This document shows, piece after piece, positions 1 to 64,000 of a stretch of 64,000 bases of DNA. Within the stretch, counting starts at the first letter, position 1; every line of letters starts with the position of its first letter. Position numbers and translations under genes: made by a program. Below the pieces are notes generated by a model. That model searched no databases. It was given only the letters and a program-made list of their open reading frames with translations, and was not told where the DNA came from. The DNA is taken from NCBI GenBank assembly GCA_021513695.1, contig CP084166.1, positions 2,400,001 to 2,464,000 on the forward strand. The letters are read 5' to 3'. This stretch comes from Candidatus Heimdallarchaeum aukensis. GTDB lineage: Archaea; Asgardarchaeota; Heimdallarchaeia; Heimdallarchaeales; Heimdallarchaeaceae.

Positions 1-219
1 GTTGCACAAGTTACAAATAGAACTTAAGTTACTAGGTGGTAATGGTGGAAGATTCTGTTTTTCTCTTGCTTTTTTATGAGCCTTAAAGATATATTCTTCT
101 GATTGTATAGGTCGCTCTTTTAAACAAGAATTACAAATAGTAAGAATTTGAGCTATTAGTTTTTTTTCTCCACATATGCCACAATCACGTCTTGTGTTTC
201 TTTGGTCAGTGAAAAACAT
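1..219 (-). CDS. Cys-rich protein, N-terminal fragment only (gene runs off the left edge of the window)
   Basis: Not in ORF track because there is no stop in the window. ATG at 219-217 on the minus strand, open for all 73 codons down to nt 1: MFFTDQRNTRRDCGICGEKKLIAQILTICNSCLKERPIQSEEYIFKAHKKAREKQNLPPLPPSNLSSICNLCN. Two CxxC pairs plus a further C-x2-C at the edge. Faint resemblance to the N-terminus of radical-SAM activase-type proteins, but no CxxxCxxC core is visible inside the window. Confidence 0.4.
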   Translation of the reverse strand, partial: MFFTDQRNTRRDCGICGEKKLIAQILTICNSCLKERPIQSEEYIFKAHKKAREKQNLPPLPPSNLSSICNLCN

Positions 220-305
220 TCAATATAACTAAGTATTACATATTTCTTAATCTTTTGTTGCAAAATAAGAGTAGCAATAGTTCTAAAAAAAAAAGAAAAA
301 TAATT

Positions 306-1463
306 TTAAATTAAATTAAACAATTTTTTTCTTTTACGGATAATAATAACCATAGTCATTAAAAACATAATAGCCGTTAAAGAGTAATTCAGTGAGTAAT
401 CTAAAGGAAATGTGTTTAATATGTCAGTATTTGTATCAGTTGTATTTCCACTTGGTTCCTCTCCTTCTCCCAAAATTCTTAGTTCGTGAATAGCTAGTGC
501 AGGCATGCTTTCGTTGTTATATGCTACATCGAAATAGTTGGGCCCTTCTAATGATTGATATTAAGCTAAATTTGTGAAGTATATACTTTCTCCCAAATTA
601 GTTTGAAAATCTCCTCCGTTAATATCTTCTGATCTTAAAGGCTTTGAAAACTCTATTTGTCTCATGTTTTGGTTATAAATAAATGTGGCTCATCCATCAA
701 TTGTTCCTCCGACATCAATGTCACTAATAGGTTCTCCTTTAGTTTGATCAAAAACCATATCTTCGTATGATTCTGGGGTCATTACAGCAAGATCTGTTCC
801 TCTATCAACTTCCAACATATTTGCTGTTTGACCAAACATGAATATATTCGCATCTCCTTCATCATATTTCTCCTCATAGATCTCAAAATAGATATATGTT
901 GTGTATCCATCAGTAACAAAACGAATTTCTCCATCAAAGCGATTATCCTCTTGGATATAGTTATTTTCCCAATCAACAAAATATATAGTAACATGGTATG
1001 TTACTGCTCTATCCCAAAAATCTTCATTTGCATAACCGTCATAAGTAATATCCACCGAAGAGAGATAAACACACTCATAGACTTGATCTGAAAGCAACCA
1101 ATTAACCTTTCCTCCTATTTCTGGAGTGTGGATAATATCTCCATTATCAGTACCAAGTGAGAGACGAATAAATTTGAATGTAGAACCATCCGCAATAGAC
1201 CGATTAGGTCCTCCAGGAGCAGTTGTGTCAATCCAAGCTACAATGAAAACACCAATTGAGTTGCCATAACCTAGATCAAAATCAAAGCCATTGATATCAT
1301 TAGACTGTAATTCTTTTTGAAATTCAAAATATGAACCGTCGTTAGTCATTTTCGTGAATGCATTAACATTATTTTGCCCTCCCCTATCTCCATCGTTAAA
1401 AGGTTCTACGAAAAAAGAATCAAAGCCATGGTCTTCGACTCTATTATCTGAAGCGTTCATCAA
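306..1463 (-). pseudogene. Decaying gene for a secreted, C-terminally anchored protein, interrupted by two in-frame stop codons
   Basis: Track ORFs 690..1463 and 306..506 and the unlisted stretch 507..689 share one minus-strand frame. Read-through gives ...DVGGTIDG*(TGA 692-690)ATFIYNQNMRQIEFSKPLRSEDINGGDFQTNLGESIYFTNLA*(TAA 563-561)YQSLEGPNYFDVAYNNESMPALAIHEL..., ending in a Thr/Asp-rich linker, a hydrophobic helix and an RKRKK tail. Composition is coding-like across both stops. The 257-aa piece has no signal peptide. Confidence 0.6.
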
Positions 1464-1504
1464 CTTAATTTTTGTACAATATTCTTGTACGCCAATCTTG
1501 CTCT

Positions 1505-1620
1505 CGGAAAGATCTGTCTAGGGGGGAGATCTAAACACTCATTAAGCCAGAGGAGAAGGTTGAGCACTCCTCCACCGTGGAAACTGGATGAATAAATCCT
1601 CTCACACGGGAAAGTTAAGT
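1505..1620. other. GC-enriched structured island (candidate small RNA or relic of an inserted element) between the two halves of the decaying gene
   Basis: Visibly more GC-rich than its surroundings. Hairpin AGATCT(1510-1515)/AGATCT(1527-1532) with an 11-nt loop. Hairpin GAGGAG(1550-1555)/CTCCTC(1567-1572) with an 11-nt loop. Dyad TCCAC-C-GTGGA at 1571-1581. Stops in all frames, no credible ORF. Confidence 0.2.
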
Positions 1621-1757
1621 TGTATTTAACTTTTCTTTGATTTCTTTCTTTATGCGCATGTTTTTTTATCCTGACACACCGTGCCAGCTTAGAGAGTAAG
1701 TATTTTTCTTAACATTTATCTTTTTTTTTCACTCTCTACATTACTAATGTCTTTTCA

Positions 1758-2180
1758 CTATTTAAACACCAATTTTTTAATTTGACAAAAATGTACAAAA
1801 AAGTAATCCATGAATATTGCATCAATTGTTTCTCCTTGCTCTTCTCTTCCAAAGAACATTATCTCTGTTGCATAAACTTGTCCTTCTAGATTAGGAATAT
1901 AAACAAAACCATAAAGAAATGAGTTGTCATATGCAAAATTTACTTTTGCAGAAACAATTATGGGTGGATCGTGGGGTTCTATTGGAACCAAATTTATCTC
2001 CACAAGGGAACTATTATCCCATTCTTGAAAGATTCCATCTAATACAATGGTGTCATTATAAGGAGCAATTATTGAGGGATTATCTGTTGTTTCCCCAGCA
2101 TAAAGTAAATTGATTTTTATAATTAATCCAATTAGAAGGCAAGCGAAAAAAATTATTGAAAAAATTTTTCTTTGCTTCAT
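1758..2180 (-). CDS. Small secreted protein; possibly the detached N-terminal part of the 306..1463 pseudogene
   Basis: Signal-peptide-like N-terminus MKQRKIFSIIFFACLLIGLIIKINLLYAG. Its frame (mod 3) is the same as that of 306..1463. Beta-rich extracellular-type composition similar to the downstream fragment. Confidence 0.5.
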   Translation of the reverse strand: MKQRKIFSIIFFACLLIGLIIKINLLYAGETTDNPSIIAPYNDTIVLDGIFQEWDNSSLVEINLVPIEPHDPPIIVSAKVNFAYDNSFLYGFVYIPNLEGQVYATEIMFFGREEQGETIDAIFMDYFFVHFCQIKKLVFK

Positions 2181-2307
2181 TTTATCACCAACTATGTTTG
2201 CTTAGACAATGTTTTGATAATATATATTTTTTTCAAAAAGGTAAATTGTAAAAAGAAAAAAACATTTGTTTCTTTTTGGAATATAGGTCGTGAAATGGCT
2301 TTTTAGA

Positions 2308-3465
2308 TTAGCTTTTCTTTTTTTGAGTGATAAGGATTATAACAACTGTTGCTACGATTAGTCCTATTCCTCCTATAATAAATGCTGGATATATGGGTTT
2401 GGAAGGAATAGGTATTTGTTCATCTTCAATTCCCATTAATTTGTTAAGTGCTGCAGTAGCATTTATCAAACCATAACCGAAGTAATTATCTTTCCCCACA
2501 TCTCCAAGATCAGTAGCTGTTTCATGAAAAATGTTTCTTATTTCATCGACAGAGATGGTATTGTTTAGAGATTTCATTAGGGCTATTATTCCTGAAACTT
2601 GAGGGGCAGCAAAAGAGGTTCCCCAGCCGAACATATACCCCTCGGATAGGTAAGGGCCTTTTATTCCTGTTCCTTCATCTCCTACTGGAGCTACTAATTC
2701 AGTCCACTCTCCATAGTTGCTGTAATCAGCTTTTTCTTTGTCATAGTTTGTTGCTCCTACGGCAATTACTTCCTCATAAGCTCCAGGGTAAGACATTATT
2801 TCTTTTCCTCCCCCATATGAAAGCCAAGAGTTACCAGTTATTGAGACTATTGCAACATTATTTTCTATAGCATAAACTATATCATCGTGATAATCTTCAC
2901 TTTCAGAATAGTATTGTAAACTTAAATTAATTACGTCTGCTCCATTATCTACGGCATATCTTATTGCATCACCTAATCCTTTTAACGTAGTTCCTTGATA
3001 ATTATCTGACTTGAGTACTCGAATATCCATAATAGTTACGTTAGGAGCTACTCCTGCGATTCCCTCATCATTGACTGGAGATGCGATAATTCCTGCAATA
3101 AATGTAGCATGCCAATGAATAGGGTCGTCTTCTTCTGGACCAGGGATGCTGTCATTAGAAACAAAATCCCAACCGTGTATATCATCAATATAACCATTAT
3201 TATCGTCATCAATAGAATTGTTTGCAATTTCGTCTTCATTGATCCACACCACATCTTGTAACTCCGGATGTGAAAAATCTATTCCACTGTCAATAACAGC
3301 TATAGTAATATCTCTTGAACCGTTAGTTAATTTCCAAGCTCCATATATGCCTATTTGCTCAAAATACCATGGATTTTCACTAGAAATAGCAAAAGTGTCG
3401 AAATAATAGTTGAATTGATTTAAAAGGAATAGTAAAAGAATCCCAATCACAATTTGTTTTTTCAT
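2308..3465 (-). CDS. Subtilisin-like serine protease (peptidase S8), secreted and C-terminally membrane-anchored
   Basis: Catalytic-residue contexts AVIDSGID (Asp), HWHATFIAG (His, atypical versus HGTHVAG) and GTSFAAPQVSG (Ser). Signal peptide MKKQIVIGILLLFLLNQF. C-terminal PAFIIGGIGLIVATVVIILITQKKKS. Confidence 0.85.
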   Translation of the reverse strand: MKKQIVIGILLLFLLNQFNYYFDTFAISSENPWYFEQIGIYGAWKLTNGSRDITIAVIDSGIDFSHPELQDVVWINEDEIANNSIDDDNNGYIDDIHGWDFVSNDSIPGPEEDDPIHWHATFIAGIIASPVNDEGIAGVAPNVTIMDIRVLKSDNYQGTTLKGLGDAIRYAVDNGADVINLSLQYYSESEDYHDDIVYAIENNVAIVSITGNSWLSYGGGKEIMSYPGAYEEVIAVGATNYDKEKADYSNYGEWTELVAPVGDEGTGIKGPYLSEGYMFGWGTSFAAPQVSGIIALMKSLNNTISVDEIRNIFHETATDLGDVGKDNYFGYGLINATAALNKLMGIEDEQIPIPSKPIYPAFIIGGIGLIVATVVIILITQKKKS

Positions 3466-3554
3466 ATTTTATAACTAGATTATGGAAATATATAAGACTA
3501 TAGAAAAATGAAGAATAAGTAATAGAAACGTTCGTTGAAATAATTTAAGAATGA

Positions 3555-6692
<3,138 letters not shown>

Positions 6693-6728
6693 GATAAATA
6701 ATAAAAATAACAACAAAAATTTTGTTCT

Positions 6729-7550
6729 ATGAATGGAAAGAGAGGAAAAAACTTTCGTGTAGTTCCCTTTGAGAAAAATCGGAAAATTATTCTAGATTTA
6801 CTTGAGCAAGGAAAGAAAAGAAATCATGTGAAAGCTTTAGTTGAAGTTGATGTGACTGATGCTAGAGAGTTTTTTAAGAGATACAAAGAAATTAAAGGAG
6901 AAAAACTATCTTTTACTGCATGGATTATATATTGTGTAGCTAAAGCAATAGATGAGAATATAGAAGTAAATGCATATAGAAAGGGAAGAAGAAAAATAGT
7001 TATCTTTGACGAAGTTGATGTGGGAACAATTATTGAAAGAGAAATTGAAGGAAAAAAAATACCCAGAAAATACATAATCAGAGGAGCTAATAGAAAGAGT
7101 TTGATAGATATTCATAATGAAATAAGAGCTGTTCAAAGAAAAGAGATTAGTGGCCCCATACTAGGAAATAAAAAAGAAACAAAATTTGTTAACTTTTTTG
7201 CTTCATTACCTAAGTTTATCAGAAAAATTTTCTGGTGGTGGACAAAACAAAAGCCTGAATTCAGAAAGAAAATGTTAGGGACAATTACAGTTTCATCTGT
7301 TGGTATGTTTGGAAGAACAGGAGGTTGGGGGATAGTTATTTCTTCTGAAACTGTTCATGTTATGATTGGAGGGATTGCTAGAAAACCTGGAGTGGTAGGG
7401 GATGAAATCTCGATTAGAGAGTATTTAGATCTTACATTAATGGCTGACCATTCAATTATTGATGGAGGACCTATAGCCAGACTTCTTCAAAGACTCATTG
7501 ACTTGATAGAAAGCTCTTACGGCTTAGATGACAATCTACTAAAAACTTAA
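6729..7550 (+). CDS. 2-oxoacid dehydrogenase E2 / CAT-like acyltransferase catalytic-domain protein (stand-alone)
   Basis: C-terminal LMADHSIIDGGPIARLLQRL fits the DH(R)xxDG catalytic motif of E2 acyltransferase catalytic domains. No lipoyl or E3-binding domain. Confidence 0.6.
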   Translation: MNGKRGKNFRVVPFEKNRKIILDLLEQGKKRNHVKALVEVDVTDAREFFKRYKEIKGEKLSFTAWIIYCVAKAIDENIEVNAYRKGRRKIVIFDEVDVGTIIEREIEGKKIPRKYIIRGANRKSLIDIHNEIRAVQRKEISGPILGNKKETKFVNFFASLPKFIRKIFWWWTKQKPEFRKKMLGTITVSSVGMFGRTGGWGIVISSETVHVMIGGIARKPGVVGDEISIREYLDLTLMADHSIIDGGPIARLLQRLIDLIESSYGLDDNLLKT

Positions 7551-7576
7551 TAAAAAATGAGAAGAAGAGAAAAAAT

Positions 7577-8119
7577 TTACACTTTGTCTGTTATGTGGTC
7601 AACAATTCTGAAAAGCATAGCAAAAGGAGTTAAGGCTCCAAGAATGTAAACAAAGAAGTTAATAATTATAACCACTATTGGAACAGGAATGTATAGAGAT
7701 CCAATTGATAAACCGATCAGGATAACTAAGAATATGATAAATCCTAAAAGTATTTTTAAGGCTCCACCAAACGCACCAAAGAAACTAACCTTCTTAGAGA
7801 ATTTAGGTCCTCTTGTTGCAGTGAAAATAAAAGCTGCAAAACCACCGATCATTATGAACAAAAATCCTAAAATTATTAGTACAAAACCAATAATGCTTGC
7901 TACATTTCCGAAGAAAGCTGTTGGATCTAATAATACACTGAAGTCTCCTCCAATCAAAGCTAAAAGCGCTGTAAAGTCAAACAGGAAAAATCCTCCTACA
8001 ACTAACCCAAAACCAATTATGTTGTAAACTATTGATATTAGTATGTAGATGATTGCTCTTCCATACGATTCAAAAAAATTCGAGATTCCCGACTGTTCTT
8101 TATAAACCATTTTTTTCAC
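7577..8119 (-). CDS. Polytopic membrane protein, unknown function
   Basis: 180 aa, Gly/Phe/Ile-rich, with four to five hydrophobic helices. Its start lies 65 bp from the left end of the IS element. Without the IS it would sit about 80 nt downstream of nikR on the same strand. Confidence 0.6.
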   Translation of the reverse strand: MKKMVYKEQSGISNFFESYGRAIIYILISIVYNIIGFGLVVGGFFLFDFTALLALIGGDFSVLLDPTAFFGNVASIIGFVLIILGFLFIMIGGFAAFIFTATRGPKFSKKVSFFGAFGGALKILLGFIIFLVILIGLSIGSLYIPVPIVVIIINFFVYILGALTPFAMLFRIVDHITDKV

Positions 8120-8174
8120 CTAATATTTTATTTTTGTAAAGATTTAGTAGAAGAGACATATAAATCTTTGCTAT

Positions 8175-8199
8175 CTTGGAGGAGGTAGTGTCTAGTTTT
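8175..8199. repeat. Left target-site duplication (8175-8183 CTTGGAGGA) plus left terminal inverted repeat (8184-8199 GGTAGTGTCTAGTTTT)
   Basis: Read directly. The 16-nt IR is the perfect reverse complement of 8930-8945. The 9-nt flank is identical to 8946-8954. Confidence 0.9.
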
Positions 8200-8945
8200 C
8201 TTCCGACAAAATATTTGTGGGGACTCTAATAGTAAGATATGAAAACACAAAAACTATCTACTCTTTTTAAGAGATGCAGAGTCCCCAAAAAAATAATAAT
8301 AAAAGCTATTTATGAATATATTGGTTCAAAGAATGGTTTGAGGACAGTAGCATGGAAGAATGGTTTAACGCATCAAACATTATGGTATTGGGTAAAGAAG
8401 TTCAGGCTCTTTAGGGAAAGTTTACATAGAGTTGTAGCAGAGAGAGGGGGAATACCAGAGATTATAGTAGTAGATGAAACAGAGATTAGGACCTCTCAAG
8501 GCTCAATATATCTGTGGTTCGCGTTAGATCCTTACAACAAGACTTTACTGGGTTTTAGTATTACTAAAGGACGGAGTAATCTTGAATGTTTACTAACTTT
8601 CCGTTATTGGTTCAAATGTTGGGGTTTTAAGCCCCGTATTGTCGTTACAGATGCAGGAGTATGGTATCCTGTCTTACTTCGTCTCGGTATCAAAATCTCT
8701 GTTATCAAAGGTGGTTTACGCTCCTATATTGAACGTTTTAATGCTACTCTTAAGAGTTATCGTTGGTTTCATTCTATTCTCCACTGCACTTGTCCTATCC
8801 GTGCCGTCTATGGCTCTACTCATCTTTCTGGTTTCCTTACTCTCTTTATGCTCCATTATAATTTCGTTCGTCCTCATCAGAGCTTGGGACATCCTCCCCT
8901 TAGTTCCTTTTTACCTAGGAGGTGGTATAAAAACTAGACACTACC
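8184..8945 (+). mobile_element. Intact insertion sequence, IS6-family-like (762 bp, single transposase ORF)
   Basis: Perfect 16-bp terminal inverted repeats beginning GG, a 9-bp direct repeat of flanking DNA, and one 232-aa DDE transposase ORF whose stop (8935-8937) lies inside the right IR. Size and architecture match what is known for IS6-family elements (about 0.8 kb, transposase of about 230 aa, short IRs, about 8-bp duplications). Confidence 0.85.
8239..8937 (+). CDS. DDE transposase (IS6-family-like)
   Basis: N-terminal HTH-like GLRTVAWKNGLTHQTLWYWVKKF. Candidate DDE triad in VVDETEI, IVVTDAGVWY and YIERFNATLK. C-terminal YNFVRPHQSLG motif typical of this transposase class. Confidence 0.85.
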   Translation: MKTQKLSTLFKRCRVPKKIIIKAIYEYIGSKNGLRTVAWKNGLTHQTLWYWVKKFRLFRESLHRVVAERGGIPEIIVVDETEIRTSQGSIYLWFALDPYNKTLLGFSITKGRSNLECLLTFRYWFKCWGFKPRIVVTDAGVWYPVLLRLGIKISVIKGGLRSYIERFNATLKSYRWFHSILHCTCPIRAVYGSTHLSGFLTLFMLHYNFVRPHQSLGHPPLSSFLPRRWYKN

Positions 8946-8954
8946 CTTGGAGGA
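8930..8954. repeat. Right terminal inverted repeat (8930-8945 AAAACTAGACACTACC) plus right target-site duplication (8946-8954 CTTGGAGGA)
   Basis: Read directly; see the left-end feature. Confidence 0.9.
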
Positions 8955-8970
8955 AGAAATATTGTACTGT

Positions 8971-9396
8971 CTAAAAAACAATTGGTGTAATGTAGAGTTT
9001 TCCTCCGATAACAGCTTTGAAGGAAAGAATGTTCTCGGAAAATTCTTTTATTTGCCTTGCTTTTCCTTTAAGAAAAATCGTTTCCAAACACAATTCGTGC
9101 GTAATATGGGCATGCATGGTTGATACAATTATTTCATCATTATCATGTTGTATTTGAGTTAACTTCTCGGAGCTATTAAAAGAATGGTGGTCGTATAAAT
9201 AAGTTAAACTTCCAACAACTTGAACATTAGGGTCAACGTTAAGTTCAGATTTGGCTAAATGTTCCCTTACTATAAATCTAATAGCTTCAGACCTGTTAGG
9301 GAATTTTTTTTCTTTTATCCATTCATCAAGCTTTGAAAGTAACTCTGGTTCGAAAGACACTCCTGTCCTAGTGACATAGGTCTTTTTTTCTTTCAT
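8971..9396 (-). CDS. nikR: Nickel-responsive transcriptional regulator NikR
   Basis: N-terminal ribbon-helix-helix TRTGVSFEPELLSKLDEWIKEKKFPNRSEAIRFIVREHL. C-terminal metal-site pattern MHAHITHELC (H-x-H-x5-C) with upstream His residues (LYDHHSF, IQHD). Confidence 0.85.
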   Translation of the reverse strand: MKEKKTYVTRTGVSFEPELLSKLDEWIKEKKFPNRSEAIRFIVREHLAKSELNVDPNVQVVGSLTYLYDHHSFNSSEKLTQIQHDNDEIIVSTMHAHITHELCLETIFLKGKARQIKEFSENILSFKAVIGGKLYITPIVF

Positions 9397-9702
9397 AATT
9401 TTCTAACAGCTTTTGAGATTAAAGAATATTTCCTTAAATGAACTTTATATTTAGTTGATTATAAGAGAATACCTTTAATAGAGAATAAAAGTCAATTTGT
9501 TTGCAATTTTATAAAGATGAGAGTGATACTTGTAATTAATTTTGCTTAATTTTATGAAAAATGAAAAGTTTAATTTTTTAACTGTTGTGTGTTTTAAACT
9601 TAATTTTTTTAATAGATAGTATTATTACTTACCATTACTAATTTGTTTTAGTTAAAATGTTTAATGAAAACTTAATCATAAAATCAATTGGAGGATTATC
9701 AA

Positions 9703-10089
9703 ATGGAGCCTGGTGAACACATGATGGATTGGTGGGGTATTCCTTTTATGGGTTATATGATGATTGGAGCAGCACTCGTGCTTGTATTAATTGCATTTCT
9801 GATATATTTAGATGCAGAAAAACGTGGAATGAATGGTTTATTATGGTTTTTCTTGGTTATTGTACCAATGATAAGCGTGGTATCTATTATAGTCTACCTC
9901 ATAATAAGAGTTGATTATCCTGTACAGCAACCAGTTAAAGAAAGCTTATTACACAAACCACAAGTTTATCAAGAAAGCCCAACATCAAAGATTACTGCTT
10001 TAGCAAAGCTTGATGAACGCTATGCTAATGGCGAAATAACTCGTGAAGAATACTATCAGATGAAAAGAGATATTGAGTTATCCCCATAA
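9703..10089 (+). CDS. Small membrane protein with C-terminal SHOCT-like domain
   Basis: Two hydrophobic helices followed by LAKLDERYANGEITREEYYQMKRDIE (SHOCT-type short C-terminal motif). ATG at 9703 preceded by GGAGGA; the track start at 9688 is TTG. Confidence 0.6.
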   Translation: MEPGEHMMDWWGIPFMGYMMIGAALVLVLIAFLIYLDAEKRGMNGLLWFFLVIVPMISVVSIIVYLIIRVDYPVQQPVKESLLHKPQVYQESPTSKITALAKLDERYANGEITREEYYQMKRDIELSP

Positions 10090-10214
10090 AAATAACCAAT
10101 TTTTTTATTTTTGTCTGTAGAGACTATTAACAAGACCAATAAAAATAGACTTTATATATAAAGCAAAAAGTTTCTGCTTTTTCTTTTTTTATTCTTTTTC
10201 ATTTTTTTGAAATT

Positions 10215-10931
10215 TTAATTTCTTTTTGTTTCTTTTTCAATTACTCCATCTCTCATGTGAATGGTCCTTTTTGCCACTTTTGCAGCAGATAAGTTGTGAG
10301 TAACCATCAAAATGGTTGTATTCTTTTTCTCATTTAATTCTTGTAAAAGTTCTAAAACTCTTTGTCCAGTTTGTGAATCAAGGTTTCCTGTAGCTTCATC
10401 ACATAATAATATGACAGGGTCGTTTACTATACTTCGCATTATTGCTACTCTTTGTCTTTCTCCAGAACTTAATTCTTCAGGAAACTTGTGTTTTAGATGA
10501 TTTAAATCAAAATCATCAAATAGTTTGTTTACTTTTTTTCTTCTCTCGGAGTAATCTTGATAGTCAAAAATGAGTGGAAGTTCCACGTTTTCGTAAGCTG
10601 TTAAACCATCAATTAGGTTGAAAAATTGAAAAACAAATCCTATCTTTCTTCTTCTAAATTTTGCTAGTTCGTTTGGAGAGAATTTAGTTACATTCTCTCC
10701 GTCAATTATTATGGATCCTTCAGTTGGGTGTTCTATTGTTCCAATTAGATTTAGTAATGTGGTTTTTCCACTCCCTGAAGGTCCAACACATGAAACAAAT
10801 TCTCCTTTGTCAATTGAAAAACTTATATCTCTGACTGCTATAACCTCATTTTCTCCAACAGTAAATGACTTTTTTACGTGTTCAACTTTCACAATAGGAT
10901 TCATTCTCGAGAAGACTTCTTTAATATGCAC
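10215..10931 (-). CDS. ABC transporter ATP-binding protein (MacB/LolD-like), no adjacent permease gene
   Basis: Walker A GPSGSGKTT, signature LSSGERQRV, Walker B ILLCDEATGNLD, H-loop VTHN. Track start is GTG at 10931; an alternative ATG at 10904 gives MNPIVKVEHV. Confidence 0.85.
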   Translation of the reverse strand: MHIKEVFSRMNPIVKVEHVKKSFTVGENEVIAVRDISFSIDKGEFVSCVGPSGSGKTTLLNLIGTIEHPTEGSIIIDGENVTKFSPNELAKFRRRKIGFVFQFFNLIDGLTAYENVELPLIFDYQDYSERRKKVNKLFDDFDLNHLKHKFPEELSSGERQRVAIMRSIVNDPVILLCDEATGNLDSQTGQRVLELLQELNEKKNTTILMVTHNLSAAKVAKRTIHMRDGVIEKETKRN

Positions 10932-11087
10932 TAATAAAGTTGTTTAAAAAACATTAAAACTTATCTTTGAGAAATACTGTGCTTCATTTATTTTTCCTTA
11001 AGATTCCTTTTATTTTATGAGCAAAAGTTAAAAAGCATAGACTTTTTTCCACTCAGTAAAACAAAATTTATGGAGTGAATAAATAAA

Positions 11088-11690
11088 ATGGCAGAATTTC
11101 ATTTAACAACACCGATTCATCCAGAAAAACTGGAAGAAATAAAGGTTGGAGATATTGTGTATATCACGGGAACTGTAATTACTGCTCGTGATGAAGCACA
11201 TTTAAAAGCCTTAGAATTGCATAAAGAAGGAAAAAAACCTCCTGTAGACTTCAAGGGCAATGGACTTTTCCATTGTGGACCAGTTATGAAAAAAAACGAA
11301 GATGGTTCGTGGACAGTTGTCGCAGCGGGGCCAACTACTTCTGCAAGAATGGAAATTTTCCAAGATAAGTTCATTAAAGCTTTTCATCCTGGAATCATTA
11401 TTGGTAAAGGGGGAATGATGGAAAGAACAGCAAAAGCATGTCAAGAAGAAAAATGCATTTATGGTTATTTTACTGGGGGAGCAGCTCTTCTAGCTGCTGA
11501 TAGAATTAAAGAGGTAAAAGATGTTTTCTGGCTGGAAGAATTAGGTATGCCTGAGTGTTTGTGGGTCTATCAAGTAGAAAACTTCGGTCCTTTAACTGTT
11601 ACCATTGATGTTCATGGTGGAAACCTTACAGAGGACAGTAAGAAAAATATTATGAAAAACAAAGAAAAAATTTTGGAGGAGATGAAATAA
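11088..11690 (+). CDS. Class I (Fe-S) fumarate hydratase / tartrate dehydratase family, beta subunit
   Basis: LTTPI...LEEIKVGDIVYITGTVITARDEAHLKALE and GPTTSARME are typical of the C-terminal (beta) hydro-lyase domain. Its stop overlaps the next gene's start by 1 nt (ATAATG). Confidence 0.85.
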   Translation: MAEFHLTTPIHPEKLEEIKVGDIVYITGTVITARDEAHLKALELHKEGKKPPVDFKGNGLFHCGPVMKKNEDGSWTVVAAGPTTSARMEIFQDKFIKAFHPGIIIGKGGMMERTAKACQEEKCIYGYFTGGAALLAADRIKEVKDVFWLEELGMPECLWVYQVENFGPLTVTIDVHGGNLTEDSKKNIMKNKEKILEEMK

Positions 11691-12568
11691 TGAAAGATAT
11701 TGCCCAAGTTGTTGAAGATACTGCTTTTGAATTACTCAAAGTTGCAGCAACCAAATTACCAAGTGAGGTTAAAGAAGCTCTAGTAAAAGGAAAAAATGAG
11801 ACAAAAGGGAGCCTAGGAAAGGCACAATTGAGTGCAATTGTAGAAAATGTTGAGCTTGCTGAAACAAATATCAAGCCAATGTGCCAAGATACAGGTCTGG
11901 TAGCTTTTTTTGTTAAAATAGGTGATAAATTTCCATTAAGATCAGAAGTTAAAGAAATTCTAAAGAAAGCAACTGAAAGAGCAACAAAGGAAGTTCCCCT
12001 TAGACCTAATGCTGTGGATATGTTTGAAGGAAATACAAAAACAAACATAGGATTAAGAGGGTATGTTCCTTGGTTTTATTTTGATCTAGCTGAAGGCGAT
12101 AAACTTGAGATTATAGCTATGCCTAAAGGTGGAGGGAGTAGTAATGTTGGTAAAATGAAAATGATCCCTCCAGGAAAAGGAATAAAAGGTGTGAAAGAAT
12201 TTGTTGTAGAAGCTTTAGCTGCAGCAGGACCTCTCGCTTGTCCTCCTTATACTGTAGGTGTAGGAGTTGGTGGAGGAGAAGATATGTGTATGAATCTAGC
12301 TAAAAAAGCTCTTCTTCGCCCCCTTTATCACTATCACGAAGATGAACGAATAGCAGCTATTGAAAAAGAATTACTTCAAACTCTTAACCAATTAGAGATA
12401 GGAGCTATGGGACTAGGTGAAGGACCATCTGTTCTAGATGTTCATATGGAATTTGCTGCACGTCATCCAGCCAGTTTGCCTGTTGGTGTCGTTATTTCTT
12501 GTTGGGCTTTAAGACATGCTGGAGCAACAATTGACAAAGATGGAAATGTTGAATATCATCCTCATTAG
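11690..12568 (+). CDS. Class I (Fe-S) fumarate hydratase / tartrate dehydratase family, alpha subunit
   Basis: MCQDTGLV cluster-ligand motif, plus additional Cys in LACPPYTVGVGVGG and VISCWA contexts. Translationally coupled to the beta-subunit gene. Confidence 0.85.
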   Translation: MKDIAQVVEDTAFELLKVAATKLPSEVKEALVKGKNETKGSLGKAQLSAIVENVELAETNIKPMCQDTGLVAFFVKIGDKFPLRSEVKEILKKATERATKEVPLRPNAVDMFEGNTKTNIGLRGYVPWFYFDLAEGDKLEIIAMPKGGGSSNVGKMKMIPPGKGIKGVKEFVVEALAAAGPLACPPYTVGVGVGGGEDMCMNLAKKALLRPLYHYHEDERIAAIEKELLQTLNQLEIGAMGLGEGPSVLDVHMEFAARHPASLPVGVVISCWALRHAGATIDKDGNVEYHPH

Positions 12569-12597
12569 GATATCTCTTTTTCTTTCTTTTCTATTTT

Positions 12598-14271
12598 TTA
12601 ATTTGCACAACAGGACAATTTTTCAACATCTTTATCAAGAGCTAATATTGCCAATTTTATTGCTTCAACTTGAACTAGATAGGGGAAAAACTCTGTTGTA
12701 ATATCAGTTAAAGTCACTCCATATTTTTTCCCGAAACTAATAATTAAAGAGGCTGTTTGAATAATTTCTCCTGCATTAACAGTAATGATATGTGCACCGA
12801 TTAAGTAATCTGTTTCCTTATCTGCTATCAATTTTACAAATCCTCGAGTATCAAAGGAAGTAAGAGCATGTGGAACATATTTCATGGGTAAAAGGCTAGT
12901 TTTTACTTTGTATCCTTGATCGATAGCTTGTTTTTCAGTTAATCCAACAGTAGCGATTTGTGGGTCGGTAAAAATAACTGAGGGAAGTGTAGATAAATCA
13001 ATTTTTTTAATATTCCCTTTCACTGCATTTTCTGCTGCAATACCTCCCGAAGCAGCAGCAACATAAACAAATTTAGGTAAAGTAGTTACATCTCCTGCAG
13101 CATAGATATTATCAATATTAGTTTGCAAGTGATTATTAACAACAATAAAACCATCCTTGTCAGTCTTTAAACCAATATTTTTCAATCCAAGTTCTTTAGT
13201 GTTGGGTGTCCTTCCAAGAGCTACCATTATCTCCTCTGCTTTAAATTCTCTTTTTTTTCCGTTAATTTTTGCAATTATACTCTTTTCTTCTTTTTGTTGA
13301 TAAGCATCAACAATCTTAACACTAGTAAAGATTCTCAAACCTTCTTTCTTTAAAATCTCTGTTATCTCATGAGATAATTCTGGTTCGTGAACTGGGATTA
13401 TAGTAGAACTTCTTTGAAGTATTGTTACTTTAACTCCCAACCGATGAAACATCTGTCCTAATTCTAAAGCAATTGCTCGTCCACCTAAGATAATTAAGGA
13501 TTTGGGAAGAGATTTCAGTTGCATTGCAGTTGTGCTTGTAAGAACATCAACTCCTTTTTTTTCTAAAATAGAGAGATTTTTCGGTTTTGCTCCAGTTGCG
13601 ATAATTATTTTTTCTACTTTAATTATATGTTTATTATCAATTTTTATACTATTTTTTCCTATAATCTCTGCTTTTCCTTGTATAAGCTTTATTCTTTCTT
13701 TGTAGCTGTTTAGAACATTAATATATTTGTCTTTCCTTAATTCGTTAATTAGTGCATTTTTTTGTGAAATAACTTTCTGCCAATTAAATTCTTTAATATC
13801 TGCTGTTAATCCTTGAATAGGGTTATATTGTAATTTATGCTTAAATCCTGCAACCTTAATGAGAGTCTTTGAAGGCACACAACCTATATTTACACATGTT
13901 CCTCCTATCGTTCCTTTTTCGATAATAACAACATTTTTACCCAATTCTGCAGTTTTAATAGCTGCAGCTACTCCTGCGCCTCCAGTACCAATTACAGCGA
14001 TATCAAAATCAGCATTTCTTACCTTATTGATTTCATCTGAAAAAATCTTTACTCTCTTAATTTTTTTGAGCTTATATCCGATGTTTTCAATTGATGTTTT
14101 TATTGTTTCATCATTAATGATTTTTGAAGTAATAACTTCGGCTTTTCCTTCTTCCCATTTGGAAACATGAACATTATTTATACCATCCAATTTAGATAAA
14201 GCCTTTTTTACATGTAATTCACATGATGCACAGGACATTCCTTGTATTTCTAATTCGATCTTTTCTTCCAT
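12598..14271 (-). CDS. merA: Mercuric reductase MerA with N-terminal heavy-metal-associated (NmerA) domain
   Basis: GMSCASC HMA motif at the N-terminus, redox-active GGTCVNIGCVPSK, FAD/NAD Rossmann GxGxxG motifs, and a C-terminal vicinal Cys pair (KLSCCAN). Confidence 0.8.
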   Translation of the reverse strand: MEEKIELEIQGMSCASCELHVKKALSKLDGINNVHVSKWEEGKAEVITSKIINDETIKTSIENIGYKLKKIKRVKIFSDEINKVRNADFDIAVIGTGGAGVAAAIKTAELGKNVVIIEKGTIGGTCVNIGCVPSKTLIKVAGFKHKLQYNPIQGLTADIKEFNWQKVISQKNALINELRKDKYINVLNSYKERIKLIQGKAEIIGKNSIKIDNKHIIKVEKIIIATGAKPKNLSILEKKGVDVLTSTTAMQLKSLPKSLIILGGRAIALELGQMFHRLGVKVTILQRSSTIIPVHEPELSHEITEILKKEGLRIFTSVKIVDAYQQKEEKSIIAKINGKKREFKAEEIMVALGRTPNTKELGLKNIGLKTDKDGFIVVNNHLQTNIDNIYAAGDVTTLPKFVYVAAASGGIAAENAVKGNIKKIDLSTLPSVIFTDPQIATVGLTEKQAIDQGYKVKTSLLPMKYVPHALTSFDTRGFVKLIADKETDYLIGAHIITVNAGEIIQTASLIISFGKKYGVTLTDITTEFFPYLVQVEAIKLAILALDKDVEKLSCCAN

Positions 14272-14400
14272 TTAACTCAGTAGTACAGATGATGATAGGT
14301 TAATAATATGTATGCTTTAAATTTTAAAGTTTGAAAAGGAGCTATTTTTTATTTCAGATGAATTAGAAATGTTTATATCATAATAATCCAAATTTAGCTT

Positions 14401-15327
14401 ATGAATAATGAAGAAATTAGAGAAATTACTCCTGAAGATGTTGACGAAGGAAGAGAACAAAGTGTCAGAGAAAAAAGAAAAAAAGAAAAAAATCTAAATA
14501 AAAATGAAACTGAAGAAGATAAAGAAGCACAAAGATTAATTGAAGAAAAAAAACTTAGAAAGACTGTTTACAAAAAAATCATCGTCGATTTAAGGGGAAC
14601 AAAATTTCATGCCGATGAATGGGGCATAAGGCTTGACCAACAAAGGCAATCTAAATCAAGACAATGGACAAAAGATATGGATACAATTGGTGACGTTAAG
14701 ATTAACGATAAACCTTGGGGAAAATTAGGTATAAGAGAAGAAAAATGGAAAACAGTTGATCCACTAAAAAAACGTTTTGTGATGAAACTCTTTACTAATA
14801 GTTTTTACTGGAGAGGAACAATAGAGTTTCTTCAGGGAGAAAGCGTATTATTATCTTATGTCACAAATGAAAACTGTCCTGTATATATGTGTAATATTAG
14901 TACTAGTTTAAATTTAGTGCGTATTAGACGTCTCCCTCATAAACCTAGATTTAGGGGAGAAGTATTTGGTTTTGATATTGTAGATGATGATGGAATACAC
15001 AATGTGTTTATGATTGATGACAAAAGGTTTACACTAGGTTCTGATTGGTATGTCAGAGATGTTCATAATAATGTTGTGGCCATTATAAATGGAAAATTCT
15101 TTAATGTAGGTGGGAGATACGATATTGAAATATATGACAAAAAACTTGCCTCAAATAAAGAATTTTTCTATGTATTGATACTTTTTGCTTCTACATTGCG
15201 TTGGCATAAAGACATAAAAAAGCTCCTAAAGAAAGTGTTGTACGAAATAAGGAAAAAGAATCAAACCTTAAAGTTGCAAGAGAGCGAGGCAGACTTGTAT
15301 CTGAACCCAAGAAAAATGAACTATTAA
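14401..15327 (+). CDS. Hypothetical protein: highly charged N-terminus plus C-terminal LURP1/YxjI (tubby-like beta-barrel)-like region
   Basis: First ~60 aa are K/E-rich. The C-terminal part shows repeated hairpin-like patterns (FGFDIVDDDGIHNVFMIDDKRFTLGSDWYVRDVHNNVVAIINGKFFNVGGRYDIEIYD) reminiscent of the LOR/DUF567 family. Pattern-level call only. Confidence 0.4.
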   Translation: MNNEEIREITPEDVDEGREQSVREKRKKEKNLNKNETEEDKEAQRLIEEKKLRKTVYKKIIVDLRGTKFHADEWGIRLDQQRQSKSRQWTKDMDTIGDVKINDKPWGKLGIREEKWKTVDPLKKRFVMKLFTNSFYWRGTIEFLQGESVLLSYVTNENCPVYMCNISTSLNLVRIRRLPHKPRFRGEVFGFDIVDDDGIHNVFMIDDKRFTLGSDWYVRDVHNNVVAIINGKFFNVGGRYDIEIYDKKLASNKEFFYVLILFASTLRWHKDIKKLLKKVLYEIRKKNQTLKLQESEADLYLNPRKMNY

Positions 15328-15344
15328 TTTTTTATATCTTCTTT

Positions 15345-16100
15345 CTATTCTATTTTTCTAAGCTCTTTTTCCAATTCTGGAAGAGTATGTTGAACATTTC
15401 CTTGGACAAAATATTGTATCGTGTTCATATTAGATATAGCAGTATAGTTAAATAAAACACGAGTAGCTTTCTTGTTCTCAAAAAAGATATATGAAGCAGG
15501 GTAAACCTCCAGACTCGTACCTACTGCAATTAGTAGGTCACACTTTCTTGAAATATCAATGGCAGCAGTGTATACATCCTGAGGAAGATATTCACCAAAA
15601 AGAATAACTTCTGGTTTTAGTGGATTGTTGCATTTTGGGCATTGTGGAAAAGGTTTTTCACTAAGATGTTTCTCTTCATTAACAAGCTCCTCGTATTGAC
15701 ACCAAAGACAGTGTAACTTTCTTGTTGTTCCATGTATCTCAAAAACATTTTTTGTATCTGCTTTCTGATGTAAGGTGTCAATATTTTGCGTAGCGACAAA
15801 AACTTTTTCTTCACCAAGAATTTTTTGTATATTAGATATTGCATAATGTGCTTCGTTGGGTTCTGCAGATTTGATAATAGAAAAAACTTCTAAAAAGAAT
15901 TTCCAGACTTTTTCAGGATTCTTTTTAAAAGCAGTTATCGTAGCATATTCGTTAGGGTCAAATTTTTGCCATATCCCGTTAGTAGAACGAAAATCAGGTA
16001 TCCCACTAGGGGTACTAATACCAGCACCAGTAAAGAAAAGTATTTTTTTGGCCTTTTTTGCTAATCTAGCTATATCACTAATGTCTTCTACATCATTCAT
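15345..16100 (-). CDS. cobB: NAD-dependent protein deacylase, Sir2 family
   Basis: GAGISTPSGIPDFRS, QNIDTLH, catalytic HG, and zinc-binding CLWC...CPKC pairs. Confidence 0.9.
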   Translation of the reverse strand: MNDVEDISDIARLAKKAKKILFFTGAGISTPSGIPDFRSTNGIWQKFDPNEYATITAFKKNPEKVWKFFLEVFSIIKSAEPNEAHYAISNIQKILGEEKVFVATQNIDTLHQKADTKNVFEIHGTTRKLHCLWCQYEELVNEEKHLSEKPFPQCPKCNNPLKPEVILFGEYLPQDVYTAAIDISRKCDLLIAVGTSLEVYPASYIFFENKKATRVLFNYTAISNMNTIQYFVQGNVQHTLPELEKELRKIE

Positions 16101-16199
16101 TAAGTGATATTATCTCTATAGGTAAAAAATATTCTTACACTTTTTGAAGAGAGTTTTAACAACAAACCAATTTAGAGCTTACTCTCTCTTTATCTTTTA

Positions 16200-16460
16200 C
16201 TATTTTTTAATAGACGTTGTAAGTAGCTGCTTGTAGAGTTTTCTATCTAATAACTCTCCTCCAACACTTAAGTAATTTGAAATAAGCTTATCACTTATTT
16301 TCTTGCTTATACCTGTTTCTTCTACAAATTTTTTAGATAAAAATTTAGTTACAATCCTTTTTCTTCTATCCATCGTTCTGAAGTACCAGAATAATTTAAT
16401 TTTGACAATTATAAAGAAAAAAAGAGCCAAAGGTGCATCTATTATTTTTTTTATTCTCAT
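16200..16460 (-). CDS. Hypothetical small protein with one N-terminal hydrophobic helix
   Basis: 86-aa ORF directly abutting the upstream 109-aa ORF (16461). No recognisable motif. Confidence 0.4.
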   Translation of the reverse strand: MRIKKIIDAPLALFFFIIVKIKLFWYFRTMDRRKRIVTKFLSKKFVEETGISKKISDKLISNYLSVGGELLDRKLYKQLLTTSIKK

Positions 16461-16790
16461 CTATTCACCTTTGCCATTCTTTAAGAATGAGATCATCTTA
16501 TTCAAATTTCCAGAGAATTCTAAAACTATTTTCTCCACTGTTTCTTTTGATATTCCTTCATCTAATAGTTTTTGATAAACTCTAATTACTGCATCAGCAT
16601 AATTTTCAGCTACATCTACATTATATATGGAACCTAATAACTGTTCAACTATTGTTCCTATTTCACCTGAAAGAACTTTTAAGAACTCCTTAGTTTGGGT
16701 TTTGTCGTCAATGCTTATTTTTTCTTTATCTAGTGCATAATCATTAATGTGGCTTTTTCCATTAGTTGAAGAGTTTCGTTCTTTCGTCAT
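16461..16790 (-). CDS. Hypothetical helical protein
   Basis: 109-aa ORF with a clean ATG start and helical acidic composition. No recognisable motif. Confidence 0.45.
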   Translation of the reverse strand: MTKERNSSTNGKSHINDYALDKEKISIDDKTQTKEFLKVLSGEIGTIVEQLLGSIYNVDVAENYADAVIRVYQKLLDEGISKETVEKIVLEFSGNLNKMISFLKNGKGE

Positions 16791-16983
16791 TAAATCACAC
16801 TCTACGATTACATCGAGTTTTCATTTAAAACCTTTTCCTAAGTCCTTTATTTCTACAAAAACATTGTTTATAAAATAAATAAAGATAAATTTACATACCT
16901 TCTCAATAAAAATTACTCCGTTTCTAAATTAAGATTCTGACAAAATTAAAATAAAAAGAATTAGAAAGATGTAATGCGCCAAT

Positions 16984-17658
16984 TTACTGTGCTTCTTGGG
17001 GAACAGATACTTGTTTTTCTGCTTTAGATAATTGAATTGTTCCATAGATGAAACGTTGGATAACTGTTATGACACATAAACCTGTAAGAATCATGTAACC
17101 AATATAGAAGTATGTTCCGTGAGAAAAATTACCTATAGTGAAGAATGGGTTATCCTTAAAAGTTGGAATAAACAGGGAGATCACCATCAAGAAGAACAAG
17201 AATAGCAGCCTTTCACTTCTCTCCATCAAACCAACAGCCATTTTTTCTATTCCTATACTTTCACCTTTTGCACGAATATAGCTTATAAGTAAAGTAGAAG
17301 TAACCATTATTATACCTGTTACTAGATCTACATGAATGCTAAGTGCAACTCCTCCAAAAATTGCCAAGTCACTTATTCTATCTACAATGCTATCTAGAAA
17401 ACCACCTTTTCTTGTTGCGAGCCCTCTGTATCTAGCAACTCCTCCATCCAAGAAGTCCATAGCTGCACCAAACATGAGTAAAATTACAGCTGTAAGAAAA
17501 TTGTCTAAATAAATGAATACACCTGCAGCAATAGACAATAATACTCCTAAATAAGTGAAGACGTTAGGGTGGATTCCTAGTTTTCCAAAAAAAACAACAA
17601 TTGGCATTAGTATTTTAGTAACAGGTTCTCGTATTTGACTTGATACCATAATCTTCAT
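16984..17658 (-). CDS. CDP-alcohol phosphatidyltransferase (archaetidyl-inositol-phosphate/serine synthase type)
   Basis: Signature D-x2-D-G-x2-A-R-x8-G-x3-D-x3-D seen as DFLDGGVARYRGLATRKGGFLDSIVDRISD. Multi-pass membrane protein. Confidence 0.85.
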   Translation of the reverse strand: MKIMVSSQIREPVTKILMPIVVFFGKLGIHPNVFTYLGVLLSIAAGVFIYLDNFLTAVILLMFGAAMDFLDGGVARYRGLATRKGGFLDSIVDRISDLAIFGGVALSIHVDLVTGIIMVTSTLLISYIRAKGESIGIEKMAVGLMERSERLLFLFFLMVISLFIPTFKDNPFFTIGNFSHGTYFYIGYMILTGLCVITVIQRFIYGTIQLSKAEKQVSVPQEAQ

Positions 17659-17785
17659 ATTTCGTTAAGGAGAGTAGCAATTTAAACTTATCGCAACAAA
17701 ACATTATGCTTTTTTTTCTGTCTGTAATACACAATATTACATAACTACTAATATTTGCCGACAAAAATAATACTAGGGGAAAAAG

Positions 17786-18151
17786 ATGAGAGAAGAGTTA
17801 ACTGATTCAGAGATAAGTAGCTTCTTACAAAGATATGGAAAAGTTCGTTCTTTATCTTTGCCTAAGCAGAAGCTTAGTAGCAACATTTTACCTTATGAGG
17901 TAGAAAATGAAAATCAAAAATTTGCAGTTTTTGTGTATAATTGGAAAAAAAGTATAGGTACAGATGTACTTATAAGACTAGAAGACAAGGTTGCTGATTT
18001 GGGAAAGAAATATGATGGTATCATAGTTATCGGAAAAAAGTTCAGTGTAAATGCAAGAGATATTGTAGATGATATAAACAGAAGAGGAAAGAATCCTTTG
18101 ATTTTGATCCGGCGCTCTGAGATTTCTATGATCTTGGATTCAGCAAGATAA
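17786..18151 (+). CDS. Hypothetical protein, possibly a minimal restriction-endonuclease-like (Mrr_cat-type) fold
   Basis: 121 aa. PYEVENENQKFAVFVYNWKKSIGTDVLIRLEDKV...GIIVIGKKFSVNARD resembles the (D/E)xK core and following strands of Mrr-like domains. Weak. Confidence 0.3.
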   Translation: MREELTDSEISSFLQRYGKVRSLSLPKQKLSSNILPYEVENENQKFAVFVYNWKKSIGTDVLIRLEDKVADLGKKYDGIIVIGKKFSVNARDIVDDINRRGKNPLILIRRSEISMILDSAR

Positions 18152-18186
18152 AAAATAATCTCTCTTAAAAAAGAAAGAGGAATTAT

Positions 18187-18474
18187 TTATTGTCTTTTCC
18201 TGAGCTCTAATCTCTCTTTGTCTCTTTTTTCCTCCACTTCATCTGAAGAATACTTTGTTTGTGTATATACTGATCTTTGCACAATAAGCATTATTCCTAA
18301 TCCTAATACTCCTAGTGAAATAAAGAATAGAATATCTGTTGCTGTTGCTTGAGAGATAATTAGTAAAACTACTCCCAGTGTTGCAGTAGAATAAGCCACA
18401 ATACTGTAAATCAAATTTTTTCTTTTCTTTTTTTCTTGTTCCTCTGAAATATCGTTTTTTCCTTTTGACTTCAT
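18187..18474 (-). CDS. Small two-helix membrane protein with charged termini
   Basis: 95 aa. Central IVAYSTATLGVVLLIISQATATDILFFISLGVLGLGIMLIV flanked by K/E-rich tails. Confidence 0.45.
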   Translation of the reverse strand: MKSKGKNDISEEQEKKKRKNLIYSIVAYSTATLGVVLLIISQATATDILFFISLGVLGLGIMLIVQRSVYTQTKYSSDEVEEKRDKERLELRKRQ

Positions 18475-18614
18475 TGTTTTTCAACTTTGTTCTAATTTTA
18501 AAAGTATTTCTTATTATATTCAAAAAAAATATTCGAAAAAATTCTACGTTTAAAGTGGGTATCTTCTTTCAAGAAAAATAAAATAGAAAGTTCAATAAAA
18601 AAAATGATTGACCA

Positions 18615-18995
18615 TTAAAAATCATAAACCCAATTTGTTTCGGGAATGTACAGCAAATTTAAGATAAGTGTCCATACTGCTATAGTTACAATAAAAAACT
18701 GAAAGATTGCAGAAGTATAAAATGATTTAGTTTTAAGTCCAGTATTTTTGTTTCTATAAATTAAAAACCAAACTGAAGATGTTAATAGAAATACTCCAAG
18801 TAATGTAAGTCCTGCTGGCCAGTTTCTAAAATTAGTTACACCAAAGATTATTCCTGTAACTATTCCCACTAAAACTTTTGAATAGTACATTTTATTTGTT
18901 AAAGGCATTTCTTTAATCTTTTCTAACCAGTTGACGGGATTCAAATTGTTTTTAACTTTATTCTTAATTTTGTTCATATCAATATTCAAACTCAT
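18615..18995 (-). CDS. Small three-helix membrane protein (layout reminiscent of EMC6/Rab5ip family; speculative)
   Basis: 126 aa. Gly/small-residue-rich helix VLVGIVTGIIFGVTNF, then helix AGLTLLGVFLLTSSVWFLIY, a basic loop RNKNTGLKTKSFY, and a third helix AIFQFFIVTIAVWTLILNLLYI. Confidence 0.5.
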   Translation of the reverse strand: MSLNIDMNKIKNKVKNNLNPVNWLEKIKEMPLTNKMYYSKVLVGIVTGIIFGVTNFRNWPAGLTLLGVFLLTSSVWFLIYRNKNTGLKTKSFYTSAIFQFFIVTIAVWTLILNLLYIPETNWVYDF

Positions 18996-19011
18996 TCACC
19001 CAGGTGTTAAT

Positions 19012-21027
19012 ATGAAATCATCATTAACTTCATTAGATATCAATTGTCTTGTTGAGGAACTGAGACCCGAAATTATCGGCAGTTGGCTCAATAACGTCTA
19101 TAACATTGGAGAGAAATTACTTATTTTAAAGTTTCGAAAGTCTAGCAAAATTAATTTTGAGCTTATTATTGAACTAGGAAAAAGGTTTCATATAACAAAA
19201 TATGCCCGAAGTAAACCACCTGCTCCGAACAACAAGGTAGCAATGATGCGTAAACATATAAAAGGACTTCCTGTTGATGATTTTTATCAAATTGGTTTAG
19301 ATAGAATTATAGTATTTGAGATAGCTTACAAAGATTCACATTATAAGCTAGTTATTGAGTTGTTTGGAGAGGGGAATTACATTCTAGTAGATCCTGCAAA
19401 CAGGATATTGGTTGCTCAAACATATAGAAAAATGCGAGATAGAGATATTCATCCCGGAAAAGAGTTTTTCTTACCTCCACAACAAGAAAAAGATATTCTT
19501 TCAATTAGTAAGGACGATATTCTGGAATCTCTATCAAGTAAAGAAGAAAAAATCATCCCACTTCTCAATAAACTTTTAGGGTTAGGCCCTAAATATTCAA
19601 AAAATATTCTGGATAAGGCAAAAATCAATAACAAGGTAACAACTGAGTTAACCACCAACGAAAAAGAGTCACTCATAAAAGAAATACTAGAATTAAAGAA
19701 AATAATAGAAGAAAAAAGATATTCTCCTGTTGAGTATTTTGATGGTGAAGAAGTTATTGATATATCGCCTATTCCAATAGAGAAGTATAATGATTTAGAA
19801 AAAAAAGAACTAGATTCATTTAATGATGCTCTAGATGACTTTTTCACTGAAAATGAAGAGACACCAGAGTTCGAGAAAACAGAAGGAAAAATAAAGAGTA
19901 CTCAGTCAAAACATGAAAAAATTCTCCAGAATCAAATTGAACATAAGAAAAAACTAGAATTACAAGAGGAGTTAGAAAGAAAAAAAGGTGATTTACTATA
20001 TGCTCACTTCTCATTAGTTGATGAATTGCTAAACACCATTATAAAAGCGAGGAAAAATAATGTTCCTTGGTCTGAAATAGAGAAAAAAATGGATGAAGCA
20101 AAAAAGAAGAATATTCCTGCAGCATTAATCTTACACAAGATCAACCCTAAAACAAAAGAAATATGGGTAAAATTGGAAGATTTAGAAACTGGAGAAAATG
20201 AAATAATTGTACTAGATTTCACTCTTTCTGTTGCCGATAATGCGAATAAATTTTATGAAAAAAGTAAGAAGGCAAGGAGAAAAATACCAGGGGCCATCCA
20301 AGCAATAGAACGAACAAAACAACAAATTGAGAAAATGAAAGAGAAAGGAGAGCAACTTCTTACTGAAAAAGAAACTAGAAAAATGGTTGAAAAACGTCCA
20401 AAACGATGGTTCGAAAAATTTCACTGGTTTTTATGCGATGACACTGTAATCGTTGGAGGAAAAGATGCTAAATCCAATGAAAGATTACTTAAAACTTATC
20501 TGGAAGACGATGATCTCTTTTTCCATGCAGATGTGCATGGAGCCCCTTATGTTATAGCTAAAGACGGTAGGAAAAAACTCTCTGATGAATGTGTTAAAGA
20601 AATAGCAGCTTTTGCTCTATCGTTCTCAAGTTTGTGGAAAGCAAAAAAATTAGTGGGCGATGTCTATTACGTAAATCCTGATCAAGTGAGCCTAAGTGCT
20701 CCTTCTGGACAATATCTGGCTAAAGGAAGTGTAATGATATATGGAGAAAAGAATTATGTTAAGAATGTGGAAGTCAATCATGTGTTGGGATTAATCATTC
20801 ATGAAAACTACGCTCAGGTAATTGGAGGACCTATGAGAAGTGTTGACAATAAAACTGACATGATAATAAGATTAAAACCTGGCGAAATTAGTAAAGGAAA
20901 AATAGCAAAAATAATAAAGCAAAAGTTTATTGAGATGTGTCCAGAAGAAGATAAGTACAAAGTTGAAGCTCTTGATATTAATGAAATAATGGACTTCATT
21001 CCTGGAGATTCAGAGATAATAGAATAA
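19012..21027 (+). CDS. NEMF/Tae2/RqcH-family ribosome quality control protein (NFACT-N, coiled coil, NFACT-R/DUF814)
   Basis: N-terminal SLDINCLVEELRPEIIGSWLNNVY...ILKF (FbpA/NFACT-N type), a central K/E coiled coil, and C-terminal WFEKFHWFLCDDTVIVGGKDAKSNERLLKTYLEDDDLFFHADVHGAPYVI (DUF814). ATG at 19012 preferred; the track TTG at 18931 would overlap the divergent gene. Confidence 0.85.
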   Translation: MKSSLTSLDINCLVEELRPEIIGSWLNNVYNIGEKLLILKFRKSSKINFELIIELGKRFHITKYARSKPPAPNNKVAMMRKHIKGLPVDDFYQIGLDRIIVFEIAYKDSHYKLVIELFGEGNYILVDPANRILVAQTYRKMRDRDIHPGKEFFLPPQQEKDILSISKDDILESLSSKEEKIIPLLNKLLGLGPKYSKNILDKAKINNKVTTELTTNEKESLIKEILELKKIIEEKRYSPVEYFDGEEVIDISPIPIEKYNDLEKKELDSFNDALDDFFTENEETPEFEKTEGKIKSTQSKHEKILQNQIEHKKKLELQEELERKKGDLLYAHFSLVDELLNTIIKARKNNVPWSEIEKKMDEAKKKNIPAALILHKINPKTKEIWVKLEDLETGENEIIVLDFTLSVADNANKFYEKSKKARRKIPGAIQAIERTKQQIEKMKEKGEQLLTEKETRKMVEKRPKRWFEKFHWFLCDDTVIVGGKDAKSNERLLKTYLEDDDLFFHADVHGAPYVIAKDGRKKLSDECVKEIAAFALSFSSLWKAKKLVGDVYYVNPDQVSLSAPSGQYLAKGSVMIYGEKNYVKNVEVNHVLGLIIHENYAQVIGGPMRSVDNKTDMIIRLKPGEISKGKIAKIIKQKFIEMCPEEDKYKVEALDINEIMDFIPGDSEIIE

Positions 21028-21257
21028 ATAATTTCTAGAATTACATAAAAAGTGTTCAGAGAATTAGATTAGAATAATAATAATAACATTTCTATCAACT
21101 TCCTTCTCTTTTTTTATAATGTTTTTTTGATTTAATTTAGATTTTATGCATTAAGTCCTAAAACAAGTACAAAATATTGCTAAATATGTTTTAACTAAAA
21201 AACAGACAATATGTTGTAGATATTACATGAGATTAAAATTATTATTCGAATAATTAG

Positions 21258-22538
21258 TTGGTGAGTCCTATCACTCAAAAGAAGAAATGCCCTGTATGTG
21301 GATATGTGACAAAAGATCATCGTTTAATGAATTGTCCTAATTGTGGAACAGAGCTTATTTTAGATGTTGTTCTTCCAAGCCTAAATGTTCAGGATTCTTT
21401 TTTTGATATACAAGGAAACGAGTTAAAAGAAACACATAATCTAGGGAACAATAGTAAAAAAATTGACCAACCAGCTTGGCAAATAATGGATCAGGAAGGT
21501 GGAGCGACACAATATCCACTATTTGTAAAAAAGGAAGTAAATCTGTATCCTGTAATTCAAATACCCAGAGTTTCATTTGATTTTTTTAAGCAATATAGAG
21601 TTATATATCTAATTCTAATTTCAATACTCTCAATGTTACAATCAGCTTCTTTTTTGTTCCTAATATCGAGTTTATATGTCATGTTAAATCGAATTAAGTC
21701 GTCTAGCGCTGTTTCTATTATTCCATTTTTACTAGTAGGATTAATCTGTTATTCACTATTTTCTTATTTACAATTTAAATTTATATTTCATATAAAGCAA
21801 AAAAACTTCCCAGAAAGAATATTAGAAAAAGATTCTTCCTTTACTAGTTTTGTTCTAATTAATGCTTTACAATTGTTATTTTCCGCTATTCTCTTAGGAG
21901 TAATTTTCTTATTAATAGCAAAATCGGGAGCAAATATTGAGAAACCAATTATTTCTCAACTTATGTTGGGATTAGGGCTTCTACTAATTGTTCCATTGTT
22001 ACTAGTCTTTAGAACAGCAAAAATTTTAAGCTTGATGAGGAAAACAGGGATCTTTCAAAACATGTACGATGCCATTCAATTTTCAAAATTTTCATTAAGA
22101 AGGGGATACGGGATTCTCTTTGTAAGTATATTATTACCTATTTTCATAGTTACTCTTGGGGTCGGATCTATAACTACATGTTTATCTTCTCTTTTCAGAA
22201 TTTCTGGTTACACAGTGTCAGTATTGCATATTGTTACTACTGTATTTTTACTTATATTGGTGTCTGGATTATTCCTTATTTCAAATAATGAAGATGTTGA
22301 TATTTTGTCCATCTATGAATCATACTTGTTTGCTTTCTCCGTTCCACCTAAAATAACTTGGTTAAATAAAGAAACCAATATCGAAAGCTCGAAAGAAGAA
22401 AAACAAGAATTTGAAGATTTATTTAATCTAGACAATGTTGACTCTTTAGTTGAAGTAAAGTACTGCCCAGTTTGTTCAAGTAAATTACCTGATGATGTTG
22501 ACTATTGTGTGAGCTGTGGTCACCCTCTAAGAGAATGA
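21258..22538 (+). CDS. Polytopic membrane protein capped by zinc ribbons at both termini
   Basis: N-terminal CPVCGYVTKDHRLMNCPNCG, about six hydrophobic helices, and C-terminal CPVCSSKLPDDVDYCVSCG. Start is TTG 21258 or GTG 21261. Confidence 0.6.
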   Translation: MVSPITQKKKCPVCGYVTKDHRLMNCPNCGTELILDVVLPSLNVQDSFFDIQGNELKETHNLGNNSKKIDQPAWQIMDQEGGATQYPLFVKKEVNLYPVIQIPRVSFDFFKQYRVIYLILISILSMLQSASFLFLISSLYVMLNRIKSSSAVSIIPFLLVGLICYSLFSYLQFKFIFHIKQKNFPERILEKDSSFTSFVLINALQLLFSAILLGVIFLLIAKSGANIEKPIISQLMLGLGLLLIVPLLLVFRTAKILSLMRKTGIFQNMYDAIQFSKFSLRRGYGILFVSILLPIFIVTLGVGSITTCLSSLFRISGYTVSVLHIVTTVFLLILVSGLFLISNNEDVDILSIYESYLFAFSVPPKITWLNKETNIESSKEEKQEFEDLFNLDNVDSLVEVKYCPVCSSKLPDDVDYCVSCGHPLRE

Positions 22539-22567
22539 GAAAAGGATAATAAAAGATGAATTTTCTC

Positions 22568-23305
22568 TCACTTGAATTTTTTTACGAGTTGTTTTAGAAT
22601 TGTTTGTATTGTTTCTATTTTTTCTTCTATTTTCTCCACTCTTTTAACAAGCTTATTGAATTCGTCAGCTGATACTTCTACTTCTCCAGAGACTGATTCC
22701 ATCATCGATTCTTTAATATCTATAATTCCAGGAGCAAGTTCTTTTTTCTTTGTTACTTTAACGTTATTTGCTTCGAGAAGTGTGTAAGCCAAGAAATCAA
22801 ACGTTTCTTGGATATTTTGTCCTGTTAATGCCGATGTTTCACTATAGTAGAAGTTTATTCCCGTTTCAGTCATTAGTCTCTGACAAAATTCTATAGCCAT
22901 TTTCTGTGATACTCTCCTATTTTCTGGAGGAAGATCGATCTTATTAGCTATTACAAAGTAAACTAGAATTCCAGAATTTGAACCTTCAATACTCTCTTCT
23001 AGCCATGTTCGTAGATTAGTCATTGTTTGTTGATCTTGGATATCAAATACCAACAAAGCAGCTATAGCTCCTTTATAAAAAGTTGACCTAACAGCTGAAT
23101 AGCTATCTTGTCCTGCAAGATCCCATATCTGAAAAGTGATGTCATTGTCTTCTACTTTTACTTTTTTTGAAGCAAAGTCAGCCCCAATTGTTTTAAGATA
23201 GTCTCCTGTAAATCCTTTTCCCATATATCTCTCTCTAATAGAGGTCTTTCCTACTGCTCCATCTCCAGCCAATACAATTTTAAAATTCCATTTTTTTCCT
23301 GTCAA
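22568..23305 (-). CDS. Rab/Ras-like small GTPase with C-terminal coiled-coil extension (no prenylation motif)
   Basis: G1 GDGAVGKT, switch I YLKTIGADF (Rab-like TIGxDF), G3 WDLAGQD, YKGAIAALLVFDI, G4 ANKIDL, G5 ETSALTG. Tail VSADEFNKLVKRVEKIEEKIETIQTILKQLVKKFK. TTG start lies 4 nt after the upstream gene's TGA. Confidence 0.85.
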   Translation of the reverse strand: MTGKKWNFKIVLAGDGAVGKTSIRERYMGKGFTGDYLKTIGADFASKKVKVEDNDITFQIWDLAGQDSYSAVRSTFYKGAIAALLVFDIQDQQTMTNLRTWLEESIEGSNSGILVYFVIANKIDLPPENRRVSQKMAIEFCQRLMTETGINFYYSETSALTGQNIQETFDFLAYTLLEANNVKVTKKKELAPGIIDIKESMMESVSGEVEVSADEFNKLVKRVEKIEEKIETIQTILKQLVKKFK

Positions 23306-23309
23306 GATT

Positions 23310-23996
23310 TCACCCTTGTTGTTTGTATTTAGCTAATTCTTCTTCTAGCTCATCTATTCTTCTCTGAGCTTCAAGTAATCTCTTTTGGAATGTTTCTCCT
23401 ACTTCCTGCTGAGTTCTTTCAAAGTGTGCTTTTGCTTCTTCTAACTCTTTCCTCATTTTTTCTCTTTCCTCACGAGCTTTCTTTATTTCTTCACTCTCAC
23501 GAACTGTTTGAACAGCCTTTTTGAGCAATGTTTCCAAGTCATCTTTTGAAACATCAAAATTTGAGGAAGTAAGCATCTTTAGAGCGTTAAATTCATCAGC
23601 AGAGATTGTAGGTCTACTTTTCATTAGGTCTTCAACCTTCTCTTGTAGAGCTTTTTTCTCGATAAGTAGATCAGAAACCTGTGCTTTCAGTTGTCTATTT
23701 TCTTCACTTAATTGAGTAGAATTTTGTGTTTCAATATCAAGTGATCTTCTAAGATGTTCAATCTCATCAGAACTTTCTCCTAATTGCTTTATGTATCGAA
23801 CTAGCATAACTATATATTCACGCAAAAGAGGATGGATTAAATGCCAATATTGATGGATTTCTCGTTCAATATCAGATAATCTCGGATCTTTCATGTTTGG
23901 AGGGAGTTTTACAAAAACAGGGTTTTCAACATCAATTTGGGGATAATACTCTGGAATATAATTGTAGATTGTTTCTCCTTTATACTTTTTAAACAT
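23310..23996 (-). CDS. Coiled-coil protein co-transcribed with the Rab-like GTPase
   Basis: 228 aa. A globular ~75-aa N-terminus followed by long heptad-rich E/K/Q/L segments. Contains ISADEFNAL, matching VSADEFNKL in the GTPase tail. Confidence 0.65.
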   Translation of the reverse strand: MFKKYKGETIYNYIPEYYPQIDVENPVFVKLPPNMKDPRLSDIEREIHQYWHLIHPLLREYIVMLVRYIKQLGESSDEIEHLRRSLDIETQNSTQLSEENRQLKAQVSDLLIEKKALQEKVEDLMKSRPTISADEFNALKMLTSSNFDVSKDDLETLLKKAVQTVRESEEIKKAREEREKMRKELEEAKAHFERTQQEVGETFQKRLLEAQRRIDELEEELAKYKQQG

Positions 23997-24151
23997 AGTT
24001 TAACCTCACTTTTTTAATCAATTATATGTATCAATTACATTTAATAAAAGTTTTATGTCAAAGGAAAAACTAATGAAAGTTAAATTGAGAATGTTTTTTA
24101 AAGTTAGTTAGTAATTCTAAGTAGGCCTAAATAATTTACAAATCTACGATT

Positions 24152-25576
24152 GTGAAAGAAATGAGTGAAGAAAATAAAGAACAGTTTTTTGAGTTAGTGA
24201 AAGAGATAGATGAGATTGTTTTCCAACACATGAAAGATAAAGCTACATCAATAGAGTTTAAACAAGTCTTAAAAAAAGAAAAAAGTGATATTAAACCTAT
24301 TAATTCAATACTTGATGCAGAAAATGAGGAAACAGAGATATCATCAGTTATGGATAATATAGGTATTAATACAAAAAAGGCAAATATTCTTGAAGAAGAG
24401 CAGTTGTTATTAGAAGAAGCAGAGGAAAATAAAATATTTTTACAATTAAAGGACAAGTATCCTGACTATAATATCTATATAAAGCAGATATATTGTTCAA
24501 GTAGCTATCAAGAGGACAGAGTAATTCAGCTTTTACAAAAAGATCTAACCTCGCTCAAAGACATACGAATTAAGAAAAGTGAGATCAAGTTTTTTCCATT
24601 TTTATTGCATAATATTAAGTTTGTATTAGAAAAACCATTTTCTATTAGTTTTTACGATTATGAAATCCCTATCTATAGAACTTTACAAGAAGAAAAACTG
24701 CGTTTTTATCCAATAGGAGAATATCCTTTTGAAGAAAGAGAGAAAATTTTTGAAAATAAGTGGATTCCACTAATAAGTAGTTTGCAACACTCATTAATAA
24801 AATCAATTAATGATGGAAAGTTAGCTGAAAAGAGAGTAGAAAGAATAGATAAAAAAAATATTTCACCTGTTGATTTTAGTAAATTACAAGAATCAATCAG
24901 TGCTTCTATAGATAGTGCAAAGAAAGCTTTTTCAAATCCTAATAAAGAAAACACGTCTAATTTTGAAACATTTTGGCAGAATGAGAAACAGTTCAACAAT
25001 GCTATATTACAATTAAAAAAACAGTTAGTAAATATAGAGCATGAGTTAAAAGAAGAAGATGATAGGATAAAAGAAGAGTATCTAGAATTAAAGAAAAAAC
25101 AAGTAAAATTGAATAAAGAAGCAAAAATGTATAAGCAACTTGAAAATCAAGGAATAAAAATTGAACGAGAAAAAAAAGAAAAAGTTGCAAAGATGTTATC
25201 TGAATTTCAAAGCAAAAAAGAATCAGTTCAGAAAAAACTCTTTGAATTTAAGAAGAAAAAGAACTTGTTGGAGCAACTGACAGAGCTTATTAAAAATAAG
25301 AATATGACTGATTTTGAAAAGAACTTTAGAATGCTCTTCAAGAAAGATGTTGACAATGCATTAGAAGCAATTAAAACAAGCATCGAAGAGCAAGGATCTA
25401 ATATAAATTTAGTTGAAAGTAACCATCTTGAAAAAAATATTAGGTTACATGTTGTTTGGGTTCCAATATTCTTAATAACCTTCAAAGCATCACAAGAGGA
25501 ACGTAAAATAGATGGAAAAGCATTTTATTCAGATTTTGATAATAAAGTCTTCATTATTTCTCCTACCACAAGTTAG
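24152..25576 (+). CDS. Large coiled-coil protein, divergent from the GTPase operon
   Basis: 474 aa with an acidic N-terminus and extended K/E/Q/L coiled-coil region. Contains ISPVDFSKL, similar to the SADEFNxL motif. GTG at 24152 or ATG at 24161. Confidence 0.6.
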   Translation: MKEMSEENKEQFFELVKEIDEIVFQHMKDKATSIEFKQVLKKEKSDIKPINSILDAENEETEISSVMDNIGINTKKANILEEEQLLLEEAEENKIFLQLKDKYPDYNIYIKQIYCSSSYQEDRVIQLLQKDLTSLKDIRIKKSEIKFFPFLLHNIKFVLEKPFSISFYDYEIPIYRTLQEEKLRFYPIGEYPFEEREKIFENKWIPLISSLQHSLIKSINDGKLAEKRVERIDKKNISPVDFSKLQESISASIDSAKKAFSNPNKENTSNFETFWQNEKQFNNAILQLKKQLVNIEHELKEEDDRIKEEYLELKKKQVKLNKEAKMYKQLENQGIKIEREKKEKVAKMLSEFQSKKESVQKKLFEFKKKKNLLEQLTELIKNKNMTDFEKNFRMLFKKDVDNALEAIKTSIEEQGSNINLVESNHLEKNIRLHVVWVPIFLITFKASQEERKIDGKAFYSDFDNKVFIISPTTS

Positions 25577-25817
25577 ACAATAGTGACTAGATAGCTTTCT
25601 GATTCATTGATTTTTTCTGGATATGTTAGTAATAAGGCTCAAGAGACTAAAACGCAGATATTTCTGAATTCATATTTGATTAAACTTTCGTTCTATTTAT
25701 TAAAAAAATAACAAATTCTTGTGTAAATTAACCATGTGTATATATAATTCAACGTTCTTATCTGAATCTAAAAGTTTAAGAGTTTCTAAACTAGATATTT
25801 TCGTAGACAAAGTGAAA

Positions 25818-26420
25818 ATGATGAAAACGCTTTTCGATAAATCAAAATTCGATATGAAAGTAGAAGAAATTATGACAAAAGGGGTAATTTCTGTTGCCCC
25901 AAAAGCAAGTGCAGAAGTTTGTGCCAAACTAATGATCGATAATAAGATTGGCTCTGTCGTAGTAATAGACAGTAGTAAAAAAATTCTAGGTATCATTACC
26001 AAAGAAAATCTAATTAAACATGTTATAGCACAAAATGCAAGTCCAGAAGAAGTAAAAGCTTTTGAGATAATGTCTGCGCCAGTAATTACAGCTAGAGAGA
26101 CAATAACTATTTCAGAAGCTATGCGAAAAATGTTTAAAGAGAATATCCGCCACTTGGTGATTACTGATTCACAAGGATTTGTAATAGGAATATGTACAGA
26201 TACAGATCTGTTTAAAGTAGTTCCCACTTTAATTCTGATAGAAAAAGAATATTTGCAACTGATGAGAAATGAAGAGGAAGATACTAAAAATGAAGAATTA
26301 GTATCAGGATATTGTGATGACTGTGGAGAATATTCAGATTCACTAATGGAAATTGATGGCCAATTTAAGTGCCCAAGATGTGTCCCAGAAGATATAAACA
26401 TTATGCCACCTGAAATATAG
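25818..26420 (+). CDS. CBS-domain pair protein with C-terminal zinc ribbon
   Basis: Two CBS-like units (VEEIMTKGVISV...IGSVVVID..KILGIITKENL and AFEIMSAPVITA...IRHLVITDSQGFVIGICTDTDL), then CDDCGEYSDSLMEIDGQFKCPRC. ATG at 25818 preferred over the track start at 25719. Confidence 0.75.
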   Translation: MMKTLFDKSKFDMKVEEIMTKGVISVAPKASAEVCAKLMIDNKIGSVVVIDSSKKILGIITKENLIKHVIAQNASPEEVKAFEIMSAPVITARETITISEAMRKMFKENIRHLVITDSQGFVIGICTDTDLFKVVPTLILIEKEYLQLMRNEEEDTKNEELVSGYCDDCGEYSDSLMEIDGQFKCPRCVPEDINIMPPEI

Positions 26421-26447
26421 TCAAAAAATATTCTCTTAAGGGTAGAA

Positions 26448-26930
26448 ATGAAATTCTATGTTGATGCGATGTTTGGAAATCTGTCAAGATTTTTAAGGGT
26501 TTTAGGTTACGATTGCTTGCTACGTTCCAATACTCAAAATACAGATGATTATTTTTGTAAGGTTATAGAAGAAAATAGGATAATCATAACTCGCTCTAGG
26601 GTTCTTTATAACCAAGCTCGCAAAAGAGATATTAAAGCCATTTTCATTAATAAAGAAGGAATTGTAAATATCTTGTGTGAACTGAAAAGGAAAATAAATA
26701 TCAACCTTACTTGTGACCCTAATAATTCCCGTTGTTCAGATTGCAATGGTTTATTAGTTAAAACTGATAAAAACCTTATAAAAAAAGAAGTTAATAGTGG
26801 AACTTTTGAGCACTTTGAAGAGTTCTGGAAATGTAAAAGTTGTGGGAAAATTTATTGGGAAGGAGCTCATTGGGCTGATATAAGGAGAAAAATAAAACAA
26901 GTAAAAGAGTGTGTTGGAAATGAAAATTGA
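26448..26930 (+). CDS. Mut7-C RNase domain (DUF82, PIN-like plus zinc ribbon) protein
   Basis: N-terminal FYVDAMFGNLSRFLRVLGYDC and C-terminal RCSDCNGLL...CKSCGKIYWEGAHW are the characteristic Mut7-C/DUF82 patterns. Confidence 0.8.
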   Translation: MKFYVDAMFGNLSRFLRVLGYDCLLRSNTQNTDDYFCKVIEENRIIITRSRVLYNQARKRDIKAIFINKEGIVNILCELKRKININLTCDPNNSRCSDCNGLLVKTDKNLIKKEVNSGTFEHFEEFWKCKSCGKIYWEGAHWADIRRKIKQVKECVGNEN

Positions 26931-27534
26931 ATTTGAGACAGGAGAATACCTTGTGAAACTAGCTAGAAAAGCAGGAGAAAGTTGGGTTAAGTATAATAAA
27001 GCTATTGACCCTATAGAACCCATTCCTGAGCAAGCAAAAATGAAAACAGGAGCTTTTGTAACAGTAAAAAAGTATAAATTTACTTTAGAAAGCCTAAGAG
27101 GATGTATCGGTTACGTAGAAGGCATTGCTCCTTTATATGAAGAAGTGATAATGCTTGCAAAATCTGCAACACAAGAAGATCCCAGATTTCCCCCAGTAAA
27201 ACCAGATGAGTTGTCAAATTTGCTTTTTGAAGTAACTATAATGACTGTACCAAAAATAATCAATTATAACTCAATTGAGGAATTAATAAGTCAAATAAAG
27301 ATAGGGAGGGATGGATTAATAGTAGAAAAAGGGTTTAACAGAGGACTTCTCCTACCTCAAGTCCCAGTAGAGCAAAATTGGTCTGTTGAAGAATTCTTGT
27401 CTTACACATGTAGAAAAGCTTATCTCCCTACTGATGCTTGGAAAAAAATGGATCTGAAAATTAAGAAATTTCAGGGTGTAATATTCAAGGAGATAGTTCC
27501 TGAAGGAAAAATTGAACAGGAAGTTATTCAATAA
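26920..27534 (+). CDS. AMMECR1 domain protein
   Basis: GAFVTVKK...LRGCIGY core motif and the LLPQV region. ATG at 26920 overlaps the Mut7-C gene's end by 11 nt. Confidence 0.8.
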   Translation: MKIEFETGEYLVKLARKAGESWVKYNKAIDPIEPIPEQAKMKTGAFVTVKKYKFTLESLRGCIGYVEGIAPLYEEVIMLAKSATQEDPRFPPVKPDELSNLLFEVTIMTVPKIINYNSIEELISQIKIGRDGLIVEKGFNRGLLLPQVPVEQNWSVEEFLSYTCRKAYLPTDAWKKMDLKIKKFQGVIFKEIVPEGKIEQEVIQ

Positions 27535-28459
27535 TTTTAAGAATTTTATCAATCTTTTTGAAATCTGGCCTTTCAGCTATGTCAGGAACAAAAATTGGTA
27601 TAGTAACTGGAAGCTTTTGTTCAATTTGGTAAAATAGATTTTTTGACATAACTATTGCTTTAGAATTACTACGTGAATAAAGAGAAAGTATCTCTTCTAC
27701 TCTATCTTTTTGACTTTCAATAAATAGCAAATGTTGTTCCTTAGAACTTTTAGATTGGAGGTCTAATATCAATTCAATAAAATTAAGAAATGTTTTGTTA
27801 AAATCATCCCGAGGTTTGAAAGAACAGATTGTAGTATTTGCTCCACGTTGATACATTTTCAGGATATTAGCTAAATCTTCTTTTTTTCCTTCAACTAGAA
27901 TTAATACTCTTCCTTGGCAACCTACAGGTAATCCTCCTAAACCTTCTTCTTTTGCATGAAACAGGTATGCATCTTTTTCTCTAACCTCAATGAACAGTGT
28001 ATATTCTGGAGAAGTTAAATCCACTTTTAGTTGTTTGCTAGAACATTTTTCTAAAATAAACGATCCAATTTCAGCTGCAAGTTCCATGCTGGTGAAAGGG
28101 TGAGTTCCTACTCTTTTTACTCTTACTGCAAAAGAAGAGTGGGTCTGAATTTCATTAAGTAGCTGCTTTTCAATAACATTTTTGATTTCCTCTAATTCTG
28201 AGGGACATTTTATTGTTTTACTTATACTTTTGACTCCTGGAACAAAAGCACTAACAATTCTTTCAGCTTTTTCCAACTCGTCTGTTGACACAAAAATTCT
28301 GCTATATTGGTTTGAAACCCTAAAATCTTGAATGTTGAAATAGTTTAAACAATATCTAATGTGATTTAATAGAATAGATGTAAACCATTGTCTAGTTTTT
28401 TTACTTTTAATTCCAATTTCAGAGAAACGTACTAGCAGTAAGTGTGGATAGTCATTCAT
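27524..28459 (-). CDS. ThiI-like THUMP-domain protein lacking the PP-loop motif
   Basis: N-terminus LLLVRFSEIGIKSKKTRQWF and FAVRVKRVGTHPF...EGLGGLPVGCQGRVLILVEGKKEDL align by eye with E. coli ThiI (...[24 protein letters not shown]...). SGGFDS is replaced by VEGKKE, and the protein ends ~130 aa later. Confidence 0.65.
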   Translation of the reverse strand: MNDYPHLLLVRFSEIGIKSKKTRQWFTSILLNHIRYCLNYFNIQDFRVSNQYSRIFVSTDELEKAERIVSAFVPGVKSISKTIKCPSELEEIKNVIEKQLLNEIQTHSSFAVRVKRVGTHPFTSMELAAEIGSFILEKCSSKQLKVDLTSPEYTLFIEVREKDAYLFHAKEEGLGGLPVGCQGRVLILVEGKKEDLANILKMYQRGANTTICSFKPRDDFNKTFLNFIELILDLQSKSSKEQHLLFIESQKDRVEEILSLYSRSNSKAIVMSKNLFYQIEQKLPVTIPIFVPDIAERPDFKKIDKILKIIE

Positions 28460-28507
28460 TAGTTTTACCTAGAATGAAGGAAGAAACGAAGAATATAAGA
28501 ATAACTA

Positions 28508-28765
28508 TTATTCATTAAAGAAATCTATGCCCTCGATGAATCTTTCTCTTCTCTCTTCTTTTTCTGCTTCGCTAATTTCTATTTCTTCTTCCTCGATTAT
28601 GACATCACCTAATTCACTAGATTTGTGTTCAACTTCTTCTTGTATTTCGTATTTTGAAGTATCGTCGATATCTTTTTCAAACTTACACTTAGGGCATATA
28701 AGAATGCGTTTTTTACCCTTCTTTGCAGGGATTAACATTTTTCCGCAATTTTCACAGAATTCCAC
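28508..28765 (-). CDS. TFS/RpoM-type N-terminal zinc-ribbon protein with acidic tail
   Basis: MEFCENCGKMLIPAKKGKKRILICPKCKFEKD (C-x2-C-x15-C-x2-C) resembles the N-terminal Zn ribbon of archaeal TFS/Rpb9-like proteins. The C-terminal TFIIS-type ribbon is absent, replaced by an E/I-rich acidic tail. Confidence 0.55.
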   Translation of the reverse strand: MEFCENCGKMLIPAKKGKKRILICPKCKFEKDIDDTSKYEIQEEVEHKSSELGDVIIEEEEIEISEAEKEERRERFIEGIDFFNE

Positions 28766-28956
28766 GTGCTACTCACTTTTTTATCTTGTGATTTTTGGTA
28801 TGTCGCTTTTCACTTTTTAACTTTTCTCTTTAAAACTTTTTTAGCAGATTCTTTATATTTTCTTGTAAATTTTCTAACAATTTTGTAAAATAACAATTCC
28901 AATAACTGCAAAGAGATAAACTTTTGAACTGCTTTTTTTTTACTTATCTGAAAAGA

Positions 28957-30000
28957 ATGCCTAATAAAACTTCTCCTAGAAAAGATGAGCATCTAAAGAT
29001 ATGCAATGAGTTAGACGTAAATTATGATCTAATTTCTCCTGGTTTTGAGAAAGTAAGCATCTCTGATGAGCTTTCAAACTTCTCAGATGTTACTCCTGAT
29101 ATGGTTAAACTTGAAACTTCACTATTTGGAAAAAAAATAGATTTTCCAGTGATTATCTCAGGAATAACTGGAGGTTCAGAAGAAGGAAAAAAAATTAACA
29201 AATCTATAGCTAAAGTTTGTAATGAATTTAATATCGCCATGGGTGTAGGAAGTCAGAGAGCAGCAATTGAAGATCCACAATTGGTATCTACTTATCAAGT
29301 TCGAGAGTATGCTCCTAATATTCCTTTAATTGGGAATCTTGGGGTAGCTCAACTCTTAGATAAAACAAATGGAGAAAAGGTAAAACTTGCTGTAGAAATG
29401 ATTGATGCAGATGCTATAGCTTTGCACATAAATCCTTTACAAGAATATGTACAATATGAAGGAGACAAACATTTTACTAACATGATTCCATCTTTAAGGC
29501 ATATAGTTCAAAACAGCAGTTTTCCTATAATAATAAAAGGTGTTGGTTTCGGATTTAGTTTTAAGGATATGCAAATAATTGGTAAAATAGGCGCAAAATA
29601 TGTAGACATTGCTGGTGCAGGAGGAACAAATTGGACGAAAATAGAACTTTATAGACATAAAAAAGAATTTGGTTTTTCTAATGATTTTGTAAATCTGGGC
29701 ATCTCAACAGTAGAAACACTAAGAAACGCCGTACTTGTGCAACAGACTTATCCTTACAAAATTATTGCATCTGGAGGAATATGGTCAGGAATAAATGCTG
29801 TAAAAGCTTTGCTTTTAGGTGCTGATTACGTGGGTTTAGCTCTACCAATCGTAAAAGCTTTCTATCATAAAGGAGAAGAAGGAATAAAATCTTTTCTTTC
29901 AACTTTCATAACTGAAATGAAAATAGTTTTAGCTATGATGGGTATTAGAGACTTAAGTCAACTAAATAAAAGAAAAAAGAAATTCTTATCCCACCAGTAA
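28957..30000 (+). CDS. fni: Isopentenyl-diphosphate delta-isomerase, type 2 (FMN-dependent)
   Basis: RKDEHLKIC start, TIM-barrel FMN motifs (GVGSQRAA, IIKGVGFG, DIAGAGGTNW, ASGGI), about 345 aa. ATG at 28957 preferred over the track TTG at 28924. Confidence 0.85.
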   Translation: MPNKTSPRKDEHLKICNELDVNYDLISPGFEKVSISDELSNFSDVTPDMVKLETSLFGKKIDFPVIISGITGGSEEGKKINKSIAKVCNEFNIAMGVGSQRAAIEDPQLVSTYQVREYAPNIPLIGNLGVAQLLDKTNGEKVKLAVEMIDADAIALHINPLQEYVQYEGDKHFTNMIPSLRHIVQNSSFPIIIKGVGFGFSFKDMQIIGKIGAKYVDIAGAGGTNWTKIELYRHKKEFGFSNDFVNLGISTVETLRNAVLVQQTYPYKIIASGGIWSGINAVKALLLGADYVGLALPIVKAFYHKGEEGIKSFLSTFITEMKIVLAMMGIRDLSQLNKRKKKFLSHQ

Positions 30001-30139
30001 ATAGGCTTTAAAGTTAGGAATCAGCCTAACTATGATTCGTCATTGTCTTTTTAGACTCAGCAATGCCTTGCTCATCACTTAGGATCAAATGATTTTTGGA
30101 GTATATCTTTCTTCCTATCTCTCCCTTATTTTAAAAAAA

Positions 30140-31072
30140 TTAAAATAGATTAGTACTTAACATTAATGGTGGAATAATAATTAGTACATTGGCGGCTAAT
30201 ATTGCTGCATAAGCAAATTTATTCCAGTTAAGAATTTTTTTTCCGTCTAGCTGCCATAAGGGAATGCAATTAAAAAGCGCAATAAGTCCGTTGAATAGAG
30301 TTATTTTCAAAAAGATATTTTCAAATATAGGTGAAAAAGTCAAAGGTAGAATTGCAAATTTGATAAGTAAACCAATAATTAGACTAACTCCTCCAATAAT
30401 TGCATTTATAGCTGGACCAGCTAAAGCTACAAGTCCGCCTTCTTTTTTAGTCATTTTTCGTCTAGGATCTAAGGGAACAATTGCTACAAAGCCAGGAACA
30501 ATTAAACCTATTTGGAAAATTAAAGTAAATAATGTGAATAGAATACCTTTTGTCCATAGAACATACCTTGCAAATTGTCCTTTTTTAATTGCCACAAATT
30601 TATGAGCTAGTTCATGAGGTAGAAAAGCTGTACCAATAAGGATTCCTGAAATAATAAATCCCCAGTAGTTTCTTTCGAAGATAAATTCTGATATCCCAAA
30701 TACAAGTATAATTAGTCCAAAACCAAAAATCAGGTCTAAAGCTTCTGAACCTAAAGAAAAAATATCAGGAGAAGCTAACAATCTTCTAGTTATTAATTCT
30801 TTTTTCGATTTATTGTCTAAACGAGATAATTGGTCATAGTATGCTTGTTGGGCTTGTTTTTGAACATATTCTGCAGCTTTTTGTATTCCCGTCATTATAG
30901 CAGAAGTTGCTTGCGCTACTGTCTCTGCTTGTTCTGGGAAAGATTGACCTAAAAAGATGGGGCATTGATGATTTTGGGGATCACGATGCTCCTCACAGAA
31001 AGAGTGGTGACAATATCTACAATAAAAGAGTATATCTTCATCTCTATTACAGTTAGGGTAATCGCATTTCAT
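30140..31072 (-). CDS. AN1-type zinc finger fused to M50 (site-2 protease-like) membrane metalloprotease, copy 1
   Basis: AN1 pattern CDYPNCNRDEDILFYCRYCHHSFCEEHRDPQNHQC, then membrane helices with HELAHKF (HExxH) and NCIPLWQLDG (NxxPxxxxDG). Confidence 0.75.
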   Translation of the reverse strand: MKCDYPNCNRDEDILFYCRYCHHSFCEEHRDPQNHQCPIFLGQSFPEQAETVAQATSAIMTGIQKAAEYVQKQAQQAYYDQLSRLDNKSKKELITRRLLASPDIFSLGSEALDLIFGFGLIILVFGISEFIFERNYWGFIISGILIGTAFLPHELAHKFVAIKKGQFARYVLWTKGILFTLFTLIFQIGLIVPGFVAIVPLDPRRKMTKKEGGLVALAGPAINAIIGGVSLIIGLLIKFAILPLTFSPIFENIFLKITLFNGLIALFNCIPLWQLDGKKILNWNKFAYAAILAANVLIIIPPLMLSTNLF

Positions 31073-31248
31073 TAGTTAAACTCAATTTAACATAGGCATT
31101 TTAGAACCTATTCATTTAGCAGAAATTTTTCAATGTTCAAATCTAAAATTTTTGAATGAAATAGAATTTTAAAAAATTATAACTGTTTTATTCCAATAAA
31201 ACTTTTAAGGTAGAATCATCTAACATTTTTTAACAACTCAATTTAGGT

Positions 31249-32943
31249 GTGAAAATGAAACCCGATATTGAAATCTCACAAGAAAAAGCAAAAGATATGA
31301 AAGATATTAGAGAAATTGTAAAAAAAGTAGGTTTAACTGAAGACGATCTTCAGCTTTACGGTAAGTATATAGCCAAGTTAAGTCAAGAGGCCATTTCTCG
31401 CATTCTTAACTCAGATAAAGAAGAAGGAAAATTAATTTTCGTTACAGCTATGACTGCCTCAAAAGCAGGAGAAGGAAAGACAGTAACCAGTATAGGTCTG
31501 TCTCAAGCTTTCGCTAAACTAGGAAAAAATGTAATGTTTGCCATTAGAGAACCATCAATGGGACCAACTTTTGGAATAAAAGGAGGAGCAACTGGTGGAG
31601 GATATTCACAAGTCTTCCCAATGGTTGATATTGATCTGCACTTTACAGGAGATCTTCATGCAATTACATCAGCTCACAATTTACTCGCTGCACTGATTGA
31701 TAATCACATAACGAAAGGTAATAAACTAAACATTGATCCTACTAAGGTCACTTGGCCAAGAGCTTTGGATGTAAATGACAGAGCATTAAGAAACATCATT
31801 ACTGGGTTGGGAGGAAGAAGATTAGGCGGAGATATTCGTAATACTGGTTTTGTAATTACTGCAGCTAGTGAAATAATGGCTATTTTGGCACTTTCAATGG
31901 ATATGAAAGAATTGAAAGAAAGGCTAGGTAATATTTTAATTGGTTATACTTACGATGATAAGCCAGTATATGCAAGAGATCTAAAAGCTGTTGGCGCAAT
32001 GGCTTTAATACTGAAAGATGCAATTAAACCTAATATTGTTCAGAATTTCGAAGGCGTTCCTGGTTTCATTCACTGTGGACCTTTTGCAAATATTGCTCAT
32101 GGTAATAGCTCAATATTAGCAACTAAATTGGCTCTCAAACTAGCTGATTATGTAATAACTGAAGGAGGTTTTGCTGCAGACTTAGGATTTGAAAAATTCT
32201 GTGATATAGTTGCTAGAAAATACAATACAATTCCTTCTGCAGTAGTGCTTGTAGCATCAATTAGAGCATTACACATCCATGGTGGAGCTCCATTCGAAAA
32301 AGGATTTGAAAAGAACTTAGACGCTTTAGCAAAAGGAGTTGAAAATCTTGCTAAACACATAGACAATATGAAAAACAAGTTTAAAGTTCCTCCTGTTGTA
32401 GCAATTAATCGATTCCCACAAGATGATGATGAAGAAATAGAATGGCTACGTAATTGGTGTATTGAACAAGGTGCAGAATTTGCAGTCTCTGAAGTGTTCT
32501 CAAAAGGAGGAGAAGGTGGTATCGATCTCGCTAAAGCAGTTCTTGCTGCAATTGAAAAGGGAGAAAAACAACTAAACTACATCTATGAACTTGATGATCC
32601 TGTAAAAGTGAAAATAGAAAAAATAGCGAAACAAGTTTATGGCGCTGATGGAGTAGAATATTCGCCAAAAGCTCTTGATGACATAAAACTTATTGAAAAA
32701 CTAGGTTATGCTAATTTCCCAATTTGTATGGCTAAAACTCAGTTAAGTATAACTGATAAAACAGGTCTTTTAGGAGCTCCTACTGGCTGGAAATTGAATG
32801 TTGATGAAGTTAGATTGTATACTGGAGCTCAATTCATTGTTCCTGTAGCAGGAAGAATGTTCTTGATGCCTGGGTTACCTCCAGTACCTGCTGCAGAGCG
32901 TATGGATATTGATGAAAACGGTCATGTAGTTGGGTTGGAGTAA
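31249..32943 (+). CDS. fhs: Formate--tetrahydrofolate ligase
   Basis: About 560 aa. PDIEISQ... N-terminus, P-loop-like TAMTASKAGEGKTVTSIGL, EPSMGPTFGIKGGATGGGYSQV, ICMAKTQLS. GTG at 31249 or ATG at 31255. Confidence 0.92.
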   Translation: MKMKPDIEISQEKAKDMKDIREIVKKVGLTEDDLQLYGKYIAKLSQEAISRILNSDKEEGKLIFVTAMTASKAGEGKTVTSIGLSQAFAKLGKNVMFAIREPSMGPTFGIKGGATGGGYSQVFPMVDIDLHFTGDLHAITSAHNLLAALIDNHITKGNKLNIDPTKVTWPRALDVNDRALRNIITGLGGRRLGGDIRNTGFVITAASEIMAILALSMDMKELKERLGNILIGYTYDDKPVYARDLKAVGAMALILKDAIKPNIVQNFEGVPGFIHCGPFANIAHGNSSILATKLALKLADYVITEGGFAADLGFEKFCDIVARKYNTIPSAVVLVASIRALHIHGGAPFEKGFEKNLDALAKGVENLAKHIDNMKNKFKVPPVVAINRFPQDDDEEIEWLRNWCIEQGAEFAVSEVFSKGGEGGIDLAKAVLAAIEKGEKQLNYIYELDDPVKVKIEKIAKQVYGADGVEYSPKALDDIKLIEKLGYANFPICMAKTQLSITDKTGLLGAPTGWKLNVDEVRLYTGAQFIVPVAGRMFLMPGLPPVPAAERMDIDENGHVVGLE

Positions 32944-32982
32944 TCTCTAATTTTTTTCTCTATTTCTTTTTTTTAGAAAATA

Positions 32983-33975
32983 TTAGATGTAAAATATGTT
33001 GTTTAGAATAATATAAACAAAATAAATAATTATATTTGAAACCCACAGTCCCCATGCAAGATTTTTTTTCCATTCAAAAATATAATTTCCATCGGATAAA
33101 GGAAATAAAGGCATAGCATGGAAGACAAGAAAACCAAAAATAAATACAACTAAAGCACTTGAAAATGAATATAAAGCGATGATAAAACTAGATGCAGGAT
33201 AAAAAGCTCGCAATAATGTGAAAATAGCTGCAATAATTTCCCATCCAAGCAACCATGAAACACCAGCTAAAGCAGTTATTCCATATTCTCTCCTTACAGG
33301 GTTGATATCATTTAGATGAATAATGTTTCCTTGTGTTCTTCTGAATAATCTTTTTTTGAGGATAAGTATTGATGGAGGTAGTATGAGAACAGGAAACACT
33401 ATTGAAAGTAACGATATCAAAAATGCTTGCAACCATAAAGCATTTCTCGCACTTACTCCAGCTCTTTTACCTACAACAAAATGTATTACTTCGTGTAATG
33501 AATAAGTTAACCCAATTCCAATGAAAATAGTGGGTAAAATAATAAGAATTGTATTTCTGTAGAATTGGAGATTGACAGTGAAATATAGAGAAAGAATAAT
33601 AGAAATAAAAACTGTAGGGATTAAGATGTTAAAGAAATTCTTATCAAACGAATAAAGGGTGAAAAAAGCTGATCTCGCCAGAAATCTATCTTTTTTTTCC
33701 AAGTAAGAAGACGTTCGTTTAATTTTTTTGTTTGACATATCAATAGGAAAAACTTTCTCTTTTTTCTCTTCAGTTATAATTTTTACAGGAGTAGTAGCTC
33801 TACTGACCTTTGATTTTTTGTATTCATCAGATTGAAAATAGTTTAATTTTATACAATTATGTTGTTCTGGAAGTCGGTGTTTTGAACAATAATAATTACC
33901 ACAGAGTTTACACTTAAAAGGCAGCATCTCTTCTTCATTGTTACAATTTGGATATGAACATCTGGATTTTGGCAT
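32983..33975 (-). CDS. AN1-type zinc finger fused to M50-like membrane metalloprotease, copy 2
   Basis: CSYPNCNNEEEMLPFKCKLCGNYYCSKHRLPEQHNC, then helices with HEVIHFV (HExxH) and AMPLFPLSDG. ATG at 33975 lies 1 nt after the upstream gene's TAA and is preceded by GAGGAGGA; the track GTG at 33993 is less likely. Confidence 0.7.
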   Translation of the reverse strand: MPKSRCSYPNCNNEEEMLPFKCKLCGNYYCSKHRLPEQHNCIKLNYFQSDEYKKSKVSRATTPVKIITEEKKEKVFPIDMSNKKIKRTSSYLEKKDRFLARSAFFTLYSFDKNFFNILIPTVFISIILSLYFTVNLQFYRNTILIILPTIFIGIGLTYSLHEVIHFVVGKRAGVSARNALWLQAFLISLLSIVFPVLILPPSILILKKRLFRRTQGNIIHLNDINPVRREYGITALAGVSWLLGWEIIAAIFTLLRAFYPASSFIIALYSFSSALVVFIFGFLVFHAMPLFPLSDGNYIFEWKKNLAWGLWVSNIIIYFVYIILNNIFYI

Positions 33976-33976
33976 C

Positions 33977-35221
33977 TTAATCCTCCTCTTCACTATCGCT
34001 CTTTAGTGTGATTTCACAAATACGATGTTCTGTTTTTTCTAAAGAAATATCTGTCTTACATGTTTCAGCAATCCATTTTTCACAATCGTTACACATTATA
34101 TTATCTGGATGCTTCCAGAAACCACAGACAAGTAAAAATTTTTCTTCATCAAAATAAAAATCATTGATAAAACTACACTTGTTAAAAAGTTGAATCAGTC
34201 TTATCATTGGGTCAAGTTCATAGTAAATATCTTTTCCAATTTCCTGGTTGATTAATTCAATTGTTTTTTCTCTTTCTTTTAATCCCATTTCTCTTATTGC
34301 TTGAGTGCTAGCATGAACTGCTTGTTCTCTTCCTGCTCCTTCACGACTAATTTGAAAAAGACATTCTTGAATATAACCATACTCTGAAGCACATCGTGTT
34401 TCTTCGCAGAAAATTTTATCTTCAAAGATATGTGAAAAAATTGTTTCTAACATCCCTTCGATAAACGAACAAGTTTTTGTAGCAATAACTCCTAAAGAAT
34501 CTGTCCAAATAGAGTTTCTAACTGCTATTGAAGCTACTTTCTCTTCTGGGTCCAAATGCATCAGTGAAAATTTACCCCACCTGGCAACAATAGGCGATTT
34601 TAGAATCTCTGTAATTTTATCACGAGGTTTTTTAGCATTCTTAATGCTGATAGTTTGTATAATCCTTTTTCCTACTTCTTTGCCAATTTTATCTAAAACT
34701 TGTGATATAGGGTCTTCTTCACCTTCAAATTGCCCATAAAATATCATTTGTAAAAGTACAGTAACCTTATCTCTAAGTTCCCTTAAAGTTGTTGCCAAAA
34801 AAGGAAATTCTTCAAGGGTTGGAGAAGTATAATTAACCACATTTAACAATTCTGGTGATTCTTTTAATTTTGTGATAGATCTTTCCATTTCATCTTCAGT
34901 TGAAGAAATCATCAAATATTCTGTAATTGTTGGGTCAAAAATAACAACAGAGAGCATGAATTCTTCTTTTCCTCCCCTCGCAAGAGGATTTGGCACAGAG
35001 AAAAACATACTTGAGTAAACTACATTTACCATTGCATTGACAAAGGCTTTCATTTCTTGTAAAAAATTGAAGTCCATTAACCGTGTAAGGCTTGCAGTAA
35101 TTCTATCATCTTTTATTTCTGCTATGTGGAAAAGAAGGCGTGGACCTAATCTTTGGTCAAAGTGAAAAAGCATCACGTTTATTCTGTCTAGAAGATCTTT
35201 TGGTTCACTCATATTCTCCAA
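33977..35221 (-). CDS. Multidomain protein: longin/roadblock-like N-terminus, V4R (TRAPP/Bet3-like) domain, C-terminal Cys/His cluster
   Basis: V4R-type pattern KTCSFIEGMLETIFSHIFEDKIFCEETRCASEYGYIQECLFQI. N-terminal INVMLFHFDQRLGPRLLF...ARGGKEEFMLSVVIFD has an alternating strand/helix pattern. C-terminal VCGFWKHPDNIMCNDCEKWIAETC...HRIC. Confidence 0.5.
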   Translation of the reverse strand: MENMSEPKDLLDRINVMLFHFDQRLGPRLLFHIAEIKDDRITASLTRLMDFNFLQEMKAFVNAMVNVVYSSMFFSVPNPLARGGKEEFMLSVVIFDPTITEYLMISSTEDEMERSITKLKESPELLNVVNYTSPTLEEFPFLATTLRELRDKVTVLLQMIFYGQFEGEEDPISQVLDKIGKEVGKRIIQTISIKNAKKPRDKITEILKSPIVARWGKFSLMHLDPEEKVASIAVRNSIWTDSLGVIATKTCSFIEGMLETIFSHIFEDKIFCEETRCASEYGYIQECLFQISREGAGREQAVHASTQAIREMGLKEREKTIELINQEIGKDIYYELDPMIRLIQLFNKCSFINDFYFDEEKFLLVCGFWKHPDNIMCNDCEKWIAETCKTDISLEKTEHRICEITLKSDSEEED

Positions 35222-35256
35222 CTTTCAGATGATTAATTTCACACTTCTTTTGCAGT

Positions 35257-36297
35257 TTATAGTTTTTTTGTATAAAGATATCCTATTGCAAATGCAGGAC
35301 TAAATTCTACTGAAACAAAATCACTGCCTTTTACTATTTTAATATTTGCAAATTCTTCATCTTGTGACAAATAGTCAAATAATAAGTCTGCTCCAATTCC
35401 AAAAAGAACTATCTTATCTAACCCATATGCTTTAAGCTTTTGTTGAATTGCATTTTTAATTATGTTTAATATCTTTTGAATAAGATTATCAGTAATTTTT
35501 TGTAAAATATCCATGTTCTCCTTATAATTTGAGATACAAAACATCTTGCTTACATTTCTGTAGGCATTTTCTCTAATTTGATCAAGAGTTAAATTTGTGT
35601 CAGTTTGGGAAGTATGTAGATCATTTGAGATAAAGAAAAGATCTTCTGTTCTAGCATGAGGAAAAGAAGGAAGGTAGATTTTTTTACCATCAAAAATAAA
35701 TGGATTCTCGATATTTACTAAATTTGTTTCTAAAGTTCCAATAAACAATAGTTCATCATTTAACATTCTCTCATAATTATTTCTAGAATTTGCAGCATAT
35801 TTCCCTTCCTTTACAGGAGCTAGTGAAAAAGTTCTAGTCGAAAATTCTATAGCAAGAAAATCTTCTTTAACAAAATCATAAGCTGCTTCTGCTAAAGCTT
35901 TCCAACCAGCTGACACAACTTTGGAAGGGTTTTTCTCTGCTTCATCTGGAGATAGAAATGAATTATCCAAAGAATAATAACTTACATTATTTACGTATTT
36001 GTTAACAATTTTGCCAATAAAGGATACTGCTTCTTGATCAGAATCAAAAACAGGCTCTGCAGAAGTGGTTAATATGAAATCCCTGATTCCAAAGTCGCTA
36101 TATGAACGTAGAAGAGACTTAATAAAAGTTTCAAATTCATCTTTTTTCTTATTTAGAGAAAAAAGAATTCTCTGATAACTTAAAGGTGAATCAGGTTGGG
36201 AAGGGTCTATTACGCAAATTTTCTGTGTTGTGATTCCAATATCCAAGACTGCTATAGCATTATGTGATGTAAAAAAAGTAGAATTTGTGATATTCAT
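35257..36297 (-). CDS. Putative ASKHA-superfamily (sugar kinase/Hsp70/actin fold; hydantoinase-A-like) protein
   Basis: N-terminal AIAVLDIGITTQKICVID (phosphate-1-like) and C-terminal IVLFGIGADLL (adenosine-motif-like). Pattern-level only. Confidence 0.35.
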   Translation of the reverse strand: MNITNSTFFTSHNAIAVLDIGITTQKICVIDPSQPDSPLSYQRILFSLNKKKDEFETFIKSLLRSYSDFGIRDFILTTSAEPVFDSDQEAVSFIGKIVNKYVNNVSYYSLDNSFLSPDEAEKNPSKVVSAGWKALAEAAYDFVKEDFLAIEFSTRTFSLAPVKEGKYAANSRNNYERMLNDELLFIGTLETNLVNIENPFIFDGKKIYLPSFPHARTEDLFFISNDLHTSQTDTNLTLDQIRENAYRNVSKMFCISNYKENMDILQKITDNLIQKILNIIKNAIQQKLKAYGLDKIVLFGIGADLLFDYLSQDEEFANIKIVKGSDFVSVEFSPAFAIGYLYTKKL

Positions 36298-36374
36298 TTA
36301 TATTTCTCCTTAACTTTATTTTAAAATGCTATACACGTTATTAAAAATAAGTTTTTGTTTAGTCTTTTTCATCC

Positions 36375-37019
36375 TCATCTATTTCTAAAAATCACTCCCT
36401 CTGGCTCGTCATCTTGTTGTTCTATTTTCGTTTTTTTCAGCTTTTTTTCGTTTACCTTGACATTCTTCAGATAAGTTTTATCTCCAACTAGTTTTGCTTT
36501 TGGATATATGTTTGAAATAGCTTGACAAATTTCAGCTAGTTTTCTATCCTCAATATATTCTCCTAAAAAGAATTCTTTTCCTTCTCTGGTATAAATGAGA
36601 AGCATACCTTTATTTTTATGTTTTCGAAGATCTAGCGATAACTTTCTAGGAATTCTTGACATACCATACCTTCTTATTTCAACAAGAGGTAAATTATTTT
36701 TTCTTATTCTAAATCCTGTTACAAGCATAGGAGTGGATCTATAAACTAAGTGCTTATCTTTTGTTATCTTAATAAAATCACGAGGATATGAAATCTCTTT
36801 AAACAAGCGATTAATGAAAATAATTGAAGGTATGATGATTACAACTATTGCTATAACCCAATCACCTATATTTGCTGATTTGAAATATACAACTGTTGCA
36901 ACAAACGCTCCTATCATTATAAATGTTGAAACAAGATTAAGAATGAAATCCTTCCAACCAAATCTCTTAGCTTGAACTTTAATTAATGCTTCATCTTCTT
37001 TTTTTGCCATTTTAATCAC
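36375..37019 (-). CDS. Membrane protein with two N-terminal helices and a cytoplasmic PH-like domain (tentative)
   Basis: 214 aa. Helices FILNLVSTFIMIGAFVATVVYF and WVIAIVVIIIPSIIFINRLF. GTG at 37019 overlaps the upstream stop (GTGA); an alternative ATG is at 37010. Confidence 0.5.
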   Translation of the reverse strand: MIKMAKKEDEALIKVQAKRFGWKDFILNLVSTFIMIGAFVATVVYFKSANIGDWVIAIVVIIIPSIIFINRLFKEISYPRDFIKITKDKHLVYRSTPMLVTGFRIRKNNLPLVEIRRYGMSRIPRKLSLDLRKHKNKGMLLIYTREGKEFFLGEYIEDRKLAEICQAISNIYPKAKLVGDKTYLKNVKVNEKKLKKTKIEQQDDEPEGVIFRNR

Positions 37020-38032
37020 ATTTTCTTGTTAAAATCATTAACTAGTTTTACAATAAGGTCTAAACTTTCTTCTTCTACATCAAGAGGGATCACACAACCA
37101 GGAGCTAAAATGTTTCTCTTTATTTCCGCAGTCACTTCTAAACTTTTTATTATATTATTAATTATCTCTTCTTTATTTCCTTCGACTAATATTTCCTCGT
37201 TAATCCCTGCGAGGAAACCCCTTTTTTTTGTGATCTCACTTGCCTCTGAAAGAGATGGCCAAGTAAGCTGGTCATGCCAATTGTATGCGTGTGTTATTAT
37301 CCTCTCTGTTGCCTCTCTAAATAGAATGTTTTCTCCATGAATATGAAATACTGTTATTGGAGACTTTTTTCTTACACGTTTTATCAACTTCTCGATAAAA
37401 AACAACTCAAATTTATTTATTTCCTTATTAGTTAGTGAGCTAGGTCTTAGATGCTGTGAGGCAATAAATAAACCCTCAGCTCCAAAATCAAGAGAAGCCA
37501 TAGAAAATTCAGAAATAACCTCATAGAGAATATTTAATGCTTCAAAAATAATTTTAGGTTCTCTCTTGATGTGTTCCTCTATATTTCTATCCAATTTTGA
37601 AGCAACCATTAATGGGCTAAAAATAGTATTAATTTTGGGTAAAAATTCTAACTTTCTATTAATTAACTCGACTACGCGAAGTTGTTTACCAAATTCTCCA
37701 TCGTTCACGTCAACTTGTTCAATATTTTCCCAATCTTCGATTTTTGTTATTACTGGTTTAACACATCGCGTTGAACCACTCACAGGATCATATTCATCAG
37801 CTATTTGACATCCAAAGTCAACACAAGGATAACGTCCATGAAGAGAGATTTTCATTAAATCAAAGTTGAAACGATTGTAATAGTCAATATGTGCTTTGGC
37901 TAACTTGTCTGGGTCGAGATCGATTAAAGGAAAATGTCGCCAAAAAGAGAAAAGAATTCTTTCATCGTTTAAACCTGAAAAGGTGTCTAGAACTAGCTGC
38001 AGTTTATCCACTAGAAATCCCTCGGTTTGCAT
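37016..38032 (-). CDS. Uroporphyrinogen decarboxylase (URO-D)/MtaA-like family protein
   Basis: 338 aa. Overall TIM-barrel-like pattern with ERILFSFWRHFP, DLMKISLHGRYP and ITVFHIHGENILF, as in anaerobe URO-D-family methyltransferase-like proteins. Moderate, pattern-based call. Confidence 0.5.
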   Translation of the reverse strand: MQTEGFLVDKLQLVLDTFSGLNDERILFSFWRHFPLIDLDPDKLAKAHIDYYNRFNFDLMKISLHGRYPCVDFGCQIADEYDPVSGSTRCVKPVITKIEDWENIEQVDVNDGEFGKQLRVVELINRKLEFLPKINTIFSPLMVASKLDRNIEEHIKREPKIIFEALNILYEVISEFSMASLDFGAEGLFIASQHLRPSSLTNKEINKFELFFIEKLIKRVRKKSPITVFHIHGENILFREATERIITHAYNWHDQLTWPSLSEASEITKKRGFLAGINEEILVEGNKEEIINNIIKSLEVTAEIKRNILAPGCVIPLDVEEESLDLIVKLVNDFNKKM

Positions 38033-38562
38033 AATAGTTCTTTCATACGTAGGTCAAAGAATGTGCTTGTATGTGCAGGTTTAATTACCCAAGCAGTATC
38101 AGCTCCTCTTCCTGTTCCGCCTACAGAAATGACATCTTCCATTTTTATTAATCCTGCATCAGCAGCCATTAAAACTATCTCTGCTGCAACTTTTGTTCCT
38201 TGACCAAAAATGCGAAGGGTTTCAGCAATTAATTCCGAAATTTGCCAAGTACCATGCTTTTTTCGAATAGCTCTATCAATTCCCGCTAAAGCATGAGTAG
38301 CAGTTAATACTTCAACTCCTTTTTCTTTTAATGATATAATCATCTCTTCAGAGATCTCCATCTCTCCTGGAGAACGAAAACCAGCTTGATGTGTAACAGC
38401 AATAATTCTAGCATTTTTAACATTCTCAGCAGCATATAACGCAGTCTGGCCTTTTGTAGTAGCTACAATAACAGTATCAATTGAGCTTTCTTTTAGTTTC
38501 TGATTAACAATTTCGAAAACCTTCTCTGAATAATTTCCTGTTTTTTCAAAATATACTGTCAT
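38011..38562 (-). CDS. Pyruvate kinase C-terminal (alpha/beta) domain-like protein
   Basis: 183 aa. VIVATTKGQTALYAAE...IIAVTHQAGF...GTKVAAEIVLMAADAGLI...VISVGGTGRGADTA fits the stand-alone archaeal PK_C-like family. Overlaps the next gene by 22 nt. Confidence 0.55.
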   Translation of the reverse strand: MTVYFEKTGNYSEKVFEIVNQKLKESSIDTVIVATTKGQTALYAAENVKNARIIAVTHQAGFRSPGEMEISEEMIISLKEKGVEVLTATHALAGIDRAIRKKHGTWQISELIAETLRIFGQGTKVAAEIVLMAADAGLIKMEDVISVGGTGRGADTAWVIKPAHTSTFFDLRMKELLCKPRDF

Positions 38563-38654
38563 TAAATAAAATAAAAAAAATTGTTTTATAAAGTTTCTAT
38601 AAAATTATTTTATTTCTGAGAAGATATATAAATAACTATTTTATTAGTTAAATT

Positions 38655-39071
38655 GTGGTAAATGTGTCGATGTCATTTGAAATTAATGAAGCAAAGTATA
38701 ATCCTTTGAAATTATCAGTAAGAAAAATAATCATACCAAAAGGCCAAGAAGAAATCATTGATAGATTAAAAGGTTGTATCTCTGCAGCATTAATAGGGTT
38801 ATCAAAAGAAGTAATTTACACACTGTTAATATTAGCAAAACGTGAATGGGAAAAAGCAAATATGAAACCATTAAATGATTTCAGATTTATGCATGTCAAT
38901 GAAAGAATCAAAGCGTTTGATGAAATGATAAAAACATTCATAGTACATTTAAACACTGTTTTGGTAAACCCATTAGATGAGAGTCAACAAGAATTTCTAA
39001 GAAAGAATGCTCTAACAAATTATAAAGATATACTAGAAACAGAAGGATACGTTGTTACCTATGAAATTTGA
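38655..39071 (+). CDS. Hypothetical helical protein
   Basis: 138-aa ORF (GTG 38655 or ATG 38670). No recognisable motif. Confidence 0.45.
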   Translation: MVNVSMSFEINEAKYNPLKLSVRKIIIPKGQEEIIDRLKGCISAALIGLSKEVIYTLLILAKREWEKANMKPLNDFRFMHVNERIKAFDEMIKTFIVHLNTVLVNPLDESQQEFLRKNALTNYKDILETEGYVVTYEI

Positions 39072-39167
39072 TTTAAAAAAAGTTAAGTTATTTATTGTTC
39101 CAATCTATTAAAGGAAAAATACTGAAATTTGGGAAAAGCATAAATAATAAATTTCTTTTAAACTTGT

Positions 39168-41786
39168 ATGAAACTAAAGAAATTTATGGTATTTTTAGTT
39201 ATTCTATCTATTCTAACGATAAATTTTACTCTTCTACAAGGTATGGCTGACACACCACAAAATATTCTGATTTTATCGGAAGAAATAGATGATTCTCTAA
39301 AGGATAGATTTCAACTTGATCCTTCCTTTTCTGTAACTATACAATCACAACTCACAGGTTCACTTGATGGTTATTCTGGAATAATCTTGTATGATTATGC
39401 TCCTAAAAGTTCAGAATATAACCAAATTTTATCTTTCTCTGGGGGTATTGCTAGTTTCATTGGTGCTTCATTATTGTCTAACAGCTCAATTTTACTTGGT
39501 CTAAATATGATATCGGACTCTGTTGGAGAATTAATTAATACAACAGCTCTTCCAGAACCAATAGATCAAAAATCAGAACATGAACTCATAGCAAATATTA
39601 GATGGAACTCTGTTGTTCAAATTAGAAACTTTACGAGCTTACCACTGGCAAACACAATTCTAATTGAAACTTCTTCAGAAAGTAAAACACCAAACATTCC
39701 ACTTGTTAGTACTAATAATGATAATTCACGTATAGCTATTAATTTTCTTCCCAGTGAGCAGGCAAATAGCGAATTTATCCAATGGCCCTATTTTAATTAC
39801 TTCTTAAACATAATACTTAATCTAATTACGTCACAAAAACCACAATCTTACGCAGATTGGCCTTATTCTCCTGTTCCACATAAGTCAGCAACGATAGGTT
39901 TGGGTTTAATGGTATTACTCACTTCAGCTATCACTATTGCTGTGTATATTTTTGTAAAACGCTATTCCTCTAGGAACCCTATCAAAGAAGAAGACTTAGA
40001 AGAAATAAGTAAGGAAATAAAAGAAGAAAAAGACTGGGAAGATATTGGAATGCATAGACAGTTGGCAGGTTTCTTTGTCCAACTGTTTATTGGTTTGCTT
40101 ATAATTCTCCCCAATGTTGTTATGTCTTCTCTAATTTTTCCTCTCTACATTCTTCCAAGTCCTCAAGCAGCAGGATTTTATGATTTTACAATTCGGTTTT
40201 TTGAAGTATTATGGTTGATGTTTGATATTGGTACCTCTGTTGTACTCGTGAAATTCTTTAGTCAACATAGAGTAAAAAACCCACAACAAGCAGTAAAATA
40301 TATTCAAATTTTTATTTATTATCAGATGATTAGTGGGGTACTTCAACTCTTCTTAGTTTCCTTTATTGGTTCAATTTTCTTTCCTCGTTCCTTCTTAGCT
40401 CATTTAAGCTGGCTCTTTGTGACCCATGCTTTCTTCCAGTGGCCTGCGTTTTTTGTTGTTTTCATGCTAATTTTCCAAGCAATGAATCGACATGACATGT
40501 ATCAGATTCTCAACATTCTCCTATATGGAGTATTCAATATCACAATTCAGTATGGTGTTATAGTTATTTTTAGAGTTACTCTAGGAAAAAATCCTATTTT
40601 TGGTGATGGTTTAGCTGGAGCAATTGGATACAGTGTTGGAAATTATGTGATACAAGTAGTTACATTTCTTTTAGGACTATGGATGTTTAAACGCCAAAAA
40701 TTCTCTCTCAAAAGTATATTCAGAATCGATTTTTCTATGGCCGAGATTAAGGAGTCTCTAAGTTTCGGTTTTAAGTGGATGATAGGAAATATTCTTCCTC
40801 CATTAGGTTGGTTTGCGCAAATGTTTCTCCTTTCAACTTTTCTCCCTAACTATACTGAACAACAAGGTTATTTCTCTCTTGCATGGAATTTTGCATTAAT
40901 AGTCATGATAGCTGGGTTGTTTGCACAATCAATTTTACCTGGAGTTTCAGAATCATATCATGGAAAGAAAAAAGTACTAACAAGATACTACACACTAAAC
41001 TCTTTGAAGTGGGGAGCATACTTTGACTGGTTCTTTGTTTCTGCGCTATTAGCTATTGGTCCTCGTTTCATCATAGGAGGAGCGGGAGAAGAATGGGCTT
41101 CTGCAGCAATTATTATACGGTGGATACTCTTATTCCATTTCTTTGGATATTTATCTTGGATTGGAGATTGGATGTTTGCAGGTTCTGATCGTCCTGGTTG
41201 GGCTGCAATAAGTTGGGTAATAGAACAAGTAATAAGAACAGGATTACTTGTTGCGTTCATTCCAGCATATAAATTCTTTACAATTCACTTCAATTCTCCT
41301 ATGATTGGAGTACTTTTTGCATATATTCCCGCTCTAATTATAAAGAATGCATTTATGTGGTGGGGTATACGTAGAGACGACTTTTTCAAGTTCAGATGGA
41401 AAGACCTCTGGTATCAAGGTGTAGTAACTCCTTTACTTTCTGCTCTAGCATTGTTTAGTGTACTTGAACTACTATTTACAGTAATTTGGAAAGGAGAGAT
41501 AATTACATCAGTCGTAATTCTGTTAATTGGAATAATACCAGGACTTTACCTTTTTGCGTTCTTTATGGGACTATTCGGTGGATTTGATGATAACACATTA
41601 ACAGAACTCAAGAGAAGTACAGATATGGTTAAAGGAGTAGGATTTATGGCTAGACCCCTTTACAAACTTACAGAATGGGGGACGAAGATTTCTCCACTTC
41701 ATAACAGATTCCCTATCTCTATATACAATGAGGCCATTAAAGAAGCAGAGGAATTAACAAAAGAAAAAGCTAAACTCGTAATATAG
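39168..41786 (+). CDS. Large polytopic membrane protein with N-terminal extracytoplasmic domain (possibly MOP/Wzx flippase-like core)
   Basis: 872 aa. Signal/anchor MKLKKFMVFLVILSILTINFTLL, a ~230-aa soluble domain, then at least 12 hydrophobic helices. The functional call is weak. Confidence 0.6.
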   Translation: MKLKKFMVFLVILSILTINFTLLQGMADTPQNILILSEEIDDSLKDRFQLDPSFSVTIQSQLTGSLDGYSGIILYDYAPKSSEYNQILSFSGGIASFIGASLLSNSSILLGLNMISDSVGELINTTALPEPIDQKSEHELIANIRWNSVVQIRNFTSLPLANTILIETSSESKTPNIPLVSTNNDNSRIAINFLPSEQANSEFIQWPYFNYFLNIILNLITSQKPQSYADWPYSPVPHKSATIGLGLMVLLTSAITIAVYIFVKRYSSRNPIKEEDLEEISKEIKEEKDWEDIGMHRQLAGFFVQLFIGLLIILPNVVMSSLIFPLYILPSPQAAGFYDFTIRFFEVLWLMFDIGTSVVLVKFFSQHRVKNPQQAVKYIQIFIYYQMISGVLQLFLVSFIGSIFFPRSFLAHLSWLFVTHAFFQWPAFFVVFMLIFQAMNRHDMYQILNILLYGVFNITIQYGVIVIFRVTLGKNPIFGDGLAGAIGYSVGNYVIQVVTFLLGLWMFKRQKFSLKSIFRIDFSMAEIKESLSFGFKWMIGNILPPLGWFAQMFLLSTFLPNYTEQQGYFSLAWNFALIVMIAGLFAQSILPGVSESYHGKKKVLTRYYTLNSLKWGAYFDWFFVSALLAIGPRFIIGGAGEEWASAAIIIRWILLFHFFGYLSWIGDWMFAGSDRPGWAAISWVIEQVIRTGLLVAFIPAYKFFTIHFNSPMIGVLFAYIPALIIKNAFMWWGIRRDDFFKFRWKDLWYQGVVTPLLSALALFSVLELLFTVIWKGEIITSVVILLIGIIPGLYLFAFFMGLFGGFDDNTLTELKRSTDMVKGVGFMARPLYKLTEWGTKISPLHNRFPISIYNEAIKEAEELTKEKAKLVI

Positions 41787-41789
41787 CCA

Positions 41790-42263
41790 CTATATTTTTT
41801 TACTTTTATTTTTTTTATATTTTAGAATTGTTTGTTTTACCCAATTTTCGACCTCTTGATCATTTAACAATTCGTCACAATAATCCCAATATTCTCCTGC
41901 TAAAAGTCCCATCAGAGCAATTTTTTTGAATTTGCTAGGTTTTTTTGGTGTCAATACAAACAAGAAAAGGTATCTTGCTGCTTTATTTCTTATTTTTTTA
42001 ATATCTACATTATCTGAAAAAATTATTTCCTCATCTCGTATAGTTACAGCAACATCAGCACTCATAGTAGTTAAATTAGCTATCTTAACTAAAGAGAGTA
42101 AAGCATAATTTCGTATCCAATCTATGCGAGAAAAAGTTAATGCATGGTGATAAAGAGAAGAAACACAACCATTTTTTATTAACTCTCGCATAGCTTGTTT
42201 CCTTGTTTTGTCTCCTGATGAAGGTCTTACAATTAACTCATCAAACTCTTTACAATTGTTCAT
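41790..42263 (-). CDS. Hypothetical helical-repeat (HEAT-like) protein
   Basis: 157 aa. RKQAMRELIKNGCVSSLYHHAL...IRNYALLSLVKIANL looks HEAT/PBS-lyase-repeat-like. Weak. Confidence 0.4.
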   Translation of the reverse strand: MNNCKEFDELIVRPSSGDKTRKQAMRELIKNGCVSSLYHHALTFSRIDWIRNYALLSLVKIANLTTMSADVAVTIRDEEIIFSDNVDIKKIRNKAARYLFLFVLTPKKPSKFKKIALMGLLAGEYWDYCDELLNDQEVENWVKQTILKYKKNKSKKI

Positions 42264-42314
42264 TGTTATTAGTTGATTTTTTAAAAAGATAAAAGTTGCT
42301 GTGGAATAGAATAA

Positions 42315-44492
42315 TTATTTTTTATATTCAAATTTTTCTGACACTCTAATGTCTCTAGATGAGAAACCTATAAGCAACTCAAATGTTCCTTCTTCTACTT
42401 TCCATTGATGTGATTGGGGGTCGTAGTATTGTAAATGTTCTCTGTTGAAATTAAACTGAATTTGTTTTTCTTCTCCTTCTTTAAGTGATATCTTAGCAAA
42501 ACCTTTTAGTTCCTTAAAGGGACGAATTAACGAGCAATCAACATCTCGAATATAAGCTTGAACCACAACTTTTCCACCTCTTTTCCCTGTGTTTCTAACC
42601 TTAAGTGTTGCTTGTATGGTTTCATTTCCTTTGAAACTTTTCTTGTTCAAAGTAAGGTTGTCACAATCAAAAGAAGTGAATGATAGACCATGACCGAACG
42701 GAAATTGGGGTTCTATATTCTGAGTATCGAAGTGTCTGTATCCTATCATTATTCCTTCCTTATAATTCATTGTTGTTGAAACAAAAAAGCGGTTTTTTTC
42801 TTTTGTATTTTGCTTTAAATGTTTAATTTTTTGATTAAGGTAGTCATCTGCATAATTTTTGACAGTAGAAAAGTCATTCCATCTCTTTGCCATTGTGAAA
42901 GGAAGTTTGCCTGAAGGGTTAACTTTTCCTAAAATAACTTCTGCTACAGGAATTGCTGCATTTTGCCCAAGGTAAAAACTGTGAATAATAGCTTCGACTG
43001 AGTTTAACCAACTTTCAGTTTCAAATCCTCCTCCAGCATTTACTACTACGATTATTTGTTTATTCAGTTCTGCTACTTTTTTGATCAATTTGGATTGATT
43101 TTGAACAAATTCCCAAGGTCTATCTAACGTTTCTGTTTCTTCCCATTCAGTAAAACCTGTACAAATAATAACTTTATCTGCTTCTTTTATTAGCTGTTGA
43201 TCCTTTTTTGTGATCTTATCTCTGTTTGACTTAATTGGAATAAAGTTGATGTTTGGAGCTAATTCCACTAGAGCTTCAAAAATACTCTTAGAATTAGGCA
43301 CATGAACATAGCATGACCCTCCTCCACTTGTGGGTGTTTTAAATGCGTTTCTTCCCAAAACAGCTATATTCTGTTCTTTCAGTGCATCAATTGGAAGACT
43401 ATTTATTTCATTTTTTAGCAAGACAATACTCTCTCTTGCAATTTCAAGGGCGATTTCATTATTTTTTTCTATCAAACTTTCAAAGTTTATTTTTTCTTTT
43501 CTCCTTCCGTATACACCCATTTCGAAAAATACTTTGAGGATATTTCTAACTTTAGAGTCAATCTCATCAAAGGAAGAAATGTTAGTACTCATGTGTTTCT
43601 TTTGTAAGTAATTAAGAATCTTTGTAACTGTGTAATGTTTAGCTTCTGGCATTTCAATATCTAAACCAGCTTCTAATGGTCCTTCAGTACTATAAACCGA
43701 ATCCCAATCAGATATTATAATTCCATCAAATTTCCACTTATTTCGCAAAATTTCAGTAAGTAGTTCTTTGTTCTCACTACAATGAACTCCATTAACTAAA
43801 TTGTATGCAGACATAATAGCTTTGGCTTTTCCTTTTTGAACAGCAGCTTTGAAAGCTGGAAAATATATCTCGTGAAGAGTTCTTTCATCAATAATAACGT
43901 TAGTTGAATGTCTTTTGTATTCGGAGTTGTTTGCTACAAAGTGCTTAACTGTTGCTATAATGCCTGTTTCTTGTAATCCTTGGACATAAGGAACAACAAG
44001 CTCAGAAGCTAAAAAAGGATCTTCTCCCATATACTCAAAATTTCTTCCATTAGTAGGAACTCGATAAATATTTACTCCTGGACCAAGTAAAACAGATATG
44101 TCTTTTGCTCTACACTCCTCACCTATTGCCTTAGCAACTTTGAAAATCAAATCTCTATTCCAACTTGCAGTCATAGCTATCAATGATGGAAAAGCCGTTG
44201 ACCTTCCATAAGTTCGAATACCAGAAGACGCATCTGTAGTCCAGACACGAGGAAGTTTTAAACGTTCAACACCAGAAATAGCAAAAATTTCTTCTCCAGA
44301 AAGAAGATTTATTTTTTCATTAAGTGTTAATTTATTTATAAGATATTCAACTTTTTCTTCTGTTGTTTCGAGTGAAAAAAATTCCTGTTTTCTAATTTCT
44401 TCATTAAGTTTAATGTCAGGTTCAAGTTTCTGGCTGAAATCAGGAGGAGAAGTAAAGATATGGTGAAGTATAACTTTTAATAATTTGTTCAT
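42315..44492 (-). CDS. Beta-glucosidase, glycoside hydrolase family 3 (BglX-like), cytoplasmic
   Basis: GH3 patterns KHFVANNSEYKRH and GIIISDWDSV (nucleophile Asp in SDW), C-terminal alpha/beta sandwich and FnIII-like domain (GHGLSFTSF). No signal peptide. Confidence 0.88.
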   Translation of the reverse strand: MNKLLKVILHHIFTSPPDFSQKLEPDIKLNEEIRKQEFFSLETTEEKVEYLINKLTLNEKINLLSGEEIFAISGVERLKLPRVWTTDASSGIRTYGRSTAFPSLIAMTASWNRDLIFKVAKAIGEECRAKDISVLLGPGVNIYRVPTNGRNFEYMGEDPFLASELVVPYVQGLQETGIIATVKHFVANNSEYKRHSTNVIIDERTLHEIYFPAFKAAVQKGKAKAIMSAYNLVNGVHCSENKELLTEILRNKWKFDGIIISDWDSVYSTEGPLEAGLDIEMPEAKHYTVTKILNYLQKKHMSTNISSFDEIDSKVRNILKVFFEMGVYGRRKEKINFESLIEKNNEIALEIARESIVLLKNEINSLPIDALKEQNIAVLGRNAFKTPTSGGGSCYVHVPNSKSIFEALVELAPNINFIPIKSNRDKITKKDQQLIKEADKVIICTGFTEWEETETLDRPWEFVQNQSKLIKKVAELNKQIIVVVNAGGGFETESWLNSVEAIIHSFYLGQNAAIPVAEVILGKVNPSGKLPFTMAKRWNDFSTVKNYADDYLNQKIKHLKQNTKEKNRFFVSTTMNYKEGIMIGYRHFDTQNIEPQFPFGHGLSFTSFDCDNLTLNKKSFKGNETIQATLKVRNTGKRGGKVVVQAYIRDVDCSLIRPFKELKGFAKISLKEGEEKQIQFNFNREHLQYYDPQSHQWKVEEGTFELLIGFSSRDIRVSEKFEYKK

Positions 44493-44601
44493 TTATATTA
44501 TAAAAACTAAAAGAATAGTTAAGTGTTATTATTACTATAGTTTGATTATTTATTAAAAAAAAAGACAAATGTTTTTAATAAAAAGTGCAAATTAAATAAC
44601 G

Positions 44602-45675
44602 ATGATAACTCCTTCAATATTTGCATTTTCTTTCCTAATAGAATCAACATTGTTGCTAGGATTTACTACCTATATTTTCATGAAAACCTATCTACAAATC
44701 AAGCACATATCTAATCTTCTAATGAGTATTGGGACAGGATTAGTGATGATTTCCTATTTCGTATCTTTTGGAATGGATTTTATTGATCAAACTGATGTTC
44801 AATCAGCTAAAATAATTTTGTCAATTACAAACATGATAATAACCATAGGTCTATTTTTTATTGCTCTATCTTTATTCTATATAAAATCAAAATATTTCAA
44901 CATCGCAGCAATTGTAGGTTCTTTTCTTGTTGGAATTGCGTTTATTACAGTTTCAAACACTGATAATCTAAGAATGTATTACAATGAAAAAGTTAATTTT
45001 TGGATTAATGACTATACAAAATATGCTAATATATTAATGAGTTCTATTTTTCTTGTTATTTTTATTTTAATTGCTTTGTATGTTACTGAAAAAATAAGAT
45101 ACATAGTAAATAAGAAAAAATTGTTCTCTTTCACTGTTCTTGGAATTTTTATTGCTTTTATATGGTTAGCAATAATTTCTATTCCTGGAGTATATATTTA
45201 CAGAGTCTATATTCTTCCTTTAGCACTATTTTTTATTGGTTTAGATAATTTATTTAATCCTCTAAGTCTGATAGTTTCTCATAACAAGCCAAGAGAAATC
45301 TTTCTTCTTTCAAGAACAAATGTTCCCCTTGTTGGTTATGACTACAGAAAACAAGAGAAAATAAATGATTTGAGTGATATTCGAATACTTAGAGTAAGTC
45401 AGCTACTTATAGAAGAGAAAGTAGGAGAAACAAAAGATGCCCACTTCTCTGCGAAACAAGGAGAATTAATATCCATAGCTTATGAGTGCTTTATTTTAAC
45501 AACAATTGCCAAGGAAATAGACCCTAATTTAAAATCTGTGCTCTATCTAACTTTGCAGAGGTTTTGTGATTGTATAAATTATTCAGTGTTTATATCTTCT
45601 GAAGTTTTAAAGAAAGATGAAGAAGAAAAGTTTCTTATGATTCTAAAAAGCAATCTAGATGCAATATTGTATTAA
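44602..45675 (+). CDS. 7TM membrane module fused to a Roadblock/longin-like cytoplasmic domain, paralog A
   Basis: Seven hydrophobic segments in aa 5-218. C-terminal ~130 aa: EIFLLSRTNVPLVGYDY...DIRILRVSQLLIEEKVGETK...GELISIAYECFILTTIAKEIDPNLKSVLYLTLQRF. The fold assignment is inferred from the strand/helix pattern. Confidence 0.6.
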   Translation: MITPSIFAFSFLIESTLLLGFTTYIFMKTYLQIKHISNLLMSIGTGLVMISYFVSFGMDFIDQTDVQSAKIILSITNMIITIGLFFIALSLFYIKSKYFNIAAIVGSFLVGIAFITVSNTDNLRMYYNEKVNFWINDYTKYANILMSSIFLVIFILIALYVTEKIRYIVNKKKLFSFTVLGIFIAFIWLAIISIPGVYIYRVYILPLALFFIGLDNLFNPLSLIVSHNKPREIFLLSRTNVPLVGYDYRKQEKINDLSDIRILRVSQLLIEEKVGETKDAHFSAKQGELISIAYECFILTTIAKEIDPNLKSVLYLTLQRFCDCINYSVFISSEVLKKDEEEKFLMILKSNLDAILY

Positions 45676-45828
45676 AAAGCAAGTACATTCTTTTTTTTAT
45701 TAAAACTAAAAAATGTCTACACTTGTTAATTGAATACATAATTGAAAAAGTTTTAAAAAATTTTAAGAACCTGAACTTGCCTATAAACAAAAAAGAGCAT
45801 AATTTTTTTAAGTTAATTTCAGCATTTG

Positions 45829-46905
45829 ATGATGATGCTAGTTTCTCTATACTCCTTATCATACTTTATCGAAGCTATTCTGTTTTATGGCTTTACATCG
45901 CTTATTTTCATTAAAAGCTACTTGAAATTAAAGCATGTTTCTAACCTATTTATGAGTATTGGAACATTTTTTGTTCTGCTTTCTTATGGTCTGTCTTTTT
46001 CATTAGCTTTTATTAGCCCAGAAAATTTAGAAAAAGCTAAAAAAATTTTGGTAAGTACAAATATGTTACTTATACTTGGTGTTTATTTAATTTCTATAGC
46101 ACTCATCTATATAAAATCAAAATTTTTCAATGTTGCGGCTATTACGAATTCTTTTTTGATAGGAGTCGCTTTTATAACTCTTTCTCACATTGAAAATTTA
46201 ACAATGACCTACAATGAAAGGGTGAAATATTGGGAAACAGACTATTCAAAACATGCGACTATATTACTATGTTCAGCTTTTTTGTTTATCGCAATTATAA
46301 TCTCTCTTTATGTGGTTGAGAAATTAAAGTATGACATTAAAAAAAGAAAATTCATTTCATTAACAACATTGGGGATATTTACTTGGTTCATATGGATATT
46401 AATAGTTCCTATTCCCAGATTATACCTATATCGGATATTTATATTGCCTTTAGCGCTTTTTTTTGTTGGTTTAGATAATTTATTCAATCCTTTAAGTTTG
46501 ATTGTATCTTCAAACAAGCCAACAGAAATCTTTCTTCTTTCAAAAACTAATATCCCTCTTGTTGGTTATGATTATAATAAAAGAAAGAAAATAGAAGATT
46601 TAAACGATATTAGAATACTTAGAGTTAGCCAACTAGTCATAGAAGAAAAAGTAGGAGAAACAAAAAATGCGTACTTTCACGCAACAGAGGGAGAATTACT
46701 CTCAATTGCTTACGGAAATTATATTTTAACAACTATCGCTAAAAAAATAGATGCTAACTTGAAAACTGTGCTTTCTCTAACTTTAAGAAAGTTTAACTCA
46801 TATATTAATGTCTCATCAGAAAAAAATGCAGAGGAGTTAAAACAGGATGAAGAAAAGATGTTTCTTACGATTCTAAATAATTATCTGGACACAATCTTAC
46901 ATTAA
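45829..46905 (+). CDS. 7TM membrane module fused to a Roadblock/longin-like cytoplasmic domain, paralog B
   Basis: Collinear with paralog A along its full length (roughly 55-70 percent identity by eye). Identical blocks include FNPLSLIVS, PLVGYDY, DIRILRVSQL and EEKVGETK. Triple ATG at 45829-45837 after the track TTG at 45826. Confidence 0.6.
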   Translation: MMMLVSLYSLSYFIEAILFYGFTSLIFIKSYLKLKHVSNLFMSIGTFFVLLSYGLSFSLAFISPENLEKAKKILVSTNMLLILGVYLISIALIYIKSKFFNVAAITNSFLIGVAFITLSHIENLTMTYNERVKYWETDYSKHATILLCSAFLFIAIIISLYVVEKLKYDIKKRKFISLTTLGIFTWFIWILIVPIPRLYLYRIFILPLALFFVGLDNLFNPLSLIVSSNKPTEIFLLSKTNIPLVGYDYNKRKKIEDLNDIRILRVSQLVIEEKVGETKNAYFHATEGELLSIAYGNYILTTIAKKIDANLKTVLSLTLRKFNSYINVSSEKNAEELKQDEEKMFLTILNNYLDTILH

Positions 46906-47169
46906 AGAATCTTTTTTCTGCTGATTTTCTAATTTGGAAATATTTTTAAGTACTCAATAAGAACCTATTGTGATAACAATGGATCTCATCCTCTCCTTAT
47001 AGTGTGTTGCGAGGGGAACTCGCGCTAAGAAAAAATGTCATGAATTTTGATTAGATTAGCGGCGAGTAGAGAAATTGTTAGAGTTTTGTTTTTACTTAAA
47101 CTGAGCTACAATTTTACTTTTCTCATACTAGCTGTTTTCTAATCAAATTTTGTTTAATCAAAAACGGAG

Positions 47170-48162
47170 GTGAAAAAAGTGTCAAATTACACAAAATTAA
47201 AGTGGTATCGCTTTGATATTGCAAGAAGAATCAGAGCGCTTGATGGAGAAGAACTAGTTGCAGAATTGGAAAAAATAATAGAAGAAATCAAAAGAAAAAA
47301 GTTAGATCGATTAGGCGTATTTAAAGTACAGATTAGAGAATTGGAACAGCTAATAGAAAATGAAAAAGCTCAACCAAAGAGAAAAGGAAGACAATACGAC
47401 CCCTTCTTTATTCCATATGGAGGGGATGGAAGAGTTGCACTTTTTGGTTTGTCAAATGTCGGAAAAAGCTCGCTTATGAATGCTATAACTAACGCAGAAG
47501 TAGCTACAGGAAATTATTTGAACACTACGAGACAAGCATTAGCAGGGACGTGTGAATACGAGAATGTAAAAATTCAGATTATTGATTTACCCGGTTTCCT
47601 AGACTTTAAAGAGGATTGGAACATTAGTAAACAAATCTTAAGGGTTGCTCGAACTTGTGACTCTATAACACTTGTAATAGATTTGTCAATGAATGTTGAA
47701 AGACAATATAACTTTCTTATCCAACAATTAGAAAACGCTAGATTAATTAAAGATGGAGAAACAATCTACAAATTTGCCATTATTGCAACAAAAGGTGATC
47801 TTCCTTGTACAGAAGAAGCTTTCAAGAAATTGAAAACAATAACTGATTTATCCATATGCCCAATCTCAATGAAAAATAAGGATTCTTTGGACAGATTAAA
47901 GAAAATGCTCTTTGAAACATTAAATGTAGTAAGGGTCTATACCAAGAAACCTAAAAATCAACCTGATATGGAGCATCCTCTCGTTCTACCAAAAGGTTCA
48001 ACAGTTAAAGATGTAGCACTGAAATTACACAAGGATTTCCTTAAATTTTTCAAATATGCTAGAATTTGGGGTAAATCTTGCGATTTTCCTGGTCAAAGAG
48101 TAGGGGTTGAGCATATTCTTGAAGACGAGGATATAGTAGAAATTTCAACTTCACAAAAATAG
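47170..48162 (+). CDS. DRG/Obg-family GTP-binding protein with C-terminal TGS domain
   Basis: G1 GLSNVGKSS, G3 DLPGF, G4 TKGD. C-terminal VVRVYTKKP...GSTVKDVALKLHKDF...ARIWGKS...GQRVGVEHILEDEDIVEI (TGS). GTG start preceded by GGAGGTGA. Confidence 0.85.
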   Translation: MKKVSNYTKLKWYRFDIARRIRALDGEELVAELEKIIEEIKRKKLDRLGVFKVQIRELEQLIENEKAQPKRKGRQYDPFFIPYGGDGRVALFGLSNVGKSSLMNAITNAEVATGNYLNTTRQALAGTCEYENVKIQIIDLPGFLDFKEDWNISKQILRVARTCDSITLVIDLSMNVERQYNFLIQQLENARLIKDGETIYKFAIIATKGDLPCTEEAFKKLKTITDLSICPISMKNKDSLDRLKKMLFETLNVVRVYTKKPKNQPDMEHPLVLPKGSTVKDVALKLHKDFLKFFKYARIWGKSCDFPGQRVGVEHILEDEDIVEISTSQK

Positions 48163-48258
48163 CCTAATTTCTACTTTTTTTTATTTCTAAAAAAAAGATT
48201 GAACGAAACTTTTAGTTCTGGATAAAATTTATAACATATTAATATCTTTTCGATTTCA

Positions 48259-48777
48259 ATGGATTCAGTAAGCCATGGAAGCGTTTCCACTCTTATCGGT
48301 TTTATTTTCATTCAATTTTATGACGTACCGTTTTTCCCCTTGCTGGCTATATTGTTTGTATGGGGAGTTTTAGTTGATTATGATCATGCAATATATTATA
48401 AGCAAAAACATCCTGAAGCAAAAATATGGAATATTCCTCAACTAATTAAGATCTATTTCAGTACTGTGGATAACAATGATGAATTTATTTATCATACATG
48501 GTTGCATGAACCATTAGGGGTATTGTTTGTAAGTGCAATAACAGTTCCAATTTTTTATTTCACTAAATATCCTGAATTTATAATTCTAGCAATAAGTTGT
48601 TACTTTTTTCATTTTTTACTAGATTTATTTTCTGGAAAGATGAAACCTTTAGCTCCCTTTAACGAAGAATTCACAATAAGATGGCAAATTCTTCCACGAA
48701 ATTCATTTACTGCTGCTTCAATATCATTGTTAGTATTTTTAGTTACATTGTCTATACAAATATTCATAGGTTTCTAA
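48259..48777 (+). CDS. Membrane-bound metal-dependent hydrolase (DUF457/YdjM-like)
   Basis: MDSVSHGS start, VDYDH, HTWLHEP and HFLLDLFSG His/Asp motifs spread over four hydrophobic helices. Confidence 0.5.
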   Translation: MDSVSHGSVSTLIGFIFIQFYDVPFFPLLAILFVWGVLVDYDHAIYYKQKHPEAKIWNIPQLIKIYFSTVDNNDEFIYHTWLHEPLGVLFVSAITVPIFYFTKYPEFIILAISCYFFHFLLDLFSGKMKPLAPFNEEFTIRWQILPRNSFTAASISLLVFLVTLSIQIFIGF

Positions 48778-48823
48778 TTTTTCAAAAAAAGCTTATTTAG
48801 TTAGAAGTTAAATGTAAATTGAA

Positions 48824-51217
48824 ATGTCAACAGAATTTGTAGGTAAAGTTCCTACTAAATTGGTAAAACTAGTGCTAAATCATGTTATAAGAAAAAAACA
48901 CTTTAAAAATAATCAAGTTATTCCGCCAGAGAATTGGCATTCGTTAGGTAATTTTGTAGGAATAGATAAAGAAAAGATGGAGATAAAACTAGAAAATGGT
49001 GAAATGAAGATAGAATATATCAAGCCCCATATAGTCAAGATTTTTTATGGTCTAAAAAAAGAAAAAAAGCCGTTAAGTTTTGCTATTGAGAAAGATCTTG
49101 ATTCATTTACACAAATTTTTGTTAGCGATAGAAAAGAAGTAGTAGACATAAGCCCTAAAGGAAGTAAGAAACAACAGAGTATTTCCATTATTATTGATAA
49201 AGATAATAATCTCTGCATTTTTAAATCTCCAAGAGGAGAGATTTATTCTGAAACTATACCAATTTATTCAGAAGAAAAGTGGTATAGAAGTTTAAAGATA
49301 TCAAATAAAACAAGAGAACATTATTTTGGTTTTGGAGAAGCTACAGGAGAGTTAGATAAAGTTAATAATACTGTTGCATTTTGGAATACTGACAGTCTAC
49401 CTTATGACAATAAAAGAAAAAATCTCTATCAAAGCCAGCCAATTCAAGTTACAATTCAAGAAAATGGTTTAATTTATGCAATAATTTATGATAACCCATA
49501 CAAATCTACAATTTCTGTTGAAAAAAACGAAGCAGGTTACATAACTGAATATTCTGTCGCTGGAGGAGGAATAATTTATTACCTTATAGTCAGTTCATCA
49601 ATTTCAGGCCTGTTTTCTGAATTAACATACATTTTAGGAAAAGTACCTCTTCCTCCATTAAATTCTCTAGGTCACCATCAAAGCCTATGGTCATATAAGA
49701 ATGAAGAAGAAGTGAGAAAAGTCGCAGAAACTTTCAGAAATAAGCAAATACCTTGCGACTTTATTCATTTAGACATTGATTATATGGATGGCTATAGAAT
49801 ATTTACGTGGAATAAAGAACGATTTCCAAATATTAAAGAATTATCGTCTGAATTACTCGAAAAACACAACATTAAACTTCTCGCTATTACCGATCCAGGA
49901 ATAAAAGTTGATCCCGAATATTTTATGTATAAGGAAGGAATAAAAGATAATCATTTTGTCAAAAATGAAGATGGAAAAACACTATTCGAAGGAGAAGTAT
50001 GGCCCGGACAATGTCATTTTCCTGACTTTAGCCAGCAAAAAACAAGAGAATGGTTTGGTAGTAAGTTTAAGATTTTAGATGAGTGTGGAATAGAAGCTTT
50101 TTGGATAGATATGAATGAACCTTCAGTTTTTTCAGAATTAGGGACTATACCAGAGGCTGCAATTCATCCTTGCGATGGAAAAAACAGATCTCATGCAGAA
50201 ATGCATAATCAATATGGACACTTGATGTCAAAAGCGGTTTATGAGGGATTAAAAAAAATCAATGAAAATAAACGTGTATTCATTTTAACTCGTTCAGCCT
50301 ATATTGGAACACAAAGATATGCTGGGAGCTGGACAGGAGATAATAATGCTGAATGGGGGCACCTAAGAATGAGTTTACCTATGTTGATGAATATGGCTAT
50401 AAGTGGACAAGTAATGATTGGTCCTGATATTGGGGGTTTTCTAGGAAAACCTTCTGCAGAATTACTCATTAGATGGTACCAAGCAGGATTATTCTATCCC
50501 TTTTTCAGAAATCATAGTATAAATAAAAATTGCCGACATGAGCCATGGGTATTTGGAAAGCGTGTAGAAAAAATTATCCGCAAAACAATCCAATTAAGGT
50601 ATCAGTTATTACCCTATCTCTATACTTCGCTGGTGGAAACTTGTAAAACTGGTATACCTCTCTTTAAAGCTCTTTTCATTGATTACATAAACGACGAAGA
50701 GGTCTATAATAAACAATGGCTTAATACTGAGTATTTAGTGGGAAATTCATTACTTATTGCACCAATTCTTAAAAAATGGAGAAGAAAAAGAAAAGTATAT
50801 TTTCCTAAAGGGACAAAATGGTTTAGTTTTGATGGTAGTCAAATTTATGAAGGAGGAAAAACATATACTATCTCTATCCCTCTTGATTCCTTCAATTTTA
50901 TTTTTATAAAAGAAGGTTCTATAATTCCAATAATTGATAAGGATATTCAATCAACAGAAGAAGTGCTGAAAGAGCCATTAACTATCCTAATTTGTGGAGA
51001 AAAAGAAGCAAAAGGAGAAGTTTACCTTGATGATGGTTATACTATGAATTATGAAAAAGAAGACTTTGAAATTGCAAGATTCGAAGCAAAGCTACAAGAG
51101 AAAGAATCATGGAATATTTACCTCTCTAGAGAAGGGAAAAAGAAGAAATACATCAATGTTGAAAATGTAAAGCAGGTAGGCCATAGGACTATAGGTTTTG
51201 CAATATTTGAAGAATAA
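48824..51217 (+). CDS. Alpha-glucosidase, glycoside hydrolase family 31, cytoplasmic
   Basis: GH31 signatures FWIDMNEPS (nucleophile Asp), SWTGDN and IGPDIGGF. No signal peptide. Confidence 0.88.
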   Translation: MSTEFVGKVPTKLVKLVLNHVIRKKHFKNNQVIPPENWHSLGNFVGIDKEKMEIKLENGEMKIEYIKPHIVKIFYGLKKEKKPLSFAIEKDLDSFTQIFVSDRKEVVDISPKGSKKQQSISIIIDKDNNLCIFKSPRGEIYSETIPIYSEEKWYRSLKISNKTREHYFGFGEATGELDKVNNTVAFWNTDSLPYDNKRKNLYQSQPIQVTIQENGLIYAIIYDNPYKSTISVEKNEAGYITEYSVAGGGIIYYLIVSSSISGLFSELTYILGKVPLPPLNSLGHHQSLWSYKNEEEVRKVAETFRNKQIPCDFIHLDIDYMDGYRIFTWNKERFPNIKELSSELLEKHNIKLLAITDPGIKVDPEYFMYKEGIKDNHFVKNEDGKTLFEGEVWPGQCHFPDFSQQKTREWFGSKFKILDECGIEAFWIDMNEPSVFSELGTIPEAAIHPCDGKNRSHAEMHNQYGHLMSKAVYEGLKKINENKRVFILTRSAYIGTQRYAGSWTGDNNAEWGHLRMSLPMLMNMAISGQVMIGPDIGGFLGKPSAELLIRWYQAGLFYPFFRNHSINKNCRHEPWVFGKRVEKIIRKTIQLRYQLLPYLYTSLVETCKTGIPLFKALFIDYINDEEVYNKQWLNTEYLVGNSLLIAPILKKWRRKRKVYFPKGTKWFSFDGSQIYEGGKTYTISIPLDSFNFIFIKEGSIIPIIDKDIQSTEEVLKEPLTILICGEKEAKGEVYLDDGYTMNYEKEDFEIARFEAKLQEKESWNIYLSREGKKKKYINVENVKQVGHRTIGFAIFEE

Positions 51218-51260
51218 TTAATTTAATTGTAATAACTAAAAAATATTAGTTTATTTACTT

Positions 51261-51587
51261 TTAGCTTTCAGGGATAGAACGAGGAATAGATGGGTCATCA
51301 GCTTCGTGATATATCTTTCCTTCTCTACCAAGGGAGATTTGCTTTTTTCCTAAATATTCTTTACACCAACCATTAACAATACTAACTACTTGTCCAACTT
51401 TGTAATCTTCTCCCGCTTTAGGACCCCAAAGAGTTAGAACAGTTGAACCAGTTTGGTCAACTAATAATAAATCCCAAGCATAAAGCCATCTTCCTCGAGA
51501 GTTAATTTTTCGTGGACCTTGTTTAGAAATTATTCTAGCTTTTATCTCGTCAAAATTGCTATTTGCTTTCAGTTCATTAATTTTCAT
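51261..51587 (-). CDS. Single OB-fold ssDNA-binding protein (crenarchaeal SSB / hSSB1-like)
   Basis: LLLVDQTGSTVLTLWGPKAGEDYKVGQVVSIVNGWCKEYLGKKQISLGREGKI parallels Sulfolobus SSB ([49 protein letters not shown]). Short flexible tail. Confidence 0.7.
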   Translation of the reverse strand: MKINELKANSNFDEIKARIISKQGPRKINSRGRWLYAWDLLLVDQTGSTVLTLWGPKAGEDYKVGQVVSIVNGWCKEYLGKKQISLGREGKIYHEADDPSIPRSIPES

Positions 51588-51679
51588 AAATTTTATTTTA
51601 AATTAAGGCACATAAACTTTTTTGTACATTCTTCTTTGTCTTAGAAATAGAAAAAAAATAATAATAAAAAAATAAGAGA

Positions 51680-52354
51680 CTAGTTTCCTGTTTCAGCTAA
51701 AGCTATCTGGATTGCTCTTTCTATATTCTCATCTACTCGCAATCCTTTATTCCTATCTTGGGGGGAAACAACATTTATGATAGCGATGTCTGCTCCATTG
51801 AAGTAAGCTTCTTTTACCTTATTTACCACTAAACCTCCTGCAACTGAAATAAGTGTGTCAAATTTTGATCTTATTTTAGTTATATCTTTATATCGAATGA
51901 TACTTCTTGGATTGTCTTCTTCATCTCGTCCTTTATGAATAACTACCGCATGGGGTTTAAAACGTAAAGGCATCATTTTGCGTAGAGGGTTAGTTACTCC
52001 TAACATGTCAATAACGGCATACAAACCATTTTCTCGACAGAATTTACAGAACAAGTTTAGGGTGTCTATAGGTGCTGAACCTAATACTGTTACTGCATTT
52101 GCTCCAGCTTTTGCTGCTATCATTGTTTCACTAAAAGCACCATCTGTTAGTTTTAGATCCGCTAAAAGTAAACCTCTCCAATGTCTCCGAATATAGTGAA
52201 CACCTCTCATCCCTTCGAGTTTAATAAAAGGTGTTCCTGCCTCAATTATAATTCTTGGATCGTTAGGTATTCTAGGGAGAATAGCTCTGACTTGTGATAA
52301 GTCACCGTTAAAAGCTATCTGGACATACCTACGATGCGAATCCAAGTTTATCAT
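51680..52354 (-). CDS. 3-hexulose-6-phosphate synthase-like protein (OMP decarboxylase superfamily)
   Basis: VQIAFNGDL, IIEAGTPFIK and LLADLKLTDG follow the HPS/KGPDC pattern (QvAlD..., EvGTPlik, aDlKtmD). Confidence 0.55.
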   Translation of the reverse strand: MINLDSHRRYVQIAFNGDLSQVRAILPRIPNDPRIIIEAGTPFIKLEGMRGVHYIRRHWRGLLLADLKLTDGAFSETMIAAKAGANAVTVLGSAPIDTLNLFCKFCRENGLYAVIDMLGVTNPLRKMMPLRFKPHAVVIHKGRDEEDNPRSIIRYKDITKIRSKFDTLISVAGGLVVNKVKEAYFNGADIAIINVVSPQDRNKGLRVDENIERAIQIALAETGN

Positions 52355-52358
52355 GTTC

Positions 52359-53141
52359 TTACTCCTTTGATTTATTTACTTTGTGAATGATATCAGTTAT
52401 TTCTTCAGTTAAACCTCCAGGCATGAAAATAACAACTTTCTCACTGGGGTCTTGGGCTATATCTCTTATGGTTTGCAATGTCCTAAGTTGTAAACCACCT
52501 TTTGTTTTAGTTAAAATTGTAGCAGCTTCAGATAGCTTTTTAGCTGCGATGAATTCACCTTCAGCTTTAATAATAACTGCACGTTTATCTCTTTCTGCTT
52601 CAGCTTGGATAGCAAAAGCTCTTTTCATTTCAGCTGGAAGTTCAATTTCTTGCATTTTAATTGCTTCAATATCTACTCCCCATTCACTTGTTTCTTTATC
52701 AACGATTTTCTTGATGTCTGCAGCTATTTGATCTCTCTCAGTTAAAACTTGGTCTAATTCCATTGTTCCAATGGTGTCTCTTAATGCAGCTTGTGTGTAT
52801 TGCTGAACTGCATAACGATAGTTAGCTATTTTTATCACTGCATCCTCCGGTCTTTCTACTTTGAAATAGACTACAGCATTAGTCAGAACAGGAATATTGT
52901 CCTTTGTCATAACTTCTTGTCGAGGAATATCTTGGGTAATTATTCTTAAATCAACTTTTACTCCTTTCTCTAATATAGGGATAACATACACGAGTCCTGG
53001 TCCTATCGTTCGTACATACTTACCAAGTCTAAAGACTACTATTCTTTCATATTCATAGGCTAATTTCAAACCAGAGATAAAAAATAAGCCAATTAAAACC
53101 ACGGCTACACTAATAATAACAATAAGCACTTCTTCTTCCAT
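52359..53141 (-). CDS. SPFH/band-7 (stomatin/prohibitin-like) membrane protein
   Basis: N-terminal anchor helix, then YERIVVFRLGKY...GPGLVYVIPILE...VDLR...TKDNIPV...AVVYFKV and a coiled-coil AEAER region. Confidence 0.88.
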   Translation of the reverse strand: MEEEVLIVIISVAVVLIGLFFISGLKLAYEYERIVVFRLGKYVRTIGPGLVYVIPILEKGVKVDLRIITQDIPRQEVMTKDNIPVLTNAVVYFKVERPEDAVIKIANYRYAVQQYTQAALRDTIGTMELDQVLTERDQIAADIKKIVDKETSEWGVDIEAIKMQEIELPAEMKRAFAIQAEAERDKRAVIIKAEGEFIAAKKLSEAATILTKTKGGLQLRTLQTIRDIAQDPSEKVVIFMPGGLTEEITDIIHKVNKSKE

Positions 53142-53434
53142 TTTCTATCAACTCTTTAGTCTAAGTTCTTTACATTAATCCTCAATTTTAAATCTATCCA
53201 AATAAAGTTCAATTTTTCTGATGTTCCAGCTGTGTCTTTAATTAGAATTAATATTTTTACCTACTTTCTAAAATCCAAAAATCGTTAATTTGCAAATGCT
53301 TTTAAATGAGAACAGTTTTACGTAACTTGAAGTTTTAAAATAATTCCTTATTTGTTTCAAAATAATGCAATTGTTTTAAACACTATGAAACACTAACTAC
53401 GATACAACACGATGTTAGATAAAACCAGTATACG

Positions 53435-54727
53435 GTGATAAAAATAAAATTCAACGAATTACCATTGACACATGAAACCATGCTAGCGATAGAAAAAATT
53501 GGTTTCACAACATTAACAGATATTCAAGAACAAGCTATTCCTCAGATACTTGAAAGAAATGACACTCATGTTTTAGCTCAAGCAAAAACAGGAACAGGAA
53601 AAACACTTTCTTTTGCAATTCCTTTGGTAGAAAAACTTGATCCAAAGAAGAAAATTGTTCAAGCAGTAATTATTGTTCCAACAAGAGAGCTGTGTAAACA
53701 AGTTCATTCAGTTATTAAAGAAGTATCAAGATATAGACGCTTTAAAACAGTAGAAGTCTATGGAGGAGTATCTATAAACAGACAAATAGAAAAAATAGAA
53801 TCAGGGGCACAGATTGTTATAGCTACCCCGGGGAGACTAATTGATCTTTACTATAGAGAGGTAATAAATCTAGATAAAGTAAGATTTGCCGTTTTAGATG
53901 AAGCAGATAAAATGTTAGATATGGGATTTTTCCCAGATATAGAGTTTATCTTGTTTGAAGCAATGAAAAATGCTAGACCACATTTAATGCTATTTTCAGC
54001 AACAATTATAGACACAATAAGAGAAATCGCTTTTGATTTCACTATTGGTCAAAAGTTATTGGAAATTGACGTATCTCATGACTCATTAACAGTTGAAAGT
54101 TGTGAACAATATTATTATAAAGTAAATGACCAAAGATACAAATATTCTACATTCAAACAGATTCTAAAAAAAGAGAACCCTAAATTTAGTATTATTTTTG
54201 TAAATACCAAAAAAATGGCAAACATTTTAGCAAAAAGATTACGACATGAAAAGGATTTATCTCTAAGAGTAGACATGCTACACGGTGATATGACACAAAG
54301 ACAAAGGGAGATAGTTACTAATCGTTTTAGAAAAAAACAATTAAATTGCTTGATTGCAACAAATGTAGCAGCAAGGGGATTAGATTTTCCACATATTACT
54401 CATATTTTCAATTATGATATACCTGACACAGTAGAAAACTATGTTCATAGGGTAGGTAGAACATCAAGAATGGGTTCATCTGGGACAGCTATTTCTTTAG
54501 TAGTTGATGATGGTAAACAATTAAGCCAGTTATATGCGATAGAACAATTTATTGATCTAGAAATAAAGAGACAACACATAAAATTCTCAAAAAGTGAACA
54601 TTCGGCTTCTAGTAATAGAGAAAAAAAACATAATGAAAATTCTAGTAATAGGTATAAAAATAAAAGTTCTAAAAAATCCAAATCTCCCTATTACAAAAAG
54701 GTCTATTCACAGATTGAAAGAAACTAG
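53435..54727 (+). CDS. DEAD-box ATP-dependent RNA helicase with basic/Ser-rich C-terminal tail
   Basis: Q-motif region FTTLTDIQEQAIP, AQAKTGTGKT, PTRELC, DEAD, SAT, ARGLD, HRVGRTSR. GTG start. Confidence 0.93.
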   Translation: MIKIKFNELPLTHETMLAIEKIGFTTLTDIQEQAIPQILERNDTHVLAQAKTGTGKTLSFAIPLVEKLDPKKKIVQAVIIVPTRELCKQVHSVIKEVSRYRRFKTVEVYGGVSINRQIEKIESGAQIVIATPGRLIDLYYREVINLDKVRFAVLDEADKMLDMGFFPDIEFILFEAMKNARPHLMLFSATIIDTIREIAFDFTIGQKLLEIDVSHDSLTVESCEQYYYKVNDQRYKYSTFKQILKKENPKFSIIFVNTKKMANILAKRLRHEKDLSLRVDMLHGDMTQRQREIVTNRFRKKQLNCLIATNVAARGLDFPHITHIFNYDIPDTVENYVHRVGRTSRMGSSGTAISLVVDDGKQLSQLYAIEQFIDLEIKRQHIKFSKSEHSASSNREKKHNENSSNRYKNKSSKKSKSPYYKKVYSQIERN

Positions 54728-54782
54728 TTATTCTACTTTTTCTATTTTATTTTTTTAAATAGTCTTTAGGAACTCATTAATT

Positions 54783-55601
54783 TTATTTTTCCAATTGCGA
54801 TGTCAAGATTAGCAAATCTTTTTGGAATTTTTGGTATTTGTTATCACTTTTTTCTGAATCAGAGATAAGAGAAAGGATTTTTTGAAGATTCATTCTATGT
54901 ATCTCCTTCTCTTCAGGAGTAAACTTAGAGAAATCTACTTTTCCTGATTTCAACCCTTGTAAGTAATCCAAGTTTCTTTTTATTAAACTCCTGTCTTTTT
55001 GTATTTCATCGTGACCTGTGATTAACCACCTATAGTCAAAAGAAAGATATTTTTCTAATGTGTCGACATAAGATTCAAAATCTAAATTGTTAATGTAAGG
55101 AAAGGGATATTCAACATTATCTCCAACAAACAGAGCTTTATCCTGAATGTCAAAACAAGAAGCCGATTCTGCTGTATGTCCTGGACTACTAAAAAAGACT
55201 ATTTGATCCTCAGGGAAAAAAAGTTTTGAATGAAACAGAAGGTTGGGTTTAACTAATGAGACTTTTCCCTTCTGATGTTTTCCATATTTATTCAATTCTT
55301 TTTCTGCTTTTGTTCTGAACACTTTCTCAAAATGTTCTTGGGCTATAATTATTTGTTCTGTAAAAAAGCAGTTTCCCCAAATATGGTCATAATCTGCGTG
55401 AGAATTAAAAATAATAACCTTTCTAGGAAAAACCTTTTTTTGTTCTTTCAGATGTTTAAAGACACTTTCCATTGATTCTGGACCCAAAAACGTATCACAA
55501 ATGAATGTATGTTTCTTTCCAATAATCACGAAAACATTTGTTCTATATGGTTCTGAAAAGGTGAATAAAATCCCCCTTTTTCCTATCTCTTGAATTTCCA
55601 T
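54783..55601 (-). CDS. MBL-fold metallo-hydrolase
   Basis: IIFNSHADYDHIWGN (HxHxDH-type), later SPGHT and TGHD metal-ligand contexts. Confidence 0.7.
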   Translation of the reverse strand: MEIQEIGKRGILFTFSEPYRTNVFVIIGKKHTFICDTFLGPESMESVFKHLKEQKKVFPRKVIIFNSHADYDHIWGNCFFTEQIIIAQEHFEKVFRTKAEKELNKYGKHQKGKVSLVKPNLLFHSKLFFPEDQIVFFSSPGHTAESASCFDIQDKALFVGDNVEYPFPYINNLDFESYVDTLEKYLSFDYRWLITGHDEIQKDRSLIKRNLDYLQGLKSGKVDFSKFTPEEKEIHRMNLQKILSLISDSEKSDNKYQKFQKDLLILTSQLEK

Positions 55602-55759
55602 TATTATAACACAAATTAATGTTCTCTTTAATTTTTCTTTTTAGTAATAAAAAAATTGTTCATTACTAAGAAATGCTAAAAAGCAATTTATAGTTTCAAT
55701 TATTTTATGATTTTTGGCTTTATTGACGTTTTTATGTCAGTTTTATAAGAGTTGTTCGA

Positions 55760-55773
55760 GTTTTTGCAAAAAC
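55760..55773. promoter_or_regulatory. Perfect 14-bp palindrome GTTTTTGCAAAAAC upstream of the 98-aa ORF (candidate operator)
   Basis: Read directly. Lies 9 nt upstream of a TATA-like TTATAA (55782-55787), which is 30 nt before the ATG at 55817. Confidence 0.3.
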
Positions 55774-55816
55774 GAAAATAGTTATAAGATGGTCGGTGTC
55801 ATCTCCTATGACGTAA

Positions 55817-56113
55817 ATGATAGAACGAATGCGCTTTTGTGCACAAGCATTAATATCTGCTTTAGAGAATAATCAAACTCCTACAACTTGTCTAGATGAA
55901 TTTATTAGTTCGGTAAGAGATGCTTGGATAAAATTTGAACAGGGTCAAATAACAGTAGCAATAAATCAACTTCCAAGACCGATGTACATGTTTGTTATAG
56001 AAGAATTACCAAAAGTGATTAATGACCCTTCACAAAAAGAAAAAATAATTAAAGAATTAAAACTTTTTTTGAATACAATTGATTTAATTATTCAACCTAA
56101 AGAAATTAATTAA
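55817..56113 (+). CDS. Hypothetical small helical protein
   Basis: 98-aa ORF with an ATG start and TATA-like box at the expected distance. No recognisable family. Confidence 0.45.
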   Translation: MIERMRFCAQALISALENNQTPTTCLDEFISSVRDAWIKFEQGQITVAINQLPRPMYMFVIEELPKVINDPSQKEKIIKELKLFLNTIDLIIQPKEIN

Positions 56114-56146
56114 GACAGTTTAAACACTTTCAATAATTTTTTTGAA

Positions 56147-56190
56147 TCTATTCAAAATCTATTCAAAATCTATTCAAAATCTATTCAAAA
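56147..56190. repeat. Tandem repeat: four perfect head-to-tail copies of the 11-bp unit TCTATTCAAAA
   Basis: Read directly: 56147-56157, 56158-56168, 56169-56179 and 56180-56190. Located between the convergent 3' ends of the 98-aa ORF and the 44-aa zinc-ribbon gene. Confidence 0.95.
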
Positions 56191-56280
56191 TAAGCTTAAA
56201 AAATAAAAAAAATGATTGTTAGTTCCTTAAAACAATGTTTTAAGTTATTCTTATTCTATAATAAAAAAGATGATTTGTTA

Positions 56281-56415
56281 TTAATAACGATTATATCTTC
56301 TATTATTTTGTCTATGTTTTCTATAACAATCTTGACAATAGACGGGTCTTTCACCATCTGGTTTGAAAGGTACCTGTGCATTTTTTCCACAGTCATCACA
56401 AACGATGTCAAACAT
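56281..56415 (-). CDS. 44-aa CxxC-x17-CxxC zinc-ribbon protein (missing from the ORF track because it is under 60 aa)
   Basis: Hand translation of the minus strand: ATG 56415-56413 ... TAA 56283-56281 gives MFDIVCDDCGKNAQVPFKPDGERPVYCQDCYRKHRQNNRRYNRY. The core C-x2-C-G-x5-VPFKP-x4-RPVYC-x2-C matches the known CxxC-x17-CxxC small-protein family. An in-frame TGA lies 13 codons upstream of the ATG. Confidence 0.75.
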   Translation of the reverse strand: MFDIVCDDCGKNAQVPFKPDGERPVYCQDCYRKHRQNNRRYNRY

Positions 56416-56863
56416 TTCACGATTGTCTATGTAATTTTCTCTACTCAATATATTTCACCGATTATTGATTGGTTATACTTGAAAGTTCATTAGGATCCAA
56501 AAAATAGTTGAGACTAATTTAATGATTCTAAAAGTGAACTACAAATATACTAAGTTAATGAAATATATGTAGTATTTAAATTCTAGGTTTGAACTCAAGA
56601 ATTATTTATTTGATTTAAACTCAAAGTAAAAAGTCCTTCTAAACTTTCAAAGTTACTCTTATTGTTATTCTTAATGCTTTATTTTTCTTTTTTATCTGTT
56701 TTCTAGTCATATAATTTTTTTATCAAGACACATTTGTATTTGAAAAAAGAGAACTTTTTTTACATTAGTAGGAGAACTAACATTTTATTGATAAATTCTT
56801 GGATTATATATTAGCAAAAAATAATTATAAAAAAAACAGATTTTTCTACAATTTTCTTTAAAT

Positions 56864-56876
56864 TTCAAAATCTATT
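56864..56876. promoter_or_regulatory. Solitary copy (TTCAAAATCTATT) of the 56147-56190 repeat motif in the promoter region of the Rad50-like operon
   Basis: 13/13 identity to the phase-shifted repeat unit. Immediately follows TATA-like TTTAAAT (56857-56863) and ends 21 nt before the TTG at 56897. Confidence 0.4.
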
Positions 56877-56896
56877 TAAGTGAAAATGCATTCTTT

Positions 56897-57166
56897 TTGT
56901 TAGTACAATTGGTGAGTAAAGTGGATAGTTCTGATTCTTCTATTATAGTTGAAAAAATTAAAAAAGAAATAAATAGTTATGAATCTTCGAGGGCGAAAGG
57001 AAAAAAACTTATTTTTGAGAAATCTACTCCTGAACTTCTAAATAGTTTAGTACAGTTTCTAAATGATTTTTTTGATAAGTATTCTAAAACAGAAAAAGTA
57101 GAAGAAATTAACGAATTTGTCGATCATCTATATTCTACATTAAGGTGGAAGAAAAATGATTACTAG
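56897..57166 (+). CDS. Small helical protein, first gene of the Rad50-like/PIN operon
   Basis: 89-aa ORF. No ATG is available (TTG 56897; alternatives TTG 56909, GTG 56912, GTG 56921). Its last 11 nt overlap the ATG of the next gene. Confidence 0.45.
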   Translation: MLVQLVSKVDSSDSSIIVEKIKKEINSYESSRAKGKKLIFEKSTPELLNSLVQFLNDFFDKYSKTEKVEEINEFVDHLYSTLRWKKNDY

Positions 57167-58982
57167 TGTAAGCGTGAAAAATTGGAAAAAGTTTGATCAA
57201 CAAAAAGAATGGACTTTTGATAAAGGAATCCAACTTATTTATGGTCCTAACACAAGCGGTAAATCTTCTCTCCTCGAAGCTATCTATTTTGCTTTTTTTG
57301 GAGTAAATGAGAAGGTAGATGGAAACCCTACTTATAATTCGAATGAATCTGCAATTGTAACTGTTGATTTCATCTCTGATACTGGAGATAAGTATAGAAT
57401 AATCAGGAGTTATAAGAAAATTAAAAGAAAAGAAGAATCTTTTACACTTTACAAATTGGTTGATGGAAAAGAGGAGTTTTTCTCTGAAAACCCTCAAGAT
57501 GCAATTAAACTCTACGGAAAATTTGAAGATATTTTTACTCACATAATTTTTCTAAAAGAAGGAGAAATATACAGAACGCTATCGCGGATGAAAAGTAACT
57601 TAGATGAAGAACTATCCTATTTGTTGAACTTACAACGATTTGACGTTCTTCGTGAGAAATTGAGAGAAACAAGACTTAAGGTAATTAAGAAACAGAAAGA
57701 AAGTGTAAAGAAAGATCCAGCGTATTTGTCTGAAAAAGAGATAAACGAGTTTAAAGAGAAGTTGCATAGTCTAAATAATGAAAAAGAGAAGTTGGAAGGA
57801 AAGAAAAAGAAAGTAATCCACGATAAGAAACTTGCTGAGAAAAGATTTTCATTAAATAAAAAGTTGAAAGAGCTTGATTCTGAAAAACAAAAATATGGTG
57901 AAACAATAAAAAATATTAGAACCAAGTATGAAAATAAAGAATCTTTGATTGATTTTTTGAACAATGAAATTGCGGTATTAGAAAATAAAAATGAACAGTT
58001 AGATATAAAATGTTCTAAACTTAGCAGCGAAAAAGCTGAAAAAGAAGGAGAAAAAAGGAGACTAAATAAATTAATTAATGAAATTAACTCATTCAAATCT
58101 TCTGGAACTACCACATGTCCTACTTGTTATCAAAAAGTCGACCCTATGATTCTTCAAGAAGCTATTGAGGGTTTCAGCAAAAAAGTTAAAGATTTAGAAA
58201 ATGCATTGTTTCAACTTAATTCTTCCATAAATGAAATTAATGAAGAAAAGAGAATAATCTCTCAAAAGATAAGGGAAATTAAAGAAGACTTATTTGATCT
58301 TGAAAATGCTAAAAAAGGAATCAGTTTCATTCAACAGGAGATAAATGAGATAAACAATTATCTAAACTCACTTCCCCACACTGAAAATATTGAAAATTAT
58401 TCAATGCAGATAGAAGATCTAGAAGACGAAATAAGTAACATTAATGTGGAAATAAGAACAGTAGAGAAAAAGTTGAGTTCAAGTAAACAAGAAGGGATAA
58501 TGATTGACGAGTTAGAATTTCAAGAAAAGTTTATTGAATTAGTTGAAAATAAACTGAGTGAATATAAAGATGAGTTGCTTGAAAGAAAATTAAATGAAAT
58601 TAAAGGAGTAATAAAAGAAAAATGGGCAGAAATATGGGATAAAGAAATTTGGTCCATAGAATTTGATGACAATTTAGTTCCTACAATTAGCTTTAAGTAT
58701 AAAGGAACAACTATTCAACAAAATTTGCGCAGTTTTTCAGCGAGTGAAAAAATACTTTTAAGTGTCATTTTACGCGCTGCTTTAATTGATAAACTTTTAA
58801 GCGTAAAAACAATGATTCTAGATGACCCCTCAATCTTTTTAGACCAAGAAAGTGTTAAAATTGCTGCTCGATTCTATCGTGAACTTATAGATAATAAACA
58901 TGTGGATCAGATAATTATGACCACATTTGATGAATCTTTCAAAGAATTATTAAAACCTGAAAAAGTGATAAACCTTGAGTAA
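57156..58982 (+). CDS. Mini-Rad50/SbcC-like ABC ATPase with long coiled coil and central CxxC zinc hook
   Basis: N-terminus VKNWKKF...IQLIYGPNTSGKSSLLEAIYFAFFG (Walker A at aa 30-37). About 400 aa of K/E/L/N heptad-rich sequence. CPTC at aa 321-324 of 608 (nt 58116-58127). C-terminal FSASEK (signature-like), TMILDDPSIFLD (Walker B/D-loop) and IIMTTFD (H-loop position without His). Confidence 0.75.
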   Translation: MITSVSVKNWKKFDQQKEWTFDKGIQLIYGPNTSGKSSLLEAIYFAFFGVNEKVDGNPTYNSNESAIVTVDFISDTGDKYRIIRSYKKIKRKEESFTLYKLVDGKEEFFSENPQDAIKLYGKFEDIFTHIIFLKEGEIYRTLSRMKSNLDEELSYLLNLQRFDVLREKLRETRLKVIKKQKESVKKDPAYLSEKEINEFKEKLHSLNNEKEKLEGKKKKVIHDKKLAEKRFSLNKKLKELDSEKQKYGETIKNIRTKYENKESLIDFLNNEIAVLENKNEQLDIKCSKLSSEKAEKEGEKRRLNKLINEINSFKSSGTTTCPTCYQKVDPMILQEAIEGFSKKVKDLENALFQLNSSINEINEEKRIISQKIREIKEDLFDLENAKKGISFIQQEINEINNYLNSLPHTENIENYSMQIEDLEDEISNINVEIRTVEKKLSSSKQEGIMIDELEFQEKFIELVENKLSEYKDELLERKLNEIKGVIKEKWAEIWDKEIWSIEFDDNLVPTISFKYKGTTIQQNLRSFSASEKILLSVILRAALIDKLLSVKTMILDDPSIFLDQESVKIAARFYRELIDNKHVDQIIMTTFDESFKELLKPEKVINLE

Positions 58983-60579
58983 AACTAAATTTTTATTCGT
59001 TTTTGACACTTCTTTTTTTTGGTCTCTTTTAAATGTTAATCGGCATCAATTGATCCAAGATATTAAAGAAGTATTTGACTATGTTCCAAATATTCAATAT
59101 ATTGCTCCCAAAGTGATTTTAAAGGAACTATCTGGAAAATATAAAGATAAATGTCCTTTTCTAGAGCGGCATATTCAATTTACAGACATTGAAATTACAG
59201 AGGAGGAATTAAAAGAACTTAAAAAATTGAATAGTTCCTTGCCTAATCATGCATTTGAGAGAAAGGAAAAAGGTGATTACATAATAATTAACACTGCAAA
59301 AAAGTATGATGATTCAGAAGCAGTCAAATTTGTTGTAAGTAATGACGAGGGAATTCATCTGTTTCTTGATCAAGCTATCCCAGAAGAGAAAATAAAACCA
59401 ATCTGGGTAGCTAGATTTTTATCCTTTTTAGCCAAACAATCCTTAACTAAAAACCAAAAACGAAGGTTTACTCAAGCATCTGAAATGCTAGAAGAATATA
59501 TTGATACTTATCGTATAAAATCAAAGAGAGGAGAAACACCCTTTTACGATATAGAAAAAATACTAATGTCAGCTAAATTTTTACCTGCTGAAGAACAAAT
59601 TAATAGATTGCAAGAAGCTCTAGAAAATCAGATAATTACAGGAGAAAAAAGTGATACACTTCCTTCTTTTATTAATCAAATAGGCTCAAAACTGCATCAA
59701 ATCTTTTCCTATATAGATTTAGGTGAAACAAATGTTATTGAATCTCAACTCGAATCTGTAGAAGTAATAATTATGAATTTAAGTTTAGAGCAACGAGAGA
59801 CAGTTTACAAAATTATCAGTTTTTACCTGATTACAATTTTAAATCGGTTAGCTTCAATTTATGACCAAAATGGAGCTTTTTCTGGAATTGTTTCTGCATT
59901 AGAAAGAGCAAAGTTTTACTTAAAATATGTTGATGAATATGAAGACAAAAGTCAACTTTATGCAATTTTAAGTTGGATACACCTATTAAATAATTCAAAC
60001 GATTTATCACGGTATTATTTTTCAAAGGTAACAGATAAAAACTTTGAACTAGCAAAGAAACTAACAGCGTTGTTGGAACTGTATGATACTCCATTGGCAA
60101 AGATCGATACAAGATTGTATGAACTAGTTCCATCAGAAACTTGGAAAAACCTTAACGAAACACTAGCTATCTGTCCCAATAGACTACTACGAGAGAAAAT
60201 AGCCTATATTGTGAATACCTTTGAAATAAAACCCTCATTTGTTTTTGATGCAAGGCATTTTAATTTAAAAAATATGGAAATAAAAGAAAACTCTTTGCTT
60301 TCATTTCTAAAAGAGCAGTTTAGAATATTGAATATAATAAAAAAAGAAAGTTCAGTAGTAATTGAGTGTCATGACAGTAAAATAGGTCAAATTGAACTTC
60401 GTTTGCCTATCATCAGGACTATACTTAAAGTGTCACCTGGTGATTTAATAAGCTTTAGAGGGGGAACAATAGCAAAAATAAAGAAACCAAGTCCTGGAAA
60501 AAAACATTCTGCAACAATATATTTCAGTAAATTAGAAGAAGATGATTGTATTATTTCAAAAGATAGTAAACTGATTTAG
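58975..60579 (+). CDS. PIN-domain protein with large uncharacterised C-terminal region, third gene of the operon
   Basis: TTG start overlaps the ATPase stop (TTGAGTAA). The first ~130 aa carry the four PIN acidic positions in canonical contexts: FVFD11TSFF, VILKE51LSG, KGD101YIIINTAKK, FVVSND124EGI. The remaining ~400 aa are helical, then beta-rich, with no recognisable family. Confidence 0.6.
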   Translation: MSKTKFLFVFDTSFFWSLLNVNRHQLIQDIKEVFDYVPNIQYIAPKVILKELSGKYKDKCPFLERHIQFTDIEITEEELKELKKLNSSLPNHAFERKEKGDYIIINTAKKYDDSEAVKFVVSNDEGIHLFLDQAIPEEKIKPIWVARFLSFLAKQSLTKNQKRRFTQASEMLEEYIDTYRIKSKRGETPFYDIEKILMSAKFLPAEEQINRLQEALENQIITGEKSDTLPSFINQIGSKLHQIFSYIDLGETNVIESQLESVEVIIMNLSLEQRETVYKIISFYLITILNRLASIYDQNGAFSGIVSALERAKFYLKYVDEYEDKSQLYAILSWIHLLNNSNDLSRYYFSKVTDKNFELAKKLTALLELYDTPLAKIDTRLYELVPSETWKNLNETLAICPNRLLREKIAYIVNTFEIKPSFVFDARHFNLKNMEIKENSLLSFLKEQFRILNIIKKESSVVIECHDSKIGQIELRLPIIRTILKVSPGDLISFRGGTIAKIKKPSPGKKHSATIYFSKLEEDDCIISKDSKLI

Positions 60580-60732
60580 CATTGTTTCTATTCATTCACT
60601 ATCGAATTATTTTACTTTGGAAAGAATAAGATGTAATGCAATAAATTATGCAGACTTAAAAAATAACATGCGTGTTTGCAATCATTTAAAATATACTTAT
60701 ATACTCTCTTTAAAAGAACACATGATGCATAT

Positions 60733-63075
60733 ATGCGGATAAAAGTTAGGAATATATTATTAATCTTTTTAATAGTTGTTGGAAGTATATACGTTTCCAA
60801 CATAGCAAATTCTAATATTGAAGGAACAAATATTATAATAACGGAAGTATTATATGATGCTCCTAATTCTGATTCGACTGAAGAGTGGATAGAATTATAC
60901 AACCCTACAGATCAAATTATTTCTATAGACAATTGGATAATTGAAGACAATTATGACTCTTTTACTCTTACAGGAACTTTAGATGCCTATGGATATTTTG
61001 TTATTGCTAAACAATCCTCTGCGTTCAATAGTTTATACGGCTTTAACCCTGATTTGGATGGGATGACGTTAGCTTTGAGTAACTCTGGAGATCAAGTAAG
61101 ACTCAGTGATAATACAGGAGCTGAAGTAGATTTTGTGGCTTGGGAAAATTATGTAAGCGGATGGTCTGTTTCTGCAGTAGATGCTACAATCAGAAGAATA
61201 ACAGCAACAGATACTGATTCTGGTTCTGATTGGGAAAATAGTGGCAGTTTGGGTGATCCTGGAACAGGAAGTTATAGTTCGGGGGGAGAAGATACCACCC
61301 CTCCTACAGTCACTATTACAAGTCCAATAGATGGAGCTACAGTCTATGGGACTGTTCAAATAACTGTTGATGCCACGGATGCAAATGGTATCTCAAGTTA
61401 TGAGATCTACATCGATAATGTTCTAAGAGCTACTTCGTCTTCTTATTCTTGGGATACAACGGTAGAAGAAGATGGAAGCCACACGATCGTTGCTAAAGCC
61501 CAAGACCCATCTGGAAATTGGGGTGAAGATACTATTACCGTTAACGTCGACAACACGAACCCTCCTCCTTCTCCTCCAAGTGATTATGCTAAAATAATGA
61601 CATATAATATAGAACAGAGTGGACTTGATCCAGATTGGAAACAAGTAGTAAAAGAAGAAAATCCCGATATTGTTATTTTCGTAGAAACAGGAACTTGGGA
61701 TGATAACAATAACGAGCTTCTAAATCAGTATGTTAATGAGTTTAATAGTTATTTTGTCGATGAAGCACCCTATGTAGGATATACAGCTCAGGATATAACT
61801 TATTCTACAAGTGGAGAAGCAATAATGAGCAGATATCCCATAATAGAGAATACTCAGATACCAATTGTATCATTAGATGATGGTTCCAGTTATGATGTTA
61901 CCCATGATTTTATGTCGTGGAAGGTAAATATCAGTGGAACACCAGTATATATTATTGGTGCTCATCTTAAGGCAAGCTCAGGCTCTGATAATGAATGGAG
62001 AAGAGAACGTGAACAAGAAGGAATCATTAATTATATGGATAGTTTGGGAGAAGTACCTATAATCTACATGGGTGATCTTAACTCTTTTTCTCCAGAAGAT
62101 ACAGGAGACTTAGCACCTTTAGGAGATTTAGGTTATGGTCCAATGACAATGACTATTTGGCCTGATGATCCAACTTATGGACAATATTCTTCGCAAAATC
62201 ATCTTTTCACTGATGTTTTCAGAACCCTCAATCCTACAGAACCAGGATACACCTATGGACACCAAGATCCTCAATACAAATCAAGAATCGATTATATAGT
62301 AGTGAATGATCACTTGGATGACTTCTTAATCAATTCAACCGTGGGAGATACACCTACAGCTGATACTGGTTCTGATCATTACTGTGTGGATATGTTCATT
62401 GATGTTGCAGCTCTTAATAATGGTGCTCCACCTGATACAACTCCACCTGCAAAGGTTACAGATCTAACTGCTACGCCCATTAGTTCCTCTCAAATTGATT
62501 TATCTTGGACCGCAAACACTGAAGGAGATCTAAGCTACTATAAAATTTATAGAGATGGAGTATTTATTGCTCAAACAACTACAACAGATTACAGTGATAC
62601 AGGATTAGAACCTTCTACAACTTATACATATGAGGTTTCTGCAGTAGATACAAGCAATAACGAAGGAGTGAAATCTGACCCTGTTTCTGCTACAACGGAT
62701 TCAGTAACAACAGAAACAATACATGTAGATAGTATTGTAACAGGACTGTATGTTGGTAGAAAAGATCCTGTTTTTACTGAAACAAATTCCTTCCAGCCTA
62801 AAGATATAGTGATAATACGTGTAAAAATAGTTGATTCCAATGGTATAGCTGTTGAAGGAGTCTCTGTAACTATAACAATTACTGACTCTGAAGGAGATGT
62901 AGTAACACTAACATCAACAACTGACAGCCAAGGTATCGCAGAGTTTTCCTACAGATTAAGTCCAAGAGCTCCTCTAGGTACATATACAATAAATGTAACT
63001 GATGTAAGCTTAAGTGGATATACTTATGATCCTACAGCAAATGTAGTTTCAAGTGTTGATTTTACAGTTAGTTAA
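60733..63075 (+). CDS. Secreted multidomain nuclease/phosphatase: lamin-tail domain, Ig-like, endonuclease/exonuclease/phosphatase (EEP), fibronectin-III and Ig-like domains (ExeM/NucH-like)
   Basis: Signal anchor MRIKVRNILLIFLIVVGSIYVSNIANS. LTD pattern IIITEVLYDAPNSDSTEEWIELYNPT...ISIDNWIIED...LSNSGDQVRLSDNTGAEVDFVAW. EEP motifs IMTYNIEQSG, FVETG, MGDLNS, RIDYIVVN, GSDHYCV. FN3 PPAKVTDLTATPISSSQIDLSW...YKIYRDG...TYTYEVSAVD. ATG at 60733 preferred over the track start at 60676. Confidence 0.8.
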   Translation: MRIKVRNILLIFLIVVGSIYVSNIANSNIEGTNIIITEVLYDAPNSDSTEEWIELYNPTDQIISIDNWIIEDNYDSFTLTGTLDAYGYFVIAKQSSAFNSLYGFNPDLDGMTLALSNSGDQVRLSDNTGAEVDFVAWENYVSGWSVSAVDATIRRITATDTDSGSDWENSGSLGDPGTGSYSSGGEDTTPPTVTITSPIDGATVYGTVQITVDATDANGISSYEIYIDNVLRATSSSYSWDTTVEEDGSHTIVAKAQDPSGNWGEDTITVNVDNTNPPPSPPSDYAKIMTYNIEQSGLDPDWKQVVKEENPDIVIFVETGTWDDNNNELLNQYVNEFNSYFVDEAPYVGYTAQDITYSTSGEAIMSRYPIIENTQIPIVSLDDGSSYDVTHDFMSWKVNISGTPVYIIGAHLKASSGSDNEWRREREQEGIINYMDSLGEVPIIYMGDLNSFSPEDTGDLAPLGDLGYGPMTMTIWPDDPTYGQYSSQNHLFTDVFRTLNPTEPGYTYGHQDPQYKSRIDYIVVNDHLDDFLINSTVGDTPTADTGSDHYCVDMFIDVAALNNGAPPDTTPPAKVTDLTATPISSSQIDLSWTANTEGDLSYYKIYRDGVFIAQTTTTDYSDTGLEPSTTYTYEVSAVDTSNNEGVKSDPVSATTDSVTTETIHVDSIVTGLYVGRKDPVFTETNSFQPKDIVIIRVKIVDSNGIAVEGVSVTITITDSEGDVVTLTSTTDSQGIAEFSYRLSPRAPLGTYTINVTDVSLSGYTYDPTANVVSSVDFTVS

Positions 63076-63217
63076 AGATATTCCCCTTTTTTCTTTTTTA
63101 TTATTTAGCAGAATTTGCTGAAGAATATGCTCAAATTTAAAAATTTGAAACCCACTTTCTTGATTACCTTCAAATTTGTACAGTAAAATATTTAGATTAT
63201 AAAACAAGAGAAATTTT

Positions 63218-64000
63218 ATGGTTTCAATAACATTTTATGGTGCAATTAATGAAATAGGTGGAAATAAAATTCTTATAGAAGGAACCGAGACAAGAGTTTT
63301 CCTAGATTTTGGATTATGTTTTAATCGCTACGGGAATTATTTTTCGCCATATATTACTCCTCGACAAGGATTAAAATTAAAAGATTTTATAGAATTAAAG
63401 CTTTTACCTGATCTTGAAGGTTTATACAGACAAGATTTTGAACAACGTTTTCGAGAAAGTTCTAAAGAACCATTATTTGATGGTGTAGTGCTTTCTCATC
63501 CACATATTGATCATGCAGGATTTATTCCTTTTATACGTTCTGACATTCCTTTTTATGCTTCTGAGGGCTCATTAGCTATACTAAAGGCAATAGAACAGAC
63601 AAGTCAAGGATTTTACGAATTTTTAAAACTTAAAGAGAAGTTCAAAATAAGAGAAAGTAAAAGAGAAAAAGGTAAATATGTACGAGATAAAGATTCAAGT
63701 GTTCAAAGAGAAATTACTACTTTTAAATCAAGTTTTAAAATAGGTGAGTTCACCTTTCATCCTTTTTCTGTTGATCATTCTATTGTTGGTGCAACAGCTT
63801 ATGTAATTGAAACCTCTGAAGGAGCAGTTGTTTATACTGGAGATATACGTTTTCATGGAAGAAAATATGACTTAAGTTGGAAGTTTGTAGAAGAAGCAAG
63901 TAAATATGATCCAATCCTAATGATAACGGAAGGAACAAGAATTCACGAACAGACAACTGTGACAGAACTGCAACTAGAAGATAATTTAAAACGTATAATT
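63218..64000 (+). CDS. MBL-fold hydrolase, RNase J / beta-CASP-like N-terminal part (runs off the right edge)
   Basis: Not in ORF track because there is no stop in the window. ATG at 63218, open to the window end. MVSITFYGAINEIGGNKILIEGTETRVFLDFG... then VVLSHPHIDHAGFIPF (HxHxDH) and a later SVDHS / YTGDIRFHG context. Confidence 0.6.
   Translation, partial: MVSITFYGAINEIGGNKILIEGTETRVFLDFGLCFNRYGNYFSPYITPRQGLKLKDFIELKLLPDLEGLYRQDFEQRFRESSKEPLFDGVVLSHPHIDHAGFIPFIRSDIPFYASEGSLAILKAIEQTSQGFYEFLKLKEKFKIRESKREKGKYVRDKDSSVQREITTFKSSFKIGEFTFHPFSVDHSIVGATAYVIETSEGAVVYTGDIRFHGRKYDLSWKFVEEASKYDPILMITEGTRIHEQTTVTELQLEDNLKRII

Follow-up and report, generated by a model that had tools for sequence, protein, structure and literature searches.

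In eukaryotic membrane traffic, small GTPases use the longin fold as their platform, and a pair of adjacent genes in the archaeon Candidatus Heimdallarchaeum aukensis raises the question of what such a domain does when it is part of a polytopic membrane protein. The genes lie in a window of 64,000 nucleotides, the whole stretch of DNA analyzed here, to which all coordinates refer. Gene A (44602..45675, plus strand, 357 aa from an ATG start, stop codon included) and its paralog gene B (45832..46905, plus strand, 357 aa) were identified from the list of open reading frames and, for B, by a gapless alignment to A. The B frame has an upstream TTG start at 45826 that would give 359 aa and an ATG at 45832 that gives 357 aa; the product is 100% identical to P0003 (Ca. 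Heimdallarchaeum aukensis K9W45_10960, 357 aa, start ATG 45832). The preliminary description, made from the sequence alone, spoke of two collinear same-strand paralogs of 357 and about 358 aa with a 150-bp spacer. Both frames were found, with a spacer of 150 bp up to the TTG or 156 bp up to the ATG, and BLASTP aligned the two proteins gaplessly across 357 residues, at 59% identity and 80% positives (E = 8e-155), a similarity that makes them collinear paralogs far beyond chance. Identity is 68% in residues 219–357 and 54% in residues 1–218, as expected from the earlier remark that the C-terminal part is the best conserved, and the motifs named there (among them EIFLLS.TN.PLVGYDY and DIRILRVSQL.IEEKVGETK) are present in the A/B alignment.

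Both genes appear to be maintained. Comparison with the orthologs in a sister species gave dN/dS values of 0.10 for gene A and 0.23 for gene B, which indicate purifying selection on both. Frameshift-split relatives exist (a Ca. H. endolithica copy in L010 and a copy in L005), as one would want if the pair were decaying duplicates or annotation artefacts, but both window genes are intact, the sister species retains the tandem pair, and the architecture is constant across a family whose identity reaches down to about 16–20%. Together with the dN/dS values, these observations refute a non-functional reading of the window copies, to which we assign next to no probability.

The N-terminal half of each protein is a seven-helix membrane module (residues 1–218; 44602..45255 in gene A and 45832..46485 in gene B, plus strand). 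In gene A, seven hydropathy peaks correspond to seven helices in the AlphaFold model, at about residues 5–27, 36–58, 69–93, 99–119, 142–163, 174–194, and 198–218, and all seven hydrophobic segments originally quoted were among them; in gene B, the module was assigned from hydropathy and the gapless alignment. The stretch ahead of helix 1 averages 3.6 residues in the family, i.e. about 4. Across 29–34 family members, loops 1–2, 3–4, and 5–6 carry on average 2.5, 1.45, and 3.7 Lys plus Arg residues, and loops 2–3, 4–5, and 6–7 carry 0.6, 1.15, and 0.2. By the positive-inside pattern, this distribution corresponds to an external N-terminus and an internal C-terminus, which agrees with the cytoplasmic location proposed for the soluble domain and is, with seven helices, the arrangement expected of a GPCR-like protein. 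Helix 7 leads into the soluble domain through a short linker (gene A residues 219–231, 45256..45294, plus strand) recognized in the family alignment by an N/D-P-L/F motif, which folds as a short helix in the domain model and has the same proline, P220, in all 34 sequences compared.

For the C-terminal domain, of about 125 aa, a Roadblock/LC7/MglB or longin-type fold had been suggested. The domain comprises residues 232–357 of gene A (45295..45672, plus strand), and linker plus domain comprise residues 219–357 of gene B (46486..46902, plus strand). A domain model built from alignment A3, with the gene B region included, reached a pLDDT of 90.6, and all of the top 50 Foldseek matches were longin or Roadblock structures, with three-dimensional similarity to solved longin domains, so that an unrelated fold was not encountered. 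DSSP of the model gave E12–19, E24–29, H40–56, E61–66, E69–76, E79–85, H90–115 (two segments), and H120–137, corresponding in gene A to beta1 230–237, beta2 242–247, alpha1 258–274, beta3–5 279–303, alpha2 308–333 (two segments), and alpha3 338–355. This order, beta1-beta2-alpha1-beta3-beta4-beta5-alpha2-alpha3 without an N-terminal helix, is that of a longin, and the full-length model agrees. The Roadblock order, alpha1-beta1-beta2-alpha2-beta3-beta4-beta5(-alpha3) with an N-terminal helix, was not found, Roadblock structures aligned over fewer residues and with lower scores than longins, and Robl_LC7 (PF03259) matched one of 34 members at E = 0.045, short of Pfam membership. Thus, the superfamily fold and the longin alternative stood and the Roadblock alternative did not, whereas structural scores do not separate the longin subclasses from one another.

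Sequence comparison assigned the domain to no named family. None of the Pfam longin families searched (Longin, Sybindin, Sedlin_N, Clat_adaptor_s, SRX, and Fuz_longin_1) matched above its curated threshold, the sole trace being Fuz_longin_1 (the longin_1 domain of Fuz/MON1) in 3 of 34 members with a best E of 0.013, and longin membership therefore applies at the level of the fold. In a PDB profile search, the best match was the Odinarchaeota Roadblock protein 7f8f (E = 0.085), with MON1 at E = 2.4. The Fuz_longin_1 and 7f8f matches, although weak, are in keeping with the fold seen in the model. A PDB sequence search with A alone returned RcsB and gamma-COP at E > 0.4, which we rejected as noise.

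An exhaustive HMMER search defined a family of 35 clusters at 50% identity, whose full-length members share one architecture, collinear throughout, and whose placed members are all from Asgard archaea; gene A matches the full-length family HMM at E = 2e-115. Few distant members came up in a word-indexed homolog search, even when it was given alignments, and a locus search with the narrow alignment A5 yielded 5 genome loci. Neither A and B nor distant members had a significant match in Pfam or NCBIfam, the family carries no name in any database source consulted, and HMMER starting from it reached no soluble longin at E <= 1e-3. The preliminary description did not recognize the architecture as a described one, and in the literature searched we likewise found no transmembrane-longin or 7TM-Roadblock fusion. 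We are highly confident that A and B consist of seven transmembrane helices, N-out/C-in, joined by a conserved linker to a cytoplasmic longin domain, and we are equally confident that they belong to a small, unannotated family that is Asgard-only among its placed members and has both modules fused in each full-length member found.

What the seven-helix module is related to was less apparent. Pfam, NCBIfam, and PDB sequence searches gave it no significant match, including to GPCR, transporter, and enzyme families, so that the transporter or enzyme relationship named earlier as the alternative to a receptor-like bundle did not materialize, and the N-terminal profile A6 found nothing among PDB sequences. 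The GPCR family 7tm_3 matched a single member at E = 0.013, and the profiles of the bacterial receptors 7TMR-DISM (PF07695, E = 0.92 with A) and 7TMR-HD (PF07698, E = 0.041 in one of 34 members) were not significant. Conserved residues in the membrane half include N77, G111, Y127, W134, Y138, K164, W188, R201, and P206, with no Asp, Glu, His, Ser, or Cys of catalytic-site type. Seven of the ten conserved membrane-half residues (N77, G111, Y127, W134, Y138, W188, and R201) fall in the outer halves of helices or in the outer loop 4–5. In the full-length AlphaFold model, the bundle has a pLDDT of only 35–60 and its structure matches are generic helical bundles; an "outer pocket" is thus deduced from topology rather than seen in structure.

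Asgard archaea possess dozens of small GTPases and longin/Roadblock proteins, and most of these GTPases do not have lipid anchors like those of eukaryotic Rabs. The Rab-like GTPase reported at 22568–23305 was confirmed (Pfam Ras E = 9.5e-40, TIGR00231 E = 1.6e-19), 21 kb from the A/B pair. It has no C-terminal cysteine for lipid anchoring, a gap that docking on a membrane-integral platform would fill. No Ras-superfamily gene was found within 6–8 kb of family members in about 12 independent genomic contexts, and no GTPase, Roadblock, or longin neighbor gene was conserved across the family loci examined. Asgard GTPase and regulator genes are rarely linked, which makes partners hard to assign.

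Taken as a whole, the explanation that we tentatively prefer, while regarding it as somewhat short of probable, combines the 7TM-longin architecture with a GTPase-platform mechanism. The mechanism itself, in which a paired longin platform at the membrane serves a small-GTPase partner and the seven-helix module is its anchor and possible sensor, is possible at a slightly lower level of confidence. To our knowledge, all characterized longin and Roadblock domains pair, and those of A and B would do so as A-A, B-B, or A-B. The pair would form a platform held flat on the inner membrane face by the seven-helix anchor and would recruit or regulate a partner there, most likely a small GTPase of the Ras superfamily, of which the organism has many; for this GTPase it could be a receptor or a platform of the GEF or GAP kind. 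Platforms of this type are known from MON1-CCZ1, the TRAPP core, SR-alpha/SR-beta, and Ragulator. Because the conserved residues cluster in the outer bundle half and loop 4–5, the seven-helix module may also have a binding site for a ligand, either external or in the membrane, and occupancy of that site would be relayed to the longin platform by the short rigid linker. Dimerization via the central helix has been described for Roadblock proteins, and Roadblock/longin dimers as a GTPase platform (PMC10933270).

The lack of a linked Ras-superfamily gene and of receptor-family similarity counts against this GTPase-platform role, and so does the fact that some longin domains, such as those of SNAREs and AP sigma/mu subunits, function without GTPases. 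The preliminary description had gone further and proposed GPCR-like signaling to small GTPases; with a 7TM module that shows no significant sequence similarity to GPCRs, bacterial 7TM receptors, or other known proteins and no conserved GTPase neighbor in those contexts, this proposal is plausible but gained no support. A one-polypeptide archaeal receptor, with a 7TM module that senses a ligand outside or within the membrane and a longin dimer that then activates, inactivates, or docks a Ras-superfamily GTPase, seems unlikely to us. If it existed, the archaea most closely related to eukaryotes would have receptor-to-small-GTPase signaling, or a way of targeting GTPases to membranes that needs no lipid anchor, and the protein could be a forerunner of membrane-anchored longin/Roadblock platforms such as SR-alpha/beta, Ragulator, and MON1-CCZ1.

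Other functions can be weighed against the same data. A regulated transporter or channel, in which the 7TM module transports a small solute or handles lipid and the longin domain is a cytoplasmic regulatory or dimerization domain that gates it by protein or ligand, would account for the polar and aromatic residues conserved inside the bundle (N77, W188, R201, and Y138), for the invariant Pro-containing hinge after helix 7, and for the lack of a conserved GTPase neighbor. Many membrane transporters have cytoplasmic regulatory domains, and GH3 and GH31 glycosidase genes flank the pair in the window and in the sister species. These glycosidase genes are, however, not kept outside close relatives, no transporter family is matched in the searches above, the 3+1+3 repeat of SWEET/PQ-loop transporters is absent (hhalign of helices 1–3 against 5–7, probability 0.7%), which led us to reject that class, and we know of no longin domain that gates a transporter; we judge this function to be rather unlikely. 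Conserved interior residues also bear on a GTPase-free membrane-traffic adaptor, with a 7TM anchor or cargo-like part and a longin domain that binds peptide motifs or coat-like or SNARE-like proteins, as VAMP7, Sec22b, Ykt6, and AP sigma/mu do. A mere anchor would not need seven helices with such residues, the proteins end with the longin helices, with no SNARE heptad region or extra domain, and structural scores do not tell longin subclasses apart; we consider this role improbable.

A same-strand GTPase gene does lie close to the pair: 265 bp downstream of B, at 47170–48162, and likewise after B in the sister species. An MglB-type Roadblock GAP acting on this neighbor would fit with the Roadblock and MglB structures among the structural matches and with an Odinarchaeota Roadblock as best PDB sequence match. 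Nevertheless, the element order is that of a longin, Roadblocks align less extensively and score lower, and the neighbor combines MMR_HSR1 and TGS domains, marking it as a DRG/Obg-type GTPase, a type usually tied to translation, rather than an MglA/Ras-type switch. Its synteny is confined to close relatives, and it is missing from all other family loci. On these grounds we disfavor the GAP reading as very improbable.

Compared with known systems, the 7TM-longin protein adds a new domain architecture to the already known expansion of Asgard longins, with a function that we infer. Asgard genomes encode many small GTPases and many longin/Roadblock proteins in unusual fusions (10.1101/2020.10.19.343400). 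That expansion includes soluble longins, longin-GTPase and longin-TRAPPC3 proteins, an NPRL2-like longin with two-component-domain fusions, and the Loki Roadblock-Longin structure 8yqg, whereas the described fusions that we found involve no polytopic membrane module. Since lineage-specific longin fusions are already known in such number, A and B should be taken as a further case of this kind until a partner is demonstrated. Eukaryotic longin GTPase platforms (MON1-CCZ1, the TRAPP core TRAPPC1/C4, SR-alpha SRX with SR-beta, FLCN-FNIP, and NPRL2/3) are soluble or peripheral proteins that lipids or partners recruit; in A and B, whose sequence similarity to them is below significance, the longin is covalently fused to a seven-helix integral module. 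Longin SNAREs (VAMP7, Sec22b, and Ykt6) have an N-terminal longin, a SNARE motif, and a single C-terminal anchor, in contrast to seven N-terminal helices, a C-terminal longin, and no SNARE motif here. With 7TMR-DISM and 7TMR-HD, A and B share the logic of a prokaryotic seven-helix module fused to a cytoplasmic signaling domain, but they lack the extracellular N-terminal sensor domain and have a longin output in place of a kinase, cyclase, or HD domain. Ragulator-Rag with SLC38A9 and the actinobacterial conservons (CvnA sensor, CvnB Roadblock, CvnD GTPase) join a polytopic membrane sensor and a Roadblock-superfamily platform in controlling a small GTPase at a membrane, as proposed here; sensor, platform, and GTPase are separate proteins, encoded in one operon in the conservons (PMC5696360, PMC13343842). 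In A and B, sensor and platform would be one polypeptide, with no linked GTPase gene. A longin built into a polytopic membrane protein is a candidate membrane docking or regulatory site for Asgard GTPases, and if the seven-helix module senses a ligand, it would add a new type of prokaryotic receptor output.

Tandem paralog pairs occur in three separate clades, at 59% identity in the window, 46% in L013, and 22% in L016. In the family tree, each pair nests in its own clade, which rejects one ancient A/B duplication common to the whole family and indicates that the pairs arose independently. Their repeated birth suggests how heterodimers could have evolved from homodimers, as is assumed for eukaryotic longin complexes. 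This recurrence was counted as a hint of pairing, as was the fact that helix alpha1 (89% identical) and beta1-beta2 (88%) are the elements best conserved between A and B. Read directly, the spacer between the genes (45676..45831, plus strand) is AT-rich and has a T8 run immediately 3' of the A stop codon, possibly an archaeal terminator followed by a separate promoter for B.

Gene A (44602–45675, plus strand) begins at an ATG and encodes 357 aa. The reading frame of gene B (45832–46905, plus strand) opens at a TTG at 45826, giving 359 aa, and its database twin P0003 (Ca. Heimdallarchaeum aukensis K9W45_10960; 357 aa, 100% identical) starts at ATG 45832. BLASTP aligned the two products without gaps over 357 residues (59% identity, 80% positives, E = 8e-155). 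The hydrophobic segments and motifs quoted in the preliminary description were all found in the sequence, and its statement that the C-terminal part is the better conserved held, with 68% identity between A and B over the C-terminal 139 residues against 54% in the membrane half. Conservation between A and B peaks in beta1-beta2 (88% identity) and in alpha1, the central helix (89%), and falls to 53–55% in helices alpha2 and alpha3. The spacer (45676–45831), AT-rich in a window of 27–34% G+C, carries a T8 run after the stop codon of A and may hold an archaeal terminator as well as a promoter of B's own. A database relative 97% identical to gene A, P0001 (NCBI ACTSSL_09660), is without 8 residues of helix 2 and 3 residues of the beta1-beta2 turn, either as a strain variant or through a MAG assembly defect.

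Residues 219–357 were modeled with a 34-sequence domain alignment (pLDDT 90.6, pTM 0.84). Its elements, which follow a short linker helix, run beta-beta-alpha-beta-beta-beta-alpha-(alpha)-alpha. Aligned lengths in the structural comparison were 104–123 residues. The Foldseek top 50 for this model consisted exclusively of longin and Roadblock proteins, with modest E-values (best 3.6e-4, zeta-COP). The Roadblock/longin-type fold proposed in the preliminary description is borne out, and the class is longin. Longins differ from Roadblock proteins in having no N-terminal helix and an extra C-terminal helix (Tran et al., PMC10933270), and the domain shows exactly these differences. Sub-threshold sequence signals, namely Fuz/MON1 longin_1 in 3 of the 34 members, Robl_LC7 in one of the 34 scanned, and the Odinarchaeota Roadblock protein 7f8f as best PDB profile match (E = 0.085), point the same way. 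The domain is a longin by fold and lies outside every named family by sequence.

Hydropathy revealed seven hydrophobic segments in the N-terminal half, and both AlphaFold runs contained seven helices. Family-wide, the mean number of K+R is 2.5 in loop 1-2, 0.6 in loop 2-3, 1.45 in loop 3-4, 1.15 in loop 4-5, 3.7 in loop 5-6 and 0.2 in loop 6-7, and both loop 2-3 and loop 4-5 are acidic. These charges, read with the positive-inside rule, place the N terminus (~4 residues) outside and the C-terminal domain in the cytoplasm. We conclude that A and B are very probably polytopic membrane proteins in which a conserved linker of 12 residues connects the last helix to a longin domain on the cytoplasmic side. 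As deduced from sequence positions and this topology, the seven-helix 3D model being unreliable, 7 of the 10 conserved membrane-half residues (N77, G111, Y127, W134, Y138, W188 and R201) map to the outer half of helices 3, 4, 6 and 7 or to the 21-residue outer loop 4-5.

A word-indexed search recovered just four close Heimdallarchaeaceae proteins, each named "hypothetical." Exhaustive HMMER searching of 1.84 billion representatives returned 35 clusters at E <= 1e-3, and neither the seven-helix module nor the longin module occurred alone among these matches. Members are mostly 350–385 aa and collinear over their full length, the shorter matches being partial sequences. Identity drops to 15–20% in the 34-sequence family alignment, in which W188 and P220 are invariant, G111, Y138 and R201 are nearly invariant, N77, Y127, W134 and K164 are strongly conserved, and an N/D-P-L/F motif is kept right after the seventh helix. 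The taxonomically placeable members, a set that leaves out several high-GC and "uncultured archaeon" sequences, are all Asgard (kingdom Promethearchaeati); these placed members come from Ca. H. aukensis, several Heimdallarchaeaceae MAGs, Ca. H. endolithica, one "Promethearchaeati archaeon" MAG and a contig assigned to Thorarchaeota by a named neighbour gene. The family is small, paralog-rich and traced so far to Asgard archaea alone, with at least three clades within Heimdallarchaeaceae and at least three divergent members in one MAG. In Ca. Heimdallarchaeum endolithica CP084167 (L010, 6172–7136) and at locus L005 (7209–8324; ORFs of 244 and 107 aa), the family member is spread over at least two frames, as a pseudogene or through an assembly error.

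A sister Heimdallarchaeaceae species retains the A/B arrangement over two contigs, one with a GH3 gene and then an A-type gene at the contig end, the other with the last 70 codons of an A-type gene, a B-type gene, a DRG-like GTPase, YdjM and GH31; the duplication is thus older than the split of these species. Nei-Gojobori dN/dS was 0.10 for the A and 0.23 for the B orthologs of the window and this species, and ~0.2 for A against B, indicating that both copies are under purifying selection. Besides the window pair (59% identical), adjacent same-strand pairs occur in two further, distantly related clades, at L013 (6817–7941 and 8001–9080; 46% identical) and L016 (1657–2739 and 2935–4035; 22% identical). 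Every tandem pair nests inside its own clade in a neighbour-joining tree, so the duplications look independent and recurrent, and a single ancient A/B split behind all pairs is disfavoured. Roadblock proteins dimerise through their central helix, and small GTPases sit on platforms formed by Roadblock/longin dimers (PMC10933270). Repeated retention of paralog pairs, together with the conserved alpha1 face, would fit dimeric, possibly heterodimeric, longin platforms; simple receptor-family expansion would also fit.

The pair is flanked on the gene A side by a divergent GH3 beta-glucosidase-type gene (42315–44492, minus strand). Downstream of B by 265 bp lies a DRG/Obg-type GTPase gene with MMR_HSR1 and TGS domains (47170–48162, plus strand; 330 aa, GTG start), followed on the same strand by a YdjM-family membrane protein gene and a GH31 alpha-glucosidase-type gene (48824–51217). 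This synteny is limited to the sister species. Around the family in other clades (~12 independent contexts), neither a Ras-superfamily gene nor a further longin or Roadblock gene was found, and no neighbour recurred; GTPases were screened for by phmmer with two window queries, which very divergent ones could escape. This missing linkage is weak evidence. In MK-D1, a cultured Asgard archaeon, genes for small GTPases generally lie outside operons with Roadblock, longin and TRAPPC3 genes (PMC10933270).

We tentatively propose a mechanism that, taken as a whole, is possible and somewhat short of probable. The longin domains would pair up on the cytoplasmic face of the membrane, where the dimer would serve as docking site or regulator for a partner that is most probably a small GTPase. 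The seven helices would anchor this platform, and their conserved outer face may be where a ligand is sensed. A channel or transporter regulated by its longin domain is rather unlikely: Pfam, NCBIfam and PDB profile searches gave no significant match for the module, and a 3+1+3 internal repeat was looked for and is absent. The receptor-like bundle of the preliminary description is thus contradicted by no known transporter or enzyme family and stands as a candidate.

We consider a GTPase-independent adaptor resembling SNARE or AP longins improbable. An MglB-like GAP acting on the neighbouring DRG-type GTPase is very improbable: that gene is syntenic at L012 of the sister species (1810–2793) and missing beside other family members. 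Purifying selection on both genes leaves non-functional ORFs a negligible prospect. Asgard genomes hold ~130 orthologous groups of the Roadblock/longin superfamily, including many lineage-specific fusions to GTPases, TRAPPC3 and two-component domains (10.1101/2020.10.19.343400, PMC10933270). The literature searched, the supplementary orthologous-group tables of these two sources aside, yielded no account of a longin domain joined to a polytopic membrane module. By hypothesis, the A/B protein works like SLC38A9-Ragulator-Rag and the actinobacterial conservons, which combine sensor, Roadblock platform and GTPase, and like bacterial 7TM receptors that carry a fused output domain, but when tested it belonged to neither kind of system; we therefore class the fusion as an architecture new to the expanded longin repertoire of Asgard archaea. 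With this family there is a concrete candidate, open to testing, for the way in which longin platforms and non-lipidated GTPases of Asgard archaea come together with the membrane.

The Ras-family GTPase cited in the preliminary description is genuine (22568–23305, minus strand; Pfam Ras E = 9.5e-40) and lies 21 kb from the pair. Its C-terminal helical tail of ~70 aa is cysteine-free and hence has no prenylation site; residues 208–240 match MtrG weakly. A coiled-coil-looking ORF (23310–23996, minus strand), 4 nt away, may be co-transcribed with it. Adjoining the GTPase gene on the opposite strand, 21258–22538 (plus strand) encodes a 426-aa protein with an N-terminal CxxC zinc-ribbon-like motif, a long multi-pass hydrophobic region and a C-terminal Pfam zinc-ribbon match. 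An 872-aa ORF without a Pfam match (39168–41786, plus strand) has an equal-length counterpart at the matching position in the sister species (L011, 574–3192).

Follow-up and report, generated by a model that had tools for sequence, protein, structure and literature searches.

In the short type of the Lamassu system (LmuACB or DdmABC), LmuB is an SMC/Rad50-like ATPase of ~600 aa with a short coiled coil, an optional CxxC hook and a deviant Walker B motif; the degenerate ATPase site of LmuB is documented to give weak hydrolysis. A small protein is encoded directly upstream of LmuB, in the gene order LmuA-LmuC-LmuB, and the separate multi-domain effector carries an N-terminal enzymatic domain and a non-catalytic C-terminal part. 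RloC, PARIS (AriA/AriB) and Septu (PtuA/PtuB) share the logic of an ABC/Rad50-like ATPase that controls a nuclease. RloC has a hook-bearing coiled coil and an anticodon nuclease fused to the ATPase, and the effectors AriB and PtuB are of the Toprim and HNH type, respectively. Archaeal Rad50 is about 880–900 aa long and has a zinc hook at the apex of its coiled coil, with the gene for its partner Mre11 directly upstream. [quoted passage not shown]

The window analyzed here, a stretch of 64,000 nucleotides from Candidatus Heimdallarchaeum aukensis, contains three overlapping plus-strand genes that, by analogy, appear to be the archaeal counterpart, previously undescribed, of Lamassu, an anti-phage system of bacteria. 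They encode a small protein, a 608-aa Rad50-like ATPase and a 534-aa PIN protein. The ATPase starts at ATG 57156, within the last 11 nt of the small ORF, which ends with TAG at 57164–57166, and the TTG of the PIN protein at 58975 overlaps the ATPase TAA (58980–58982) by 8 nt. The ORF check reproduced the coordinates, the strand and both junctions of a first-pass annotation of this DNA, and inspection of the neighboring genes upheld its statement that no Mre11, NurA or HerA gene is adjacent. The size of the ATPase, its short hook-bearing coiled coil, its Walker B motif, the small gene directly upstream and the separate effector, enzymatic at its N-terminus and non-catalytic in its C-terminal part, are common to this locus and Lamassu. 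The order small protein-ATPase-effector differs from Lamassu, as does the PIN domain, which does not appear in the Lamassu effector lists compared. RloC, PARIS and Septu differ from the trio in having no third small subunit and non-PIN effectors. The annotation had not recognized the combination and gene order as a described system, and none of the same composition was found in the literature or the PADLOC library. Two surveys of archaeal and Asgard defense contained no mention of Lamassu, SMC or Rad50.

The ATPase (57156–58982) is composed of an N-terminal head half, an antiparallel coiled coil of ~340 aa and a C-terminal head half, and is matched by Pfam AAA_29, AAA_23 and SMC_N. Walker A (GPNTSGKS, aa 30–37, 57243–57266) is intact by motif position and alignment. 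The claimed heptad-rich K/E coiled coil was borne out by a K+E content of 32% and a heptad signal of hydrophobic residues (lag-7 autocorrelation 0.30) over residues 161–500. At its apex, the zinc-hook motif CPTC (aa 321–324, 58116–58127) lies within a conserved CPTCYQKVDP. All four residues (C321, P322, T323 and C324) are invariant in the family alignment, a CxxC is found at aa 313–321 across the modules compared, and the ATPase profile weakly matches the Rad50 zinc-hook structures 1l8d and 6zff (E about 0.003). The ABC signature is FSASEK (aa 527–532, 58734–58751), with LSGSEK or LSGAEK in relatives. At the amino acid level, Walker A, the mid-length CPTC, FSASEK and Walker B were all located where the first-pass annotation had placed them.

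Three catalytic residues are exchanged throughout the family. In the Q-loop region IFLKEGEI (aa 131–138, 57546–57569), Glu135 replaces the Gln of Rad50 (family FLkEGEi versus yIkQGEi in the alignment to solved Rad50). This Glu is kept in six of six modules compared, the motif of L008 being read by eye from the translation, and in relatives from Poribacteria. Walker B, TMILDDP (aa 552–558, 58809–58829), aligns with ilDEP of Rad50 and has Asp557 instead of the catalytic Glu; the DD is present in all modules compared, and such a deviant Walker B implies weak hydrolysis. In the H-loop region QIIMTTFD (58908–58931), aligned to SHd and THh of Rad50, Phe takes the place of the His, as the annotation had noticed and the alignment to solved Rad50 confirmed. 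This position is Phe or Tyr in all modules compared (Tyr in relatives).

The closest solved relatives of the ATPase are the Rad50 proteins of Methanocaldococcus jannaschii (profile E = 1e-36) and Pyrococcus furiosus (3e-28), in agreement with the Rad50/SbcC-type N-terminus and zinc hook proposed earlier. Identity with canonical Rad50 was ruled out, as the Rad50 equivalog models scored 53–91 bits against cut-offs of 700–1087. Judged by its sequence, the 608-aa ATPase derives from Rad50 in shortened form, with the hook retained, and is distinct from canonical Rad50. It resembles archaeal Rad50 in head sequence, apical hook and a partner gene directly upstream, but it is shorter, has lost the three catalytic residues, has no adjacent Mre11 phosphoesterase gene and has a PIN protein as nuclease partner. 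The NCBIfam ASRP model aligned with the full-length ATPase at only 101 bits (cut-off 300) and at 73–125 bits over the family. The sequence score thus weakens the alternative of an ASRP/ClsN/Sph member, that is, of an Sph/SMC-like cell-cycle protein. The ASRP-like protein P0060, which reached 261 bits, has a similar hook (CPKCHQKLDP) but, unlike the mini-Rad50, a canonical Walker B DE and an H-loop His; the two fixed partners of the mini-Rad50 family also contrast with the neighbor-free ASRP genes. In the PADLOC defense library, the best match of the ATPase was the LmuB model PDLC03859 over the full length (1.8e-32), with matches down to 1e-35 in the family. PtuA and AriA models gave weak N-terminal matches confined to the P-loop region. 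The sequence is as close to the Rad50 and ASRP models as to those of LmuB. Solved LmuB was not among the top 60 PDB profile matches; the mini-Rad50 is nearer to archaeal Rad50 than to solved LmuB and, compared with Lamassu, has the additional Q-loop and H-loop substitutions.

The N-terminus of the 534-aa protein (~aa 1–155, 58975–59439) was confirmed as a PIN nuclease domain, with D11, E51, D101 and D124 (plus E98 and E125) as acidic residues. The PIN signature named in the first-pass annotation is conserved: D11, D101 and D124 do not vary among 16 homologues, most of which have Glu or Asp at position 51. In structure, the domain comes closest to VapC, Dis3, Nob1 and protein-only RNase P rather than to DNA nucleases of the FEN type. 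The domain is followed by a conserved helical extension (~aa 156–205, 59440–59589) with invariant R180 and R185 (YRxxxxR) in the homologue alignment, which also accompanies the PIN core in the fusion proteins P0024 and P0027. The remainder reads tentatively as TPR-like plus OB-like. In the full-length AF2 model, the middle region (~aa 206–416, 59590–60222) is predicted to be all-helical (pLDDT about 70–88), and Foldseek weakly matched it to TPR or PCI proteins, among them TTC5/Strap and CSN1, at E values no better than 5e-3. The C-terminal region (~aa 434–530, 60274–60564) is modeled as a β domain of six or seven strands (pLDDT about 57–84) with local matches to RPA32, RPA14, Stn1 and the TTC5 OB domain (E 0.06–0.4, probability 0.98–1.0). 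A Pfam search gave no family-level match for the 534-aa protein itself. Homology to LmuA or any PADLOC model was not detectable, except for PDC-M07B at 4e-4, and no LmuA structure was among the Foldseek matches. PIN RNases with helical-repeat or OB partner domains are known (VapC, the Dis3/Rrp44 PIN domain, Nob1, SMG6 and protein-only RNase P), but none has the YRxxxxR extension unique to the 534-aa family, whose member here is linked to a Rad50-like ATPase.

The small gene was previously taken as an 89-aa ORF. This ORF exists and is the longest one (from TTG 56897), but the homologues are 74–82 aa long and their starts align with GTG 56921, so that the product is probably 81 aa long (56921–57166). 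Every related locus has a small ORF that adjoins or overlaps the start of the ATPase gene. The small protein had no match in Pfam, NCBIfam, PADLOC (including LmuC) or PDB and no likeness to Mre11 on comparison.

The same gene order was found at seven independent loci (the window, L001, L003, L006, L007, L008 and L092), in answer to the question raised earlier whether the trio is conserved as neighbors. The synteny spans deep divergence, as ATPase identity between modules drops to 23%. Flanking genes vary among the seven loci, and pairwise identities of ATPase and PIN protein are correlated (r = 0.98, 15 pairs). Together with the overlapping start and stop codons, these sequence patterns suggest a single functional unit. 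All hosts named in a source are Asgard archaea, and the named members of the PIN family all come from the Heimdall, Frey and Sigyn lineages; Lamassu is not restricted in this way. In a set of 1.84 billion proteins, the whole PIN family is represented by 19 sequences, an accessory, patchy distribution that counts for a role in defense.

Whether the modules lie in defense islands had also been asked, and the answer was mixed. Around L092 lie a HepT/MNT toxin-antitoxin pair, a gene for a PLD protein, and TnsA-like and TIR genes, whereas the other six modules have no defense-like neighbors. Two PIN proteins without the ATPase also have such neighbors: a stand-alone homologue beside a DISARM-like cluster and a HEPN/MNT pair, and a fusion protein among UvrD-PDDEXK, AAA, VWA, VapB and methylase genes. 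These three contexts count for the defense reading. The window module and its counterpart in Candidatus Heimdallarchaeum endolithica lie among housekeeping genes, their upstream flanks are syntenic, and inspection of the flanking genes revealed no defense island around either copy. In H. endolithica a 1-nt deletion is present in both the small and the PIN orthologue, which fits a dispensable or toxic accessory system, provided that the deletions are not assembly errors.

We infer a defense or DNA-end-sensing role, and tentatively favor the reading that the three proteins form one complex, a sensor-effector conflict system that arose from an archaeal Rad50-type scaffold as Lamassu did, in parallel, from SbcCD. 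By analogy, the full-length LmuB match, the ~600-aa size and the hhhhDD Walker B would speak for it, and the intact PIN fold with its catalytic acids points to an effector. Counting against it are the partners' lack of LmuA or LmuC homology, the gene order unlike Lamassu, the equal closeness of the ATPase to Rad50 and ASRP models, the housekeeping flanks, the Poribacteria pair described below and the absence of module copies from the viral contigs searched. In such a complex, the CPTC hook would dimerize two mini-Rad50 chains, and ATP would be bound at the Walker A and signature motifs of their heads, both of which are intact. Because all three catalytic residues (Q-loop Gln, Walker B Glu, H-loop His) are exchanged, the heads may act as a slow ATP-dependent switch rather than a motor. 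The small protein could bridge heads or coiled coils and aid effector docking, with the PIN-TPR-OB protein kept inactive on the complex. Clamping of abnormal DNA (such as viral or plasmid ends or replication intermediates) would release or activate the effector. The PIN domain would then cut single-stranded nucleic acid, most likely RNA because its nearest structures are RNases rather than FEN-type enzymes, and invader replication would be blocked or growth arrested.

A housekeeping complex for genome maintenance is rather unlikely. Here the mini-Rad50 and small subunit would be a chromosome-organizing or DNA-repair scaffold like Rad50-Mre11 or ASRP/ClsN, and the PIN-TPR-OB protein a structure-specific nuclease in the place of Mre11, whose substrates at lesions or replication intermediates would be ssDNA, flaps or RNA-DNA hybrids. 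At least 77 Poribacteria species share a related, conserved pair of small protein and ATPase at a syntenic housekeeping locus, adjoining aminotransferase and methyltransferase genes and with no conserved nuclease partner. Such conservation is seen more typically in housekeeping functions and keeps that role alive. The archaeal Rad50 heads as nearest solved relatives, the full-length ASRP alignment, the housekeeping flanks of the window copy and its synteny with H. endolithica agree with it, and binding of ssDNA would be a fitting task for the modeled helical-repeat and OB-like domains. Against it stand the extreme rarity and patchiness of the PIN-linked module even inside Asgard archaea, the varying contexts with defense or mobile-element neighbors at one module, the exchange of all three hydrolysis residues and the apparent frameshifts in H. 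endolithica.

It is improbable that the trio is a selfish, toxin-antitoxin-like addiction cassette, possibly a mobile-element remnant, in which a PIN toxin is neutralized by the ATPase and/or small protein and which is kept by post-segregational killing without a sensing role. PIN is the classic VapC toxin fold, the distribution is patchy, and TnpB genes, besides toxin-antitoxin pairs and TnsA-like genes, lie near some copies. However, an ATPase of 608 aa that bears a hook and has kept both Walker A and the signature motif goes far beyond the complexity of an antitoxin, the small gene precedes the ATPase and not the PIN gene, no copy turned up on viral contigs, one plasmid search with the ATPase as query returned no relative, and synteny upstream of the window copy is stable. 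Very improbable is a horizontally acquired, divergent bacterial-type Lamassu (LmuB with a new LmuA and LmuC), which the top PADLOC match, the Walker B of the form hhhhDD found in long Lamassu and the three components with the small gene directly upstream would favor, but which is opposed by the unmatched LmuA and LmuC models, the preference for archaeal Rad50 over solved LmuB in the profile search, the effector gene after the ATPase, the Asgard-only PIN family and a modeled TPR- and OB-like part unlike described LmuA C-terminal domains.

Two statements on the DNA preceding the trio were not upheld. The iteron-like repeats amount to one 11-bp tandem repeat (4.3 copies, 56145–56191), ~700 bp upstream and missing at the orthologous locus. 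The ~780 bp described as gene-poor contain a minus-strand gene for a treble-clef zinc-finger protein at 56281–56448 (Pfam E = 1e-20).

The module consists of three consecutive + strand open reading frames, the small ORF in its longest form (56897-57166, 89 aa), the ATPase gene (57156-58982, 608 aa) and the PIN protein gene (58975-60579, 534 aa). Their overlapping junctions, reported in the first-pass annotation, were confirmed: the ATG of the ATPase lies 11 nt within the small ORF, and the TTG start of the third gene produces an 8-nt overlap with the ATPase stop codon. The Asgard-like background proposed there was likewise confirmed, because Candidatus Heimdallarchaeaceae MAGs are the source of deposited proteins that match the 534-aa and 608-aa products at 99-100% identity. 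An 89-aa small protein had been described, and the corresponding ORF is present, but its homologues, 74-82 aa long, start where GTG 56921 lies, which makes 81 aa the probable length of the true product. The small protein had no match in Pfam, PADLOC or PDB and no detectable relatives outside the module. It was considered as a relic of the Rad50-binding domain of Mre11 or as a kleisin, but PDB and Pfam profile searches gave nothing in either case.

The 608-aa protein was assigned by Pfam to the SMC/Rad50 N-terminal P-loop families. With a five-member family profile, the nearest solved relatives were archaeal Rad50 heads (M. jannaschii, 1e-36; P. furiosus, 3e-28), and Rad50 zinc-hook structures were matched weakly; the top 60 PDB profile matches of the family included no protein named LmuB or DdmC. 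Residues 161-500 are 32% Lys plus Glu and show heptad periodicity with a lag-7 autocorrelation of 0.30. At the center of this coiled coil lies CPTC (aa 321-324), inside a conserved CPTCYQKVDP motif. Alignment to solved Rad50 showed an intact Walker A and signature motif together with three replacements of catalytic residues: Gln to Glu in the Q-loop (FLKEGEI), Glu to Asp in Walker B (ILDDP), and His to Phe or Tyr in the H-loop. All three are common to the six PIN-linked modules compared and to P0013, a relative of the ATPase from Poribacteria.

Comparison with curated models singled out no family, and family-wide scans agreed. The window ATPase scored 111 bits over its full length on the PADLOC model PDLC03859 for the Lamassu ATPase LmuB (1.8e-32; up to 1e-35 in the family). 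[quoted passage not shown] The Rad50 equivalogs gave 53-91 bits against cut-offs of 700-1087, in keeping with the earlier view that the protein is not the canonical Rad50 ortholog. Canonical Rad50 was ruled out by this score, by length (608 aa versus about 880-900 aa), by the motifs and by the absence of Mre11; no Mre11 phosphoesterase gene lies beside the module in the window or in the related loci examined. In the published description, ASRPs are patchily distributed and may come from extrachromosomal elements. Their general features are present here, namely an archaeal, SMC-related protein of ~600 aa with a zinc hook, but they are insufficient for membership. ASRP/ClsN/Sph membership was rejected because the score is ~200 bits under the cut-off and because an ASRP-like control protein, P0060, which reached 261 bits on the same model, keeps the canonical catalytic residues (Walker B DE and H-loop His). 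On the model scores and the contrast with this control, the ATPase is, by sequence criteria, a distinct, shortened Rad50 derivative and neither a canonical Rad50 nor an ASRP as curated.

The 534-aa protein of the window itself matched no family, Pfam PIN included, and an exhaustive HMMER search of 1.84 billion cluster representatives, using a three-sequence profile, recovered no more than 19 relatives. The PIN domain proposed for its N terminus was nonetheless upheld by the structural model, Foldseek, the Pfam matches of homologues and the conserved acidic residues. The N-terminal 205 residues, modeled with 16 homologues at a pLDDT of 91, adopt a PIN fold (Rossmann-like, with a parallel beta-sheet), and Foldseek agreed. 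The suggested profile comparison of this first part with PIN families gave matches for homologues but not for the window protein: PIN_4 was matched by three of them (best 2.6e-6), PIN_5 and PIN_12 by two each, and PIN by one. Among the predicted metal-binding acids, D101 and D124 never vary, D11 occurs in every complete sequence, and E51 is Glu or Asp in most. E98 and E125 hardly vary, and G126, R180 and R185 are conserved. Judging from its structural neighbors, the PIN domain may act on RNA or on single-stranded nucleic acid. The remainder of the protein was modeled from three sequences with moderate confidence. In Foldseek searches of the full-length model against PDB, the middle part gave weak matches to TPR-type helical repeats and the C terminus to the OB folds of RPA32, RPA14, Stn1 and the TTC5 OB domain; TPR-like and OB-like domains are tentatively assigned on this basis. 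Two fusion proteins, P0027 (729 aa, L093:9001-11190) and P0024 (590 aa, L011:310-2082), carry the PIN domain and a YRxxxxR extension C-terminal to an uncharacterized region of ~380-490 aa.

The proposal that the three genes are conserved neighbors was borne out by related loci. The same small-ATPase-PIN order was found in H. endolithica (L001; ATPase identity 83%, upstream neighbors shared) and in the loci L003 and L006 (43%), L092 (28%), L007 (25%) and L008 (23%). Across 15 non-independent pairs of loci, ATPase identity and PIN protein identity correlated with r=0.98, which points to joint inheritance. Flanking genes vary among these loci, the closest pair excepted; L092 is bordered by genes for a PLD protein and a HepT/MNT pair, and by TnsA-like and TIR genes. 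All named members of the PIN family are from Asgard archaea (Heimdall lineages, Ca. Freyarchaeum deiterrae and Sigynarchaeota). Some occur without the ATPase, and one stands alone. In Ca. Freyarchaeum deiterrae (CP147778.1), a 581-aa PIN homologue without ATPase (L009:8001-9746) adjoins a DISARM-like cluster of a DNA methylase, a 1112-aa helicase, DUF1998/MZB and PLD, and also lies beside a HEPN/nucleotidyltransferase (MNT) pair. P0027 is encoded amid UvrD-PDDEXK, AAA, RQC, VWA, VapB and D12-methylase genes.

A viral or plasmid origin was rejected, since the PIN protein had no match on IMG/VR viral contigs, the ATPase had only generic matches there, and the plasmid collection held no relative of the ATPase. 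Scans of JGI metagenomes gave no clearly new locus; the single match shares the gene sizes of L092 and is probably the same module. In H. endolithica (L001, and identically in L002), two genes of the trio carry 1-nt deletions. One reduces a homopolymer in the small gene from T7 to T6 (9880-9946) and truncates the product; the other removes a G after T8 in the PIN gene (11860-11870) and cuts the D11-bearing strand off the protein. These deletions, found in two assemblies that may share source data, could reflect assembly errors or a dispensable or toxic system in decay.

A scan of species-representative genomes for the hook and Q-loop motifs yielded 145 confirmed matches. Eighty loci were kept; two are from Heimdall and the rest from Candidatus Poribacteria or from bacterial MAGs. 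The Poribacteria loci hold a two-gene unit (L014-L091, e.g. L014:4790-6851), shared by the genomes of at least 77 Candidatus Poribacteria species and, as far as could be told, undescribed. Its ATPases of ~620 aa carry the hook and align over their full length to the Asgard ATPases at 21-25% identity, better than any Rad50; the aligned P0013 has the Q-loop Glu, Asp-Asp in Walker B and Tyr in the H-loop. A conserved ORF of ~68 aa is always directly upstream of the ATPase, preceded by aminotransferase and O-methyltransferase genes. Homology of this small protein to the Asgard one was rejected after negative hmmsearch and hhalign comparisons. A fixed downstream partner was also rejected: the highly variable downstream genes fall into 20 unrelated clusters, mostly ordinary, with no conserved third partner and no PIN protein among them. 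The ATPase and small-protein core can thus exist, stably inherited, without a nuclease. The triple substitution, extending from Asgard archaea to Poribacteria, amounts to a natural experiment on this ATPase and would allow signaling by mere ATP binding to be tested in Rad50-type clamps.

We rate the trio as a putative Rad50/SMC-like sensor with a nuclease effector, a known kind of pairing in a new form. The LmuB dimer of solved Lamassu complexes is Rad50-like, has a degenerate Walker B and hydrolyzes ATP very slowly; it detects DNA ends and frees a sequestered effector. LmuC, derived from the SbcD C terminus and documented as lost in type I systems, is encoded just upstream of LmuB. Like Lamassu, the module has an ATPase of this size with a disabled hydrolysis site, a small gene in a comparable position and a multi-domain effector; the LmuC-like place of the small gene directly upstream of the ATPase is an analogy only. 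It differs in its gene order and in an effector and adaptor without homology to LmuA or LmuC. It also differs in using a PIN effector, which is missing from the published Lamassu effector lists consulted, where Cap4, Mrr, PDDEXK, HNH, Sir2, protease, hydrolase, FMO, lipase, TIR and others are named. No description of a small-ATPase-PIN composition was found; the ABC-ATPase (ABC-3C) classification of Krishnan et al. 2020 lay outside that comparison. A keyword search of two archaeal and Asgard defense surveys found no mention of Lamassu, SMC or Rad50.

The best-supported reading, plausible though still tentative, is that the trio may form a three-component sensor-effector conflict system, analogous to Lamassu and derived from archaeal Rad50. 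It is possible, if more speculative, that such an Asgard immune system originated separately from bacterial Lamassu but along the same path, the re-arming of a Rad50-type sensor. A Rad50-type DNA-end sensor would then have been shortened and its ATP-hydrolysis residues disabled; the Mre11 nuclease would have been lost, and a PIN-TPR-OB ribonuclease, serving as a releasable effector, would have been gained along with a new small adaptor. The Poribacteria pair, which has no nuclease, would reflect the ancestral state before arming or else a separate use of the scaffold. Should the module be a defense system, Rad50/SbcC repair machinery would have been converted into a compact immune complex of sensor and effector twice, once in archaea and once in bacteria, a case of convergent evolution, and a PIN nuclease would join the effectors of SMC-like sensors.

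The main rival, which we consider rather unlikely, is a housekeeping repair or chromosome complex with the PIN protein in place of Mre11. The conservation of the pair of small protein and ATPase in Poribacteria and the affinity of the ATPase to Rad50 and ASRP speak for it, as does the location of the window copy among housekeeping genes (GH31, OMP decarboxylase, Band-7, DEAD helicase and metallo-beta-lactamase). If it held, the module would be a Rad50-like complex using a PIN nuclease instead of Mre11, and to our knowledge no such complex has been described. A toxin-antitoxin-like or addiction role is improbable; the arrangement is not of the VapBC type, as the PIN protein has 534 aa (versus ~130 aa) and the small gene precedes the ATPase gene, not the PIN gene. 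True Lamassu membership is very improbable and was rejected for want of LmuA or LmuC matches, PADLOC having returned no LmuA match for the 534-aa protein and no LmuC match for the small protein, and Foldseek with the moderate-confidence model having returned no LmuA in PDB.

The immediate neighbors of the module in the window are genes for a DEAD helicase, a metallo-beta-lactamase, a zinc finger and an LTD/EEP protein. The ~780 bp upstream had been described as gene-poor with iteron-like repeats. Part of this stretch is indeed empty, but it contains a treble-clef zinc-finger gene (56281-56448, - strand; Pfam zf_Tbcl_2, E=1e-20), whose position is kept in H. endolithica. The sole notable repeat is a perfect 11-bp tandem, AATCTATTCAA x4.3 (56145-56191), between a convergent 98-aa ORF and the zinc-finger gene. 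It lies ~700 bp from the operon and is missing at the orthologous locus of Ca. Heimdallarchaeum endolithica. The region was rejected as a part of the system because the repeat is unconserved and the zinc-finger gene intervenes. No Rfam family matched at 55500-61000. Downstream of the module, a 799-aa protein with LTD, Big_7, endonuclease/exonuclease/phosphatase, fn3 and MG2 domains is encoded at 60676-63075 (+). In H. endolithica its place is taken by a 116-aa MG2 fragment, small ORFs and a TnpB (Cas12f1-like_TNB) gene (L001:13539-16157); the downstream flank of the module has therefore been rearranged. Elsewhere in the window, an 872-aa ORF (39168-41786, +) had no Pfam match at E<=0.001, and two 233-aa ORFs (25700-26401, -; 25719-26420, +) overlap almost completely on opposite strands, so that at most one is likely to be real.
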